Shown: one piece after another, positions 1 through 64,000 of the stretch | How the letters are laid out: each line of letters starts with the position of its first letter | How positions within the stretch are numbered: position 1 is the stretch's first letter | Source of the DNA: Planctomycetota bacterium | GTDB lineage: Bacteria; Planctomycetota; UBA1135; UBA2386 | Length of the DNA stretch: 64,000 nt | NCBI GenBank assembly: GCA_965223545.1 | Contig: OZ245006.1 | Location: forward strand, 7,712,001 to 7,776,000 | Direction: 5' to 3' | Made by a program: the position numbers and the translations under genes | The notes under the pieces: model-generated | Database searches by the model: none | What the model was told of the DNA's origin: nothing | The model's input: the letters and a program-made list of their open reading frames with translations, nothing else

Positions 1-22
1 TGCTTGTGATAAGCCAGGGCTT

Positions 23-472
23 GTGAGTGAAGCGATGCGAGAGGCGCGCGACCCGGTGCTGGACGACGTCGGCCAGGCCGCCTTGCGGCTGATGGCGGGA
101 ACCGTGAGCCGAAAGCAGCTCGCCGCGCTGCGCAAGGAGCTGTTGCGGAGTCCCGAATCCTATCCATGGCGCGAGACCACCGACGCGATCCTGCGCGTGG
201 AGGTCGACGACGAGCGCCTGCTCCAGCAGGGGCTGCGCGCGCAGCGGGACTGGGTGGTGCGCGGCGGGCGCGAGACCCCCAAACCGTCGGTGAAGCACCG
301 CTCCAAGAACTTCGTCGCCTATCTGCTGTCGCGGGCGATCTTCTTCGTGCTCTACACCGGCGCGGTCGTCGTGTTGTTGGTGTTGTTGAAAGCAAAGTGG
401 CCGCAGATCGACATCTACGCTGCCAACGACTGGCTCAGCGGGGTCCTGCCGGCGGTCTTCGGGCCGCGCTGA
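23..472 (+). CDS. hypothetical membrane protein
   Basis: 149-aa ORF with host-like codon usage and a C-terminal hydrophobic helix (AIFFVLYTGAVVVLLVLL). Confidence 0.7.
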   Translation: MSEAMREARDPVLDDVGQAALRLMAGTVSRKQLAALRKELLRSPESYPWRETTDAILRVEVDDERLLQQGLRAQRDWVVRGGRETPKPSVKHRSKNFVAYLLSRAIFFVLYTGAVVVLLVLLKAKWPQIDIYAANDWLSGVLPAVFGPR

Positions 473-715
473 GGCGGGCCGGTGTAGCGCTGCGGCGGCC
501 GCGGAGGGGCCGCGTCGCGCTGGGTGCCGTGCCAGCGGGCGCTCGCGCCGCGCCCGGCCGAGCGGCGGTGCAAATTTGTGGAAGAGGTGTTGAAACCCGG
601 GGGAGACCCGGGCACACTATTCCGCAGTTGGCAGACGCGGGGCCGCCCGCGCGCGCCACTGCCGAAACCGCGGCAACCCGCAGCAGTTTCTTCTGTCCGA
701 ATCTGGTACACCGGA

Positions 716-782
716 GGGAACGCTGTGGGGTGGAGACTGAAATCCCCCTCCCTAACCGCCCTCTCCATTCCATAGCATTCCC
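716..782 (+). ncRNA. candidate structured RNA (21-bp stem, C-rich loop) upstream of tyrS
   Basis: 716-736 pairs with 762-782 (one mismatch, three G-U); loop 737-761 contains CCCCCTCCCT; followed by a terminator. Confidence 0.45.
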
Positions 783-786
783 CTTA

Positions 787-824
787 CGGGCCTCAGCACT
801 GACCGGCTGAGGCCCGGTTTTTTT
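787..824 (+). terminator. intrinsic terminator 14 nt upstream of the tyrS start
   Basis: CGGGCCTCAGC / GCTGAGGCCCG 11-bp stem followed by GTTTTTTT. Confidence 0.85.
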
Positions 825-838
825 AACCCCTGCGCTCC

Positions 839-2125
839 ATGCCCCACGACCTCGTCGCCGACTTACAGCAGCGAGGGCTTCTCTACCAGACGACCAGCCC
901 CGAGCTCGCCGATTGGTTGGCGGCGCAGCCGGTCACCGGCTACATCGGCTTCGACCCCACCGCCGACTCGCTGCACGTCGGCAGCCTGCTGCAGGTCGTG
1001 CTGTTGCGCCGGCTGCAGCGCGCCGGCCACCGGCCGATCGCGTTGATCGGCGGCGCCACCGGCATGGTCGGCGACCCGAGCGGCAAGCAGGGCGAGCGCT
1101 CCCTGCTGGACGCGGACGCGCTGGCGCACAACACGCGCGCGCTGCGCGCGCAGATCGCGGGTCTGCTCGACTGCGAGGGCGAGCGCGGTGCGGTGCTGGT
1201 CGACAACCTCGATTGGTTCGCGCGCATGCCGCTGCTCCAGTTCTTGCGCGACGTCGGTAAGCACTTCACCGTCAACCAGATGGTGGCGCGGGACTCGGTG
1301 AAGCCGCGGCTCGAGGATCCCGAGCGCTGGATCTCGTACACCGAGTTCAGCTACGTGCTGCTGCAGGCCTACGACTTCTTGGCGCTGCACGACCGCCACG
1401 AGTGCCGGTTGCAGCTCGGCGGCAGCGATCAGTGGGGCAACATCGTCTCGGGTTGTGATCTCGTGCGGCGCCAGCGCGACACGGTGGTGCACGGCATCAC
1501 CGTTCCGCTGCTGACCAAGGCCGACGGAACAAAGTTCGGCAAGAGCGAGGCCAGCAACGTCTGGCTCGATCCCGCGCGCACCAGCGCTTACGAGTTCTAC
1601 CAGTTCTGGCTCAACGCCGCCGATGCCGACGTCGGCCGCCTGCTGCGCTACTGCTCGTTCCGCACCGTCGAGGAGATCGAAGGGCTCGAGCTCGAGGCCG
1701 CGCGGCAGCCGGCCGCGCGCGCGGCGCAGCGCGCCCTGGCCGAGGAGATGACCGATCTCGTGCACGGCACGGCGCTGCGGCGCCAGGCCGAGGCGACCAG
1801 CGCGGTGCTGTTCGGCGGCGGCGATTGGCGCTCGCTGTCGGCGGACCAGCTGGCCGACGCGCTGCGCGGCTCGCCGCGCACCCGCGTCGACCGGCAGCGG
1901 CTGGCGGGACCCGACGGCGGCTTGGTCGCACTGTTGGCCGAAACCGGCCTGTGCCCGTCGCGCGGCCAGGCGCGGCAGGCGGTGAGCAGCGGCGCGGTGG
2001 CGGTCAATGGTGAGCGGATCACCGACCCGCAGGCGCGCCTGAGCGCCGGCGATCTGTTGGCGGAGCGCTTCGTCGTACTGCGCCGCGGCAAGAAGGCCTA
2101 CCACGTGCTCGAGGTCGAATCGTAG
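839..2125 (+). CDS. tyrS: tyrosine--tRNA ligase
   Basis: GFDPTADSLHVG (HIGH), QLGGSDQWGNI, KFGKS (KMSKS), C-terminal S4-like RRGKK. Confidence 0.97.
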   Translation: MPHDLVADLQQRGLLYQTTSPELADWLAAQPVTGYIGFDPTADSLHVGSLLQVVLLRRLQRAGHRPIALIGGATGMVGDPSGKQGERSLLDADALAHNTRALRAQIAGLLDCEGERGAVLVDNLDWFARMPLLQFLRDVGKHFTVNQMVARDSVKPRLEDPERWISYTEFSYVLLQAYDFLALHDRHECRLQLGGSDQWGNIVSGCDLVRRQRDTVVHGITVPLLTKADGTKFGKSEASNVWLDPARTSAYEFYQFWLNAADADVGRLLRYCSFRTVEEIEGLELEAARQPAARAAQRALAEEMTDLVHGTALRRQAEATSAVLFGGGDWRSLSADQLADALRGSPRTRVDRQRLAGPDGGLVALLAETGLCPSRGQARQAVSSGAVAVNGERITDPQARLSAGDLLAERFVVLRRGKKAYHVLEVES

Positions 2126-2227
2126 CGAGCCGCGGCGGCCGGCGGCCGATAGAGAAGCAAGCGTGCGGCCGGGCAGGGTCTTGTCGCCGCGCGGTGCTTC
2201 GGGCAGGGTGAGGTCACAGCACAAGCG

Positions 2228-2914
2228 ATGACGAGGGGCTTTCGCAGCAGTGCCGGCGCGCCGGCGAGCAGTGGGGGCGGCGGCGGCCGGATCGCCGGTC
2301 GCTTCGCCGCGAGTACGGCCAACGCCGCCGCCGAGGCGCCGTTCTCGCACGCCCAGATCCTGCGGCTGATGAAGGGCGAGTTCGCGCGCGGCCGGCGGCA
2401 CGGCTTCGCCGTCTCCTGCGTGTTGATCCGGCCGGACGGCTTCGCCGCTCTGCTCGCGACCCACGGGCGGCCGCTGATCGACGCGGTGCGAGGTGAGCTC
2501 GCCAAGCTGGTCAACGAGCGCACGCGGACTGCGGATCAGCTGGGCATTCTCGGTGAGGACCGGCTGCTGCTGTTGCTGCCGCACACCGACGACCGGCAGG
2601 CCTGCGCCGTCGGCCATCGGCTGCGCGCCGAGTTCGGCAGGCTCGAGGTGTCGGTGGGGGGCGAGCCGGTGGCGCTGAGCTTGAGTCTGGCGGTGGCGAC
2701 CTGCGACGACCGCGACACGATGTTCTTCGACACCATGCTGGCCCGCGCCGAGGTCGCGCTCGAGTGGGCGGCGGAGACCGGGGGCGACCGCGTGGTCTCT
2801 TTCAACGCCGAACGCTACGTGGCGGAGACCGGCGAAGACGAGCCGTCGCCGCCGCCCGCGCTGGCGACCCCGACTCCCGCGCGGCGCGCCACCGACCGGC
2901 CGGGCGCGGAGTAG
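2228..2914 (+). CDS. degenerate GGDEF-domain protein
   Basis: GGDEF-like fold pattern (EFARGRRHG..SCVLI; LSLSLAVA; AAETGGDRV); signature reads GEDRL; RTAD I-site retained. Confidence 0.75.
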   Translation: MTRGFRSSAGAPASSGGGGGRIAGRFAASTANAAAEAPFSHAQILRLMKGEFARGRRHGFAVSCVLIRPDGFAALLATHGRPLIDAVRGELAKLVNERTRTADQLGILGEDRLLLLLPHTDDRQACAVGHRLRAEFGRLEVSVGGEPVALSLSLAVATCDDRDTMFFDTMLARAEVALEWAAETGGDRVVSFNAERYVAETGEDEPSPPPALATPTPARRATDRPGAE

Positions 2915-2988
2915 GCGCCCCGCGCGCTGCCGGCGCGCCCGGTGCTCGAGGCGAGCGTCGAGGGCTCCGCTCCGGTAGCCTGGCCTTC

Positions 2989-4332
2989 ATGAAGCTGTTG
3001 TTGGTCGAGGACGAGAAGACGATCGCCCTCACCTTGGGGGACGATCTGCGCGCCGCCGGACACGACGTGACGGTGACCGGTGACGGGCGGGAGGCGCTGT
3101 CGATCCTCCACGAGCAGGTGTTCGACGCGGTGATCACCGACGTGCGGCTGCCCGGCGCGGATGGTCTGCAAGTACTGGAAGCCGCCAAGCGCGGCCGGCC
3201 CGACACCGAGGTCTTGGTGATGACGGCCTACGCGACGATCGAGCACGCGGTGGCCGCGATGCGCGCCGGCGCGGACGACTACATCCAGAAGCCGTTCTTG
3301 AACGACGCCCTGATCGAGCGGCTCAACCGGATCTCGCAGCTGCGGTCGCTGCTCGACGAGAACCGCAAGCTGAAAGAGGATCTGCGCGGCGACGGCGGTC
3401 TGCCCGGGATGATCGGCCAGAGCCGGGCCATGCAGGACGTGATGCGGGTGGTGCGGACCGTCGCGCCGACCGACGCGTCGGTGTTGGTGGAGGGCGAGAG
3501 CGGTACCGGCAAGGAGTGCGTGGCGCGCGCGATCCACAAGTTGTCGTCCCGGGCCGAGCAGCCCTTCGTCGCCCTGTCGTGCGCGGCGTTGCCGGAAACA
3601 CTGCTGGAGACCGAGCTGTTCGGCCACGAGCGCGGCGCGTTCACCGACGCGGGCAAGCTGCGGCGCGGCCGGTTCGAGCTCGCCAGCGGCGGCACGATCT
3701 TTCTCGACGACATCGACGACATGCCGCTCGTCACTCAGGTCAAGCTGTTGCGCGTGATCCAAGAGCGGGAGTTCGAGCGCGTCGGCGGCGAGCAGACCGT
3801 GCAGGTGGACATCCGCGTCATCTCGGCGACCAAGGCTCGGTTGCTGGACCTGGTGCGGGAGGGCAAGTTTCGCGAGGACTTGTTCTACCGGCTCAATGTC
3901 GTGCCGATCCAGCTGCCGCCGCTGCGCGACCGCGAGGGCGACGTGCCGCTGCTGGCGCAGCACTTCGTGCGCAAGCTGGGAGACCACTCGCGCTACACGA
4001 TCAAGACCAGCGTGCTCGAGGCGATGAGCGGCTATGCCTGGCCCGGCAACGTCCGCGAGCTGGAGAACCACGTCGCCCAGGCGATCGCGATGTCGGGCAC
4101 GTCGACCGTGCTGAAGAAGGAGCACTTGCTGCCCGTCGACAAGTCGCGGCGCGCGGCGCTCGAGCCACCGACGGCGCTGGAGACGCTGCGCGAAGTGTTG
4201 GTGCGCGCCGAGCGACAACACCTCGCCCACGTGCTCAAGGCGGTCGGCGGGCACCGCACCAAGGCCGCGTCCGTGCTCGGCATCAGCCGCAAGGTGTTGT
4301 GGGAGAAGCTCAAGGACTACGGGATCGAGTGA
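2989..4332 (+). CDS. sigma54-dependent response regulator (NtrC/AtoC family)
   Basis: receiver domain, GESGTGKE, GAFTDA, FREDLFYRLNV, WPGNVRELEN, Fis-type HTH. Confidence 0.93.
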   Translation: MKLLLVEDEKTIALTLGDDLRAAGHDVTVTGDGREALSILHEQVFDAVITDVRLPGADGLQVLEAAKRGRPDTEVLVMTAYATIEHAVAAMRAGADDYIQKPFLNDALIERLNRISQLRSLLDENRKLKEDLRGDGGLPGMIGQSRAMQDVMRVVRTVAPTDASVLVEGESGTGKECVARAIHKLSSRAEQPFVALSCAALPETLLETELFGHERGAFTDAGKLRRGRFELASGGTIFLDDIDDMPLVTQVKLLRVIQEREFERVGGEQTVQVDIRVISATKARLLDLVREGKFREDLFYRLNVVPIQLPPLRDREGDVPLLAQHFVRKLGDHSRYTIKTSVLEAMSGYAWPGNVRELENHVAQAIAMSGTSTVLKKEHLLPVDKSRRAALEPPTALETLREVLVRAERQHLAHVLKAVGGHRTKAASVLGISRKVLWEKLKDYGIE

Positions 4333-6446
4333 TGCCGGCGTCTGCCGAACGCCCTTGCGCGCGCTTTGTGGCGTGCGTGGCCACCGTGGCCTTCGTGGTG
4401 GGGGGCGCGGCGGCACAGGCGCCCGCGGTGCCCGAGTGGACCGGCTTCGAGCGCATCCTGTGGCTGCACGGCGGGCCGCCGCGCGACGCCGCGCTGTTCG
4501 ACACGGTCCGCGCGCTCGGCTTCACCGCGGTGAGCGTCGCCGCGGAGGAAGATGCCTCGGTGCCGGCGCGCCACGGCCTGCGCTTCTACCGCGACCAGAT
4601 CGCCGGCAAGGGCGTGCTCGAGCTGCGCGACGCCGAGTGGCTCGATTGTCAGAAGGCCTATCAAGAGCACCGCCGCAGGGACGCCCTGCAGCGGCCGGCG
4701 TGCTTGGCCAGCGACGCCGCCCGCGCCGCCCTGGACGAGACCACGGCGCGGCGTCTGGCGGCGGTGCAGGCGCACGGTCCGATCGCGGTGTCGCTCGGCG
4801 ACGAGATCTCGGTGACGCGTCGCGGCAACCCGCTCGACTTCTGCTTCGGCGAAGACTGTTTGCGCGCGTTCCAGCGTTTTGCCGCCGCCGCGCACGGCGA
4901 CGTCGACCGGATCAACCGGGAGTGGGGCACCGAGTTCGCCGCGCTGGACCAGGTGCGCCCGCTGACCACCGACGAGGTGCGCGAGCGCGCGCTGATCACC
5001 GGTGCGCTGCCCGGTGGGCTGGCGGTGTGGCACGACCACTTGCGCTTCAAGGAGCAGCAGCTCGCGGCCGCGGTGGCACGGGTCGCGGCGATGGTGGACG
5101 CAGCCCTGCCCGGCGTGCCGCGCGGGCTGACCGGGATGCAGCCGCCGGCGGCCTTCGGTGGGCACGACTACCGGTTGTTGCTGCCCGACGCCACGTTCTA
5201 CGAGGTCTACGACATCGGCGGCGCGCGCGATTTGGCGATGTGCCTGGCGCCGCGGGGAGCGCGCCAGGTGCGCACGCTGTTCGCCGACGAGTGGGCACGC
5301 GCGCTCATGCCGGCGCGCGTGTTCGACCTCGTCGCGCACGGCATGTCCGGGATCATCATCTGGAGTGCCGGCGACGCGATCGCGCCGGCCGGCGAGCCGA
5401 CCGCTTTCGGCTTGGCCGTGCGCAACGCGTTCGCGGCCTTGGGCGCGGCGGCCGCGGCGGCCGCCGGCAGCGAGCTGCTCCGCGATCCGGTGTGGCTGGT
5501 CGAATCACAGGCGTCGGTGCGCGCGCACTGGATGCTGGACTCTGCCGCCGACGGTGGCTCGTGGCTGCGGCGGCTGTCGAGCTACGAGGCCGAGCACAGC
5601 ACCAGCCAGGCGGCGCGGCACTCGTGGACCAAGGTGTTCGAGGACCTCGGCCTGCAACCCCGCTGGGTGCTCGTCGAGCAGCTCGCCGAGCGGCTGCAGG
5701 TCGCCCCGCCGCGCCTCGTCGTGCTGCCCGCGTTGCTGGCGCTGAGCGATGCCCAGGCGGCGGCCATCGAGAGCTATGTCGCCGCCGGCGGCACGGTGCT
5801 CGCCGACCACGGCACGGGGGTGTACGACGAGCGGCTGCGGCCCCGCCGGCAGGGCGTACTCGACGAGGTGTTCGGCTTGCACGAGCGCAGCGCGCGCCTG
5901 GCCGATCTGAGCGTGCGCGGTGGTCGGGCCGACGCCGCGCGGCTGGCCAGCGGTGTCGGCGTGGCCGAACCCCGGCTGCGGGGCGCCCTGGGCGAGCCGC
6001 ACGGCGAGAACCACGTGCACTTCGAGCACCGGCACGGCGACGGCCGCGCCGTCTACTTCAACCTCGCCGTCTGCGAGTATGGCCGGCTCCGGCTCGACCC
6101 CGATGCGGTGGCCGCCGCGCGCGACCTCCGCGCGCGGGTGCGCCGGGTGACCCGCGACGCCGGCGTGCGGCCGCCGGTCGAGGTCGTCGGCGATGGGTTG
6201 CCGACCTTGATCGAGCGCACCCGGCTGCGCACTGCCGACGGCCGGATGCTGGTCGCGGTGCGCATCAACGCCCTGGACGAGCCGGCGCAGATGGCGGCGA
6301 TCGTCGCGCGCGGCCCCCGGCCGGTGCGCCTGCATTTCCCCGAGCCCGTGGATGCCACGGATCTCGTGTCGGGCGAGGAGCTCCGTGGCCGGGTGCTCGC
6401 CACTCGGCTGCCGCCCTTGACCGGGCTGTTGCTCGAGATCCGCTGA
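4332..6446 (+). CDS. secreted glycoside hydrolase-like protein (GH42/beta-galactosidase trimerisation-like domain)
   Basis: signal-like N-terminus; SLGDEIS; INREWGTEF..LDQVRP; LVVLPALLALSDAQAAAIESYVAAGGTVLAD; ATG overlaps upstream TGA. Confidence 0.6.
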   Translation: MPASAERPCARFVACVATVAFVVGGAAAQAPAVPEWTGFERILWLHGGPPRDAALFDTVRALGFTAVSVAAEEDASVPARHGLRFYRDQIAGKGVLELRDAEWLDCQKAYQEHRRRDALQRPACLASDAARAALDETTARRLAAVQAHGPIAVSLGDEISVTRRGNPLDFCFGEDCLRAFQRFAAAAHGDVDRINREWGTEFAALDQVRPLTTDEVRERALITGALPGGLAVWHDHLRFKEQQLAAAVARVAAMVDAALPGVPRGLTGMQPPAAFGGHDYRLLLPDATFYEVYDIGGARDLAMCLAPRGARQVRTLFADEWARALMPARVFDLVAHGMSGIIIWSAGDAIAPAGEPTAFGLAVRNAFAALGAAAAAAAGSELLRDPVWLVESQASVRAHWMLDSAADGGSWLRRLSSYEAEHSTSQAARHSWTKVFEDLGLQPRWVLVEQLAERLQVAPPRLVVLPALLALSDAQAAAIESYVAAGGTVLADHGTGVYDERLRPRRQGVLDEVFGLHERSARLADLSVRGGRADAARLASGVGVAEPRLRGALGEPHGENHVHFEHRHGDGRAVYFNLAVCEYGRLRLDPDAVAAARDLRARVRRVTRDAGVRPPVEVVGDGLPTLIERTRLRTADGRMLVAVRINALDEPAQMAAIVARGPRPVRLHFPEPVDATDLVSGEELRGRVLATRLPPLTGLLLEIR

Positions 6447-6535
6447 AGCAGCCACGAGCCCGAGGCTTTGATCGTGCGGAGACGCTACACTGCCGGGCTG
6501 CCGTGGCGGCGCTCAGGCCGCCGCAAGACGTTCGC

Positions 6536-7252
6536 ATGAGCAAGTCCCCATCCTCATCCCCGTGTGATCCACAGACGCTGCGCGATGTGGTCGCCATCGA
6601 CGGTCCGTCGGGCGCCGGCAAGAGCACGGTGGCGCGGGCGTTGGCGTCCGCGCTGGGCTACGCCTACCTCGACACCGGCGCGATGTACCGGGCGGTGACG
6701 TGGGCGCTGCTCGAGCGCAACGTCGACGCCGCGGACGGCGCGGGGGTGCAAGCCGTCGTCGCCGATCTCGACCTGCGGCTCGACGCCTGCGGGGCGCTGC
6801 GCATCGGCGAGCGCGACGTGCGCTCGCACCTGCGCTCGCACGAGGTCGAGTCGCGGGTCTCGGCGGTCTCGGCGATCCCGGCGGTGCGCTCCCGCATGCG
6901 CGAGCTGCAGCGCCGCGTGGCGTTGGCCGGACCGGTGGTCGCCGAGGGACGCGACATGGGGTCGGTGGTGTTCCCCGCGGCGCGGTGGAAGCTGTATCTG
7001 GACGCCTCGGCCGACGAGCGCGCCCGCCGGCGACACCGGGACTTTCTCGCCGCCGGCCGCGACGTGTCCGAGGAGATGGTGCGCGAGGAGATGGCCGTGC
7101 GGGACTCTCTCGACAGCACGCGCCGAGACGCGCCGCTGCGGCGCGCCGACGACGCCACCTACTTCGATACCACCGGCCTGAGCATCGCGGAGGTCGTGCA
7201 AGCGTTGGTGCGCATGGTGCGCGGGCAGGGGGAGGCCGGGGCGGAGTCGTGA
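6536..7252 (+). CDS. cmk: cytidylate kinase
   Basis: AIDGPSGAGKST, YLDTGAMYRA, VAEGRDMGSVVFP. Confidence 0.95.
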   Translation: MSKSPSSSPCDPQTLRDVVAIDGPSGAGKSTVARALASALGYAYLDTGAMYRAVTWALLERNVDAADGAGVQAVVADLDLRLDACGALRIGERDVRSHLRSHEVESRVSAVSAIPAVRSRMRELQRRVALAGPVVAEGRDMGSVVFPAARWKLYLDASADERARRRHRDFLAAGRDVSEEMVREEMAVRDSLDSTRRDAPLRRADDATYFDTTGLSIAEVVQALVRMVRGQGEAGAES

Positions 7253-7938
7253 ACCGCTGGCTGCATGAGGTGAGCAAGCCGGTGACGCGCGGCATCCTGC
7301 GCGTGCTGTTTCGCTTCCGGGTGGAGTCGCCGATGCCGGCCACCGCGGGCCCGACGGTCATCGTCGCCAACCACTCGAGCTACCTGGATCCGGCCATCGT
7401 CGGCTCCACCTGCCCGCGGCAGTGCCACTTCTTCGCCCGCGAGAGCCTTCGCCGCATCCCCTTGGTAGGGCGGTGGATGGCGGCGGTCGGCACGGTCTTC
7501 GTCGACCGGGATGCGCCGGCGACGGCCGCGCTCCAGCAGCTGCTGGACGTGCTGCGTGAGGGCGGTGCGGTGATCGTCTTCCCCGAGGGCACGCGGTCGG
7601 TCGACGGGAGGGTGGCGCCGTTCAAGCGCGGCGTCCTCCTTTTGGTGAAGAAAACCGGTGCCACCGTTGTGCCGGCCGGAGTCCGCGGTAGCTTCGAGGC
7701 CTTTCCCCGGGGCCGCAGGTTCCCGAGGCTGTTCCGCCGGTGCTCCATCGCCTATGGGGCGGAGATGCGCGCCGACGAGGTCACAGCCGACGGAGGACTG
7801 GACGAGCTGCGCCGGCGGGTCGCTCTGCTGAGCGGCTACCCGCAGTCCGATGCCGTTCCGCCCGCGACTCCGACGCCCCGACCGTCCTCGACGGATCCAG
7901 GTCCGCAGCGGCGGGTCTTGGACTCGCCGGCGCGGTGA
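7249..7938 (+). CDS. plsC: 1-acyl-sn-glycerol-3-phosphate acyltransferase
   Basis: NHSSYLD and FPEGTRS motifs; cmk-plsC-rpsA synteny. Confidence 0.88.
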   Translation: MNRWLHEVSKPVTRGILRVLFRFRVESPMPATAGPTVIVANHSSYLDPAIVGSTCPRQCHFFARESLRRIPLVGRWMAAVGTVFVDRDAPATAALQQLLDVLREGGAVIVFPEGTRSVDGRVAPFKRGVLLLVKKTGATVVPAGVRGSFEAFPRGRRFPRLFRRCSIAYGAEMRADEVTADGGLDELRRRVALLSGYPQSDAVPPATPTPRPSSTDPGPQRRVLDSPAR

Positions 7939-7998
7939 CCCCGGGGTGGTCCCGATCACTGTCTTCCCTTCGTTCTCAGCTGGCCCCCATTCTCATTG

Positions 7999-9894
7999 AT
8001 GCACGGTAAGCAACTCGTCAAACGATTCGCCATGGACCCCGACGAGCTGGACAGGCTCACCAACGAGGCCATGGGAGTGCAGACCCTGGACGACCTCGAC
8101 GCCGCGATGGCGGACACGGTCAACGAAATCGCCCCCAACCAGATCATCAAGGGCACGGTGTTGAGCGTGCTCGAGGACGGGGTCGTCGTCGTCGACGTGC
8201 GCTACAAGGCCGAAGGTCGCATTCCGCTGGACGAGTTCGAGGATCCCTCCCAAGTGCAGCCGGGGATGGAGATCGAGACCCTGGTCGAGGAGATCGTCGA
8301 TGCCGAGGGCCACATCGCGCTGAGCAAGCGCAAGGCCGATCGCATCCGCGGCTGGGAAAACATCATCGAGACCCACAAGGAGGGCGACGTGGTCAAGGGC
8401 GTCGCCCAGCGCAAGATCAAGGGCGGCCTCTTGGTCGACATCGGCGTGCCGGTCTTCTTGCCCGCCTCGCAGGTCAACATTCGCCGCACCGGCGACATCG
8501 GCGAGTGGATCGGCAAGGAGATCGAGGCGCGGATCATCAAGATCGACGAAGAGCGCATGAACATCGTCATCTCGCGGCGCAAGCTCATCGAAGAGGAGCG
8601 CGAGAAGCAGAAGGCGAAGTTGATGGAGGAGATCGACGAGGGCCAGGTCCGGACGGGCGTGGTCAAGAACATCGCCGACTTCGGCGTGTTCGTCGACCTC
8701 GGCGGCATCGACGGTCTGCTGCACATCACCGACATGACCTGGGGGCGCATCAACCACCCCTCGGAGATGGTCGCGATCGACGACGAGGTCGAGATCAAGA
8801 TCCTCAAGGTCGACCGCGAGCGCGAGCGCATCGCGCTCGGCATGAAGCAGAAGGAGCCCAGCCCCTGGGAGAACATCGAGGGCAAGTACCCGGTCGGCGC
8901 GCGCGTCACCGGCGAGGTCGTCAACCTCATGTCGTACGGCGCCTTCGTCAAGCTGGAAGACGGCGTCGAGGGCCTGGTGCACATCTCCGAGATGTCCTGG
9001 ACCAAGCGCGTCAACCACCCCAGCGAGGTCGTCAACGTCGGCGACCACGTCGAGGTCGTGGTGCTCGAGGTCAACCAGGAGAAGCAAGAGATCAGCCTCG
9101 GCATGAAGCAGACCGAGGTGAACCCGTGGGACATGGTGTCCCAGAACTACCCGCCGGGCACGGTGATCCGGGGTCGGGTGCGCAACCTGACCAACTACGG
9201 CGCGTTCATCGAGCTGCAGGAAGGCATCGACGGCCTGCTGCACATCACGGACATGTCGTGGACCAAGAAGATCACGCACCCTTCCGAGGTGGTGAAGAAG
9301 GGCGAGGAGATCGAGTGCGTCGTGCTCTCGGTCGATCAGGAGAAGAAGCGCATCGCGCTCGGTCTCAAGCAGCTGCAGCCTGATCCGTGGGCCGGTGACA
9401 TCCCGGCGCGCTACCACATCGGCGACAGCGTCCCCGGCACCGTCACCAAGATCACCAACTTCGGCGTGTTCGTCGAGCTCGAGTCCGGGCTCGAGGGCCT
9501 GCTGCACATCTCGGAGCTGGCCGACCACAAGGTCGACAACCCCGAAGACGTGGTCAAGGTCGGCCAGAAGGTCGAGGTGCGGGTGATCAAGATCGACCCC
9601 GACGAGCGCAAGATCGGCCTGACGCTGATCCAGGCCCACTTCGAGGGCGAAGAGCTCGAGTCGGCGGCTCCGGTCGAGGAGGAGGCGTCGACCGCTGCCG
9701 CGCCGGCGCCGCTGGGCACGTTGGCGACGCAGCTCAAGGACTTGGGCCAGCGCATGAGCGAGCGCGAAGCGGCGGCGTCCGGCGATCCCGAGCCGGTCGA
9801 GGCCGCCGAGGCGGCCGCCGAGGAGGGCGCGCCGGCGCCCGAGGCCAGCGCGGAGGGCGAGAGCGCGGCCGAGCCGAAGCCGGACGAGGCCTGA
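7999..9894 (+). CDS. rpsA: 30S ribosomal protein S1
   Basis: repeated S1 domains (FGVFVDLGGIDGLLHITDM, YGAFVKLEDGVEGLVHISEMSW); acidic tail. Confidence 0.97.
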   Translation: MHGKQLVKRFAMDPDELDRLTNEAMGVQTLDDLDAAMADTVNEIAPNQIIKGTVLSVLEDGVVVVDVRYKAEGRIPLDEFEDPSQVQPGMEIETLVEEIVDAEGHIALSKRKADRIRGWENIIETHKEGDVVKGVAQRKIKGGLLVDIGVPVFLPASQVNIRRTGDIGEWIGKEIEARIIKIDEERMNIVISRRKLIEEEREKQKAKLMEEIDEGQVRTGVVKNIADFGVFVDLGGIDGLLHITDMTWGRINHPSEMVAIDDEVEIKILKVDRERERIALGMKQKEPSPWENIEGKYPVGARVTGEVVNLMSYGAFVKLEDGVEGLVHISEMSWTKRVNHPSEVVNVGDHVEVVVLEVNQEKQEISLGMKQTEVNPWDMVSQNYPPGTVIRGRVRNLTNYGAFIELQEGIDGLLHITDMSWTKKITHPSEVVKKGEEIECVVLSVDQEKKRIALGLKQLQPDPWAGDIPARYHIGDSVPGTVTKITNFGVFVELESGLEGLLHISELADHKVDNPEDVVKVGQKVEVRVIKIDPDERKIGLTLIQAHFEGEELESAAPVEEEASTAAAPAPLGTLATQLKDLGQRMSEREAAASGDPEPVEAAEAAAEEGAPAPEASAEGESAAEPKPDEA

Positions 9895-10991
9895 TGACGG
9901 CGCGGGCGGGGCGGCGAGCACGCGTGCGCGGCCTGCTCGCCGCGCCCGTGCTGCTGGCCGGCGGCGCCTGCGTCACCACGCCGCTGGAGTTCGAGCGGTC
10001 GACTGCGCCGCTCGACCTGACCCCCGTCGTGGTGCCGATGGCCGGTGGCGGTGGGATGGGCGCCGGTCCGGCGGTGACCCAGTACTACACCAGCGTGCTG
10101 GAGCAGATGCAGGAAGCGCTGCTCGAGCGGGACGACGCCTGGCTGCGCCAGCTGGTGCGCAGTCACCGGCGCGACGACGCGCCGGCGTGGGCGCGCGAGC
10201 GCATCGATGGCTTTCGTGCGGCGGAGCGCGGCCTGGCGTTCGAGCGGTGGCTGCGGTCGTCGGCGCGGGTCGTGCCGCTGGCCGCGCCGGGCAACCTCGG
10301 CGCCGATCTCCAGCTCGCGCTACAAATCGGCGGCCGGTGGCCGCCGCACGAATCCGTCGTGCTGGGGGCCGACGGCGCCGGCTTCCTGGTGCGGATCACC
10401 GTGCGCGACACCGACGTGCTCGGCACGGTCACGATGCGCCGCAGTAGCGCCGTCCTGCGGGTCGAGCAGGCCGTCGACCTGATGGCAGAGGAAGTCCTTT
10501 CGCTGCCCTTCGGCGTCGCCTCGCCGTCCGACACCGCCGTCTTGCGCGACGTCGCGGTGGCCGCCTACGCGCTGCCGGGCGCCGTGCTCATCGATGGCGA
10601 GCGTTGTCCGTTGGCCGGCAATGTGCCCGCCGAACAGGCCGCTGATGGCGTCGACGACGCCGCGGTGGCGATCTGGTCGCTGCGCCAAGTCCCGGCCGGC
10701 GCCGAGCCGATCCGCGCCGAGCCCCTGCGCACCCTGCGCAACACGCTCCGCCTGCGGCGGCCCGAGTACGCCCGCCAGCAGTACCTCGCCGCGCTGTGGA
10801 TGCCGGCAGCCGATCGCGAACCCGCCGCCGAGCTGCTCATCGACCGCGTTCGCCTCGGCGAGCCCGATGAGGCCCGGCTGGCCATGGCCTGCCTCGCCGT
10901 CCTCACCGGCGAGTCGATCTCGGTCGAAGAGCGCGACGCATGGCTCCAGTGGTGGCAACACCGCGCCACGGTCCAAAGTCCGCGCCGCTGA
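9894..10991 (+). CDS. hypothetical lipoprotein
   Basis: lipobox-like LLAGGAC; translationally coupled to rpsA (TGATG). Confidence 0.65.
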   Translation: MTARAGRRARVRGLLAAPVLLAGGACVTTPLEFERSTAPLDLTPVVVPMAGGGGMGAGPAVTQYYTSVLEQMQEALLERDDAWLRQLVRSHRRDDAPAWARERIDGFRAAERGLAFERWLRSSARVVPLAAPGNLGADLQLALQIGGRWPPHESVVLGADGAGFLVRITVRDTDVLGTVTMRRSSAVLRVEQAVDLMAEEVLSLPFGVASPSDTAVLRDVAVAAYALPGAVLIDGERCPLAGNVPAEQAADGVDDAAVAIWSLRQVPAGAEPIRAEPLRTLRNTLRLRRPEYARQQYLAALWMPAADREPAAELLIDRVRLGEPDEARLAMACLAVLTGESISVEERDAWLQWWQHRATVQSPRR

Positions 10992-11094
10992 ACGTACGGA
11001 GTCAGGCTCGATTTTCTCGCTTCGCGGTGCTGCCCGGCCAACGGCCGGGCAGCACCGCGAAGCGAGAAAATCGAGCCTGACTCCGTACGTTCAG
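10988..11094. repeat. perfect 52-bp inverted repeat (3-nt loop), REP/MITE-like
   Basis: 10988-11039 is the exact reverse complement of 11043-11094; GTACGGAG...CTCCGTAC near the termini. Confidence 0.92.
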
Positions 11095-12470
11095 TGCTTG
11101 ATCGCCTGCCAGCGTTCGGCGTAGTTGGCGCCGAAGTCCGGTGACTGCTCGAGGTCGTGGCAGGTCAGGCAGGTGTTGTGGTCGCTGCGTTCGATCAGGG
11201 TCGGGTCGCCGTCTTCGATGTGCTTGCTGCCCGGACCGTGGCACTGCTCGCAGCCCACGTCGGCAAGCCGCGGGGTTTGCTTCGGGTTGACGAAGCCCGA
11301 CTCGTAGCCGTAGCCGACGGTGTGGCAGCGCACGCAGTCGGGGTAGCGGGTCACCGGCCAGCCGTAGCGATCGCCTTGCTCGGCCTCCTCCAAGGTGCGC
11401 CAGGCGTGCGCGTGCGCGGTGGTCTTCCAGACCTCGACCGCGTCCTCGTGGCAATCGACACAGGCGTCGTTGCCGACGTAGTGGGCGCCGTTCTCGGTGG
11501 GGATCACGCCCGCCATCTGCTCGAGCACGCCGCCCTCGGCGACCATCTGCCGGTGGGCGAGTAGGGCGAGCTTGGCGTCGCGGTCCTCGAGCGCGCCCTT
11601 GGCGGTCTCGCTGCCCTGCAGCCGGATGACTCGGTAGCGGGTGACCACCGGGGCGTCGTCCTTGCGGGTCAAGGTGACGTCGAGCAGCATGCGGCCGCGG
11701 GTGCCGACGAAAACCACCGGGACCGGATTGCCGGGTTCGAGCGCGGGTGGCGGCTCGGCGATTTCGGCGCAAACGCCGACGACGAGATCGGGTGCCGGCT
11801 GCAGCGCGGCCTGGGCGCGCACGTCGGCGGGGCTGCCGTGTACCAGCAGGATCCTCAGGGCATCGCTGGGCACGCCGGCCATCGCCGCGCTCCACGCGGC
11901 GGCCGGCGGCACGAGCTCGAGGCGCGCGGCGGCCGGCTCCGGCACCGACAGTGCCAGCGCACCGACCCGCACCGACACCTCGCCGGCTTGCAGGTCGAGG
12001 TGTGTCGGCACGGCCCAGGGCGAGCCCTCGGGCGAGGCCAGGTCGGAGCAGACGAACGGAAACGCGCTGGTGTACGCCGCCAGCTCCTCGAGCGGCAAGT
12101 CCAGCTCGTTGGGGCCGACGCCGATGGCGTGGTACTCGGACTGCGGCATCGCCAGCAGGCTGAGCGCGGTCATCAGCTTCATGCTGTCGAGGGGCGTGCC
12201 GCCGGTCACCAAGTTGCCGCCCTCGAGCAGCAGGTCGAACTCCTTGTCCTGGCGCAGATGGAATACCCGTCGCGGCAGGCCGCCGAGTTGGGCGGCGGCG
12301 CAGCCGCAGGGCTCGAGCCGCCCCTGCATCGCCCCGCTCAGCCGCAGCCGCACGCGCGGCTCGGTCGCCGCTGGCGCGGCCTGCGCCTGCTCCGCCGGAG
12401 GGGTACAGGTGGGCGCGAGGGTGAGGCCGGCGACTGCGACCATGAAGGTGGACTGGGCCAGACGAGGCAT
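11091..12470 (-). CDS. tetraheme cytochrome c554-like protein with N-terminal UshA/5'-nucleotidase-like domain
   Basis: four CxxCH motifs (CVDCH, CVRCH, CEQCH, CLTCH); LEPCGC..LGGLPRR N-terminal motif. Confidence 0.8.
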   Translation of the reverse strand: MPRLAQSTFMVAVAGLTLAPTCTPPAEQAQAAPAATEPRVRLRLSGAMQGRLEPCGCAAAQLGGLPRRVFHLRQDKEFDLLLEGGNLVTGGTPLDSMKLMTALSLLAMPQSEYHAIGVGPNELDLPLEELAAYTSAFPFVCSDLASPEGSPWAVPTHLDLQAGEVSVRVGALALSVPEPAAARLELVPPAAAWSAAMAGVPSDALRILLVHGSPADVRAQAALQPAPDLVVGVCAEIAEPPPALEPGNPVPVVFVGTRGRMLLDVTLTRKDDAPVVTRYRVIRLQGSETAKGALEDRDAKLALLAHRQMVAEGGVLEQMAGVIPTENGAHYVGNDACVDCHEDAVEVWKTTAHAHAWRTLEEAEQGDRYGWPVTRYPDCVRCHTVGYGYESGFVNPKQTPRLADVGCEQCHGPGSKHIEDGDPTLIERSDHNTCLTCHDLEQSPDFGANYAERWQAIKH

Positions 12471-12485
12471 CGGGGCTCCGCGATT

Positions 12486-13664
12486 TCAGTGATCGGCCTT
12501 GCGAAAGCCGTAGAAGGGAATCTCGACCACGACCTTCGGTGACGCCGGCTTGCCGACCCGGACGACACCGCGGAAGCTGTCCCCGTCGAGGGTGCCGAGG
12601 TAGCGCAGGGTCAGGCGGGCCTGATGGGGCGCGCCGACCAACGGGTCCAGCCTGGCCTCGAAGTGCTCGGCCAGCGACACGCCTTTGCGGTCGATGATCC
12701 CGCGCACTTCGAAGCCGGGCTCGCGGTCGGCGTGGTCGGTGAGCAGCAGGAACTTGTCGTCGCCAGTGGGTTCGTCGAACGGGATCCTGCCGAAGCTCAG
12801 ATCGGGCCACGGCTCGACCTGGATCTCGGGAATCACCTGTCCGGAGACGGGGATGCGCAAGGTGTAGGCGGGCTCCAGCGTCGAGCTGACGGTGATCGTC
12901 GCGGTGAGCGGCCCCAGCGCGCCCGTGCCGGCGCGGGGATCGATGTGCAGGTCGAGCTTCTGCCGGCCGTTCTCGACGCCGTGCAGGGTGGCCACGACGC
13001 GGCCGTTGTCGACCAGGGCGGGGCCGAAGACCACTCCCGGCGTGTCGGCGATCAGCTCGACCGTCCGGGTCAGCGTCTTGGCCAGCGGCAGCGTGCCGAA
13101 GTCGACGTGCGCCGCGGGTTGGACCGAGACCGGAGAGTCGATCGCGAAGTGAAAGCGCACCGGCAGTGGCACGTGTGGGTGGTCTTCGTCGCCCTCCGCG
13201 CGTTGCAAGATCGCGGCGCCGTCGAGCGTGCGGCGCTCCTGGTCGACGGCCTCCTTGAGGTTGGTGTCGATGGTCAGACGGAGCAACAGCCGGTCGCCCT
13301 GCTGCAGGGTCTTGTAGGCGTGCGGCAGGTGGTCGACCTCGCGCTCGGAGCCGAGGCGGTCGATGATGACGAAGCGATGGCCCGCGCACGAGCAGCCGGA
13401 GCGAAAGCCGATCGGCGCGTAGCCGACGGCGTCGTGCGCGGCGGTGATGTCGAAGTCATGCGTCACCACGTCCCCGTGCCGCAGGCTGCCGAAGTCATGC
13501 TCCAGGACGATGTCGCCGGGATCCAGCTGCCCAGCGATGGGCGCTTCCGCCGTTCCGGTCGCCGGATCGGCGGTGGACGCGTCCGATTTGCTGCAGCCGA
13601 CTCCGGCAAGAGTGGCTGCCAGCAACGGAAGACCGGTGCGAAACATCGCGCGGGCAAGGATCAT
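12486..13664 (-). CDS. lipoprotein, DUF1573/Ig-like repeats
   Basis: lipobox LAGVGC; HDFG..HDF; SGCSC; repeated VDFG/LSFG beta-sandwich motifs. Confidence 0.65.
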   Translation of the reverse strand: MILARAMFRTGLPLLAATLAGVGCSKSDASTADPATGTAEAPIAGQLDPGDIVLEHDFGSLRHGDVVTHDFDITAAHDAVGYAPIGFRSGCSCAGHRFVIIDRLGSEREVDHLPHAYKTLQQGDRLLLRLTIDTNLKEAVDQERRTLDGAAILQRAEGDEDHPHVPLPVRFHFAIDSPVSVQPAAHVDFGTLPLAKTLTRTVELIADTPGVVFGPALVDNGRVVATLHGVENGRQKLDLHIDPRAGTGALGPLTATITVSSTLEPAYTLRIPVSGQVIPEIQVEPWPDLSFGRIPFDEPTGDDKFLLLTDHADREPGFEVRGIIDRKGVSLAEHFEARLDPLVGAPHQARLTLRYLGTLDGDSFRGVVRVGKPASPKVVVEIPFYGFRKADH

Positions 13665-13786
13665 GGGGGGGCGTGCCGGGGCGGTCGGTGGACGTCGGGG
13701 GCCAAGCATGCCGCAGGATAGTCGTCTCACCCCGGCCTGCAACGCGCGGGTCGCCCGACAACTCCACCGCGGTCCCGATTCGGCTT

Positions 13787-13850
13787 AAATGACCGGGGGC
13801 CGCGGCCGCGGCCCCCGTATCGTCCATTCGCAAGCAAGGAGGTGAGTCAT
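13787..13850 (-). ncRNA. candidate sigma54-dependent sRNA with anti-SD motif
   Basis: starts at the predicted sigma54 +1; contains UCACCUCCUU; ends in a 24-bp perfect palindrome followed by GUCAUUU. Confidence 0.45.
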
Positions 13851-13859
13851 GCTCCTCGT

Positions 13860-13875
13860 AGCAATGACCTTGCCA
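13860..13875 (-). promoter_or_regulatory. sigma54 (-24/-12) promoter
   Basis: minus strand TGGCAAG-GTCA-TTGCT vs consensus TGGCACG-N4-TTGCW. Confidence 0.7.
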
Positions 13876-14052
13876 GCGCCGACAAAAAATCGCGGCCGCC
13901 GGCACTCTCCGCGCTGCCAAGGGCATCTCCCGAGCCCTCCCCCGCAACCGCAGCCGCCGCCCCGGCAGCCAAACCATGGCACGCCTGCCACGGTCGGTGG
14001 CGCCGGCACCATGGTCACCCGCAAGATGATGGTACGGAGCCTGACCTGAAAC

Positions 14053-15435
14053 TCACCCAGCCTCGACGATCGGTATGAGCTTGTACCCGAGGGATTTAGC
14101 GTTCTGTCGGAGTCCGACGATGCGTCGCTGGGTGAAGCGCTCCTCGTAGGCCTTGGCGCCTTCGTCTACGTAGTCCTGGCCGAACTTCAGCATGCGGTAG
14201 ATGAGCAGGGCCAGTTTGCGGGCGATGGCAAAGATGGCGACGTTGCCGTCCTTCGCGCGGGCGATCTTGCGGAAGTGTGCGCCGAGAGCTGTCTGAGTAC
14301 GTTGGAGGGACAGGGCGGCCATCCGGAGGACCGTGGCGATCCTGCTGACCGCGATGTTGTTGCGGTGCTTCTTGATGCGCTTTCCACCCGAGACGGCTTG
14401 ACGTGGGCACAGGCGTAGCCAGGAGACGAAGTGCTTCTCGGTCGGGAAAGCATCGAGGTCGTAGCCGACCTCGGTGAGCACGATCATGGCCGTGCTCGGG
14501 CTGATACCGTCGATTCGCGTGAGATCACACCCGACGAGCCGGCAGAGGGCATCGCGAAGCTCCCGGCCGCCCTTCGTTCGGATGCTCCTCTCCTTGCGGG
14601 GGTCTGGATGCTCGGGGACGTCGGCCGTCTTGGCTTCCTCCGGTTGCAGGTCCTCGATCATCGCCATCAATCGCTTCTCGACCGACTCGATCTCGTGGTC
14701 GGTGTGCTCGAGCATCCGCAAGCCCGAAGCGAGAGTGAAGATGTGCTCCTCGATCCAGGTCCCTTGCAAGTGATCCGCGAGCTCCTTCTCGGAGATCTTG
14801 CAGCGCGGATCACGCAGTCTGGCGAGCGCTCGAGGGTCGCGTTCACCAGCGAGAATCGCGCGGATGATCGCGAGGCCGGTCTTGCCGGTGATGTCCGTTA
14901 CCGCGCGATGGATCGCCACGTTCATCTGATCCAGTGACCGCTGCATCAACTGCGTGTGGCGCGTGCGCTGCGCGATCAAAGACGCGGCATGGCGTTGCAG
15001 GGTCCGCAACGCACAGATGTCCTTCGGAGGCCGGAACGAAGCGCGAATGAGGCCATAGGTGTGTAGCTTCTGCAGCCAACTGCAATCGCTGGCATCGGAC
15101 TTGGAGCGGCCCGGCACGTTCTTCACCTCGCGGGCATTCGCGAGGATGACCTCGAAGCCTCTCGACTCGAGTAGCTCGTAGACGGGAATCCAGTAGACAT
15201 AGGTGCTCTCCATCGCGACGGATCGCACTCCGAGCTCCTCCAGCCAGTCCGCGAGCGCCTCTAGTTGGGGCGTCGTCGTTCCGAATCGCTTGATCGGACG
15301 ACTGCCGTCGGGTGCTGCTGCGCACACCCAGTGCTCGCGGCTGCCGATGTCGATTCCGGCGGCGTTGGGCTTCACGACTGGTAATACTTCCGCTGCGGGC
15401 TTCTTGCCCTTCCTCGTTCTGCCCTTCCGAGCCAT
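14053..15435 (-). CDS. IS110 family transposase/recombinase
   Basis: RuvC-like DEDD (GIDIG, MESTYVYW, KSDASDC), C-terminal IDGIS...AVSGGK with catalytic-type Ser, AIARKLA..IYRML; SD AAGGAGG. Confidence 0.95.
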   Translation of the reverse strand: MARKGRTRKGKKPAAEVLPVVKPNAAGIDIGSREHWVCAAAPDGSRPIKRFGTTTPQLEALADWLEELGVRSVAMESTYVYWIPVYELLESRGFEVILANAREVKNVPGRSKSDASDCSWLQKLHTYGLIRASFRPPKDICALRTLQRHAASLIAQRTRHTQLMQRSLDQMNVAIHRAVTDITGKTGLAIIRAILAGERDPRALARLRDPRCKISEKELADHLQGTWIEEHIFTLASGLRMLEHTDHEIESVEKRLMAMIEDLQPEEAKTADVPEHPDPRKERSIRTKGGRELRDALCRLVGCDLTRIDGISPSTAMIVLTEVGYDLDAFPTEKHFVSWLRLCPRQAVSGGKRIKKHRNNIAVSRIATVLRMAALSLQRTQTALGAHFRKIARAKDGNVAIFAIARKLALLIYRMLKFGQDYVDEGAKAYEERFTQRRIVGLRQNAKSLGYKLIPIVEAG

Positions 15436-15451
15436 ACTTCATCCTCCTTGT

Positions 15452-15617
15452 TGTGGTGGGCCCGGCCCGAGGCGGCGATCAAACGAATCTGACCTGCGGG
15501 AGTGGGCACGGCGACGTGCCCCTCACCAGTGAAGGATGGCCAACTCGGACCCAGACTGGCTCTGGGGCAAACGTGCTCCAGTGGCTATTGGGGGCGTAGC
15601 TGCCGGGCCCCTCACAC
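15452..15617. ncRNA. putative bridge/seek RNA in the IS110 non-coding end
   Basis: outer stem GGGCCCGGC/GCCGGGCCC, internal hairpins, and CTGACCTGC (15489-15497) identical to the reconstructed target junction. Confidence 0.65.
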
Positions 15618-15700
15618 GTTCCCCGCCCCCTTCCTCAGCGGCTAGTTTCCTGCCCTGAAGGGCCGACAAAATCTGTCGGGGCAGGACTGGCTCCGTACCG

Positions 15701-17059
15701 TCAGATGCCGTGGCGCCGCAGTTTGCGATAGAGCGTGGTCACGTCGATCTGCAGCGCGCGCGCGGCCGCCGTCTTGTTGCCGCCGGCCTCGGCCAGCGCC
15801 TCGCGCAGCAGCCGGCCTTCGAGCTGCTCGGTCGCGGCGCGCACCCGGTCGGCGAGCGAGCCCGAGGTCGCGGAGGTGACGCCGTCGCTGGTGCCCGGGC
15901 CGTGCAGACCGAGGTCGGCGACGTCGATCTCGCGCCCGCCGCAGACCAGCACCGCCCGTCGCACCGCATTGCGCAGCTCGCGCAGGTTGCCGGGCCAGGG
16001 ATGCGCCTCCAGCGCTGCCATCGCGGCCGCGGTCAGGCCGGTGACTTGGCAGCCGAGCTCGGCGGTGGCCTCGCCCAAGAATTGCTCGACGAAGTGGTGC
16101 AGGTCCGTGGGGCGGGTGCGCAGCGGGGGGATCTCGACGCGGAACTCGGCCACGCGGTGGTAGAGGTCGATGCGAAACGCGCCGGCGCCGATGGCGTCCT
16201 CGAGCTGGGCGTTGGTGGCGCACAGCAGCCGCGCCTCGAACGGCACCGGCTCGCCGCCGCCGACCGGCGCCACGACGCGTTCTTGCAGAGTGCGCAGCAG
16301 CTTGGCCTGCAGCGCCAACGGCAGGTTGCCCAACTCGTCGAGGAACAGCGTGCCGCCGTGCGCGGTGCGAAACAGACCCGGGCTGGCGCTGTCGGCGCCG
16401 GTGAATGCGCCCTTCTTGTGGCCGAACAGCTGGCTCTCCATCAGCGGCTCGGGCAGCGCGCCACAGTCGACGGCCACGAACGGGCCGCTGGCGGCCGGCG
16501 AGCGCCGGTGGATCTCGCGGGCGACCACCTCCTTGCCGGTGCCGGACTCGCCCTGGATCAACACCGACAGCGTGGGTTGTGGCGCGACCAGATCGATCGC
16601 GCGCTGCAGCTCGAGGGCCGCCGGGCTGCTGCCGAAACCGACCTTCTGGCGCGCCAGCCGCGTCTTCAGCGTGGCGACTTCGCGCCGCAGCGCACCGCGC
16701 TCGGCGGCCCGCCGCACCGTGGCCAGCAGCCGGTCCGCATCGAACGGCTTGGACAGGTAGTCGTAGGCGCCGTCGCGCATGGCGCCGACCGCGGTGTCGA
16801 CGTCCTCGACCGCCGAAAGCAGGATCACCGGCATGTCCGGCTTGCTCTCGGCCAGCGCGCGCAACATCGCCACCCCGTCCATCTCCGGCATGCGGATGTC
16901 GGACAGCACGACGTCGGGCGGCGTGTCGCGCACCGCGTCGAGCGCGGCGGCTCCGTGCTCGGCTTCGCGCACGGCGAAACCGTGGTCGCGCAGCAGGCGC
17001 CCGAGCACCCAGCGCATGTCGGGCTCGTCGTCGACGATCAGGACGGTAGATTCGCGCAT
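15701..17059 (-). CDS. sigma54-dependent response regulator
   Basis: receiver domain, GESGTGKE, GAFTGA, FLDELG, WPGNLRELRN, Fis HTH. Confidence 0.93.
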   Translation of the reverse strand: MRESTVLIVDDEPDMRWVLGRLLRDHGFAVREAEHGAAALDAVRDTPPDVVLSDIRMPEMDGVAMLRALAESKPDMPVILLSAVEDVDTAVGAMRDGAYDYLSKPFDADRLLATVRRAAERGALRREVATLKTRLARQKVGFGSSPAALELQRAIDLVAPQPTLSVLIQGESGTGKEVVAREIHRRSPAASGPFVAVDCGALPEPLMESQLFGHKKGAFTGADSASPGLFRTAHGGTLFLDELGNLPLALQAKLLRTLQERVVAPVGGGEPVPFEARLLCATNAQLEDAIGAGAFRIDLYHRVAEFRVEIPPLRTRPTDLHHFVEQFLGEATAELGCQVTGLTAAAMAALEAHPWPGNLRELRNAVRRAVLVCGGREIDVADLGLHGPGTSDGVTSATSGSLADRVRAATEQLEGRLLREALAEAGGNKTAAARALQIDVTTLYRKLRRHGI

Positions 17060-18318
17060 GCCAAACTCCGGTGGCGGGGTGCGGGGGCGGGCTCGAGCTG
17101 CGCCGGCAGCAACAGCAGCGCGCGCGCCCCGCCGCAAGCGCGCGGAAACAGCCCGACGCGGCCGCCGAGTTCCTCGATCCCGCGCCGCGTCGACAGCAAT
17201 CCCAGCCCGGACCCCTCTCGCTTGGTGGTGAAGAACGGTTGGAACAGCTTCTGCCGGGTGTTTTCGTCGATGCCGGTGCCGCGGTCCTCGATGCTCACCG
17301 CGGCCAGCGCCGCGCCGCCGAGGCGGAACGGCCGGCAACGCAACGCGACCGCGCCGCCCTCGGCCGATGCCTGCAGCGCATTCATCAGCAGATTGACCAG
17401 CGCCTGCAGTAGACGCTTGCGGTCGGTCTCGACCACGAGCGGTGGGTTGCCGCTGGCGTCCACCGCCACGCCGCGCCGGCGGGCCTCGGGCGCGACCAGC
17501 GCGGCGAGCTCGCTGAGCGTCGCGGCGAGATCGAGCCGCCCGGCCTCGCCACTGCGCGGCTGACCGACCTCGAGCAGCCCGGCGATCGTGCGCTCGGCAC
17601 GGTCGACGTTGCGCTGCATCACCGACAAGTGGTCGGCGATGTCACCATCACGGCCGTGGCTCGTGTGCAGCGCTTGCGCCGCGGCCTTGATGATCGCCAG
17701 CGGGTTGCGCAGATCGTGTGCCAAGCCGGCGGACAGCTCGGCGATCGCGTGCACCCTCTGGGTTTGCTCGAGGCGCTGCTCGATGCGCGCCCGGGCGTGC
17801 TCGGAGCGCTGCAAGCGGCCCTTGGTGCGGTCGTAGCGCTCGCGCAGGAGTTGCTGGCCGGCGAGCAGTTCGGGGATCCACAGCACGATGCCGTAGGAGA
17901 CCATGCTCAATCCCAGTAGGAACACCGCGCCGCGTTCCAGCGTCGCCACCCAGACCGATTCGACCCATGGCTGCTCGGACGCCAACCAGCGGGTGGCCGC
18001 CGCGAGCACGTAGCCCAGGGTCAACACCGCGAACCCACCCTGCACCAGGAGGAAGGGCAGCACCCGGATCTCCGGTTGCCGGCGTCCCAACCAGTGGAAG
18101 AAGCCCCAGAGCACCGCGAAGTACAGCGGCCGCAACAGCGGATCCGTGGCGGGGTCGCCGGCGAACCAGGCGACGAGGATGGTCATCACCGTGATCGCAG
18201 CGCACGCCGTGACGGTGCCGGGGACCGCGGGGCGTGGTGGGGCGGCCGGCTGGGTGAGGCTCCCCGCCACGTCCTGCGCATGACCGTCGGCCGCGGAGAG
18301 AGCGGTGGTGCGAGACAC
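17038..18318 (-). CDS. membrane sensor histidine kinase
   Basis: several TM helices, HDLRNPL, NLLMNALQA, DRGTG, FQPFFTTK, GSGLGL; start uncertain. Confidence 0.88.
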   Translation of the reverse strand: MSRTTALSAADGHAQDVAGSLTQPAAPPRPAVPGTVTACAAITVMTILVAWFAGDPATDPLLRPLYFAVLWGFFHWLGRRQPEIRVLPFLLVQGGFAVLTLGYVLAAATRWLASEQPWVESVWVATLERGAVFLLGLSMVSYGIVLWIPELLAGQQLLRERYDRTKGRLQRSEHARARIEQRLEQTQRVHAIAELSAGLAHDLRNPLAIIKAAAQALHTSHGRDGDIADHLSVMQRNVDRAERTIAGLLEVGQPRSGEAGRLDLAATLSELAALVAPEARRRGVAVDASGNPPLVVETDRKRLLQALVNLLMNALQASAEGGAVALRCRPFRLGGAALAAVSIEDRGTGIDENTRQKLFQPFFTTKREGSGLGLLSTRRGIEELGGRVGLFPRACGGARALLLLPAQLEPAPAPRHRSLACANLPS

Positions 18319-18380
18319 GGCCCTCTTGCTATCGGCAATTCGGGGGCCGCGAGAGCAGCGTTCGGCGCCTTTGGGACGCC

Positions 18381-19433
18381 CTACTCTTCGTCGAGGGCCA
18401 GCGCCAAGTCGCCGGCACCCCACGCCTGGCGCAGGCGGTCGACGACCGACTGCAAGCGGTCGCCGGGGCACGCCGTCGCGCGCAGCTCGCGGTGGGTGTG
18501 GATCTGCGACGGCCGGATCCGGTGGTCGGTCGACAGCTGGACGAGCAGGCCGCGCAGGGCGTGCAGCTGGCGCGGTGGGGGGTCCTGCCCCTCGCGGCCC
18601 CGGACGAAGTTGCCCAGCAGGCAGATGCCGATGTTGCCGCGGTTGCGCGCGGCGTCGCCGGCATGGGCTCCCTGCCACGCCAGTGGCCGGCCGGTCCAGA
18701 TGCGGCCGTCGGGATCGATCAGGAAGTGGTAGCCGATGTCGCCCCAGCCGTTGCCACGCATGTGCGCATCCTGAATCGCGCGCACCGCGGCGGCGGCGTT
18801 GGCGCGGGACCCGGGGCGGGTGATGCGCGCCGAGTGATGCACGGTGATGCGGTGCGCCCGCCCCATCCGCGACATGTTCTGCTGGCGGCCGGCGGCCGCA
18901 CTCCAGGCCGAACGCGCCAGCACGGCGGTGCTGGCCACCGGGGTTGGAGTGACGACCACCGGCCGCGTGCGCGCCTCGATGCGACGGCGCAGATCCGGGT
19001 CGCTGGCCACTTGCTCGGCCTCCTGTAGGTCGAGGCCGGCGCGCTCATGGTCTCCGCGGCGCTCGTGCGCCAGCGCCCGCACGTAGAGCGCGAGCGCCTG
19101 CACGTCGGGGGACGGCGTGAGGCGGCCGAACAGCAGCTGGTTGAGATCGCGCAGGGCGCGGTCGGTGCTGCCGTTCTCGATCAGCAGGAACGCCCGCCGC
19201 AAGCGCACCGCGGGGGACTCGGGCAGGGTGTCGAGGTCGCGCAGCTCGCGGTGTGCTGCGGTCGCCGGGGCGGTCAGCGCCGCCACCGACAGCTTGGGCA
19301 CCGGCATGCGGGCCTTGGGTTCGAGCGGCGGCGGGGGCGCGATGCAGGCCGCCAGCAGCGTGGTCAGCAAGACCGCTCGCGCCGCGGCGCCCTGCCCGCC
19401 CAACCGGCGGCCGGCCGGCCGGCCGGTGCTCAC
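18381..19433 (-). CDS. lipoprotein with TPR-like region and N-acetylmuramoyl-L-alanine amidase (PGRP/Amidase_2) domain
   Basis: LLAAC lipobox; TVHHS, GWGDIGYHF, QGAHAG, HTHRE..TACPG zinc ligands; start uncertain. Confidence 0.82.
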   Translation of the reverse strand: MSTGRPAGRRLGGQGAAARAVLLTTLLAACIAPPPPLEPKARMPVPKLSVAALTAPATAAHRELRDLDTLPESPAVRLRRAFLLIENGSTDRALRDLNQLLFGRLTPSPDVQALALYVRALAHERRGDHERAGLDLQEAEQVASDPDLRRRIEARTRPVVVTPTPVASTAVLARSAWSAAAGRQQNMSRMGRAHRITVHHSARITRPGSRANAAAAVRAIQDAHMRGNGWGDIGYHFLIDPDGRIWTGRPLAWQGAHAGDAARNRGNIGICLLGNFVRGREGQDPPPRQLHALRGLLVQLSTDHRIRPSQIHTHRELRATACPGDRLQSVVDRLRQAWGAGDLALALDEE

Positions 19434-19707
19434 GACGGGCCCGTTCGGGGTTCGAGTGCGGCCGCGCCGCGGTGTCAGTGCTGTGGTGGTCAATGCGCCC
19501 CTCCCGGCAGCGGTCCAACCACTCGAGACCGTAGCCCCGCGCCCCGATGCGGTAAAGCCCGAAGGCCCGGTGGGGTCGGCGTTCCGGCGCGGCAGCAGCG
19601 TCCGCGCCGGCGCCCGACGCGCGGCGGGTTCAGCCCGGCGCCGCGGTTGCCGATAGGGGAGCTGTTGGGGTCGCCACGAAACGCGAGAAGAGGAGAGCCG
19701 GGACCCG

Positions 19708-20148
19708 ATGAGTGCCAAAGTCGAACTGCTCCTGCGCGGGGCGATGGATCACTTGCGCATCGCGTGGCAAACGGGCGAGACGCTGCTGGCCTCGATTCCG
19801 TTCGAGGAGGATCCCGAGGGAACGCGCTACAACGTGCTGCTGGCCATCCAGGAGATGGTCACCAACATCCTGCGGCACGGCTACCGCGGCGATGAGCAGC
19901 AGCCGGTCGCCGTCCACTTCGAGGTCGATGGCGATGGCATGACCGTCACCCTGCGTGACCAGGGGCCGGCGTTCGACCCGACCGCCAGTACCCCCGAACC
20001 CGCCGGGGAGGAGTTCCCGGAGAGCGAGGGCGGCTACGGCATCATGATCGCGCGGATGGTGATGGACGAGCTCGACTACCGCCGGGACGGCGAGTGGAAC
20101 GTCCTGAGCATGACCAAGCACACCCGCGTCACGGCGCAGCAGGGGTAA
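19708..20148 (+). CDS. anti-sigma factor / RsbW-type Ser kinase
   Basis: EMVTNILRHGY, DQGPAFDP, EGGYGIMI..VMDE. Confidence 0.85.
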   Translation: MSAKVELLLRGAMDHLRIAWQTGETLLASIPFEEDPEGTRYNVLLAIQEMVTNILRHGYRGDEQQPVAVHFEVDGDGMTVTLRDQGPAFDPTASTPEPAGEEFPESEGGYGIMIARMVMDELDYRRDGEWNVLSMTKHTRVTAQQG

Positions 20149-21788
20149 TGCCGGTGCTTGCCAACGCCAAGACCACGGGTGCGTTGAGCGCCATGCCGGT
20201 CGTGGTCGCCGGTGAGCTCTCGATCTCGGTCTTCGACGCGACCGGCGCGCGGGTGATGCACGCCGGTACCGACGACGGCTCGGAGATCACGGTGAGCGAC
20301 GGCCGTGCGGTGGTCGAGGCCGCCGCCGGGCGCGCGGCGCTGCAGTGCGCACTGCCGGAGCAGGGCGCGGTGGCGGTGATCACCTACGACGCGGCGGTGG
20401 GGACCGGGGTCGAGCCGTTCTTGTCCGGCTTCTTCGATCTGTTGATCGAGCAGGATCGCTTCGACGGCGACATGGAGAGCATCAACAAGAGCTCGCTGGC
20501 GTTGCTCGAAGAGGTCTCCATGGTCGGCGACACGCTGCCGAGCCTGCCCACCGGGCGCTCGGTGCACGAGGTCGCCGAGATGGGGCTCAAGGCGCTGGTC
20601 GTCGCCGCCAGCGTGCACCGCGCGCTCTACGTCCAGTACGACCAGGCCACCGGCTACGCCGAGGTCCTGGTGCAGGTCGGCATGGATGCGAGCGGCCGCA
20701 GCGCGGTCGGCATTCCGTACCGCGGCACGACCGTGATCGGCGACGACGCGCGGGTCGTTTGGGACGCGATCCAGGGACCGGGCGACGCCGTCCTGCGCAG
20801 TGTCGGCGACGGTCCGCGGCTGGGGCCGCCGGGCACGCCGGAGCACCTCGCCGAGCACGAGCTGATCGCGGTCCCCGTGCACTACGGTCAGGACGACAAG
20901 CGCGTCGTGCTGGGTGTCGTGCTGGTGATGGACAAGCGCGAGAACGCGTACTCGACGTCGGACCACCTCGGCTCGCAGGAGACCAAGCTGGCGACCTCGA
21001 TCGCGTCGATGCTCGGCTCCGTGCTCGGCACCCGCAAGGTGGCGGAGCTCGGCAACGAGCTGCGCATGGCCAACGAGATCCAGCAGCAGATCCTGCCCGC
21101 CGGCACCGTCGCCGTGCCGGGCTTCGACATCGCCGGGCGCTGCACCAACTCGGGCGCCGTCGGCGGTGACTACTTCGACTACTTGCCGATGGCGGACGGC
21201 AGCACGCTGGTGGTGGTCGCCGACGTGTCGGGCCACAACCTGGCGAGCGGCATGATCATGGTCGGAGCGCGGGCGACGCTGCGCGCGTTGGCCAGCTCGA
21301 GCGGTGGGGTCGATCGCGTGTTCGACGCCCTGGCGCGCACTCTCTACCAGGACCTGGTGCGCACCGAGCGCTTCATCACCGCGGTCGGTGCCGCCATCCG
21401 CCCCGACAGCGGCCGGGTCAGCCTGAGCAACGCCGGACACAACGACACCATGGTCTACCGGGCGGCGACCGGCGCCATCGAGCGGATCCCGAGCGACACG
21501 ACCGTGCTCGGCTTCCTGCCGGAGCCGGACCACCCGCTGCAGACTCTGGAGCTGCAGCCGGGCGACGTCATGGTGCTCTACACCGACGGCGTCGTCGAGG
21601 CGACCAACGACGGAGACGAAATGCTGGGTGAAGAGGGACTGGAACGCGTCCTCATCGGCGCCGCCAGTGGTAGCGCCGAGCAGATCCTGCGCACGGTGTT
21701 CGAGGCAGTCGACGCATTCGCCGACAAGAAGGTCGCTGGTGACGACATCACGGCTGTGGTGATCAAGGTTCCGCCGACCGGCGCTTAG
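20148..21788 (+). CDS. GAF + PP2C (RsbU/SpoIIE) phosphatase
   Basis: VGGDYFD, ADVSGH, NAGH, LYTDGVVEA, DDITAV. Confidence 0.88.
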   Translation: MPVLANAKTTGALSAMPVVVAGELSISVFDATGARVMHAGTDDGSEITVSDGRAVVEAAAGRAALQCALPEQGAVAVITYDAAVGTGVEPFLSGFFDLLIEQDRFDGDMESINKSSLALLEEVSMVGDTLPSLPTGRSVHEVAEMGLKALVVAASVHRALYVQYDQATGYAEVLVQVGMDASGRSAVGIPYRGTTVIGDDARVVWDAIQGPGDAVLRSVGDGPRLGPPGTPEHLAEHELIAVPVHYGQDDKRVVLGVVLVMDKRENAYSTSDHLGSQETKLATSIASMLGSVLGTRKVAELGNELRMANEIQQQILPAGTVAVPGFDIAGRCTNSGAVGGDYFDYLPMADGSTLVVVADVSGHNLASGMIMVGARATLRALASSSGGVDRVFDALARTLYQDLVRTERFITAVGAAIRPDSGRVSLSNAGHNDTMVYRAATGAIERIPSDTTVLGFLPEPDHPLQTLELQPGDVMVLYTDGVVEATNDGDEMLGEEGLERVLIGAASGSAEQILRTVFEAVDAFADKKVAGDDITAVVIKVPPTGA

Positions 21789-21797
21789 AGAAGAGCA

Positions 21798-22172
21798 ATG
21801 AGTACACCCAAGGTCCTGGTCGTCGACGACGAGCCGTTCATCTGCCGGTCGCTGACCTTCGTGTTGCGCAAGGAGCGCTTCGAGGTGTTCGAGGCTCGCA
21901 ACGGCGAGGAGGCGCTGGCGCTGATTCGGGAGCATCGCCCGGACCTCGTCTTCCTCGACGTGATGATGCCCAAGCTCAACGGCTTCGAGGTGACCAAGCA
22001 GGTGCGTGCCGACCCGAGCCTGAGTGGCGTGAAGATCATCCTGCTCACCGCGAAAGGGCAGGATTCGGACCGCGCCACCGGCGAGGAGGCGGGCGCGGAC
22101 GACTACATGACCAAGCCGTTCTCGCCCACCCGCGTGCTCGAGCGGGCGCGCAACATGCTCGGCGTCTCCTGA
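21798..22172 (+). CDS. single-domain response regulator
   Basis: VDDE, LDVMMPKLNG, LTAKG, TKPF. Confidence 0.92.
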   Translation: MSTPKVLVVDDEPFICRSLTFVLRKERFEVFEARNGEEALALIREHRPDLVFLDVMMPKLNGFEVTKQVRADPSLSGVKIILLTAKGQDSDRATGEEAGADDYMTKPFSPTRVLERARNMLGVS

Positions 22173-22205
22173 ACGCCGCCCGCGGTCGGCTATAGTCGGC
22201 CGCCG

Positions 22206-23645
22206 ATGATCACCGCAACGACGCTGTTGCTGCTGGCGGCGAGCGCGCCGCAGCGCCCGGTGGAGCACGGCGCACGGCCGGACACTCTGGAGATCAAGAA
22301 CGCTCACGTGATCCGCGGCGACGGCTCGCCGCCGGAGGGCCCGCGCAGTGTGTTCGTGCGCGACGGCCGCATCGTCGCCGAGCGCATCGAGCGGCCGGCG
22401 GCGTTCATCGACGGCACCGATTGCTACGTGATGCCGGGTCTGGTCAACACCCATGGCCACCTGCAGGACGTGATGGCCGGCATTCCGATCCCTGCCGAGT
22501 ACCACCTCGGGCTGTGGTTGGCGTCCGGGGTCACCGCGGTGCGCGACAACGGCAGCAACTTCCGCCGCACCCAACGCCTGCGCGCGCGCGCCGCGGCGTT
22601 CGAGATCGAGAGCCCGCGCATCTTCGTCTACCGCATGTTCGGCGGCGTCAGCAGTGCCGAGGAAGCGGAGCAGCGGGTGCGCAGCTTCGCGACGCAGGGG
22701 GCCGACGGCATCAAGCTGTGGTCCAACTTCAGCTACCGGCGCGAGCACCTGCAGGCGATCTTGAAGACCGCGCGGGCGGTCGGGCTGCCGTGCACTGCGC
22801 ACATCGGCGTCGGCCCGACCAACGCCCTCGACTACGCCGAGCTCGGCGTGCGCAGCATCGAGCACTGGTACGGAATCCCGGACGCCGCGCTGCGCGGTCT
22901 GCAGCGCTTTCCCGCCGACTTCAGCTACAGCAACGAGGTCGACCGCTTCCGCTACGCCGGCAGGTTGTGGCGCGAGACCGACCCGGAGCTGCTCGCCGAC
23001 GTGCTCGCCGGCATGGTCGATCACGACGTCGCGTGGAGCCCGACCCTGGCGATCTACGAGGCCAGCCGCGACTTGCAGCGCGCGCAGAACAAGCCGTGGT
23101 TTCCGACCTACCTGCATCCGGCGCTCGAGCAGTTCTTCAAGCCGAGTCTGGACAGCCACGGCAGCTACTTCATCGGCTGGACCACCACCGACGAGGCCTA
23201 CTGGCGCGAGAACTACCAGCTCTGGTTCGACGCCTTGCGCCGCTTCGCCGAGCTCGGTGGTGTGATCACCACTGGCGAAGACGCCGGCTACATCTACGTG
23301 ATGCCGGGCTTCGGCTTGGTGCGCGAGCTCGAGCTGCAACACGAGGCGGGGTTCTCGCCGCTCGAGGTGATCCGCCACGCGACCTACAACGGGGCCCGGG
23401 TTCTCGGGCGCGCCGATGAGTTCGGCCGCGTGCTGCCGGGGCTCGCCGCCGACCTGGTCGTCGTGCACGGCAACCCCTTGCACAACCTCAAGGCGCTGTA
23501 CCCCACCGGCTGTGACTTCTATGTCGACGGCGAGAGCGTGCGCGGCGGCGGCGTGCGCTACACCATCGTCGACGGCCGGGTGTACCACGGCCCGACGATG
23601 CTGCGCCGGGTCGAGGAGCTCGTCGCCAAGGCGCGCGAGAAGTAG
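22206..23645 (+). CDS. secreted amidohydrolase family protein
   Basis: PGLVNTHGH, SIEH, GEDAG, ADLVVVHGNPL. Confidence 0.85.
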   Translation: MITATTLLLLAASAPQRPVEHGARPDTLEIKNAHVIRGDGSPPEGPRSVFVRDGRIVAERIERPAAFIDGTDCYVMPGLVNTHGHLQDVMAGIPIPAEYHLGLWLASGVTAVRDNGSNFRRTQRLRARAAAFEIESPRIFVYRMFGGVSSAEEAEQRVRSFATQGADGIKLWSNFSYRREHLQAILKTARAVGLPCTAHIGVGPTNALDYAELGVRSIEHWYGIPDAALRGLQRFPADFSYSNEVDRFRYAGRLWRETDPELLADVLAGMVDHDVAWSPTLAIYEASRDLQRAQNKPWFPTYLHPALEQFFKPSLDSHGSYFIGWTTTDEAYWRENYQLWFDALRRFAELGGVITTGEDAGYIYVMPGFGLVRELELQHEAGFSPLEVIRHATYNGARVLGRADEFGRVLPGLAADLVVVHGNPLHNLKALYPTGCDFYVDGESVRGGGVRYTIVDGRVYHGPTMLRRVEELVAKAREK

Positions 23646-23651
23646 CGGCGC

Positions 23652-25034
23652 TTGGCCGCCGCGGCCGAGAGTCGATCCGCCGGCGGCAGAACGCGCCGGC
23701 CGCTGGCCGCGGTGGTCGCCACCGGGGTTCCGCTGGCGTTCGCGTTCGCTTCGCACGCGCTGATCAACCTGGTGGATCTGGCGTTGGTGGGGCGGCTCGG
23801 CGCCGATGCGGTCGCCGGCGTGCACGTCGCCACCGCCGTCAACTTCCTGCCGATGATCCTCGGCAACGGCGTGTCGGTGGCGACCATGGCCCTGCTGGCG
23901 CAGCGGATCGGTGCCGGTGATCACCTCGGCGCCGCGGCGCTGAGCGCGCGCGCGCAGCTGTGGATGCTGGTCCTGGGCGTGGTCGTGGGCGTCGTCGGCG
24001 CGGTGCTCGCCGGTCCATCGGTGGACCTGCAGGGCGTGGGTGGCGGCGCGCGCGCCATCGGCGTGCACTACACGGTGGTCGTGCAGCTGGGCACGGTCAC
24101 CATGTTCGCGTTGATGCAGTCGACCGCGGCGATGCGCGCGGCGGGGGAGACGTGGATGCCGGTGGTCCTGCTGCTGGCAGCCAACGGCCTCAATCTGTTG
24201 CTGGACGTGGTGCTCTTGTTCGGCGTCGACGCGCTGGGAATCCCCGCCTTCGGCGCGGTCGGTGCGGCGTACGCCTCGGTCATCAGCCGGGCGCTGATGG
24301 CGATCGCCGGCTACGCCTGGCTGGCGCGGCCGGCCGCGCCGTTGCGTCTGTGCTGGCACGGTTGGCGGGGGCCGGCGGGCGAGTTCGGGCGGTTGGCCCG
24401 CGCGGCCTGGCCGCCGTCTGCCCAGCTCGCGGTGCGCGCCACCGCAGTGCTCGCGCTGACGCGGGCGGTCGCCGAGGTCGGCGGTGACTCCGCGGTGGCG
24501 GCGTTCTCGGTCACCACGCGGTTGGACACGTTGGTTCTGTTCGCCGCGGCCGGCATCGCCAGCGCCGGCACGACGCTGACCGGCGCGGCGACCGGTGCCG
24601 GCGATGGGCGCGTGGCGCAGCGGTTGGCGTGGGCTTCGGGCGCGGTCGCCGCGGCGCTGGGATTGGTGCTCGCGGTCGCTTTGGCGGCGGGCGGCGGGTG
24701 GCTGGTCGAGCTGTTCGTCGCCGGCGCGACCCCGGAGGTCTCGGCTGCAGGAGCGTCGTATCTCCGCTGGGCGGTGTGGGCGCACCCGCTGGCGGCGTTC
24801 TGCATTGGGGTGACCGGGGCGTGGCACGGCGCCGGCTGGTTTGTCACCCCGCTGGCGCTGGATCTCGGCGGTCACGGGGTCGTGCTGCTGCCGGCGGTGG
24901 TCGGGGCCGTGCTCTGGGCGGGCGCCGGCGGCTCCCTTACGCTTGTCTGGTGGGCTCTGCTGTTGGGCCACGCAGCGTTGGCGGCTCTGTTCGCGGCGGT
25001 GCTGTGGCGATGGCCGCTGTCGGCGCGAAGCTGA
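23652..25034 (+). CDS. MATE family efflux transporter
   Basis: VDLALVGRLG..AVAGV, MRAAGET..P, NLLLD.VLLFG..GAVGAAYAS; many TM helices. Confidence 0.82.
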   Translation: MAAAAESRSAGGRTRRPLAAVVATGVPLAFAFASHALINLVDLALVGRLGADAVAGVHVATAVNFLPMILGNGVSVATMALLAQRIGAGDHLGAAALSARAQLWMLVLGVVVGVVGAVLAGPSVDLQGVGGGARAIGVHYTVVVQLGTVTMFALMQSTAAMRAAGETWMPVVLLLAANGLNLLLDVVLLFGVDALGIPAFGAVGAAYASVISRALMAIAGYAWLARPAAPLRLCWHGWRGPAGEFGRLARAAWPPSAQLAVRATAVLALTRAVAEVGGDSAVAAFSVTTRLDTLVLFAAAGIASAGTTLTGAATGAGDGRVAQRLAWASGAVAAALGLVLAVALAAGGGWLVELFVAGATPEVSAAGASYLRWAVWAHPLAAFCIGVTGAWHGAGWFVTPLALDLGGHGVVLLPAVVGAVLWAGAGGSLTLVWWALLLGHAALAALFAAVLWRWPLSARS

Positions 25035-25151
25035 CACTCTGACAGAGCCCGCTGGCGGCGGTGCTGTCAGATTGGCGCGCCGAGGGCGCGTCCGATCGGT
25101 CCGGATGCTCTAAGTAACGGAGACACAACGCCTTGGGTGCTACCTGCCGGT

Positions 25152-25167
25152 TGGCACGAGTCTTGAA
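25152..25167 (+). promoter_or_regulatory. possible sigma54 promoter for dnaK
   Basis: TGGCACG-AGTC-TTGAA (-12 GC altered to GA). Confidence 0.45.
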
Positions 25168-25172
25168 CATGA

Positions 25173-27167
<1,995 letters not shown>

Positions 27168-27251
27168 GCGGGTCCTCCTGGACCGCGCGCGGGCGGACAG
27201 CGCCAGGAATCTACGACGCGCTTTGTCAGCCTCCGGGGGGGGAGAGAGAGT

Positions 27252-27599
27252 TCAGCACTCTCCTTTGCCGGGTGGTTGCCAGCCACCGAAGTCCTCCGCA
27301 CGGCTGAGCTGCCGACCGTGGCGCGCGTGCATCACCCACACCGCCTGGTCTTCCTCGACGATCGTGAAGAAGAGAACGAACTGCCCGATCGCGATGGCCC
27401 GCACCTCGAAGTCGCACCACGCGTCCTCCGGAGCAACCGCATAGCGTCGCGGCATCGTCTCCAGTCCCTGGATCAAGTCGTAGACCCGTTGGAGCCACTC
27501 GACTGCGCGCTGTGGCGCATCTTGCTCGGTGGCGATCCACTCGGCTTGCTCGCGGATGCGGTTCCTGGCTCCTGGTGTGACGAAGACCTCGTAGGTCAT
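27252..27599 (-). CDS. ParE/RelE family toxin
   Basis: YEVFVTPGA..I..WIA..AVEWL..I.GLETMPRRY..LFFTI..VMHARHG. Confidence 0.8.
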   Translation of the reverse strand: MTYEVFVTPGARNRIREQAEWIATEQDAPQRAVEWLQRVYDLIQGLETMPRRYAVAPEDAWCDFEVRAIAIGQFVLFFTIVEEDQAVWVMHARHGRQLSRAEDFGGWQPPGKGEC

Positions 27600-27910
27600 C
27601 GGTCGAGCTTGAGTCCAAGCTCTTCAGCGATGCCGGCCAAGGCTTCTCTCATCGGTTCGCCGCGACCAGCTCGGACGTCGTCCATGCCGATCTCTATCGC
27701 AGCCAGATTCTCCGCGAGTTCTGCCGCGCCTTCGGCGCTGAGTTCGGGGTCGCGCTCCTGCAGGTGGGCGGCCGTCCGACGGACGACCTCGGCCAACACT
27801 GCCTCACCGACGAAGCTCGAGAGGTCCCCCTTCTTCATGCCCGTTCGGGCCAGGAACACGCGCACCAGCCGGTCCGTTCGGTCGGGGATGGTCACGTTCC
27901 ACTTGGGCAT
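27596..27910 (-). CDS. ribbon-helix-helix antitoxin
   Basis: KWNVTIP..TDRLVRVFLA..GMKKGDLSSFV RHH; acidic C-terminus; overlaps toxin start (ATGA). Confidence 0.72.
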   Translation of the reverse strand: MPKWNVTIPDRTDRLVRVFLARTGMKKGDLSSFVGEAVLAEVVRRTAAHLQERDPELSAEGAAELAENLAAIEIGMDDVRAGRGEPMREALAGIAEELGLKLDR

Positions 27911-28039
27911 GTCAATCTCTCTTGCTAGTTGGGCGCATAGGAGCTCATCCTCCTATTCTGTGGCTGATCGGCCAGAGAGATCAACCCCTTGAGTGGGGTC
28001 CGCCAACGCCACGAGTCTGGGGCGCGACCCGATGTCGCA

Positions 28040-29245
28040 TCACCATGCGAGCAGCGGGGCCGGATTGGTGAGAGCCAGAGAGCCTGAGGTCGCGACTTGT
28101 GCCCCCTGCAACCAGACCGTCGAGCCGGGGGCCGAGGTGAACGGCAGCGTCAACCCGAACCCGCGCTCCCCGGCGCTGTTCAGCAGGCCGACGTCGATCA
28201 CGAACTGCCGCCCGGGAGCGAGATAGAAGGTCTCGCTGAGCAAAGTGAACGGCGTCGCCGCTGGGAACCCGAGAACGAGCGCCGCAGTCGCTCCCGGATC
28301 GCCGTAGCTCGTCGCCGCCAGCGTCGTCGGCGAGCCCCCGATCGACCAGCTCAGCGCCGGGATCGACTGCGTCGTGACGTTGGCCCCAACCGCGGGGCCG
28401 ACGTTCGAACGCGGGTCGGCGACCAACTCCGTCGTCGCCGTGCACGTGCCGCCGGTCGGTAGGACCGCCACCCCGGGCACCGTCGAACCCAACACCGTGC
28501 CGCCGACGACCACCGACCCGGGTCCCGCCACGAGGATCCGCGCATCGCAGTGCGCGATCGCGGCCCCGGGTGTCCCGAGGTTCGGCGAGCCGAAGACGGT
28601 CGAATCGACCAGGACAAGCTCCGAGCGGATGAGCTCCACCGTGTGAAAGCCGCCGAACGCGATCGGCACGAAGGCGGATTGGTCGGCAACGACCCTGGTG
28701 TTGTCCGTGAGAGCCAAGCGTCCGTACAGCGCACTGTTGGCCACGGCGAGCGAGCATTGCGAGATGGTGACCAGCCCGCTGTGCGCGATCGTGAAGCGAT
28801 CGAACAGGGTCGCGGCGGGATTGGGCCCGGGGTTGGTCCGCACGATGTTGATCAAGTGCACGGCGCCCACGTTGTCGGAGACGAGCAGCCCGCCGCTGGT
28901 CGGCCCGCCGTTGGTGTCGAATGGCGACAGCCTCAGATTGGCGAGAAACACCTCTTCGCCGGTGGGAACCAGCACGACGTCGAGCCGGCCGTCGATTCCC
29001 GGCCGTCCCGGGCCCTGGCCGATCACCGAGAGTCCACGGGTGATCCGAGCCGCGGTGTACTGCATCAGCGTCGGGTCGACGTAGTGCACCAGCAGAATGT
29101 CACCGGGAGCCGCCGCCGCCACGGCGGCCGGCAGGTCGGTGAAGTCGGTCCCGGGCCGGTTCAGCAGATCGACGTTCCAGGTGGTCTGCGTTTGTCCTGG
29201 GGCGGCGCAGGCAACGACCGAGCATGCGACGAGGAATGGGCGCAT
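28040..29245 (-). CDS. secreted beta-rich hypothetical protein
   Basis: signal peptide; DFTDLPAAVAAAAPGDILLV start; C-terminal VWLQG..LALTN motif. Confidence 0.7.
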   Translation of the reverse strand: MRPFLVACSVVACAAPGQTQTTWNVDLLNRPGTDFTDLPAAVAAAAPGDILLVHYVDPTLMQYTAARITRGLSVIGQGPGRPGIDGRLDVVLVPTGEEVFLANLRLSPFDTNGGPTSGGLLVSDNVGAVHLINIVRTNPGPNPAATLFDRFTIAHSGLVTISQCSLAVANSALYGRLALTDNTRVVADQSAFVPIAFGGFHTVELIRSELVLVDSTVFGSPNLGTPGAAIAHCDARILVAGPGSVVVGGTVLGSTVPGVAVLPTGGTCTATTELVADPRSNVGPAVGANVTTQSIPALSWSIGGSPTTLAATSYGDPGATAALVLGFPAATPFTLLSETFYLAPGRQFVIDVGLLNSAGERGFGLTLPFTSAPGSTVWLQGAQVATSGSLALTNPAPLLAW

Positions 29246-29598
29246 GTCCGAGAATCGTAGTGCAAGACGGGGGTGGATCGGCGCAGGGGCGACCGGGCGT
29301 TTGGCGCTGGTCCGGCCAATTGCAGTGAGGCGCACGAGACACGCTTCCTCGGGTCGGGGTCCCAGAGTGAGACCGGCGTCCGATCGGTCGCGAGTCGGAG
29401 CGCTCCCGCGTGGCTCAGCGCCCGATGGCAATGGCAACCGCGGCCCTCTGGCGCTGCTCCTACACCCCGGCTGCGCCACCTACACCGCCGCGTCCCGCAT
29501 CGATCCCCGCTCAACCCGGCCCGGGTCCCGCGACGATACGCGCAAGATGGGCCCCGGTGCCGCGCCGGTGCCCTACGCATCCGCACAAGAGGGGCAAC

Positions 29599-30141
29599 AT
29601 GGGGAAGCAGTTCAGAAGGCGCCGGCTGATCGTCGACCGGCAGATGCAGTCGCGCATCATTGCGCAGGTCGCCTGGCCGGCGGCGCTGTGCGTGATGGTC
29701 TCGGTCACGTTGATGGGGCTGTTTTGTGCCCGGGTCACTGCCAAGGCGATCGAGGCCAACGTCGAGATCGACGGCGTCGCGACGATGCTGCTCGCGTGTC
29801 TTGGCTTCTTGTTGGTGTCCTCGGGGCTGTTCTTGTTCAACTGCCTGAAGGTGTCGCACCGCGTCGCCGGGCCGATCTACCGGATCCGCGCGGTGCTGGC
29901 CGCGGTGCGCGCTGGCGAGCCGACCCTGCGCATTCGCTTGCGCAAGGAGGACTTTCTCGGTGACTTGGCCGAGGACCTGAACACCTTCCTGGCCTGGGCC
30001 GAGCCGCACCTGCCGCAGAACGAGGTGCCGGAAGAGGTGCAGGCCGCGGAGGCAGAAGCCCGCGAGCAGGAGGCCGAGGCGCGGCGCGAGTTCGAAGCCG
30101 CCTGCGCCGGCGAGCCCGACAAGATCGTCCCGGTGCCGTAG
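29599..30141 (+). CDS. membrane protein with HAMP-like domain
   Basis: two TM helices, SHRVAGPIYRI..IRLRKED. Confidence 0.7.
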   Translation: MGKQFRRRRLIVDRQMQSRIIAQVAWPAALCVMVSVTLMGLFCARVTAKAIEANVEIDGVATMLLACLGFLLVSSGLFLFNCLKVSHRVAGPIYRIRAVLAAVRAGEPTLRIRLRKEDFLGDLAEDLNTFLAWAEPHLPQNEVPEEVQAAEAEAREQEAEARREFEAACAGEPDKIVPVP

Positions 30142-30257
30142 GGCCCTGGCGCGGGCTGGCGTGCCGGTGTGGCGTGCGTGGCGCTCGGCGCGCCGCACGC
30201 TTCGGCTGGGAAAGCGGTTACCGCGGCCGACGCGGCGCGATACAAAGGCCGCACCGC

Positions 30258-31223
30258 ATGATCCTCGTCGACAACCTGATCAAGGAGTTCGGCGCGACGC
30301 GCGCCGTCGACGGTGTGTCGTTCGCCGTCGAACGCGGCGAGGTGGTCGGTTTCCTCGGTCCCAACGGCGCTGGCAAGACCACGACGCTGCGGGTGCTGAC
30401 CTGCTACCACCCGGCCACCCGCGGCCGCGCCGAGGTCGCCGGCTTCGACGTCTTCCGGCAGCCGGTCGAGGTCCGCCGGCAGATCGGCTATCTGCCCGAG
30501 AACGTGCCGATCTACCCCGACCTGCGGGTCGAGGAGTACCTCCGCTACCGCGCCGCGCTCAAGGGCGTGCCGCGCAATGAGCGGCGCGCCGCGGTGGGGG
30601 CGGCGATGGAGCGCTGCGGCGTCGACGACGTCCGCCGCAAGCTGGTCGGGCACGTCTCGCGCGGCTACCGGCAGCGCGTCGGCCTGGCCGACGCCCTGGT
30701 GGCGCGGCCGCCGATCCTGATCCTCGACGAGCCGACCTCGGGGCTGGACCCCAACCAGCGCCGGCGGATGAAGGCACTGGTGCGCGAGCTGGCCGCCGAG
30801 CACACGGTGCTGTTCTCCAGCCACATCCTGCCCGAGGTCGAAGACGTCAGCTCGCGCATCCTGGTGATCCACCGCGGTCGGATCCGCGCCGACGGCACCC
30901 CGCGGCGCCTGCTCGAGGAGAGCAGGGGCCGGCGGCTGGTGGTCTGCGCGGCGGCGCCGGCCGACGACCTGGCGGCGTGGCTCGGTGCGATCGAGGGCGT
31001 CGAGGCGGCGGAGGTCCGCCCGGTCGGCGAGGGCTACCACCACGCGACCGCCGTCGTCGAGCGGGACGTCGACCCGCGCGATCAGGTCGCCGCGACCCTG
31101 GCGTCGCACGGCGTGGCGCTGCGCGAGCTGACGATCCAGCAACCGACCCTGGAGGACTTCTTCCAGCAGATCACCGAAGGAGCGGAGTCCGCGGCTTCGC
31201 CCGACGCCGAGGGGGTGGCGTGA
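30258..31223 (+). CDS. ABC transporter ATP-binding protein (GldA-like)
   Basis: GPNGAGKTT, SRGYRQRVGLA, ILDEPTSGLDP. Confidence 0.92.
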   Translation: MILVDNLIKEFGATRAVDGVSFAVERGEVVGFLGPNGAGKTTTLRVLTCYHPATRGRAEVAGFDVFRQPVEVRRQIGYLPENVPIYPDLRVEEYLRYRAALKGVPRNERRAAVGAAMERCGVDDVRRKLVGHVSRGYRQRVGLADALVARPPILILDEPTSGLDPNQRRRMKALVRELAAEHTVLFSSHILPEVEDVSSRILVIHRGRIRADGTPRRLLEESRGRRLVVCAAAPADDLAAWLGAIEGVEAAEVRPVGEGYHHATAVVERDVDPRDQVAATLASHGVALRELTIQQPTLEDFFQQITEGAESAASPDAEGVA

Positions 31224-31990
31224 GCACGATCGTCACCACCTTGAAGAAGGAGCTGACCTCCTACTTCTACAACCCGGTCGCCTACGTCATCGCGGTGCTC
31301 TTCTATCTGTTCCGGGGTGCCGAGGTGCAGGCCATCGCGCAGGTGATGGCCGACCAGGGCGGCGATCGAGATCTGTTCTCGAGCTACTACATCTTCATGC
31401 GCAGCACGAACTTCATGATCGTGCTGGTGCCGCCGATCTTGACCATGCGGTGCTTCGCGGAGGAGCGTCGGACCGGCTCGCTCGAGGTGCTGATGACGGC
31501 GCCGGTGCGCGACTACGAGGTCGTCCTCGGCAAGTGGCTCGCCGCGGTGCTGTTCTTCGCCGTCCTGTGGCTGCCGACCCTCGTCGTGCTGTGGGTGCTG
31601 ACGACGGGACCGTTCATGGCGACCAGCCTGGCGTTCGGTCCGGTGCTGTCCGGCTACCTGGGTCTGTTCCTGCTCGGCGCGCTGCTGTTGGCAGTCGGTT
31701 GCTTCACCAGCAGCACCACCGACAACCTGCTGCTGGCCGCGCTCAGCGCCATGCTGTTCAACACCGCGCTGTTGGCCGGGCCCGACCTGCTGCGGCCGCT
31801 GCTGCCGCCCGAGGTCCTCGAGCTGCCCTGGGTGCAGACGCTGTTGTCGCAGCTCAACGTGTACGAGCACCTGAGCAGCTGGTTCGCCCGCGGCCTGATC
31901 GACACCAGTCAGGTCGTGTTCTATCTCGGCGGCGCCGCGTTCTTCTTGTTCTTGACGGTGAAGGCACTGGGGTCGAAGCGATGGCGGTGA
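31220..31990 (+). CDS. ABC transporter permease (GldF-like)
   Basis: ELTSYFYNPVAY, TMRCFAEERRTGSLEVLMTAP. Confidence 0.85.
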   Translation: MSTIVTTLKKELTSYFYNPVAYVIAVLFYLFRGAEVQAIAQVMADQGGDRDLFSSYYIFMRSTNFMIVLVPPILTMRCFAEERRTGSLEVLMTAPVRDYEVVLGKWLAAVLFFAVLWLPTLVVLWVLTTGPFMATSLAFGPVLSGYLGLFLLGALLLAVGCFTSSTTDNLLLAALSAMLFNTALLAGPDLLRPLLPPEVLELPWVQTLLSQLNVYEHLSSWFARGLIDTSQVVFYLGGAAFFLFLTVKALGSKRWR

Positions 31991-33528
31991 CCGGTCGGCA
32001 GGTCTGGGGCTGGTTGAACCTGACGCTGGCGGCGCTGCTGGCGCTGGGCGCATGGGGCCTGATCTCGCTGCTGTTCGCCCGGCCCAGCCTGCGGCAGCTG
32101 TGGGACGTGTCGCCGCAGGCGCGGTTCAGCGTCGAGCCGGCGACCGAGGATCTGCTGGCGCAGATTCGCGACAGCGACGAGCCGATCGAGTTCCACACCG
32201 TCTACCTGCCGATCCGCTCGATGCAGGTCGGTGGCCCCGAGGGCAAACAGTACCGGGCGCTCTACCAAGCCCTGCAGCAGAACACGACCGATCTGCTGCG
32301 CACCTACGACTTCCTCGGCGGCGACGCGGTGACGGTGACGCACCACGATCTGATGCGCGACGTCGACGCGATCCGCGCGGTGATGCAGCAGATCCAAAAC
32401 CGCAACTACAACGTCGTCGTCATCCGGCGCGGCAGCCGCAGCAAGGTCCTGCACCTGGTCAACGACCTCGCCGATCTCGAGCTGCCGGACGCGAGCGCGC
32501 CGGTGCCGGGCGGGCAGCAGGCGGTGCCGCGGCTGCGCGACTACAAGGGCGAAGAGGCGATCTCCACCGCGCTCAAGCAGCTGCTGGTGGAGGGCACGCC
32601 AAAGATCTACTTCCTCGCCGGCAACCACGTGTCGCTGACCGACGGTATCGCCGACAGCTACTCGGAGATGGTCGGCGCGCTGGCGGACGACGGCTTCGAG
32701 GTGGCGAGCCTGAGCCTGGCGCAGGAGGGCCGCATCCCCGACGACGCGACCGTGGTGGCGATCCTCGAGCCGCGCGCCGAGCTCACCGACGCCGAGGCGG
32801 AGCTGCTGATCGCGTTCATGCGCCGGGGTGGGCGCGTGTTCCTCAACCTCGCCTACTCGTTCGTCGGGCCGAGCTGGAATCCGACCATGCGCGCGCTGGG
32901 CGAGCGCCTCGGCTTCGAGATCGGCCGCGAGCTGGTGTGCCACATCGTCGAGGACCCGCGCAACCCCGGCGCCGAGATGGGCGGCGACTACGCGGTCAAC
33001 CTCAACCTGACCGACCTCAACCCGGTCCACCCGGTGACCCGCGTGCTGCTGCAGAACCAGCGGTTTCCAGTGGTCAAGGGCGGCCGGGAGATCCGCAAGG
33101 TCGACGGCGGCGAGGACGGGGTCCGGGTCGACACGAGCTTTCTGCGCACCGGGCCCAAGGCCTGGATCGACCCGCGCGCCACGCGGGTTCCGCCGCGGCA
33201 GCGCGAGGCCTACGCGTCGCGCTGCATCGGCGCGGTGATCGACGTCGACCCCACCGAGGGCGAACGCCCGGGGCACTGCGTCTTGCTGAGCGGGGCGGCC
33301 TTCGTCAACACCGGCTTCAGCGTCAACGGCGACCTCGCCCTCAACTTGTTCAACTGGCTGGCGCGGCGCGACGCGCTGGTCAGCGTGCGTGGCAACCGCT
33401 ACGTCTCGCGCGCGCTCGAGCTCAAGCCGCAGCAGCTGGAGCGCATGTACCAGCTGCTGGTGTTCGGCGTGCCCGGCGCCTTGCTGCTGCTGGGCGTGGC
33501 GGTCGCCTGGCGCCGGAGGCGGGCCTGA
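31981..33528 (+). CDS. GldG-like ABC auxiliary protein
   Basis: WDVS...FS, KGEEAISTAL..KIYFLAG, NGDLALNLFNWL; N- and C-terminal TM helices. Confidence 0.78.
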   Translation: MAVTGRQVWGWLNLTLAALLALGAWGLISLLFARPSLRQLWDVSPQARFSVEPATEDLLAQIRDSDEPIEFHTVYLPIRSMQVGGPEGKQYRALYQALQQNTTDLLRTYDFLGGDAVTVTHHDLMRDVDAIRAVMQQIQNRNYNVVVIRRGSRSKVLHLVNDLADLELPDASAPVPGGQQAVPRLRDYKGEEAISTALKQLLVEGTPKIYFLAGNHVSLTDGIADSYSEMVGALADDGFEVASLSLAQEGRIPDDATVVAILEPRAELTDAEAELLIAFMRRGGRVFLNLAYSFVGPSWNPTMRALGERLGFEIGRELVCHIVEDPRNPGAEMGGDYAVNLNLTDLNPVHPVTRVLLQNQRFPVVKGGREIRKVDGGEDGVRVDTSFLRTGPKAWIDPRATRVPPRQREAYASRCIGAVIDVDPTEGERPGHCVLLSGAAFVNTGFSVNGDLALNLFNWLARRDALVSVRGNRYVSRALELKPQQLERMYQLLVFGVPGALLLLGVAVAWRRRRA

Positions 33529-35277
33529 ATGGGCGGGCGCTCGACGCTACTGCTGCTGATTCTGGTCGGCGCGCTGGTCGCGGGCATCTACTGGACCGAG
33601 GGCGTGGAGGAGGACCGGCCGGTGCTCACCGTGCGCGCGCTGGGCGAGCGGAGCTTCGCGCACGTCGCGCGGATCACCGTGCAGCGCGGCGAGGCGACAC
33701 CGATCGTCCTCGAGCGCGGCGGAGTGCGGGGCTACCGCGTCCTCGAGCCGCTGCGCGATGACGCCTCGCGGGCGCGCATGCTGGCGGTGCGCGACGCCTG
33801 GAACTCCGCCGAGCTGGTGGCGATCTACGGGCCGGGCACCGTCGACGAGGACCTCGCCGCGCAGCTCGGCCTGTCGCCGCCCGCGCTGCGGGTCGAGTTC
33901 GTGTTCGAGGACGGCGAGCGGCGCGAGTTCGAGATCGGCAGCGAGGGGCCGCTCGGCACGGAGTTGTTCGTGCGGCTGGGGGAGACGGTGTACCACGGCG
34001 GCAAGGCACTGCGCAGCGTGATCGAGGGCAACGTCGACGACTTCCGCGAGCGCCAGGTGTTCTTCAACGAGCCGGGCAACATGCACCGCCTGGAGCTGCG
34101 CCGCCGGCAAGAGGACCACACCTACTCAGTGGTGCGCCTGGAGCGCGGCCGCGAGGGGCTGCGGCTGACCGCGCCGATCGAGACCGCCGCACACCAGGGC
34201 AGCGCGCACTCGTTCGTCGCCAACTTGCTCGGTCTGTCGGTGCAGAGCTTCGTCGCCGGCAACACCGGCTTGGGGCCGATGGCGGAGCCGAGCTTCGTCA
34301 TCGAGGTCGACGGCGCGGCGGGCAGCGAGTCGCTGCAGCTGTGGCGCGAGGGCGAGTTCATGATCCGCGGGCACCTGACGCCGCGCGATCTCGACTTCAC
34401 CTTCGAGGCGCGCAACGTCCTGCCGGCCCTGCAGGCCAGCGTCGAGGCGCTGCGCTCGCGGCTGATGAATCCGTTCGCCCCGGACGAGCTCACCGAAGTC
34501 GTCGTCGATCCCGGCGCCGGGGTTGGCTCTCCGCTCGTCCTTCGCCGCGGCCGCGACGAGCTGCTGCGGCTGGAGGGTCCAATCCGCAGCGAAGCGGATC
34601 CCAGCGTGGTGACCCAGCTGTTGGATGCGCTGAGTCGGTTCGGCGCCGAGAGCTTCGTCGAGCAGCCGTCTTCGGATCCCAGCGCGTACGGATTGGAGGA
34701 GGGCGCGGTCGGCATCGAGCTGGTCGGCCCGATGCGACAGCGTAGGGTGGAGGTCGCGCTCGGCCGCGCCGCCGACGGGGCGGCCTACGCAAGGCGGGCT
34801 GGCGAGACGCACGTCGCTCGCATCGCCGCCGATGTCGCCGACGTACTGGCGCGGCCGTGGTACGAGTACGTGCACAAGCAGGTCCACCGCCAGGCCGTGG
34901 TCTTCGACATCCGGCGCGTGACCTACTCGAAGGGCGGCGTCGAGCGGCGCTTCATCAAGGACGACGACGGCAAGTGGGCGGTCGAGGGTGGTGGTGCCGC
35001 GCCGCCGGACTTCGCGTCGCTGGTGTCCGAAACGCTCGCCGACCTGCGCGGCACGGCAGTGCTCGACGGCGAGCGGGACGACCTGCCGGAGCCGCTGGTG
35101 ATCGAGCTCGCCCGCGCCAACGGGATGGCGCTCGTGGTGTTCGAGCTCTACCAGGGCGTGCCGGGCGAGGCGGACACCGTGCTGGTGCGCAACCGGCAGC
35201 AGCCGCGCCTTCTGTACCGGCTGCGAGTGTTGGAGGGCGCCCAGCTGCTGGCGCCGTTCGCGGCCGCCTCCGGCTAG
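33529..35277 (+). CDS. DUF4340-like protein
   Basis: N-terminal anchor, repeated (Y/L)GL..P modules, position after a GldG-like gene. Confidence 0.65.
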   Translation: MGGRSTLLLLILVGALVAGIYWTEGVEEDRPVLTVRALGERSFAHVARITVQRGEATPIVLERGGVRGYRVLEPLRDDASRARMLAVRDAWNSAELVAIYGPGTVDEDLAAQLGLSPPALRVEFVFEDGERREFEIGSEGPLGTELFVRLGETVYHGGKALRSVIEGNVDDFRERQVFFNEPGNMHRLELRRRQEDHTYSVVRLERGREGLRLTAPIETAAHQGSAHSFVANLLGLSVQSFVAGNTGLGPMAEPSFVIEVDGAAGSESLQLWREGEFMIRGHLTPRDLDFTFEARNVLPALQASVEALRSRLMNPFAPDELTEVVVDPGAGVGSPLVLRRGRDELLRLEGPIRSEADPSVVTQLLDALSRFGAESFVEQPSSDPSAYGLEEGAVGIELVGPMRQRRVEVALGRAADGAAYARRAGETHVARIAADVADVLARPWYEYVHKQVHRQAVVFDIRRVTYSKGGVERRFIKDDDGKWAVEGGGAAPPDFASLVSETLADLRGTAVLDGERDDLPEPLVIELARANGMALVVFELYQGVPGEADTVLVRNRQQPRLLYRLRVLEGAQLLAPFAAASG

Positions 35278-35381
35278 CCAGGCCGCCGTTCGGCGGCAAG
35301 GGCGTGCCCAGCAGTACGCCCGGCAAGCGCGTCAGGCCGCTCGATCCGGTGGCGCGCACGGAGCGCGCGGTGCGTCACGCA

Positions 35382-36554
35382 CTACTCGCGGCGGCGGTGC
35401 ACGATGACGCGCACGCGTTGCCACTCGCCGTTGGCTTCGGTCTCGATCTCGGTCCGCCGCTCGTCGTCGCCAACCCAACGCATCGTCGTGCGGATGCCGA
35501 AATCGCCGCCGCCGGCGCGTCGCATCGTCAGTTGTTGCACGCTCGGGTCCTCGCCGATCGGCCCGCTCAACAGGCCGATCGGTCCGCCGAAGTTGTCGAC
35601 GAACGTGCCGGTCCACTGCCCGTCGCGGGTCAGGAAGCCGAGCACGGTGTGCGCCCAGGTCGCGGAGCCATCCGCCCGGTCGGCCTGCATGTCCGAGATC
35701 AGCCAGCGCCCGCCCGACGGAAAGCGACACACTTCCGAGCCGGGGTACTCGCGGCTCCGGTCGCCGTTGTAGTCCGTGATCGTGAGGTCCCACGTGCCCT
35801 CCTGCTTCGCGAGCACGGCGCGCCACTTGTCGGCGGGGTCCTGCGGTCGAGTGACCGTGTGGCCGACGGAAAGATCAGAGCTGCCCGTGGCATCGTGGAG
35901 CACGGCAGTGCCGGAGAGCAGCGTGATGGCCGCGGTCGCGGCAGGAGTGAGACGGTGCATGTGTAAATCCTCCGTGAGGTTCGAGAACGTTCGGGGGCCG
36001 AGTTGGTAGTCGTCGTCTAGCGCGCGCACGCGCAAGCGTGCGCCCGGGGCGGCGGTGACCGAGGTGCGCCCGACTTCGACGACACAAGGGCTCGTGCGCG
36101 CGCAAGCGACGGTGACGGCACCGCGCAGCAGCACGACGCGTGGTGTGGCCTCGGCGCCGAAGATGCGCGCCACCGCCCCGGCTGCCAGCTCGGCGCGCGT
36201 TCCGCGCGGCCACTCGAGCGCGGCCGGCTGCTCGGCGGCGACCGTGTGGCCGCTCGTGACCCGGTTGGTGGTGCGCGGCTCCCACTGGCCTGGCGCCGAC
36301 GAGAGGGCTGGCGGGTCGAGTCGGACCACAGCCCGGCCGGAACTCAGCATCTGCTGGGCCATGAGTGCGAGCGCGGCGCTGCCCACCGCACCGAGCAGCC
36401 ACGGCCAGGCGCGCAAGCGTGTGCCGCGCCGCCTCGCGGAAGCTGCGCCGGCCTGCCGCCACGCCGACACGACGCGCCAGCTGAGATCGTCCACCGGGGA
36501 TCCGAGGACTTGGCGGAGGGCTTGTTCGAGCACCAGCTCGCGCGGCTCCTTCAC
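35382..36554 (-). CDS. putative anti-sigma factor (FecR-like + DUF1579-like C-terminus)
   Basis: coupled to ECF sigma; TM helix; FecR-like beta strands; EGTWD..GGRWL..WTGTFVDNFG. Confidence 0.65.
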   Translation of the reverse strand: MKEPRELVLEQALRQVLGSPVDDLSWRVVSAWRQAGAASARRRGTRLRAWPWLLGAVGSAALALMAQQMLSSGRAVVRLDPPALSSAPGQWEPRTTNRVTSGHTVAAEQPAALEWPRGTRAELAAGAVARIFGAEATPRVVLLRGAVTVACARTSPCVVEVGRTSVTAAPGARLRVRALDDDYQLGPRTFSNLTEDLHMHRLTPAATAAITLLSGTAVLHDATGSSDLSVGHTVTRPQDPADKWRAVLAKQEGTWDLTITDYNGDRSREYPGSEVCRFPSGGRWLISDMQADRADGSATWAHTVLGFLTRDGQWTGTFVDNFGGPIGLLSGPIGEDPSVQQLTMRRAGGGDFGIRTTMRWVGDDERRTEIETEANGEWQRVRVIVHRRRE

Positions 36555-37075
36555 TGCAGCCTCCGCTCGATGCACTCGCGCAGGCGCGTCTTGCCACGCA
36601 GCAGGATCGACTTGACGCCACCCTCCGAGAGCTGCGCGCGGCGGGCGATCTCGGCGCGCGACAAGTCCTGCCCGTAGCGCAGCTGCAGGACTTCACGCGT
36701 GCGCGTCGTCAGGGCGTCCAGGCACGCGCGCAGTGCTTCCAAGTACGAAGCGCCATCGTCATGCCCCTCGTAGGCCTCCCAGGCCGCGTCGACTTCCGAC
36801 AGCTCGACCGAACGCGGCGAGCGCTGCACGGCTTTGAGAAAACCGTTCTTGACGGTGCGCCGCAGATACGCCGCCGTCGAGCCGCGATCGCGTTCGACGA
36901 AGCCCGACCGCAGCAGTGCCAAGAAACCCTCCTGCAGAATGTCGGGGACGTGGCTCTGCGGACATCCGAGCGCGGTCAGGTAGGCGGCCAGCGAGCGCTG
37001 GTGGCGTCGGACGAGGCGGGTGATCCGCTCGTCGGTCCACGCTCCGGCGCGCGCAGTCGGTTGTTCGATCGCCAC
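36551..37075 (-). CDS. ECF sigma-70 factor
   Basis: DILQEGFL, LRACLDALT..REVLQLRY, SEGGVKSILLR. Confidence 0.85.
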   Translation of the reverse strand: MAIEQPTARAGAWTDERITRLVRRHQRSLAAYLTALGCPQSHVPDILQEGFLALLRSGFVERDRGSTAAYLRRTVKNGFLKAVQRSPRSVELSEVDAAWEAYEGHDDGASYLEALRACLDALTTRTREVLQLRYGQDLSRAEIARRAQLSEGGVKSILLRGKTRLRECIERRLQ

Positions 37076-37149
37076 GTTGGCAGAATCCTCGTTCGGCGCG
37101 AACGGCCGCAGGATTCTGTCGGGATTCTGCGTTCAGGCTCCGAATCGAG

Positions 37150-40100
37150 CTACGGCAGTTGCTCGACGTCGACGACAATCGGCGACCGCGATGCGGAGAG
37201 GTCGGAGATCGCGAACTCGCCGCGAAACCGCCGGCCGTCGTCGAGCTCCAGCTCGAGCCGGTAAGCGCCGGCCGGCAGCGCGGGAGCGTAGCGGTACGGG
37301 TGCTCTTCGCGCGGGTCGTAGACACTGCTGTGCAGTGTGCGCCCACCGGCGTCGCGCAGCCAAAACTCGACGCGCTGGACCCCTTCCCAACCCGGCGGCT
37401 CCACGGCCGGAAAGCGGATCAGCCGCCGCGTGGCCGGCGCCAGGTCGAGCGTGACGACCGTCGATCGGGCCGCGTCGATGCGCACGCGCTGCGAGACCCA
37501 TTCGGCGTTGTTGGACAGAACGGCAATGCGATAGTCGCCCGCCGGCAGCGCGCGCGTGACTTTGCCGTCGGGAGTCGGCGTCGCCGGACTCGGGATCTCG
37601 CGGCCGCCGGGCCGCACGAAGTGCACCGTGGTCCCGCGCAGCGCCTCCCCGTCGTTGCGCCTCACTTGGAGATCCAGCTGGCCGGCCGCTGGCAACGACA
37701 CGCGGCCGGCGTCGACGCGCTGGCCGATGCCGATCTCGAACTCGCCCAGATCGGCAACCCATCGATGTGCCGGTCGGGCCGCGAACAAGGACAGGGCGTA
37801 GCGTCCGGCGGCGAGGGGGCCGACTTCGAAGCTGCCTTCCTCGACCGCAAACCGGCCGATCCACGCCGGCACTCGGTTGACGCCGAGCTGATGCACGGCG
37901 ATGGTCATCGCGCCGAACTGCTCTTCGGTCGCATCGAGGGTGCCGCGCAGCGCACCTGCGGCGGTGCGAGCGGCGCCGATGCGCACCACGATCTCGTCGT
38001 CGCTCGGGCGCAGATCTCCGAGCCAGTCGCAGCGCCATTCTCCGTGGATCGCCGCGGCGCGCACAGCGAGCCTGCCGCGCGCGCCGGGTGCCAGAGGCAG
38101 AGTTGCCCGGCCCTGATCGTCCGTCTGCGCGCGGTCGCCGCCCCGCCCGATCCACCGCACTTTCCATCCGCCCAGCGGTTGCTCGGCGTCGTCGACCAGT
38201 CGCAGCCGCACGATCGCTTCTCGCTCGAGCGTCGCATCCCAGCGCAACCCTGCCGCGTCGGGGTAGAACACGCGGCGCGCGGTCTGCCAGCCGGTGGCGC
38301 GCGCGGTGACCTCGATGCGCTGCGCGGGCAGACAGGCCAGCGAGAAACTGCCGTCGGCGCCGCAGCGCGTGGAGACGGTGTGGTGGTCGGCAAAACCGGT
38401 CACCCGCACGTCGGCCTCGATCGGGCGGCCATCGCGATCGCGCACCGAGCCAGTCAGCAGAGCGCCTCGCTCGAGCGAGATCTCCACCGCGGTCCGCTGG
38501 CCGGCGACGAGCTCGACGCGCCGCGACAGGGGCGCCGCGCCGGCGGCGCGCACGTCGAGGAATTCGGTGCCGGGGTGCAGATCGGGCAACGCGAAGCCGC
38601 CGTCGGTGCCGGTCCTCACCACGCGAGGCGGCCACCCCATGAGCCCCCCGGCGAACTGGCGGGAGAGTGCGCCGGCCGTTGTCACCACGGCATCGGCCAT
38701 CGGCCGTCGATCGGGGCCGTAGACGACGCCGACGAGCCCCGCGGCCAGCCCGCGCAACGCGATCGAGAGCTCGACCTCGGCACTGCCCGGCGCGTGGGCC
38801 CGATACATCAGCGAGGGCGCGTGGCCGGCGGCGCTGGCACCGATGCGGCTGCCGATCTGCAGCCCTTCCACCGCGAAGCGACCGCTCGCGTCCGCCCGTC
38901 CGATGCGCGAGCAGGGAAAGCCGACGACCTGTCGCAGCAGCCAGAGGTCGGCAAACGGCACCGCCACACCCCGGTCATCGACGACGATGCCCCGCGCCCT
39001 GGTCCCCGGTCGCAGCACCAGCGCGACGCGCGTCTCGCCGCCGGCCGGGATGTCGACCGCCGGGCCTGCCCCGCGCCGCTCGCGGTCGAGCCAGACGTCG
39101 AAGAGGCCGGCGGGCAGATCGTCGAACAACGCGATGCCCGCGTCATCGACCGCGATGGCGGCGGGACCGAGCGTCGGGTCGCTGCCATCGCGCGATGCGA
39201 CCGACACCGCGACCCATCGCGCCGGGTCACCGGATTCGGTGCGCACCTCGACCCGCAGCGCACCGCGGCCGGTTGCCAGCGGAGCCGCCGCGGCGACGCC
39301 GATGCGACGCTCGGCGTCGGCGGGCTCGGGTCCGCCCGACTCGGTGCTGGCGTGGCCTCCCTGCAAGGCGGTCGCCGGCGGAGCGTCCGCTGCCGAGGGT
39401 TCGGAGACGACGCCGACCTGTCCTTGTCCCGCATACCAGACGAGTGCCGCTGTGAGTGCGACGATTCCGACCCAGAGTTTCTTCATGCTCAGCAAGCCTC
39501 CGATCGAGAGCAGGGGCGCCGCCTTCCACGCCAGCGGGGCCTTCGCCAAGACGTCGGCCCGCACCCGGGCCAGCCCGCGCACTGCCGCGCGAGTCGAAAT
39601 GCCGCAGAGCGCGACCAGCACGCCGGCGGGCAACAACGCGCGCAGTTTGGCCAAGCCGCGGTGCAATCGCATGCGCACGGTGCCCGCCGGGATCCCCAAC
39701 ACTTCGCCGATCTCGGCCGGTTGTAGGCCGTGCTGCATCCGCAGCAGGACCACCTGACGGCAGCCATCCGGCAACCGCTCGACTCCGCGCCGCAGCAGCG
39801 ACACCAACTCGGCACGCTGCGCCAGCTCTTCCGGGCCGGACGCCTCGACCGGGCGCATCCGCTCCGGCCGCGGGCGGCGCCGGCTCCGCCGCGCCTCGGT
39901 GGCGGCGTGCCGCGTGAGAATCCCGTTCAGCCACGGCAGCACCGCAGCTCCCGACTGAAACGACGCCGCGCGTTCCATCGCCGTGACGAAGGTCGCTTGC
40001 ACGAGATCCTCCGCATCAGCGGGCTCTCCCGCCAAGTGCAGCGCCAACGACAGCAGCCGCGGCGCGGCGACGTCGAAGACGTCCGCCAGACACTGCGGAT

Positions 40101-40152
40101 CACCGCTGCGGCGATACTGCTCGAAGCGGGCATCGATGGACGGGGGCCTCAT
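37150..40152 (-). CDS. ECF sigma factor fused to TM helix and carboxypeptidase-regulatory-like repeats
   Basis: AEDLVQATF, VLPWLNGI, GTVRMRLHRG; TM helix; repeats G.V.D..G.P..A.V / TD..G.F.L. Confidence 0.85.
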   Translation of the reverse strand: MRPPSIDARFEQYRRSGDPQCLADVFDVAAPRLLSLALHLAGEPADAEDLVQATFVTAMERAASFQSGAAVLPWLNGILTRHAATEARRSRRRPRPERMRPVEASGPEELAQRAELVSLLRRGVERLPDGCRQVVLLRMQHGLQPAEIGEVLGIPAGTVRMRLHRGLAKLRALLPAGVLVALCGISTRAAVRGLARVRADVLAKAPLAWKAAPLLSIGGLLSMKKLWVGIVALTAALVWYAGQGQVGVVSEPSAADAPPATALQGGHASTESGGPEPADAERRIGVAAAAPLATGRGALRVEVRTESGDPARWVAVSVASRDGSDPTLGPAAIAVDDAGIALFDDLPAGLFDVWLDRERRGAGPAVDIPAGGETRVALVLRPGTRARGIVVDDRGVAVPFADLWLLRQVVGFPCSRIGRADASGRFAVEGLQIGSRIGASAAGHAPSLMYRAHAPGSAEVELSIALRGLAAGLVGVVYGPDRRPMADAVVTTAGALSRQFAGGLMGWPPRVVRTGTDGGFALPDLHPGTEFLDVRAAGAAPLSRRVELVAGQRTAVEISLERGALLTGSVRDRDGRPIEADVRVTGFADHHTVSTRCGADGSFSLACLPAQRIEVTARATGWQTARRVFYPDAAGLRWDATLEREAIVRLRLVDDAEQPLGGWKVRWIGRGGDRAQTDDQGRATLPLAPGARGRLAVRAAAIHGEWRCDWLGDLRPSDDEIVVRIGAARTAAGALRGTLDATEEQFGAMTIAVHQLGVNRVPAWIGRFAVEEGSFEVGPLAAGRYALSLFAARPAHRWVADLGEFEIGIGQRVDAGRVSLPAAGQLDLQVRRNDGEALRGTTVHFVRPGGREIPSPATPTPDGKVTRALPAGDYRIAVLSNNAEWVSQRVRIDAARSTVVTLDLAPATRRLIRFPAVEPPGWEGVQRVEFWLRDAGGRTLHSSVYDPREEHPYRYAPALPAGAYRLELELDDGRRFRGEFAISDLSASRSPIVVDVEQLP

Positions 40153-40241
40153 GCCACCCCTCTGTCTACGTGAACCCGCCCAGCGTCACCCCAAAAGCAG
40201 AGATCCGGCTGTCCGCGTCGGTCATCATGTGGGCGATGAGG

Positions 40242-41348
40242 ATGCGTGTTGCCTATGTCGGAGGCCTCGGCCTGATGGCGTCCCCCGCAGCCCGACACCT
40301 TGCGGGCGGGCCCGCGCGCGTGCTGCGCGTGCACGACCGCGGCCAGCCGGGCGCGCGGCGCGACGCGGCGCGGGCGGCGTGGCGGGCACATGGGGCGGAG
40401 TTGGTGGGGGATCTTCGATCGTTGGTCGCCGGCGGGGACCTGGACGTCGTCGTGGTCTGTTGTGGCAAGAACGGAGACGACTTACCGCTGGTCGCCGAGC
40501 TCGGCGCTCGGTTGGCGCGCGCCGCGCCGGCGGCGACCGTGTTGCATCTCTCCACCGTCAGCACGGGCTTCGCCCGGGCGGCACACGCGTACTGCGGCGA
40601 CCGCGGCATCGCCTACGCCAACTATCCGCTGACCGGAGGCCCACTCGGTGCCGAGCGCGGTGGCGGCGAGGGCGGCATGCTGATCTTGGCGGGAGGCGAC
40701 CGAGCGCTCTACGACCGGCTCCGCCCGACGCTCGAGCGCCTGGGACACCCGCGCCACCTCGGCGCCCGCGTCGAGGCCGGCGCCGAGACCAAGCTGATCG
40801 GCCACCACATGGTGTTCGACGGCTGCATCGGCATGAGCGCGGCCGTCGCCCTGCACGCCGAGGGCTTCGCCGGCGGCGCGATCGGCGGGGACGAACAGGT
40901 CGCGTTCTTCGACTTCCTCAACGGCGGCGCCGGCGGCACCCGGCAGTGGGAGGTGGCGCTGGCCAAAGGTGTGCGTGACGGCGTGTGGGATCAGGGCTTC
41001 ATGCTGCGCCACGCCGTCGTCGACGCGATCTACGCGGCGGACTTGGCGATCGAACGCGGCCTGCCGCGGTTGGCAGTGCGACCGATCCTCGATCTGGCGT
41101 TGGCGTTCTCGCACTTGATGCATCGCGAGCCCGACCAGGATCTCGCGACGCACGCGGTCGCGCGCCAGATGCTGGCGGCGCACGCGGCGGAGTTGGATGC
41201 GTTCGCGTCGCGGCACGGCGCGGACGAGACGGATCCACGCATGGCTTTGCAGCGGTGCGTGGCGTCGCTGCCCGACGATGTGCGCGCGTCTGTGCGGCTC
41301 GATGTCGAAGCGGAGATGCTCGCCGATGCTGCGCGCGGTGTGGAGTGA
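40242..41348 (+). CDS. NAD(P)-binding beta-hydroxyacid dehydrogenase-like protein
   Basis: VGGLGLM, HLSTVS, PLTGGPLGA..G, ETKLI. Confidence 0.65.
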   Translation: MRVAYVGGLGLMASPAARHLAGGPARVLRVHDRGQPGARRDAARAAWRAHGAELVGDLRSLVAGGDLDVVVVCCGKNGDDLPLVAELGARLARAAPAATVLHLSTVSTGFARAAHAYCGDRGIAYANYPLTGGPLGAERGGGEGGMLILAGGDRALYDRLRPTLERLGHPRHLGARVEAGAETKLIGHHMVFDGCIGMSAAVALHAEGFAGGAIGGDEQVAFFDFLNGGAGGTRQWEVALAKGVRDGVWDQGFMLRHAVVDAIYAADLAIERGLPRLAVRPILDLALAFSHLMHREPDQDLATHAVARQMLAAHAAELDAFASRHGADETDPRMALQRCVASLPDDVRASVRLDVEAEMLADAARGVE

Positions 41349-41390
41349 CGTTCCGAACCAGGTCCGGCCCCCTTTCGCAGACGTTCGTCT

Positions 41391-42208
41391 TCAGTTGCGA
41401 GAGGAGTCGCCTGCTCCGTTCGGTCGCTGCAGCAGGTCTGCTAGTGTCGGCCAGCTGTGTCCAGCGCGAGTGCGGGCCGTGCCGACCACCGTTGGCTGGT
41501 CATCGGGGACGACGATCCTCGCGTTGTCGAGCATGGTCGCGTGGTTGCCGAAGCTGCTGAGATCGGGCGTTTGGCCGAGAAGATCGCTTCCGATCATGGA
41601 CCAGTTGCCGACCAGGCCCGGCGCCCGGTGCCTGGGAATGCCCCGCATCCCGGCTTGGATCTCGGCCTGCGTACGGGCGACGTTCCAGATGCGTGCCTCA
41701 TCGATCATGCCCGCGAAGAAGTTGGTCGTGGATCCTGCCTGAGCGCCCAAGCGCAGGGGGACGGTGGACTCGAGCACAGGCCCGGCCGACACCGCCCGTT
41801 CGGTGTCGAGTTGGCCGTCGATGTAGAGCCGCGCGACGACGCCGTCGTAGGTGAAGGCCGCGTGGGTCCAAGTGTCTTCTTGGATCGGAATGACGCCATC
41901 GAAGAAGGTGCCTCCAACGTTTTCGTTGATGGCGACGCGCACACGCTGGATCGTGCGATGGTAGGACAGGCCGTAAGGGCGTTCTCCGAGCGAGCTGCTG
42001 AATTGCGCGATGATCGCCTCACGCCGTTGCTGAAGAAGGCGGAGGAGTTCGGATGAAACCAGGCCTCCGCGGTGATTTGTTGCAGCCCGCTCAGTGACGG
42101 GCTGTCGGCGATCTCGGCGGTGTCGTTGACGCCGTCTAGCAGCAGAACCGAGTTCAGCGTGAGGCTGCCCAGCGAAACAGCGGCGAGTCCCAGTGCAAAG
42201 TGCTTCAT
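41391..42208 (-). pseudogene. LamG/concanavalin-like secreted protein, frameshifted
   Basis: signal peptide + LDGVND..ITAEAWF in one frame; EAIIAQ..WTHAAFTYDG..LYIDG..GMIDEARIWN in another; shift at ~42020-42055. Confidence 0.7.
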
Positions 42209-42304
42209 TTCATCTGTGTGGTGTGAGAGAGGTGCTCGGGCGAGGCCGCCGGGGCTTCGCCGTGACTCGTGGTGTGGCCGGTCTGAAAACGCTACAGTAA
42301 CCCC

Positions 42305-42949
42305 ATGGGTGGTTTGCGGTTTGGGCCCGCGCTGGTCGCGGGGCTTTCGTGGTGTGGCGCGTGCACTTCGCCGCCGCCGATGGACCTGAGCGCCAACGAG
42401 GCGCTGTATCGCGACACCGGCTACCGCGCGACGCTCGCGGCCGATCGGGGTGCCTTCCTCACGCCGGTGGTCGACCAGCGCGACGAGGTGGAGCCGCTGG
42501 AGGCCACCGTCGGAGCGCCGGTGCAGCTGCTGCCGGACGGCGGCTGGGAGCGTGGCGTGCCGGCGATGGTCGATGCGATCCTGCGCCGTGAGCTGGCCGA
42601 CAGCGGCGTGGTCGCCGGCATGCGCGAGCGGGCGGCGCCGGATGCGCTGGTCGTGCAGTGCGCGCTGCGCCGTTTCGGCGCCGGGGTGCAAGAGGTCGTC
42701 GATGGCCGGCGCAGTCTGGGCTTCGTCGAGGTCGAGCTCACCGTGCACGCGCCTGCGGGTCCCAACGGCCGGCGCGCGGTGCTGCTGCGCGAGCCGTTCG
42801 CCGAAGAGGTGCACAGTGGGGTCGCGATGCGGCCGCCGAGCCCGCGGGTGTTGGCCGGGGCGGCGTTGCGGCAGTGCATCGCGCGGATGTTGGCGGCGAT
42901 CGATCAGGGCAACGTGGCGCGGGCGCACGTTCCGCTGTCGGTGCAGTGA
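42305..42949 (+). CDS. hypothetical lipoprotein
   Basis: signal with Cys (WCGAC); -10-like TACAGT 6 nt upstream. Confidence 0.6.
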   Translation: MGGLRFGPALVAGLSWCGACTSPPPMDLSANEALYRDTGYRATLAADRGAFLTPVVDQRDEVEPLEATVGAPVQLLPDGGWERGVPAMVDAILRRELADSGVVAGMRERAAPDALVVQCALRRFGAGVQEVVDGRRSLGFVEVELTVHAPAGPNGRRAVLLREPFAEEVHSGVAMRPPSPRVLAGAALRQCIARMLAAIDQGNVARAHVPLSVQ

Positions 42950-42989
42950 CGCGCCGGCGCGGCCATCCCGGATCGCGGGAGGACCAGCG

Positions 42990-45266
42990 ATGCGCGTGAC
43001 CGAGCTGGTCCGGCAGTGGCGCGAGCAGGCCGAGCAGCCGGCCGAGCTGGTCGCCCAGCACACGCTGCCGCCGCGGCCGGCCGCGATGGCGCCGTACCCC
43101 GACTGGGTCGCGCCCGCGCTGCGGGAGGTGCTCGAAGCGCGTGGCATCCTCGAGCTCTACGCGCACCAGGTCGAAGCCGCCGACCACCTGCATGACGGCC
43201 GCAATACCGTGGTCGCCACCGGCACCGCGTCGGGCAAGTCGCTCTGCTACAACCTGCCGGTCCTGAGTCAGCTACTGACCGATCCGTCGGCGCGCGCGCT
43301 CTATCTGTTTCCGACCAAGGCGTTGGCGCGCGACCAGATGGGGGAACTCGAGCGGTTGCTCGAAGGCGCGGGTCGCGAGGATCTGCGCTTGGCAGTCTAC
43401 GACGGCGACACGCCGCCGGCCGTGCGCCGCGCGCTGCGTGAGGCCGGTCATCTGGTGCTGACCAACCCGCACATGCTGCACTCGGGGATCCTGCCCAACC
43501 ACACCAAGTGGCAGGGTCTGTTCACGGGCCTGCGCTTCGTCGTGGTGGACGAGGTCCACACCCTGTCCGGCGTCTACGGCTCGCACGTCGCCAACGTGCT
43601 GCGGCGGCTGCGCCGGATCTGCGCGCACTACGGCAGTGAGCCGGTCTTCTGCGCGGCCAGCGCGACGATCAGCAACCCGGGCGAGCACGCCCGGCGGCTG
43701 CTCGAACGGCCGGTCGAAGTCGTCGATCGCGACGGCAGTCCGCGCGGGCCCAAGCACTACCTGTTCTTGAATCCGCGCCTCTTCTCCGAGCTCTCCGGTC
43801 AGCGGACGCCAGCCGTGGAGGCCGCGCGGCAGGTCGCTGGGGCGCTGATGGCGACCGATCTGCAGACGATCGCCTTCGCGCGCTCGCGCGCCACGGTCGA
43901 GGTGCTGGTCAAGTACCTGCGCGACGAGGCCGACAAGCGCAACGTGCCGCAGAGCCGAGTGGCGGGCTATCGCGGCGGCTACCTGCCGCAGCTGCGCCGC
44001 GATCTCGAGCAGGGCATCGCGTCCGGCGACATCCGCACCATCGTGACGACGAGCGCGCTGGAGCTCGGCATCGACATCGGCTCGCTCGACGTCTGCCTGC
44101 TGGTCGGCTACCCGGGCACGGTGTCGAGCACGTTCCAGCGCGCCGGCCGCGTCGGCCGCCGCCAGCGGGAGAGCGCGGTGCTGTTCTTGGCGCGCTCGTT
44201 CGCCATCGATCAGTACGTGGTGCAGAACCCGGGCTATCTGTTCGACCAGCCGCGCGAGGCGGTGTCGATCGATCCCGACAACCCGATCATTCTCGCCAAC
44301 CACCTCAAGTGCGCGGCCTTCGAGCTGCCGTTCGACGCCGACGGCGGCTTTGGCGAATCGGAGAGCGCGGCCGACGTGCTGGCGTTCTTGTGCGACGAGC
44401 TGCGGCTGTTGGTGCGCGAGGGCGGGCGCTATCACTACGCAGCGGCGACGTTCCCCGCCGATGGCGTGAGCCTGTCGGCGGCGGACATGGACAACGTCGT
44501 GATCATGGATCGCGACGAGGGCGTCGTGCTGGGCGAGGTCGACCGGGCTTCGGCGATCACCGAGGTGTACGATGGCGCGATCTACGGCCACCAGGGCGAG
44601 CAGTACCAAGTCGAGCGCTTCGACTACCACGGCCGCCGGGCCTACGTGCGCAAGGTGGAGGTCGACTACTACACCGACGCCGAGACCGAGACCGAGGTGC
44701 GGGTGCTGCACGACGACGAGGTCGCGCGCTACGCGGCCTACGAGGCCCATCTCGGCGAGGTGCACGTCTCCACTCTGGCGAAGGGCTTCAAGAAGGTGCG
44801 CTTCTACACCCGTGAGAACGTCGGCGTCGGCGAGATCCACCTGCCGCCGGAAGAGCTGGAGACCGAGGCGTGCCTCTTGGTCTTGGATCCAGAAGCAGCG
44901 CTGGAGGCGGGGCTGCACACCGCCGCCGACGCCGGTGGACTGCGCGGGGTCGCCGACCTGATCCAGGGGCTGGTACCGCTGTTCGTGCGCGTCGATCCGG
45001 GCGATGTCCGCGTCACCGCCGAGGTGCGGCACCCGCACTTCGAGCGGCCGACCTTGACGATCTACGACGTGGTGCCGGGCGGCGTCGGCCTGTCGGAACG
45101 GATCTTCCGCCAGCACCGCGCCGTGCTCGAAGCGGGCTTGGGCCTGCTGGGGCGCTGTGCTTGCCAGCGCGGCTGTCCGTCGTGCATCGGGCCGGCACGC
45201 GACCAGGGCGGGCGCGGCAAGCTGCTGTCGCGGAGGTTGCTGGAGATCATGCTGCGCGCGTCGTGA
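42990..45266 (+). CDS. DEAD/DEAH helicase with DUF1998 (MrfA/YprA/Hrq1-like)
   Basis: TGTASGKS, DEVH, SAT, ALELGIDIG, QRAGRVGR, YDVVPGGVG, CACQRGCPSC. Confidence 0.9.
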   Translation: MRVTELVRQWREQAEQPAELVAQHTLPPRPAAMAPYPDWVAPALREVLEARGILELYAHQVEAADHLHDGRNTVVATGTASGKSLCYNLPVLSQLLTDPSARALYLFPTKALARDQMGELERLLEGAGREDLRLAVYDGDTPPAVRRALREAGHLVLTNPHMLHSGILPNHTKWQGLFTGLRFVVVDEVHTLSGVYGSHVANVLRRLRRICAHYGSEPVFCAASATISNPGEHARRLLERPVEVVDRDGSPRGPKHYLFLNPRLFSELSGQRTPAVEAARQVAGALMATDLQTIAFARSRATVEVLVKYLRDEADKRNVPQSRVAGYRGGYLPQLRRDLEQGIASGDIRTIVTTSALELGIDIGSLDVCLLVGYPGTVSSTFQRAGRVGRRQRESAVLFLARSFAIDQYVVQNPGYLFDQPREAVSIDPDNPIILANHLKCAAFELPFDADGGFGESESAADVLAFLCDELRLLVREGGRYHYAAATFPADGVSLSAADMDNVVIMDRDEGVVLGEVDRASAITEVYDGAIYGHQGEQYQVERFDYHGRRAYVRKVEVDYYTDAETETEVRVLHDDEVARYAAYEAHLGEVHVSTLAKGFKKVRFYTRENVGVGEIHLPPEELETEACLLVLDPEAALEAGLHTAADAGGLRGVADLIQGLVPLFVRVDPGDVRVTAEVRHPHFERPTLTIYDVVPGGVGLSERIFRQHRAVLEAGLGLLGRCACQRGCPSCIGPARDQGGRGKLLSRRLLEIMLRAS

Positions 45267-45288
45267 AGTCCGCCATGGGAGGGTTGGG

Positions 45289-46149
45289 TTGAGAGACGCG
45301 CGGCGGGTGTTGCGGAGGGCCTTTGCCGACGCCGTCGCGGGAGCCGATGGTGATCTGCCCCGCCTGCCGGCCGCGCGCCGGCCGTCACCCGCACTCGCCG
45401 CGGCGCTCCGGCGGCACGCCGCGCGCGTGCGCCGCGGCAAAGTCCAACTGCCTCCCGGCGACGAGATCGACAACGACTTTGGCCGCTGCTACGTGCGCCG
45501 CATCGAGTACCCGCTGGACACGCGACACGGCCGCGAGCCGCTGGCGGCCGCGCGCGCCGTGTCCTGGGCGCGGATCGCGGAGCTCGCCAAGGCGAAAGCG
45601 CTCGACCTCGGCCTCGAGGACTGCCTGTTCTTGGACACCGAGACGACCGGCCTCTCGGGTGGCGCCGGCACGGTCGTGTTCCTGACGGGATTGGGCTTCT
45701 TCGAAGCCGACCGCTTCGTGCTCGAGCAGGTGTTCCTGCGCTCGTTCGCCGACGAGCCGGCGGCCCTGGCGCACGTCGGCGCGCGCTTGGCCCAGCGGCC
45801 GTGGCTCGTGACCTTCGTCGGCAAGAGCTTCGACCGCCATCGGCTGGCCTCGCGCATGACCCTGCACCGGGTGCCGGCGCCCGTGCTCACCGACAAGCAC
45901 CTGGACCTCTACTACTTGGCGCGGCGGGCGTGGGGCAAGGAGTTGCCCGACGTGCGCCTGCGCACCGTGGAGGAACGCCGCCTCGGCGTGCTGCGCGACG
46001 ACGACCTGCCGGGCTCGCAGGCGCCGTGGGCGTTTCTGCAGTGGCTGCGGGACGCGACCGGGCCGGTCGACCGCGTGCTCGAGCACAACCGCATCGATGT
46101 GCTCTCGTTGGTCAGTCTGCTTGTGGCCTTGGGCGAATCACGCCAGTAG
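45289..46149 (+). CDS. RNase H-like exonuclease (YprB/MrfB-like)
   Basis: FLDTETTGL, TFVGKSFD, HLDL, HNRIDV; adjacent to a DUF1998 helicase; GGAGG + TTG start. Confidence 0.85.
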   Translation: MRDARRVLRRAFADAVAGADGDLPRLPAARRPSPALAAALRRHAARVRRGKVQLPPGDEIDNDFGRCYVRRIEYPLDTRHGREPLAAARAVSWARIAELAKAKALDLGLEDCLFLDTETTGLSGGAGTVVFLTGLGFFEADRFVLEQVFLRSFADEPAALAHVGARLAQRPWLVTFVGKSFDRHRLASRMTLHRVPAPVLTDKHLDLYYLARRAWGKELPDVRLRTVEERRLGVLRDDDLPGSQAPWAFLQWLRDATGPVDRVLEHNRIDVLSLVSLLVALGESRQ

Positions 46150-46303
46150 CCACACGCCGCGACCTTGGCCGGACGGCGTGCCGTAGGCGCTTGGCGAAAC
46201 CAACCAGCACGCGCCGCTTGGTTCGGTCTCAACGCCTCCGCACGAGCGGTCGTGAGCGTCGCCGCCACGTTTGTGAGCCGCCATAGTGGCCCGCCTGCCG
46301 CAA

Positions 46304-46783
46304 TCAGGGCGCCCCACAGCACTTCTTGTACTTCTTCCCCGAGCCGCAGGGACACGGCTGGTTGGGCCCGACCTTGGGCTGCGTGCGGCGGAAAGTGCTG
46401 TTCTGCATCTTGCCCTCGATCAGCATCCAGCGGGTGCCGCTGCGGCGGAACTCGGCGACCTCGTGGTGGCGGCTCTCCTCGCCCTTGTGCACGAAGCGGG
46501 CGACGAACTCGACCTTGCCGGTGTCGTCGCTCTCGCCGCCGCCCTCGGTGCCGAGGACCTCGAGGCCGAGCCAGTCGGAGTCGCGCGACCAGCTCTCGGT
46601 CGAGGCGCGGTCGGCGTCTTCGCCCGAGTCCTGCGTGCTCATGATGAAGTCGATCTCACCGCGCGCGTAGGCGGAGTAGCGCGCGCGCATCAACGCCACC
46701 GCGGTGGGGGCGTCGCGCTCGCCGCTGAGGATCGGGCCGCAGCACTGCTCGATCGGGAGGCCGGTATCACAGGGACACGTCAA
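46304..46783 (-). CDS. ychJ: YchJ family / SEC-C motif protein
   Basis: [37 protein letters not shown]. Confidence 0.85.
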
Positions 46784-46820
46784 GGTCGGTTCTCCAGGCG
46801 TGGACGGCGAGAGGGTAGCG

Positions 46821-47393
46821 TCAAGCGCGCCGCGAGGCGACCCAGCGCTCGATGGCTTCGGGGTAGGCCTCGCACTCGGCGGCGAACACGCGCGCCGCCA
46901 ACGTCTCCACCGTGTCGTCGGGCGTGACCGGCACGGTGCGCTGCACCAGGATCTCGCCGCGGTCGTACACCTCGTCACAGAGGTGGACGGTGCAGCCCGA
47001 CGTGGTTTCGCCGGCTTCCAGCACCGCGCGGTGCACGCGGTCGCCGTAGAAGCCCTTGCCGCCGAACTTCGGCAGCAGCGAGGGATGGATGTTGAGGATG
47101 CGACCGGCGAAGTCGGCGGCGATCGGCAGCAGGCGGAGATAGCCGCACAGGCAGACCAGCTCGACGCCGTGCTCGCGCAGCATGGCGTAGATCAGTTCGG
47201 GATCGCGGGTCACCGCGGTCGGCAGGCCGGCGCGCACGCCGCGTTCGATGCCGACCGTGCCCTCGCGGTCGGCGATCACGCAGCGCACCTCGGCCGCCAA
47301 GCGGCCGTCGTCGATCCGGTCGAGCAGGTTCTGCAGGGTGCGGCCGCTGCCCGAGAGCAGCACGCCCAAACGCACCGGCGCCGTAGCGGTCAC
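46821..47393 (-). CDS. purN: phosphoribosylglycinamide formyltransferase
   Basis: [30 protein letters not shown]. Confidence 0.92.
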
Positions 47394-48223
47394 TGCACCA
47401 TCCGCCGGACCACGCCGGTCAGCAGGGATGCCATGCGTGGTGCGGCGAGGTCGGCGGCCTCGATCATCGCCTCGATCGACACCGGGCTGTGGCTCTCGAG
47501 GTTGATGCTCTGCGTGACTCCGATCAACGCCAGCACGCGCGCGCCCGAGTGCACCGCGGCGAGCACTTCGGGCGCCAGCGACATGCCGACCAGGTCGGCG
47601 CCGAGCCGCCGGTAGGCGCGGTACTCGGCCCGGGTGGGCAAGCTCGGGCCCGGAACCGAGGCGAACACCGCCTGCGCGCAGGGAATGCCCGCCTCGGCGG
47701 CAACCTCGCGCGCCAGGCCGCGCAGCGCGGCGTCGTAGGGCTCGGACATGTCGGGGAAGCGCGGCCCGAGCTCGGCGTCGGGGGGACCCTGCAGTGGGTG
47801 GATGCCGGAGAAGTTGAGGTGGTCCTCGACCACGGCGATCGATCCCGGCTCGAGCTGCAGCGAGAGGCTGGCGCCGGCGGCGGTCAGTACCAACCGGTCG
47901 GCGCCCATCGCGCGCAGGACGCGGACCGGAAAGGTGACGTCGCCGGCCGAGTAGCCCTCGTACGGTGCCAGCGGCGCGTCGCCGACGACCACCGGCGTGC
48001 CGTCGAGGGTGCCGAACACCAGTGGCGAGCCGCTGGAGAATCGCATGCCCGCCGGCAGGTCGTCGGCCCGCACCGTCAGCTTGTTTGCGAGCTGGCCGGC
48101 GATCGCGCTGTGGCCGGTGCCGAGCAGCATGGCGACCTTGGGGCGTTGCGAGACGCGCGCCAAGAGCTCCTGCGCGGCGTCGTGCACGCGCTGGCGCAGA
48201 GGGGGTTGCGGGGGCCCGACCAT
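47390..48223 (-). CDS. purine-nucleoside phosphorylase homolog (divergent active site)
   Basis: YEGY..VTFPVRV, DHLNF, GPRFPDMSEPYD, GADLVGMS. Confidence 0.8.
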   Translation of the reverse strand: MVGPPQPPLRQRVHDAAQELLARVSQRPKVAMLLGTGHSAIAGQLANKLTVRADDLPAGMRFSSGSPLVFGTLDGTPVVVGDAPLAPYEGYSAGDVTFPVRVLRAMGADRLVLTAAGASLSLQLEPGSIAVVEDHLNFSGIHPLQGPPDAELGPRFPDMSEPYDAALRGLAREVAAEAGIPCAQAVFASVPGPSLPTRAEYRAYRRLGADLVGMSLAPEVLAAVHSGARVLALIGVTQSINLESHSPVSIEAMIEAADLAAPRMASLLTGVVRRMVQ

Positions 48224-48299
48224 GGGGCGTGGAAGCGTACGCCCGGTGTCGCCCGCGCGCGACTGGGGATCGTCCCAGAATCTCGCGCGCGGCGGTGCT

Positions 48300-50897
48300 T
48301 CAGAACGCCGCCGCCATCAGGCTGCGCGCGTGGTCGCGCTTCAGCTCGTCGATCAGGTTGGCCGCCGACCGGTTGCGGTGACCGGCGAAGTCGCGCAGCG
48401 CGCGCACCAGCAAGTGGGCGGCGCGCACCTCGCGGCGGAGGTGCATCGCCCAGGGCTCTTGATGCGGCCTGAGCGCATCGAGGGCGGCGACGATCGCGCC
48501 GTCGTCGTGCGGAAACGCGCCATCGCCGGTGCCCGAGCTCGCGTCGTTCGGGTCGATGGCCGTCAAGTAGCGCGCCGCCGCCGCCCGCAGGTCGGCGATG
48601 CTCAACCAGCCGAGAAACGCGGCGCGGTCGGCGACCGTCGGCTTGTCGGTCGGAATGCGGAACGACCGCGCCAGCGCGGTGCCGCGCAGCTCGGCGAGCG
48701 GGATCGTGTCGAGCGTGCGCCGCAGCGAGCGCACCTCGCGCAGCTTGAGACCGGCCTCGTCGCCCTGCGCGACGAAGCCGACGACCTCGCGCTCGGCGTC
48801 GCCTTCGGCGGGTGCCTCGAGCAGCGAGCTCTCCGCCGCCTGCGCGAAGCGCGTGACGAACGCGTCCGCTCGTTGCAGGGACTGCGCCATCGCGCCCGCC
48901 CGCTCGCCGAGCGAGAACTCGCCGAGCTCGTCCGCCAGCGCCCGCGCGCCCTGCTCGGCGTCGTCGAGGGCCAGGGCATCGACGTCCGCCAGCAAGCCGT
49001 CGTCGGCGAGCACTGCGGTGGCAAAGCGCTCCCACGCCGCGTTCTCGACGTCGGCGCGGAGCGACAGCTGCAGCTCCGACAGTGCCTCGCGCTGCTCGGT
49101 GGTCCACTGTTCGAGCTCGGCGCGGTCCTGGAACACACCCGCCGGCCAGCCGCCGTCCGCGGCGACCACGGCGGCGATCGCGTCGATCGCCGGCGCCATC
49201 GCGTCGGCGTCGCGCGCGTCGAGCGCGGAGGTCACCGCCCCGCGCAGCTGTGCCAGGCGCGCCGCCGCGTGGCGGCGCACGCGCGCCGCCGCCTCATCGC
49301 GCGCGGCCTGCACCGCGTCCTCGCTGCGCAGCTCCGCGGGGACCACGGCGAGCTCGAGGGTGGCGAGCGCCGCAGTGTAGTCGCCCTCGTCGAGGGCTCC
49401 GTCGACCGCCTTCCGCACGCCGTCCGCCGCCGCCCGCACCGCTTCGTCGTGGGCGAGGCGCGCGGCCTCGCGGCGCCGCTCTTCCGCGCGGATGCGGGCG
49501 GCATCCTTGCTGGCGGCGGCGGCCGCATCGGTGTCGGCATGGTCCTTGGCGACCACGTCGAGGGCCGCCGCGCGCGCTTCGGCCGAGCCGCCCGTGGTGT
49601 CGAGCAGCGCCTGGCGCCGGGCGAGCTCGCCCTCCATCTGGCGAATGCGCTCGAGCAACCCCGCCACGCGGGGGTCCTTCTCCTGCACCACCTCGCGCAC
49701 CGTCTTGCCCTCGGGGCGGGTCAGGCCCCAGGCGAGGCCGCCGCCGGCGAGCAGGACGGCGGCGGTGATGGCCGCGATCCACATGCCGCGTCGGCTCGGT
49801 GGCGCCAGCGCGGCCTCGATGTCTTGGACCAGCTCCTCGGCGCTCTGGTAGCGCGCGTCGGGGTCCTTTTGCATCAGCCGCTCGACCATCGCCGCGGCCT
49901 CGGGACCACCCGCGGGCGCCAAGTCGGTCAGCGGCTCGGGCGTCTCCTTGACGTGCGCGACCAGGATCTCCTTGACCGACGAGCGGCGGAACGGCGTGCG
50001 CCCGCTGAGCAACCGGTACAGCGTGCAGCCGAGCGAGTACAGATCGCTGCGGTGGTCGAGCGGGCGGCGCAGAGCCTGCTCGGGCGACATGAAGTGCGGC
50101 GTGCCGACGACCTTGCTGTTGTCGTCTTCGTCGGTCATCGCCAGGCCGAGGTCGGCGATCTTGACGCTGCCGTGCGCGTCGACCATCAGGTTGTCGGGCT
50201 TGATGTCGCGGTGCACCAGCCGGAGCGACTCGGCGTAGGCCAGCCCGCGGGCGGCGTCGCCAATCACCGCCAGCGCTTCCTCCGGCGGCAGTGGGCCCTG
50301 CTTGAGCCGGTCCTCGAGCGAGCCCGACATCAGCTCCATCGAGAAGTAGTAGGTGTCGCCGTCGTGCCCGACGTCGAACACCTGCACCACGTTGGGGTGG
50401 CTCAGCCGCGCCGCCGCGCGCGCCTCGGCGACGAAGCGCGCGACGAACACCGGGTCCTTGGTCAGCTTCTTCGACAGCACCTTGAGGGCGACTTCGCGGT
50501 TGAGGCTGACCTGCTCGGCGCGGTAGACGGTGCCCATGCCGCCGGCGCCGAGCACCTCGGCGATGCGAAAGCCGGCCACGGTGATCCGCTTGCCGCCGCT
50601 CGCGCCGCGTGCCGACGCGGAGAATCGGAGCACGATGCCGGCGAGCTCGATGGTGTCGCCATCGCGCAGCGGCGACGCCTCGATGCCGGCGCCGTTGACG
50701 TCGACGTCCGCGTCGAGCGCCTTGACGCCGAAGCCCTCGCCCTTGAGCGCCTTGATCACTGCGTGCCGCTCGGCGATGCCGGGCGCGTCCAGGACGAGGT
50801 CGCAGTCCGGATGGCTGCCGACGGTGCAGACTTGATCGCGCGACAGGGAGACGACGGTGCCCTTCTGGACGCCGTTCTCGACGGTGAGCTGGGACAT
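48300..50897 (-). CDS. FHA-like domain Ser/Thr protein kinase, membrane-anchored
   Basis: LGAGGMGTVY, VALK, HRDIKPDN, ADLGLA, GTPHFMSPEQ; TM helix; helical C-terminus. Confidence 0.9.
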   Translation of the reverse strand: MSQLTVENGVQKGTVVSLSRDQVCTVGSHPDCDLVLDAPGIAERHAVIKALKGEGFGVKALDADVDVNGAGIEASPLRDGDTIELAGIVLRFSASARGASGGKRITVAGFRIAEVLGAGGMGTVYRAEQVSLNREVALKVLSKKLTKDPVFVARFVAEARAAARLSHPNVVQVFDVGHDGDTYYFSMELMSGSLEDRLKQGPLPPEEALAVIGDAARGLAYAESLRLVHRDIKPDNLMVDAHGSVKIADLGLAMTDEDDNSKVVGTPHFMSPEQALRRPLDHRSDLYSLGCTLYRLLSGRTPFRRSSVKEILVAHVKETPEPLTDLAPAGGPEAAAMVERLMQKDPDARYQSAEELVQDIEAALAPPSRRGMWIAAITAAVLLAGGGLAWGLTRPEGKTVREVVQEKDPRVAGLLERIRQMEGELARRQALLDTTGGSAEARAAALDVVAKDHADTDAAAAASKDAARIRAEERRREAARLAHDEAVRAAADGVRKAVDGALDEGDYTAALATLELAVVPAELRSEDAVQAARDEAAARVRRHAAARLAQLRGAVTSALDARDADAMAPAIDAIAAVVAADGGWPAGVFQDRAELEQWTTEQREALSELQLSLRADVENAAWERFATAVLADDGLLADVDALALDDAEQGARALADELGEFSLGERAGAMAQSLQRADAFVTRFAQAAESSLLEAPAEGDAEREVVGFVAQGDEAGLKLREVRSLRRTLDTIPLAELRGTALARSFRIPTDKPTVADRAAFLGWLSIADLRAAAARYLTAIDPNDASSGTGDGAFPHDDGAIVAALDALRPHQEPWAMHLRREVRAAHLLVRALRDFAGHRNRSAANLIDELKRDHARSLMAAAF

Positions 50898-50939
50898 GGA
50901 GTGGCGGCGGCGGAGTCGCGGGGCGGTCGGGGCTGGGGC

Positions 50940-52406
50940 TCAGTATCGCGCGGTCGGCGGTGTCGCGCCATGGTCGGCCGGCGTCGGCAGCAGCCGAAGC
51001 TCGATTGCCGACTGGCTGTCGGCGGTCAGCCGCGCGTGCGCGGCGATCTCGACTCCCGCCAACCAGACGATGCGATCGCTGCTGTCGACGACGACTGGCA
51101 GCCGGTCGCGCTCGAGCCGGGCGACGTCGCGCGCGGCCAGCAGCGGGCGCAGGCGCCGGGCGCGCGGCGCGCCGAGCGGCCGCATTCGGTCGTCGGGCCG
51201 CGGGGCCCGCACGAACAGCGCACCGCCGGCTGCCGCCGCGTCCAGCATGGCGGTGTCTCGGGAGGGCACGGTGGCGCGCCGGGGTGCGGCGGGCCTCGCG
51301 CGCCGCGCGATGCTCCAACCGGTTGCGCCGAACGGAGTGACCGGGCGATCGAGCGCGGTCGGTGGCGGCAGCGGGCCGAGGCATCGCCGGTCGAGCAGGA
51401 GCAGGCCGTGCCGCCGTCGTTCGGCGAGCACCGGCCCGGTCAGCTGTGCGCCGGTGTCAGCGTCGAGCAGCGCCACCGCGCGCGCGAGCCAACCGCGGCG
51501 CGGTGGCGCGCCGCAGACGGCGACGTGCGCGTCGCGCAGGGCGATCTGCCAATCGGCGCCGGCCAGCGCCGCGGCGCGCAGTGGCCGCTGCCGGTCGCCG
51601 AGCTGCAGTCGACCCGGCGCGGCGGTGTGGGCCGCGTGCGCCAGTCCCAGCGCGACGCGTTGCTGGCCGGCTTTGTGCAGGCGGCGCGCGGCGTGGGCCA
51701 GCGCCAGCAGCGCGCCGTTCGCCGGCCGCGCCAGCGCCCGGTCGAGCGCCGGCAGCAGCACGTGCCGAACGCGAGCCCGCGCTTGCCGTGGGTCGCGGTT
51801 GGTGGGGTCGTGCCAGCCGCGCACGCCGTGCGCGGCGCAGGCGTCGGCCAGCCGCGCGCGCGGCAGCGACAGCAACGGGCGCAACAGCAGCACGCCCGGA
51901 GCCAGGAGCCGGCGGGCCGCCATGCCGCAGAGTCCGGCCGGTCCCGCTCCGCGCAGCGCGCGCAGTGCGACGGTCTCGGCGTCGTCATCGCGGTGGTGCG
52001 CGGTCAGCACTGCGGCCGCACCGCGTTCGCGGGCGACGGCGAGCAAGGCGTCGTAGCGGGCCGCGCGCATCGCCGCTTCGGACGCCGGCCGCGGTAGATG
52101 GGCCGTGAACAGGGCGAACGGCAGCTGCAGCTGCGCGGCCAGCGTCCGCACCAACGCCTGCCCGTGGCTTGCCGCGCGCTGCTGGCGGTGATCGACGCAC
52201 ACCGCGGTGAACGGACCCCGCCGGTGGCCGCGATGGCGCAGGTGCGCCGCGGCGAGAGCCAGGGCACAGGAGTCCGGACCACCCGACAGCGCGAGGACGA
52301 GGCCGGCGTCTGCCGGCAGCGCGGCGTCCTCCAAAGCGCGGACCAACGCGTCCGCCAGCTCGTCGACGGCGGCGCTTGCGTCGCGCGGGAAGGGAGAAAG
52401 CTGCAT
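50940..52406 (-). CDS. tilS: tRNA(Ile)-lysidine synthase
   Basis: ALSGGPDS, SEAAMRAARY, TAHHRDDDAET, RPLL, DPTN..RARVRH. Confidence 0.9.
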   Translation of the reverse strand: MQLSPFPRDASAAVDELADALVRALEDAALPADAGLVLALSGGPDSCALALAAAHLRHRGHRRGPFTAVCVDHRQQRAASHGQALVRTLAAQLQLPFALFTAHLPRPASEAAMRAARYDALLAVARERGAAAVLTAHHRDDDAETVALRALRGAGPAGLCGMAARRLLAPGVLLLRPLLSLPRARLADACAAHGVRGWHDPTNRDPRQARARVRHVLLPALDRALARPANGALLALAHAARRLHKAGQQRVALGLAHAAHTAAPGRLQLGDRQRPLRAAALAGADWQIALRDAHVAVCGAPPRRGWLARAVALLDADTGAQLTGPVLAERRRHGLLLLDRRCLGPLPPPTALDRPVTPFGATGWSIARRARPAAPRRATVPSRDTAMLDAAAAGGALFVRAPRPDDRMRPLGAPRARRLRPLLAARDVARLERDRLPVVVDSSDRIVWLAGVEIAAHARLTADSQSAIELRLLPTPADHGATPPTARY

Positions 52407-52595
52407 TTGGGTCGGGCCCCGCCGCTCGATATACTCCGCCACGCCGCCGGCAGACAAACCCTCGAAACCCGAACTTTCGCGCCGCTGCAGGCCGCACGCA
52501 GCGGCGCGCCGGCGTCGACCCACCCTTCGGCGCCCCCGTTTGTCGAGCCACGGCCTGTCCGCGAAACGGAGAATCGAAACGGAGAACTCTAGGCG

Positions 52596-53597
52596 ATGAA
52601 GATTGCAATCAACGGCTTCGGTCGAATCGGCCGGTTGGTGTTCCGCGTGCTGCAGCAGCGCGACGACTGCGAAGTCGTGGCGATCAACGACCTGGCGCCG
52701 AGCAGCGCGCTGACCCACCTGCTCAAGTACGACACGGTGCACGGTCGCTACGCCGGCACCGCCGAGGCCACCGAGGGCGGCATGCTGGTCGACGGCGTGG
52801 AGATCAAGACGCTGGCCGAGCGCGATCCCGCGAGTCTGCCGTGGGGTGCGATGGGCATCGATTTCGTCGTCGAGTCGACCGGCGTGTTCGCCAGCCAGGA
52901 CGCGTGCATGAAGCACGTGCAGGCCGGCGCCAAGAAGGTGCTGCTGACGGTGCCGCCGAAGGGCGACATCGACGCCATGGTGGTGCTCGGCGCGAACGAC
53001 GAGGACCTCAAGCCCGAGCACAAGGTGATCTCCAACGCCTCGTGCACCACCAACTGCCTGGCGCCCATGGCCAAGGTGCTGCACGACGCGTTCGGCATCG
53101 AGCGCGGCCTCATGGTGACGGTGCACGCCTACACCAACGACCAGCGCATCGCCGACCTGGTGCACTCCGACATGCGGCGCGCCCGCGCCGGCGCGCAGAA
53201 CATCATCCCGACGACGACGGGCGCCGCCCGCGCGGTCGGCAAGGTGATCCCGTCACTCAACGGCAAGCTCGACGGCTATGCCCTCCGCGTGCCGGTGCCG
53301 GACGGCTCGGTCGTCGACCTCACCGCGACCTTGACCAAGTCGGTGACCATCGCCGACGTCAACGCGGCGTTGAAGAGTGCTGCCGAGGGCAAGCTGAAGG
53401 GCATCCTCGCCTACACCGAGGACCCGATCGTGTCGTCCGACATCCTGGGCGATCCGCACAGCTCGGTCATCGACGGCCAGTCGACGATGGTCGGCGAGGG
53501 CGGCCGCATGGTGAAGGTGGTCAGCTGGTACGACAACGAGTGGGGCTACAGCAACCGCGTCGTCGACCTGATGCAGAAGGCCCACGCGCTGGGCTGA
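52596..53597 (+). CDS. gap: glyceraldehyde-3-phosphate dehydrogenase
   Basis: [30 protein letters not shown]. Confidence 0.98.
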
Positions 53598-53654
53598 GAA
53601 CCCGCCCGCAACAGGCGACCTCGAGCACAGACCCCGAGCCAGCAGGAGCCGGCC

Positions 53655-54824
53655 GTGCAGCGACTTTCCGATCTCGACCTCGCGGCCAAGCGCGTGCTGG
53701 TGCGCGTCGACTTCAACGTTCCCCTCGACGACGACCTCCGGGTCACCTCGGACGCGCGGATCACCGCGGCGTTGCCCACCCTGCGCGCCATCCTCGAAGC
53801 CGGTGGCCGGCCGGTGCTGATGTCGCACCTCGGCCGCCCCAAGGGCGCGGTGGTGGAGCGCATGCGGATGGCGCCGGTGGCCGAGTGGCTGCGCGCCCTG
53901 CTCGGTTGCCCGGTCGAGACGGTTGCCGACTGCGTCGGCGCGGAGGTGGAAGCGGCGGCAGCGGCGCTGCCGGCGGGGGCTTGTCTGCTGCTGGAGAACC
54001 TGCGCTTCCATGCCGAGGAAGAGCGCGGCGACGCCGATTTCGCGGCGGCGCTGGCGCGGTTGGGCGACGTCTACGTCAACGACGCGTTCGGCACCGCGCA
54101 CCGCGCGCACGCCAGCGTCGCCGGCGTGCCGCGCCATCTGCCCAGCGCGCCGGGGCTGTTGCTCGAGCGCGAAATCCGCGCGTTCGACCGCGTGTTGCAG
54201 GCGCCGGAGCGCCCGCTGCTCGCGATCCTGGGCGGCGCCAAGGTCAGTGACAAGCTGCCGGTGCTGCTCAACCTGATCGACGTCGTCGATGGGCTGATCA
54301 TCGGCGGCGCGATGGCCTACACCTTCTTGGCCCAAGACGGCACGGCGATCGGCGCCTCGCGGTGCGAGCCGGATCTGTTCGAGCAGGCGGCGGCGATCCG
54401 CGCCCGCGCCGCGGCGCGCGGGGTGCGGCTGCTGCTGCCGAGTGACCACGTCTGCGCGGCGGAGTTCAAGGCAGATGCTGCGGCGAGCGTGCACGGGCCC
54501 GCGATCCCCGACGGCCTCATGGCACTCGACATCGGGCCGGCGACCGTAGCGGCCTTCACCGAAGAGATCGCCGCCGCCAAGACCATCGTGTGGAACGGGC
54601 CGATGGGCGTGTTCGAGATGCCGGCCTTCGCCGCGGGCACCGAGGCAGTGGCCCGGGCGGTCGCCGACAGCGCGGCGTTCTCGGTGGTCGGCGGCGGCGA
54701 TTCGGTCGCGGCGGTCGAGCAGGTCGGCGTGCAGGACCGCGTCGGCCACGTCTCCACCGGCGGTGGCGCGTCGCTCGAGCTGCTCGAGGGCAAGACCTTG
54801 CCCGGCATCGCGGCCTTGGACTGA
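53655..54824 (+). CDS. pgk: phosphoglycerate kinase
   Basis: RVDFNVP, SHLGRP, NDAFGTAHRAHAS, STGGGASLE. Confidence 0.97.
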   Translation: MQRLSDLDLAAKRVLVRVDFNVPLDDDLRVTSDARITAALPTLRAILEAGGRPVLMSHLGRPKGAVVERMRMAPVAEWLRALLGCPVETVADCVGAEVEAAAAALPAGACLLLENLRFHAEEERGDADFAAALARLGDVYVNDAFGTAHRAHASVAGVPRHLPSAPGLLLEREIRAFDRVLQAPERPLLAILGGAKVSDKLPVLLNLIDVVDGLIIGGAMAYTFLAQDGTAIGASRCEPDLFEQAAAIRARAAARGVRLLLPSDHVCAAEFKADAAASVHGPAIPDGLMALDIGPATVAAFTEEIAAAKTIVWNGPMGVFEMPAFAAGTEAVARAVADSAAFSVVGGGDSVAAVEQVGVQDRVGHVSTGGGASLELLEGKTLPGIAALD

Positions 54825-54870
54825 CGCAACCCTTCGCTTCGCCGCCCATCGACCGACCCGCAGGAACAAA

Positions 54871-55539
54871 ATGCACCCGACGCGCATCTCCCCGTCGTTG
54901 CTCTCGTGTGACTTCGCCCGCATCGCCGACGAGGTGGCGCGCGTCGAGGCAGCCGGTGCCGATTGGCTGCACGTCGACGTCATGGACGCGCACTTCGTGC
55001 CCAACCTGACCATCGGCCCGCCGGTGGTAGCGGCGATCAAGAGCGTGGCGCAGCGGCCGCTCGACGTGCACCTGATGATCGACGACCCGTGGACCTACGC
55101 CGATGCGTTTCTCGATGCGGGTGCCGACGTGCTGACCTTCCACCTCGAAGTGGCCGACCGCGGCGATGCGCTGGCGCTGATCGAGAGGATCCGGGCGCGC
55201 GGTGCGCGGCCGGCGATGGCGCTCAACCCGGATGCCGACGTCGAGCGGTTGCGGCCCTACCTGCCGGAGCTCGACATGGTGCTGGTGATGAGCGTGTTCC
55301 CGGGATTCGGTGGGCAGAAATTCATTCCGGACGTGCTGGCCACGGTGCGGGCGCTGCCGGACCTCGGTTTCCGCGGTGAGATCGAGATGGACGGCGGGGT
55401 CGCGCCGGACACGGTGGCCGCCTGCGCGGCGGCGGGAACCAACGTCTTCGTCGCCGGCACCGCGGTGTTCGGAGCGCCCGATGCCAAGGTGGCGATCGAC
55501 ACTCTGCGCGGGACCGCGGACGCGCACCGGCCTCGGTAG
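54871..55539 (+). CDS. rpe: ribulose-phosphate 3-epimerase
   Basis: SPSLLS, HVDVMD.HFVPN, DVHLMI, MSVFPGFGGQ, MDGG. Confidence 0.95.
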   Translation: MHPTRISPSLLSCDFARIADEVARVEAAGADWLHVDVMDAHFVPNLTIGPPVVAAIKSVAQRPLDVHLMIDDPWTYADAFLDAGADVLTFHLEVADRGDALALIERIRARGARPAMALNPDADVERLRPYLPELDMVLVMSVFPGFGGQKFIPDVLATVRALPDLGFRGEIEMDGGVAPDTVAACAAAGTNVFVAGTAVFGAPDAKVAIDTLRGTADAHRPR

Positions 55540-55630
55540 AACGCCGGATTCGAGACCAGGGGGGCTTTGCGCGGTCCCGAAAGGTATCCTTGGATCTCAC
55601 CTCTACCCTCTTTCAGACCTGGCGATTGCG

Positions 55631-56641
55631 ATGGCCTGGACCCGATTTGGCAAGAAGAAGGACATGCCCGGTGGGCTTTGGATCAAGTGCGAGCGGTGCG
55701 GCACCATGCTGTTCCGCAAGGACTTCGAGCAAAAGCGCCGGGTCTGCGCGTCCTGCGGACACCACTTCACCTTGCCGGCGCGCGAGCGGATCGCGCTGAC
55801 TGCCGACGAGGGCTCGTTCGTCGAGCTGGCGCAGGAGCTCACCGGCGGCGACCGGCTGGGCTTCGTCGACCGGGTGCCCTACGGCGAGAAGCTGGAGAGC
55901 ACGCGGCAGAAGACCGGCGAGAAGGAGGCCGTGATCATCGGCACCTGCACGATCCGCGGCCTGCCGGCGGTGCTGGGGGTGATGAACTTCTCCTTCCTCG
56001 GCGGCTCGATGGGTGCTGTCGTCGGCGAGAAAGTGGCCCTGGCGGCGGAGCACGCGCGCGAGCACGGCCTGCCGCTGATCCTGTTCTCCTGCTCCGGCGG
56101 GGCGCGGATGCACGAGGGCGCCATCTCGCTGATGCAGATGGCCAAGACCTGCGGCGCGCTGTCGCGGCTCAACGACGCCGGCGGCTTCTCGATCTCGGTG
56201 ATGACCCACCCCACGACGGGTGGCGTCACCGCCAGCTTCGCCTCGGTCTGCGACGTCCTGCTCGCCGAGCCCGGCGCGCTGATCGGCTTTGCCGGCCCGC
56301 GGGTGATCGCCACGACGATCAAGAAGGAGCTGCCCAAGGGCTTCCAGCGGGCCGAGTTCTTGCTCGAGAAGGGGCAGCTCGACCGGATCGTCACGCGCGA
56401 CAAGATGCGCGCCGAGCTGGCGCGGTTGATCGCCTACGCCACGAATGCCGACCCGGTCGCGGCCTACGCGGCCGAGGCCAGTGAGGGCAAGGGCGACGGC
56501 GCGGCCAACGGCAACGGCGCCGAGGCCGGCAGCGCCAACGGCAAATCGAATGGCAACGGCAAGGGCAAGGGCAATGGCCGCACCGCGGTGGCCGAGGCCA
56601 AGCCCAAGGGGCGGCGCGGCAAGAAGCGCGCCAAGTCCTGA
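55631..56641 (+). CDS. accD: acetyl-CoA carboxylase carboxyltransferase beta
   Basis: LWIKC..C zinc finger, GGSMG.VVGEK, SGGARM.EG, PTTGGVTASF. Confidence 0.95.
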   Translation: MAWTRFGKKKDMPGGLWIKCERCGTMLFRKDFEQKRRVCASCGHHFTLPARERIALTADEGSFVELAQELTGGDRLGFVDRVPYGEKLESTRQKTGEKEAVIIGTCTIRGLPAVLGVMNFSFLGGSMGAVVGEKVALAAEHAREHGLPLILFSCSGGARMHEGAISLMQMAKTCGALSRLNDAGGFSISVMTHPTTGGVTASFASVCDVLLAEPGALIGFAGPRVIATTIKKELPKGFQRAEFLLEKGQLDRIVTRDKMRAELARLIAYATNADPVAAYAAEASEGKGDGAANGNGAEAGSANGKSNGNGKGKGNGRTAVAEAKPKGRRGKKRAKS

Positions 56642-56667
56642 GTCTGCTGCAGAAGCCGACCCGCCCG

Positions 56668-57708
56668 GTGCCGCGCACGCCGCGCGCCGGCGCGCTGCCC
56701 GGTCGCTACAAGAGCGACAGCGACGACTTCGTCGTCGAAGAGGTGCCGCTGTACGAGCCCTGCGGCGAGGGCTCGCATACCTACCTGTGGATCGAGAAGC
56801 GCGGCCGGTCGACGTTCGACGCGATCGCCGCGCTGGCGCGGGCGCTCGGCCGGCGTGACCGTGACTTCGGGGTTGCCGGGCTCAAGGATGCGCGCGCGGT
56901 GACGCGGCAGTGGGTGTCGATCGAGGACGTGCCCCCTGCCAGCGTCGAGGGCCTGCAGCTCGATGGCGTCGTGGTGCTCGCCGCGCGGGCCCACACCAAC
57001 AAGCTCAAGCTGGGCCATCTGCGCGGCAACCGGTTTCGCATCACGGTTGTTGGCGCGGGCGCCGAACACGTTGGCGAGGCCGAGCAACGGCTCTCGCAGC
57101 TGGCGGACGCCGGCGTGCCGAACTACTTCGGTGTGCAGCGGTTCGGCAAGCGCGGCGCCAACCTCGACAAGGGGCTGCGCATCCTGCGCGGCAATCCACG
57201 CAAAGCGGCGCGCACCATGCCGCGCCGGCTGCTCGGCCTGGTGGTCTCCGCCGTGCAGAGCGAAGTCTTCAACCGCGTCCTCACCGCTCGCATCGCCACC
57301 TGCGATCAGCTGCTCGAGGGCGACGTCGCCTGGCTGCACCGCAACGGCGCGTGCTTTGTGGTGGAGGACGCCGCCGCCGAGGCGCCGCGCGCCGCCGCCT
57401 TCGAAGTGTCGCCGAGTGGACCCCTGCCGGGGCCGGACCTCCTCGCCGCGACCGGCGAAGCCGGCCGCATCGAGGCCGAGGCGATGGCGGCGCTCGACCT
57501 GTCGGCGCACGCATTCGCCCGGGTGCCGGGCAAGCGCCACGCCGGCGCGCGCCGGCCGCTGCGCGTGCCGCTGATCGAGCCGAGGGTGCGCAGCACGGAC
57601 CGCGGGCTGGAGCTGGCATTCGAGCTGCCGCGCGGCAGCTATGCCACGGCAGTGCTCGACGAGCTGCTGGTTGACGCGCCGTGGTTCGGCGACGACGCGG
57701 GGCGCTGA
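56668..57708 (+). CDS. truD: tRNA pseudouridine(13) synthase
   Basis: DFVVEE, AGLKDARAVTRQW, GHLRGNRF, PNYFGVQRFG, FELPRGSYAT. Confidence 0.93.
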   Translation: MPRTPRAGALPGRYKSDSDDFVVEEVPLYEPCGEGSHTYLWIEKRGRSTFDAIAALARALGRRDRDFGVAGLKDARAVTRQWVSIEDVPPASVEGLQLDGVVVLAARAHTNKLKLGHLRGNRFRITVVGAGAEHVGEAEQRLSQLADAGVPNYFGVQRFGKRGANLDKGLRILRGNPRKAARTMPRRLLGLVVSAVQSEVFNRVLTARIATCDQLLEGDVAWLHRNGACFVVEDAAAEAPRAAAFEVSPSGPLPGPDLLAATGEAGRIEAEAMAALDLSAHAFARVPGKRHAGARRPLRVPLIEPRVRSTDRGLELAFELPRGSYATAVLDELLVDAPWFGDDAGR

Positions 57709-57737
57709 GCGCCGCGGCACGCGCTACCGTGGGCGTG

Positions 57738-58433
57738 ATGGCTTCCACCTCGTTCAGTGGGTTCCCGCGCGGCACGCGCAAGTTCTTGGGCCAGCTTGCC
57801 GCCAACAACGACCGCACGTGGTTCGCGGCCAACAAGCCGCGGCATGAGGAGGATGTGGTGGCGCCGGCGCTGGCGTTCATCGAGGCGATGCGGGCGCCCC
57901 TGGAGAGAATCTCGCCGCACTTCACCGCGGTGCCTTCGCGCACTGGTGGTTCGTTGATGCGGATCTACCGGGATACGCGCTTTGGCGCGGACAAGACTCC
58001 GTACAAGACCAACATCGGCATCCAGTTCCGCCACGAGGCTGGCAAGGACGTGCACGCCCCCGGTTTCTATGTCCACATCGAGGCGAAGAGCGCGTTCTTG
58101 GGCGCTGGGCTGTGGCACCCAGAGCGCGACGCGTTGGCCGCGATCCGCACCGCGATCGCCACCGACCCGCCGGCGTGGAAGAAGGCGCGCGGCGGCGCCG
58201 CGTTTCGCCGCGACTACGAGCTAGCCGGCGAGTCGTTACAGCGTCCGCCGCGCGGCTTCGACCGCGACTCCCCGGTGATCGAGGATCTCAAGCGCAAGGA
58301 CTTCATTGGCGTCGTCGAGCTGCGGCCCACGGCGGTCGAGGCTCGCGACTTCGCCGCCGGCGTGGCGCGGCGGTTCTCCGCGGCGAAGGGTTTCATGCGC
58401 TTCCTGTGCGAGGCGGTCGGCGTGGACTTCTGA
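57738..58433 (+). CDS. DUF2461 family protein
   Basis: LAANNDRTWF, MRIYRDTRF..DKTPYK, LQRPPRGF. Confidence 0.85.
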   Translation: MASTSFSGFPRGTRKFLGQLAANNDRTWFAANKPRHEEDVVAPALAFIEAMRAPLERISPHFTAVPSRTGGSLMRIYRDTRFGADKTPYKTNIGIQFRHEAGKDVHAPGFYVHIEAKSAFLGAGLWHPERDALAAIRTAIATDPPAWKKARGGAAFRRDYELAGESLQRPPRGFDRDSPVIEDLKRKDFIGVVELRPTAVEARDFAAGVARRFSAAKGFMRFLCEAVGVDF

Positions 58434-58449
58434 GACTCCTGCTCAACCT

Positions 58450-60693
58450 TCACCCCGCCGGCGTCGTCTCGATGACGGTGGGCGTTGCGGCATCGAGCAC
58501 GATCCGCACCCGCGGACCGAGCGCGAGGCACGCGGCCAGATCCGGATGGGCGCGCAACAGCGCGAAGTAGTCGTCCGAGAACGCTTCGATGCGGCGCACG
58601 TGGCGGCGCATTTGGTCGCCGTAGGCGCGGTCGATCCATACCTCGCCGACCTGGTAGAACGTCCGGCCGCCCGCGCGGCGTGTCTGCGGCGCCGCCGGCG
58701 GGGGAGTGGTGGGGCGGGCGCGCTGTCCACCCGTGCCACCCGTGAAGAACTGATCGGCGCCGACGACCAAGGCGCGGCTGTCAGCGACCGCTTCTGCGCC
58801 GGTCTGTTGTTGACCAAGCCGCTCGAAGCGACGCTTGGAGGCCGCGGCCGCCGCGCCAGGGGGCGGCGCGGGTGAGCTCGGTCCTCCCGAGGCTGGACCG
58901 CTCGGCCTTGGCGTGGCGGCGGTGCCGGACCGCGGAAGCGCTGCGGTACGGGGACCGGGGCTCGCGCCCAGCCGCACGCTCTCCTCGATCACCAGATGCG
59001 AGGTGAATGGCGTGACCAGGCCGAACTCGACCCCGAGCCGTTCCACCTCCTCGGTCAGCTCCGGCGCGTGGCCGTTGATCCGGATCGACTCGAGGAGCAC
59101 CGCGACCCGACGCTCCGCCCACAGAGCGGGCAGAAACTCGTGGTCGCGGCACTCCTCGGCGAACGTCCCCTCGTAGACGAACTCCTTCTGACAACCGGCC
59201 ACCGCGCCGCGCAGTCGCACCGCGTGGTGGCCGTATTCCGTATAGCGCCCGACGACGCCGACCCGGCTGCCGCGGAACAGATCCGCAAGCGTTTGCGGCA
59301 TCACGCCGTACACGCGTGCACCGCCCAGGTCGAGCGTGGGCCGTGCCAGCACCGGATGGCTCAGCTTGGTGAGCAGACCGGTGGTGACGATCCCGATGTC
59401 CTCGCCGGGCCGGATGTAGCTCCGCGCGCCCTGTGTCGAGGCCGCCAAGTGGTCGAGCAGGTGTGTGTTGACGTCGTCGCCGACGCCCAGCGCGAAGATC
59501 CGCTGGCCTGCATCGTTGATGCTGCCCGCGCTCGCCACCAGGGTGCGGGCATCGGTCGTGCCGACCGTCGGCTGCCCGTCGGTCAAGAGCACGGTCATCG
59601 GCACGCGCTGGTCGTCGCTGGCGGCGCGCAGCGCGCAGTGCAGCGCGTCCTCGATGTTGGTGCCGCCTCGCGCGGTGATGGTCGCGGTCAGCTGCAGCGC
59701 CTGCGCGACGTGCTCGGCCGACGCGGGCACCGGTTCGGAGAAGAACGGCCGGGCCTCCGTCGAGAACGGCACGACGTTGAAGTGGTCCTCGGGGTGCAGC
59801 GAGCGCAGGAAGAACCGCACCGCGGCGCGTGCCTGCGCAATCTTGTCGCCCTTCATCGAGCCGGACGTGTCGAGCACCAGCTGGATCGACTTGGCCAGCC
59901 GTTGGCCGTCGGGCAGCTCGACCTTGGGCGACAGCAGCGCCAAGAAGTAGCCGGGCTCGCCGGGACGCCGGTGGGTGAGCAGGTGGACGCCGAAGTCGGC
60001 ATCGCCGGTGCCCCAGTACACCGCGCCGTCGCCACCGGTGGTGCGCGGCGCATCGTACTCGGCGCTGATTCGTAGGGAGTGGTCGTCGCGGCGCGCGATC
60101 TCGACGCCTGCCAACGGCGAGAACACGTTGACGATGGGATCGGTGCTGTGCACCGACAGGTCGAAGGTGGTGGCGTCCGGGCGCGTGCCGTCGACCGAGG
60201 GTGCGGACAGCGGCAGCCGGTAGGCCAGCAGGCCGCCGTCCTGCGGCAGCACGTGCCGGAAGCGGACCTCGAGCGTGACCTGGCCGCGCGCCGGGACCGG
60301 AAACACCCGCGCCCGCACGCAGCCCTGGCCGTCGTACTCGAGCAGGGCGGGGTCGCGGCGCTGGCGCACGATGCGCTCGTAGATGCCGCGTGCGCGACCG
60401 GCGTCGAGCACCTCGCCCGTCGTCTCGACCCCGTCGACGGTGAGCCGCAGCTGGTCGGCGGCCGCGCCCGGTGGCAGCGGGAGCACCCAGCGCGCCTCGC
60501 GTGGTCGCGACGTGTGGTTGCGGATCACTTGGCGCCATCGCGTGGTGGCGACGCCATCGCGCACTTCGGCCGTGACGCGCAGCGGTCCCGCGGCGCCGGC
60601 CGACGCGAGGGGGCGGGGCGACTGCGTCGCCGGTGGGCGTTGCTGCGGAGCGAGCGAGAGCATCAGGCAGAGCAGTGGCGTCGCGGCGGGCAT
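58450..60693 (-). CDS. secreted VIT + vWA domain protein
   Basis: VIT domain (ARGIYERIVRQRRDPALLEY), MIDAS DTSGSM, GGTNI, LTDGQPT. Confidence 0.88.
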   Translation of the reverse strand: MPAATPLLCLMLSLAPQQRPPATQSPRPLASAGAAGPLRVTAEVRDGVATTRWRQVIRNHTSRPREARWVLPLPPGAAADQLRLTVDGVETTGEVLDAGRARGIYERIVRQRRDPALLEYDGQGCVRARVFPVPARGQVTLEVRFRHVLPQDGGLLAYRLPLSAPSVDGTRPDATTFDLSVHSTDPIVNVFSPLAGVEIARRDDHSLRISAEYDAPRTTGGDGAVYWGTGDADFGVHLLTHRRPGEPGYFLALLSPKVELPDGQRLAKSIQLVLDTSGSMKGDKIAQARAAVRFFLRSLHPEDHFNVVPFSTEARPFFSEPVPASAEHVAQALQLTATITARGGTNIEDALHCALRAASDDQRVPMTVLLTDGQPTVGTTDARTLVASAGSINDAGQRIFALGVGDDVNTHLLDHLAASTQGARSYIRPGEDIGIVTTGLLTKLSHPVLARPTLDLGGARVYGVMPQTLADLFRGSRVGVVGRYTEYGHHAVRLRGAVAGCQKEFVYEGTFAEECRDHEFLPALWAERRVAVLLESIRINGHAPELTEEVERLGVEFGLVTPFTSHLVIEESVRLGASPGPRTAALPRSGTAATPRPSGPASGGPSSPAPPPGAAAAASKRRFERLGQQQTGAEAVADSRALVVGADQFFTGGTGGQRARPTTPPPAAPQTRRAGGRTFYQVGEVWIDRAYGDQMRRHVRRIEAFSDDYFALLRAHPDLAACLALGPRVRIVLDAATPTVIETTPAG

Positions 60694-60836
60694 CGGCGTT
60701 TCCTGGCAGGGACAACGAACACCGCCGCACGGGGCAAGAAGCGGGCCGGCCGCGTCAACCGCGACCGACCCGCTTCTACTAGCTCCGGAGTTGCGCCCGC
60801 GTAACGACTGCGTGCCGGCGGTGCACGAGCGCGCCC

Positions 60837-63185
60837 CTACCGGACCTCGATCACCTCGTCGCCGACGACGAGGACCAGTCTCGACGACAGCGCGAGGGCA
60901 GCCGCCAGGTCGGGGTGTTTGCGTAGCAACGCAAAGTAGTCATCGGAGAACGCCTCGACCGTGCGCAGCCGCGCGCGATCGGCCTCGCGGAACGCGCCGT
61001 CCACCCAGACGCCACCGGCCAGATAGAAAGTGCGCTCACCGACCCGGCGCCGCAGCAGCTCGCCAGCCAGGCCGCCCTGCTCGCCGAACATCGGTGCCGG
61101 CGTCTGCGCTTCGCCCTTTGCCAAGAGCGACAAGCCGACGCTGTTGTTGACCGCGTCGGCCCCGACCTGGTCGAGCGCCAGCCGGCCGAGCCGCTCCTCG
61201 GTCTTCTCGGCCTCCGCGCTGGCCTGGCCGAGTGCCGCGCCGAGGTAGACCTCGGTGGGTTGCCCGTCCGGCGCGGGAGAGGTCGGGGGCAGGGCGCCAG
61301 CGCGAATGAAGTCGCGGGTCAAACGGGGCAGCGCATCCGCATCGCCGAACGACCAGCGGTTGCCCTGGATGTGGATGCCCCGCGCGCGCGCGACGCGCAT
61401 GCCTTCCTCGACGATCAGGTGCGAAGTGAACGGGGTGACGATGCCGAACTCCTTGCCCAAGCGGCGGACCTCTTCGACCAGCTCCGCCTGCTGACCGTTG
61501 GTGCGGATCGCTTCCAGCAGCATCGCGATCTTGCGCTCGGCCCACAGCGCCGGCACGAAGTCGTGACGGGTGTCGTCCCCGGTGAACTCGCCCTCGAAGA
61601 CTAACTCGACCGCGCGGCCGTCGAGGGTGCCCTTGAGCCGGATCGCCTTCTGTCCCGTGCCGCGGTAGCGGCCGAGCAGCAACAGGCGGCTGCCCTTGAA
61701 CAGGTCGAGAGTCGTGCGCGGGAACACATCGAACCCCTCGATGCCGTCGCACACGATCTCGACGCCGGTCATCACCGGGTGGCTGAGCTTGGTGAACAGC
61801 GCGCCGGTCTTGACCTCGATGTCCTCGCCGTCGCGCACGTAGTCGCGGTCGCCGCGGCTGTCGGCGGCGATGCCGTCGAGCAGGGCCGTGTTGACATCGT
61901 TGCCGACGCCGAACACGAACACGCGGCCGGCGTCGCGGTTGGCCTTGCGCACCGCCGCGCGCAGCGCGTCGGCGTCGGTGGTGCCGACCGTCGGCAGACC
62001 GTCGGTCAAGAACACGGTGATCGGCACGTAGTCGACGTTCTCTGCGGCGGCGTCGGTCGCCTCCTGTGCGACCGCGTGCAGCAGGGCGTCTTCGATGTTG
62101 GTGCCGCCGCGCGCATCGATGCCGTCGACCATGCCGAGCGCGCGCTCGACCTCTTCGGCGCTCGCGCGCGTGGGCTTGGCGAAGAACGGCCGCGCCGCGG
62201 TCGAGAACGGCACCACGTTGAACAGGTCTCGCTCGTGCAGCGAGCGCAGGAAGAAGCGCAGGGCGCCGCGCGCCTGCGCGATCTTGGTGCCCTTCATCGA
62301 GCCCGACGTGTCGATGACGAAGGTGATCTTCTTCGCCGTGTTCTCGGGCACCGGCCACTCCTGCTTGGGCGCCAGCAGCATCAGGAAGGTGCCGGCCTCG
62401 CCCTCGCGGCAGTGCGTCATCAGGTTGAGACCGAACTCGCCGTCGGCGATGCCGTAGTGCAGCTGCAGGTCGCGCGCCGGCAGCTGCCCCTTGGCCTCGT
62501 AGGTGACGCGGGCGCGGTGGTCCCCGTTCCGGCTGATGTCGACACCACCGAGCGGCGTGTAGACGTTGAGCAGCGGCTCGGTCGAGTGGATCGAGACGTC
62601 GAGGGTGATCTGCTCGGGCGGGGCGCCGTTGAGGCCAGCCGCGCGCAGCGGAAACGTGTACGAGTGCAGCCCGGCGGTCACCGGCAGCACTTGGCGGTAG
62701 CGCACGGACACGGTGACGTTGCCCTGAGCGGGAATCGGGAACACCCGCGCGCGCAGGCAGCCGCCGCCGAAGTACTCGAGCAGCCCCGGATCGCGCTGCC
62801 GGCGGACGATGTCCTCGTAGATCTGGCGTGCCCGCGCGGCGTCGAGCACCTCGCCTTCCATCTTCACGCCGCCGGCGATCATCTCGAAGCCGTCGGCCAG
62901 TGCTCCGGGCGGCAGCGGCAGGATCCAGGTGCCCTCGCCGATGGTGCGGCCGCTGTTGTGCAGGACCTGCTCGATGTGGGTCGTGGCGATGTGGTTCTCG
63001 ATCGAAGTGCGCACTGCCAGCGACGTCGCCCGGATCGCCGGCGTCCCCGGCCGCACCGAGATCGGCAGCGGGCGGGGCTCCTGGCTCGGTGGAGTGTGGG
63101 TTGGCGGCGCGGGCTCCGGGCCGACGTAGAGGCCCTGGGCCACCGCGGGGCTCAGGCCGAGAAGGGTGAACGGTGATCGCAGCAT
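60837..63185 (-). CDS. secreted VIT + vWA domain protein (paralog)
   Basis: ARQIYEDIVRRQRDPGLLEY, DTSGSM, GGTNI, LTDGLPT. Confidence 0.88.
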   Translation of the reverse strand: MLRSPFTLLGLSPAVAQGLYVGPEPAPPTHTPPSQEPRPLPISVRPGTPAIRATSLAVRTSIENHIATTHIEQVLHNSGRTIGEGTWILPLPPGALADGFEMIAGGVKMEGEVLDAARARQIYEDIVRRQRDPGLLEYFGGGCLRARVFPIPAQGNVTVSVRYRQVLPVTAGLHSYTFPLRAAGLNGAPPEQITLDVSIHSTEPLLNVYTPLGGVDISRNGDHRARVTYEAKGQLPARDLQLHYGIADGEFGLNLMTHCREGEAGTFLMLLAPKQEWPVPENTAKKITFVIDTSGSMKGTKIAQARGALRFFLRSLHERDLFNVVPFSTAARPFFAKPTRASAEEVERALGMVDGIDARGGTNIEDALLHAVAQEATDAAAENVDYVPITVFLTDGLPTVGTTDADALRAAVRKANRDAGRVFVFGVGNDVNTALLDGIAADSRGDRDYVRDGEDIEVKTGALFTKLSHPVMTGVEIVCDGIEGFDVFPRTTLDLFKGSRLLLLGRYRGTGQKAIRLKGTLDGRAVELVFEGEFTGDDTRHDFVPALWAERKIAMLLEAIRTNGQQAELVEEVRRLGKEFGIVTPFTSHLIVEEGMRVARARGIHIQGNRWSFGDADALPRLTRDFIRAGALPPTSPAPDGQPTEVYLGAALGQASAEAEKTEERLGRLALDQVGADAVNNSVGLSLLAKGEAQTPAPMFGEQGGLAGELLRRRVGERTFYLAGGVWVDGAFREADRARLRTVEAFSDDYFALLRKHPDLAAALALSSRLVLVVGDEVIEVR

Positions 63186-63410
63186 TCCCGAGTGGTCTCA
63201 CGGTGGTCTCCGGGTTTCGATGGAAAGCGTCCCCGGCCGCGCCCCGCGCTCCTCCGGGAGAGCTAGCCAGAACGCCAGGGGCCCGCGCGGAGTTCCTGTG
63301 GGCAGCGGCGGGCCCGAGATTTCTACCCACGGCGTTCCAGGCCGACTTGAACCGGCGCCGATGAGAGCTACTGTTCTGCGCTTCGCATGGGCGCTTGGCG
63401 CCCGGCGTGA

Positions 63411-63486
63411 TCCCCGATAGCTCAGTTGGTAGAGCAACTGACTGTTAATCAGTGGGTCGCAAGTTCGAGTCTTGCTCGGGGAGCCA
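63411..63486 (+). tRNA. tRNA-Asn(GTT)
   Basis: 76-nt cloverleaf TCCCCGA...TCGGGGA-GCCA; anticodon GTT at 63444-63446; TTCGA T-loop. Confidence 0.97.
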
Positions 63487-63489
63487 ACT

Positions 63490-63538
63490 AAGCGCCCCTG
63501 GCCGCCAAACTTAGGTCGGTCCGGGGCGCTTTTCTTTT
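63490..63538 (+). terminator. intrinsic terminator after tRNA
   Basis: AAGCGCCCC...GGGGCGCTT followed by TTCTTTT. Confidence 0.7.
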
Positions 63539-63632
63539 CGCCATCAGGCGTCGCTGAAGGCATCGCGACAACGTCCGAGTTGTACCGCGGGCTGTACCAC
63601 GGAACGGCGTTGGTAGCGGAGGGGGCGGTACG

Positions 63633-64000
63633 ATGACGGCTCCCGCGACAGCCGTCTCTCCGGTTGCGGCCGCCGCCAGCGCCCGCAACCGGATCGCGGT
63701 CGTTGGGGACCAGGCGTTCATGGCCCTTCCCGGTGGTCGCATCGTGCTACTCGATGCGGGAGTTGTGGCCAAGGTCGCACCCTTCAACTGGATGAAAGGT
63801 GGCGGCCGGAACCCGACCGCGGTCAGAGCAGTCACGGGACGGATTCGGACAAGGCGTGTCGAGTCCCTCCTCCACAAGTTCCTGACCGACGCGACCAAGT
63901 TCCAGCAGGTCGAGTTTCTCAACGCCGACCGCGACGACTTCCGCCTGGCCAACCTCCGCGTCGTCGATCGTCGGGTCCCAAGGCGCACCCCGTTCCTCCC
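63633..64000 (+). CDS. HNH endonuclease-like protein (phage type, degenerate), 3' partial
   Basis: SD GGAGG; translates as ..RIVLLDA..FNW..LHKFL..VEFLNADRDDFRLANLRVV, resembling VDHINGDxLDNRRxNLR; absent from the supplied ORF track because it runs off the window. Confidence 0.6.
   Translation, partial: MTAPATAVSPVAAAASARNRIAVVGDQAFMALPGGRIVLLDAGVVAKVAPFNWMKGGGRNPTAVRAVTGRIRTRRVESLLHKFLTDATKFQQVEFLNADRDDFRLANLRVVDRRVPRRTPFL

What the first reader, a model, noticed from the sequence alone, without database searches (positions are those of the whole stretch)
14029..15701. IS110 element whose non-coding end carries a copy of its own target site: a bridge-RNA-type RNA-guided recombinase
Seen: an intact DEDD + Ser recombinase. 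Junctions read ..GCCTGAC-CT-GAAAC (14046-47) and GTTTC-CT-GCCC.. (15650-51); CCTG is shared, so the exact boundary is ambiguous by about 1 nt. There are only ~5 nt of non-coding sequence after the stop but ~215 nt upstream. That upstream region folds (outer stem 15458-66/15602-10; hairpin GGGCAC/GTGCCC; two stems ending in CCA) and contains CTGACCTGC (15489-97), identical to the reconstructed empty site across the core. A second 9-mer, GACTGGCTC (15554-62), equals the distal arm of the target palindrome (15685-93). Known: IS110 elements such as IS621 (CT core) use a bridge RNA with target- and donor-binding loops. Inference: this is a planctomycete bridge system. In IS621 topology the left-target guide equals left flank + core, which here fits the strand antisense to the transposase, so the RNA may be antisense. 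I could not identify a convincing donor guide.
Basis: partly seen in the sequence, partly recalled or inferred. Interest (0 to 1): 0.8.

Follow-up and report, generated by a model that had tools for sequence, protein, structure and literature searches.

The report
RNA-guided IS110 element targeting REP palindromes

Summary
The recombinase is real: an intact 460-aa IS110-family DEDD + Ser enzyme. The class call, a bridge-RNA-type element, is supported. The details are not.

- **Ends.** 23 near-identical copies and 85 empty sites show the element spans window 14041-15686 (1,646 bp). It sits in the centre of a REP-like palindrome, GGAGCC-A-GGCTCC.
- **Core.** The core is AG in transposase sense, CT on the + strand, at 14041-42 and 15687-88.
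- **RNA.** A roughly 165-nt structured RNA (15616-15452) lies on the transposase strand, not antisense. It has strong compensatory covariation in 40 orthologous loci.
- **The two 9-mers.** Both are guides but were mis-assigned. 15562-15554 reads left flank + core + the first two element bases. 15496-15489 reads the element's own right end + core, not an empty site. Both covary with the ends of orthologous elements.
- **Difference from IS621.** Both guides lie on the 3' side of their loops in IS621's RTG/RDG format (5 + AG + 2). They match the strand and side that IS621 reads with its 5'-side guides.
- **Other features.** There is a 6-9-bp sub-terminal inverted repeat, as in IS1111-type elements.

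I read it as a variant of a known kind. This scan has already noted similar REP-targeting IS110 elements on other DNA. No RNA or activity data exist.

The parts
14041..15686 (-). The insertion sequence, 1,646 bp counting one copy of the core. It comprises the left end (LE, 251 nt non-coding), the transposase gene and the right end (RE, 12 nt after the stop).
   Evidence: 23 copies at 98.8-100% identity. Flanks diverge outside a shared CTG/CAG. Empty sites exist.
14053..15435 (-). IS110-family DEDD + Ser recombinase, 460 aa. D29, E76, D114, D117 and S349 align with the IS621 catalytic residues.
   Evidence: The frame is open in 23 of 23 copies.
14041..14042 (.). Core dinucleotide at the right junction: AG in transposase sense, CT on the + strand.
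   Evidence: AG is invariant in both guides of the orthologs.
15687..15688 (.). Core dinucleotide at the left junction (the target-derived copy).
14027..14040 (.). Right half of the interrupted REP-like palindrome (sense: GCTCCGTACCATCA).
   Evidence: Inverted repeat I1. 22 of 23 copies have GCTCC here.
15689..15703 (.). Left half of the interrupted REP-like palindrome (sense: TGACGGTACGGAGCC). Its TGA is the stop codon of the neighbouring regulator gene.
15452..15616 (-). Bridge-type RNA domain, closed by the outer stem P1 (15611-15602 with 15466-15457, extended to 15616/15452). It holds two pseudo-symmetric modules and ends 3 nt before the ribosome-binding site (15449-15443).
   Evidence: Fold z = -3.96. 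Covariation. Model R1 hits 40 of 75 related loci and exactly the 23 copies in this genome.
15554..15562 (-). Target guide on the 3' side of module T: GAGCC + AG + TC. It equals the last 5 bases of the left flank, the core and the first 2 bases of the element (handshake-like).
15487..15496 (-). Donor guide on the 3' side of module D: (C)AGGTC + AG + AT. It equals the last bases of the right end plus the core.
15565..15579 (-). Hairpin of module T. P3 (15595-15592 with 15552-15549) closes the module.
15498..15527 (-). P2 (15548-15544 with 15471-15467) closes the module.
14048..14053 (-). Right arm of the sub-terminal inverted repeat (AGTTTC). It overlaps the last base of the stop codon.
15644..15649 (-). 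Left arm of the sub-terminal inverted repeat (GAAACT), 38-43 nt inside the left end.
15648..15686 (-). Left-end terminal hairpin region. TCCTGCCC (15686-15679) pairs with GGGCAGGA (15655-15648). The inner hairpin is CCGACA/TGTCGG (15679-15674 with 15668-15663).
   Evidence: An inner hairpin at this place is seen by eye in most of the 11 close orthologs.
15530..15535 (-). 5' side of module D (CCTTCA). It is identical in sense to left-end positions 26-31 (15661-15656). This direct repeat covaries in the close orthologs; its role is unexplained.

Best explanation
This is an active-looking IS110-family insertion sequence at window 14041-15686 on the - strand.

**The RNA.** Its left end encodes a roughly 165-nt RNA on the transposase strand, with two pseudo-symmetric stem / internal-loop / hairpin modules inside a common outer stem.
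- The 3' strand of the first module (GAGCC-AG-UC) is identical to left flank + core + the first two element bases. It would therefore pair with the complementary strand of the target.
- The 3' strand of the second module ((C)AGGUC-AG) is identical to the last bases of the right end + core. It would pair with the complementary strand of the donor, that is, the joined ends of the excised circle.

**The reaction.** The DEDD + Ser recombinase, loaded with this RNA, would exchange strands at the AG/CT core. The result is insertion, in one orientation, into the centre of a REP-like palindrome (GGAGCC-A-GGCTCC).

**Shown.** The anatomy; 23 copies in 22 palindrome sites; 85 empty sites; the RNA structure by covariation; covariation of both guides with element ends across about 29 different elements.

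**Inferred.** That the RNA is made and bound; catalysis; the circle intermediate.

**Geometry.** The guides have the layout of IS621's 3'-side guides (5 nt, AG, 2 handshake positions). They read the side and strand that IS621 reads with its 5'-side guides. Relative to IS621, the RNA-transposase cassette is therefore probably inverted with respect to the polarity of recombination. This last step is inference.
For: **Protein.** IS110 RNA-guided transposase family. The catalytic residues align with IS621.

**Copies.** 23 of 23 copies have open frames.

**Boundaries and target.**
- 23 of 23 left flanks end in GAGCC and 22 of 23 right flanks begin with GCTCC.
- 85 empty GGAGCC[AT]GGCTCC sites exist; about 0.74 are expected per 13-mer and strand.

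**RNA.**
- Model R1 finds the domain in 40 of 75 related loci. Every hit is on the transposase strand. All but two lie just upstream of the gene; L049 and L053 lie beside a neighbouring or cut copy.
- On the 11-sequence seed alignment, 94.1% of cells pair against 83.3% shuffled, and 12 of 31 pairs show compensatory changes.
- On the 40-hit alignment, 95.3% pair against 74.1% shuffled, 27 of 31 pairs are compensatory, and 0 of 500 shuffles reach the observed values. That alignment is fitted to the model.

**Guides.**
- An element's own target-guide 7-mer lies in the expected left-boundary window in 12 of 23 elements, against 4 of 642 foreign pairings.
- An element's own donor-guide 7-mer lies just after the stop codon in 12 of 17, against 3 of 401.
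- Closely related elements show natural reprogramming. Window GAGCC and L025 GTGCC differ in both guide and flank, as do CATGG and TATGG in L041/L043 against L045/L040.
- Copies of one element in one genome (L034, L035, L081) diverge exactly 5 nt upstream of AG.
- Guide position 8 equals the first element base in 27 of 30 distinct cases, and position 9 in 16 of 30. Handshake guides in IS621 behave this way (PMC11208158, passages; design file in supplement 7 of PMC11208160).
Against: - No transcript, RNA-protein or circle-junction data exist. No RNA run holding this DNA is listed, and contigs laid on the region showed no joints.
- No Rfam family matched.
- No sigma-70-like promoter was found in the linear element.
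- No convincing second guide was found for the other half of target or donor next to the core. The 5' strand of module T compared with the right flank gave a mean longest match of 3.8 nt (own, n = 18) against 3.2 nt (foreign, n = 298). Only 2 of 18 reached 6 nt.
- A 7-nt match cannot explain the specificity. GAGCCAG occurs 1,969 times in the genome and only 94 of these are GAGCCAGGCTC-type centres. Yet 22 of 23 copies sit in the palindrome, so a determinant is still missing.
- Handshake-like positions of the donor guide match the right flank in only 6 and 5 of 17 cases, near chance.
Confidence: 0.8

Rival explanations
1. The element ends at 14046-47 and 15650-51. CTGACCTGC is a target guide copying the empty site. 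The RNA may be antisense to the transposase.
For: The motifs exist. GAAACT and AGTTTC at the supposed ends are a real inverted repeat.
Against: - All 23 copies share the 37 nt and 5 nt beyond these points.
- Empty sites join GGAGCC-A-GGCTCC with none of that sequence.
- The 8-mer equals the element's own right end and covaries with right ends in orthologs.
- G-U pairs and the strand of all 40 model hits favour the sense strand.
Confidence: 0.02
2. Same element and guides, but the polarity is that of IS621. On this reading the left-target and left-donor guides have simply moved to the 3' side of their hairpins (a permuted loop), with AG as the true top-strand core. The cassette would not be inverted.
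For: - The sequences flanking the target guide (TGCC.., then guide, then TGGGT) resemble those flanking IS621's left target guide in the design template.
- The guides are in the same sense as left flank + core, as IS621's left guides are.
Against: - The invariant AG sits at positions 6-7 of the 9-mer and is followed by two positions that track the other DNA partner. That is the layout of IS621's right guides plus handshake, not of its left guides, which are 7 + 2.
- A CT core on the paired strand is the IS621 core.
Confidence: 0.25
3. The structured left end is mainly a leader that controls transposase translation or stability. End and target recognition would be by protein, with the short matches being protein-binding repeats.
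For: - The outer stem ends 3 nt before the ribosome-binding site.
- The left end also carries a covarying direct repeat and an inverted repeat. These could be protein sites.
Against: - Guide positions change together with flank and right-end sequences, while the protein family stays the same.
- The family model is named RNA-guided transposase.
- RNA guidance is experimentally shown for relatives (PMC11208160 and PMC11187229, passages).
Confidence: 0.05

Closest known systems
IS621 of Escherichia coli and its bridge RNA (IS110 group; Durrant 2024 PMC11208160, Hiraizumi 2024 PMC11208158, both read as passages; design file in supplement 7)
   Same: - DEDD + Ser recombinase.
- Long upstream non-coding end encoding a sense RNA with a target module followed by a donor module.
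- Guides that include the core.
- 3'-side guide layout of 5 nt + AG + 2 handshake positions.
- CT core on the strand that pairs with those guides.
- Inserts into REP-type repeats.
   Different: - The recombinase is 460 aa, against a 328-residue chain for IS621, and similarity is weak (E = 7.5e-11).
- Both modules are nested inside one outer stem.
- The 3'-side guides read the left junction and the right end in the sense orientation. IS621 reads these with its 5'-side guides.
- No programmable 5'-side guide next to the core was found.
- The sub-terminal inverted repeat is 6-9 bp, with its left arm about 34-42 nt inside, against 2-3 bp reported for the IS110 group.
IS1111-type elements and their seekRNAs (ISEc11, ISPa11, ISKpn4; Siddiquee 2024 PMC11187229, passages)
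   Same: - Sub-terminal inverted repeats.
- A short (7-bp) extension beyond one repeat arm.
- The bottom-strand match lies 3' in the RNA. That paper reports the order top-strand match, then bottom-strand match, for IS1111-type, and the reverse for the IS110-type ISEc21.
   Different: - The non-coding region is upstream of the transposase, not downstream.
- The repeat is shorter: 6-9 bp against 11-13 bp usual.
- The left extension is about 33-41 nt, not 3 or 7 bp.
- A top-strand match was not established here.
- The same paper notes rare IS1111 relatives with an upstream non-coding region (ISMtsp17). I did not compare them.
ISPpu10 of Pseudomonas putida (bioRxiv 10.64898/2026.03.19.712850, abstract only)
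   Same: An IS110 element whose insertions all map to copies of one conserved intergenic repeat that forms a stem-loop. Its specificity needs more than RNA-DNA pairing.
   Different: The relationship was not tested. Here the core lies at the centre of the palindrome. A role for DNA structure is only inferred from the gap between 7-mer frequency and site use.

Membership tests
IS110 family in the broad sense (RNA-guided DEDD transposases) | RuvC-like DEDD domain plus Tnp domain with a catalytic serine | tested here: met
   PF01548 and PF02371. NF033542 at 248 bits, cut-off 140. D29, E76, D114, D117 and S349 align with the IS621 residues (read by hand).
IS110 family in the broad sense (RNA-guided DEDD transposases) | Site-specific insertion without a target duplication beyond a shared core | tested here: met
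   22 of 23 copies lie in one palindrome family. Only CAG/CTG is shared at the two junctions.
IS110 group, IS621-type bridge RNA | Long non-coding left end upstream of the gene, short right end | tested here: met
   251 nt against 12 nt.
IS110 group, IS621-type bridge RNA | Structured RNA with two internal loops, target first and donor second, conserved by covariation | tested here: met
   The target-matching guide lies 5' of the donor-matching guide.
IS110 group, IS621-type bridge RNA | [quoted passage not shown] | tested here: not met
   The guides that match left flank + core and right end + core in sense lie on the 3' sides. No 5'-side guide next to the core was found.
IS110 group, IS621-type bridge RNA | Guide-target and guide-donor covariation across orthologs | tested here: met
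   12 of 23 against 4 of 642, and 12 of 17 against 3 of 401.
IS110 group, IS621-type bridge RNA | RNA is expressed and bound by the recombinase; a promoter is rebuilt at the circle junction | not testable with these tools
   No RNA run is listed. The linear element gave no sigma-70-like promoter site. The junction itself was not scanned.
IS110 group, IS621-type bridge RNA | Sub-terminal inverted repeat absent or only 2-3 bp | tested here: not met
   A complementary stretch of 5-9 nt lies at left-end positions 34-42 in 15 of 16 distinct elements, with compensatory changes.
IS1111 group | Sub-terminal inverted repeats of 7-17 bp (usually 11-13) | tested here: inconclusive
   6 bp in this element and 5-9 bp in relatives. 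This is at or below the lower bound given.
IS1111 group | Guide RNA encoded downstream of the transposase | tested here: not met
   The RNA domain is upstream in 38 of 40 hits. The other two lie beside a neighbouring or cut copy.
IS1111 group | Top-strand match precedes bottom-strand match in the RNA | tested here: inconclusive
   The bottom-strand match is on the 3' side. A top-strand match on the 5' side was not established.

The most novel reading that the evidence does not exclude
This element stands for a widespread but undescribed IS110 lineage. I found it in MAGs labelled Myxococcota, Acidobacteriota, Bacteroidota, Planctomycetota and others, and on alphaproteobacterial plasmids at about 45% protein identity.

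On this reading the bridge RNA is wired the other way round from IS621:
- Only the 3' strand of each loop is programmable.
- The RNA-transposase cassette is inverted relative to the polarity of strand exchange.
- Donor recognition is three-part: the right end + core, a covarying left-end internal site 22-32 nt in, and a 6-9-bp sub-terminal inverted repeat.

That would make it a link between the IS110-type and IS1111-type architectures. Its short 5 + 2-nt target guide would need a DNA-structure gate, the palindrome, for specificity.
Probability: 0.35. Interest if true: 0.55.

Novelty: new variant of a known kind. Interest (0 to 1): 0.4.

Why it matters
Bridge and seek RNAs are being developed as programmable recombinases, and nearly all mechanistic knowledge comes from IS621, ISCro4 and a few IS1111 elements.

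- **A new case for the guide rules.** This lineage keeps the IS621 guide layout but reads the opposite junction. It seems to programme only one strand of each loop and carries IS1111-like sub-terminal repeats. That tests which rules of guide geometry are universal.
- **A specificity gap.** A 7-nt guide match is paired with strict use of one palindrome: 22 of 23 copies, although only 94 of 1,969 7-mer sites are of that type. This points to a second specificity layer, comparable to the target stem-loop reported for ISPpu10.
- **For genome annotation.** The lesson is practical. The sub-terminal repeats of such elements are easily mistaken for their ends.

Tried and rejected
- **Rfam.** A scan of 13500-16200 at E up to 10 gave 4 weak hits, all far below their gathering scores and none related to a bridge RNA.
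- **RNA runs.** No RNA holder is listed. The one RNA run offered is of another organism.
- **Contigs laid on the region.** Contigs of 4 DNA runs laid on 13800-15900 showed no joints, so neither a circle junction nor an empty allele was seen. They only showed the element at about 23-30 times the depth of its flanks.
- **Promoter and terminator scan.** No promoter-like site was found. One terminator-like site lies inside the gene on the other strand, which is no more than chance.
- **Second target guide on the 5' strand of module T.** Inconclusive. Own mean was 3.8 nt against 3.2 nt foreign. The matches of 6 nt or more, in L040 (8 nt) and L054 (6 nt), sit in different registers.
- **Single-sequence folds.** Used only as a lead. 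For the whole 254-nt left end, z = -2.5 on both strands, so folding does not tell the strand.
- **An alternative helix.** RNAalifold's GCCA/TGGU helix competes with the GG/CC closure of the module D hairpin. I kept the latter because it mirrors module T, but neither varies, so it is not settled.
- **Core dinucleotide TC.** Positional homology with IS621's left guide would suggest TC. I rejected this because the empty sites lack it.
- **IS621 itself.** I could not fetch it for a side-by-side run of my pipeline. The comparison rests on the paper's passages and its design file.
- **The second IS110-family element of this genome.** I started on it as a control but did not finish.
- **Earlier findings.** Look-ups by place and by sequence gave nothing.
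- **Print search.** Two full-text searches listed no paper on this lineage. I read only listings and the papers named, so it may be covered in figures or supplements I did not see, for example Extended Data Fig. 10 and Supplementary Data 1 of PMC11208160.


Full report
**What is there**

The - strand ORF 14053-15435 encodes a 460-aa protein with the two Pfam domains of IS110 transposases. PF01548 covers residues 26-171 and PF02371 covers 305-383. The protein scores 248 bits on NCBIfam NF033542, 'IS110 family RNA-guided transposase', whose cut-off is 140. The only solved relatives are IS621 (8wt6, E = 7.5e-11) and ISCro4. In the printed alignment, D29, E76, D114, D117 and S349 stand opposite IS621's catalytic D, E, D, D and S; I read these positions by hand.

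**The ends**

The genome holding the window is 8.1 Mb with 70% G+C. It carries 23 full-length copies at 98.8-100% identity, and all 23 have an open frame. Six copies are identical to the window copy. The rest differ at a handful of positions and one 1-nt indel, none of them in the guides.

In transposase orientation, all 23 left flanks end in (C/G)GAGCC and are followed by AG and then TCCTGCC. All 23 right ends read GTTTCAGGTC then AG, and 22 of 23 are followed by GCTCC.

Uninterrupted GGAGCC-A/T-GGCTCC palindromes occur 85 times in the genome, against about 0.74 expected per 13-mer and strand. Their arms are extended and slightly asymmetric: GAACGTACGGAGCC, A, GGCTCCSRTTCATCAC. The element is therefore 1,646 bp, at window 14041-15686. 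It sits in the centre of a REP-like palindrome, always in the orientation that gives CC-AG-GC.

The trinucleotide CAG (CTG on the + strand) is shared by both junctions. Orthologs fix AG as the invariant part.

**The RNA**

Seventy-five related loci were fetched from public genomes. The nearest is 78% identical in protein, and a group of about ten lies at 52-58%. Their upstream regions align with the window's 15618-15451.

A consensus structure emerges with these parts:
- An outer stem P1.
- A first module closed by P3.
- A second module closed by P2.
- One hairpin in each module.

On the 11-sequence seed, 94.1% of cells pair against 83.3% in shuffles, and 12 of 31 pairs show changes on both sides. 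No shuffle of 500 reached the observed values for four of the five measures; for the count of further pair types, 10 of 500 did.

A covariance model built from the seed finds the domain in 40 of the 75 loci, always on the transposase strand. In 38 of the 40 it lies directly upstream of the gene. In the window's genome it hits exactly the 23 copies.

On the 40-hit alignment (33 distinct rows), 95.3% of cells pair against 74.1% shuffled, and 27 of 31 pairs have compensatory changes. This alignment is fitted to the model, which favours the structure.

G-U pairs are frequent; one P3 pair is G-U in 18 of 33 rows. On the other strand these would be C-A, so the RNA is sense. The domain ends 3 nt before the ribosome-binding site.

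**The guides**

In each module the strand 3' of the hairpin reads: 2 linker nucleotides, 5 variable nucleotides, an invariant AG, then 2 more nucleotides.

In the window these strands are GAGCC-AG-TC (15562-15554) and AGGTC-AG-AT (15495-15487), the latter preceded by a C that also matches.
- The first is identical to the left junction: the last 5 flank bases, the core, and the first 2 element bases.
- The second is identical to the right end plus the core.

Across distinct elements, an element's own 7-mer (5 + AG) lies in the expected place far more often than guides taken from other elements:

| Guide | Own element | Foreign guides |
|---|---|---|
| First (target), at the left boundary | 12 of 23 | 4 of 642 |
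| Second (donor), after the stop codon | 12 of 17 | 3 of 401 |

Allowing one mismatch places most of the rest.

Examples of joint change:
- Window GAGCC against L025 GTGCC, in both guide and flank.
- CATGG against TATGG among four acidobacterial copies.
- Right ends CTGGTTAG (L028) and CACACTAG (L036), each matched by its own second guide.

Copies of one element in one genome (L034, L035, L081) have unrelated flanks up to exactly 5 nt before AG.

Position 8 of the first guide equals the first base of the element in 27 of 30 distinct cases, and position 9 in 16 of 30. The same positions of the second guide match the right flank in only 6 and 5 of 17.

**Comparison with IS621**

The published design file gives IS621's layout (supplement 7 of PMC11208160).
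- The left target guide is target positions 1-9 in sense, on the 5' side of the loop.
- The right target guide is the reverse complement of core + right target, followed by two handshake positions, on the 3' side. It is written RRRRR-CC-HH and reads ..AG.. for a CT core.
- The donor loop is analogous.

The text states that the left half (left target joined to right donor) lies at the left end, which encodes the RNA upstream of the recombinase (PMC13626964, passages; PMC11208160, passages).

The present guides have the layout of IS621's 3'-side guides, including handshake-like behaviour and a CT core on the strand they would pair with. They also lie on the 3' sides. However, they match the left junction and the right end in the sense of the RNA.

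Either the RNA-transposase cassette is inverted relative to the polarity of recombination, which I favour, or the left guides have moved to the 3' side. Siddiquee et al. report that IS1111-type seekRNAs carry the top-strand match 5' of the bottom-strand match, and that the IS110-type ISEc21 has the reverse order (PMC11187229, passages). Here the bottom-strand match is 3', as in the IS1111 type, although the RNA is upstream of the gene as in the IS110 type.

**Further anatomy**

- *Sub-terminal inverted repeat.* In 15 of 16 distinct elements with both ends placed, a 5-9-nt complement of the stretch just inside the 5-nt donor-guide site of the right end lies at left-end positions 34-42. The changes are compensatory: GGTTTC/GAAACC, AGTTAC/GTAACT, TTGTCAT/ATGACAA, TTTGTTATT/AATAACAAA. 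In the window the arms are 14053-14048 and 15649-15644.
- *Hairpin.* Between the core and the left arm lies a conserved hairpin.
- *Direct repeat.* The 5' strand of the donor module is identical in sense to 6-9 nt at left-end positions 22-32 in 11 of 29 distinct elements, all of the closer clade. Examples are GATCAATCA, ATCGTTCA, ATGATGCAT and CCTATCA; in the window it is CCTTCA, at 15535-30 and 15661-56. Overall, 12 of 29 own pairs share 6 nt or more, against 119 of 812 foreign pairs. I cannot say whether this is a second donor guide or a protein site.

**What is missing**

- No guide for the right half of the target was established.
- The right flank is unconstrained between L034 and L035 but conserved (TGAC) among four acidobacterial insertions.
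- A 5 + 2-nt match cannot give the observed specificity. GAGCCAG occurs 1,969 times on both strands, 46 of these inside the element copies themselves. Only 94 are palindrome-type centres. Something else must contribute, most simply the palindromic structure, or pairing of the same guide to both arms.
- There is no expression or activity evidence.

**Verdict**

This is a bridge-RNA-type IS110 element, intact and evidently successful in its genome. Its lineage departs from the IS621 rules in guide side or polarity and in its sub-terminal repeats. I therefore file it as a variant of a known kind, not as an IS621-type or IS1111-type member.

The scan's earlier notes describe several other REP-targeting IS110 elements on other genomes. 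The general phenomenon is thus not new to this scan.

Noticed in passing
G000:C1:4826058-4829693 (outside the window): Two copies of the element form a tandem duplication of the unit [161-nt left flank + element]. The right end of the first copy (ending ..GGTC AG) is joined not to the palindrome but to CAGACACC, which in the upstream copy of the flank follows ..GCCGT AG. The joint is thus again at an AG, but the pseudo-site matches neither guide well. It may be an off-target or inter-sister recombination.
   Followed up: partly
G000:C1, e.g. 5762166-5764137; 11 copies: A second IS110-family element is about 1,972 bp, with a 515-aa open frame and about 350 nt of upstream non-coding sequence. 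It is inserted in a different repeat of about 127 nt, of which some 16 further copies exist. A third IS110-family element has 3 copies. Neither matches RNA model R1.
   Followed up: partly
window 15701-15703 and flanks of other copies: The REP-like palindrome starts with TGA and ends with TCA. Here the TGA is the stop codon of the neighbouring sigma-54-type response-regulator ORF (15701-17338, - strand). Many other copies also follow ..cTGAag or ..gTGAac directly, so the repeat seems to sit right at gene ends.
   Followed up: no
window 15530-15535 and 15656-15661; L027, L028, L030, L031, L036 and others: A direct repeat covaries between the 5' strand of the donor module of the RNA and a site 22-32 nt inside the left end. 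Known bridge-RNA rules do not explain it.
   Followed up: partly
L030:2560-2600 and L030:930-960: In this relative, the 7 bases at the right end (GGGCA AG) equal the target guide and the left flank. They do not equal the element's own donor guide (GGGTC AG). The element is thus flanked by a 7-bp direct repeat inside a palindromic site.
   Followed up: no
L028:440-470: The left flank of this copy (TGAAGTTACTGGCTAG) is nearly identical to the element's own right end (TGAAGTTACTGGTTAG). Target and donor left halves therefore differ by one base. This looks like insertion next to a right-end remnant or into an end-like site.
   Followed up: no
plasmids collection, hits H1-H12: Relatives of the recombinase at 44-47% identity sit on plasmids of cultured Paraburkholderia, Agrobacterium, Rhizobium, Nitratireductor and others. 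These offer tractable hosts for experiments on this lineage. Their non-coding ends were not examined.
   Followed up: no
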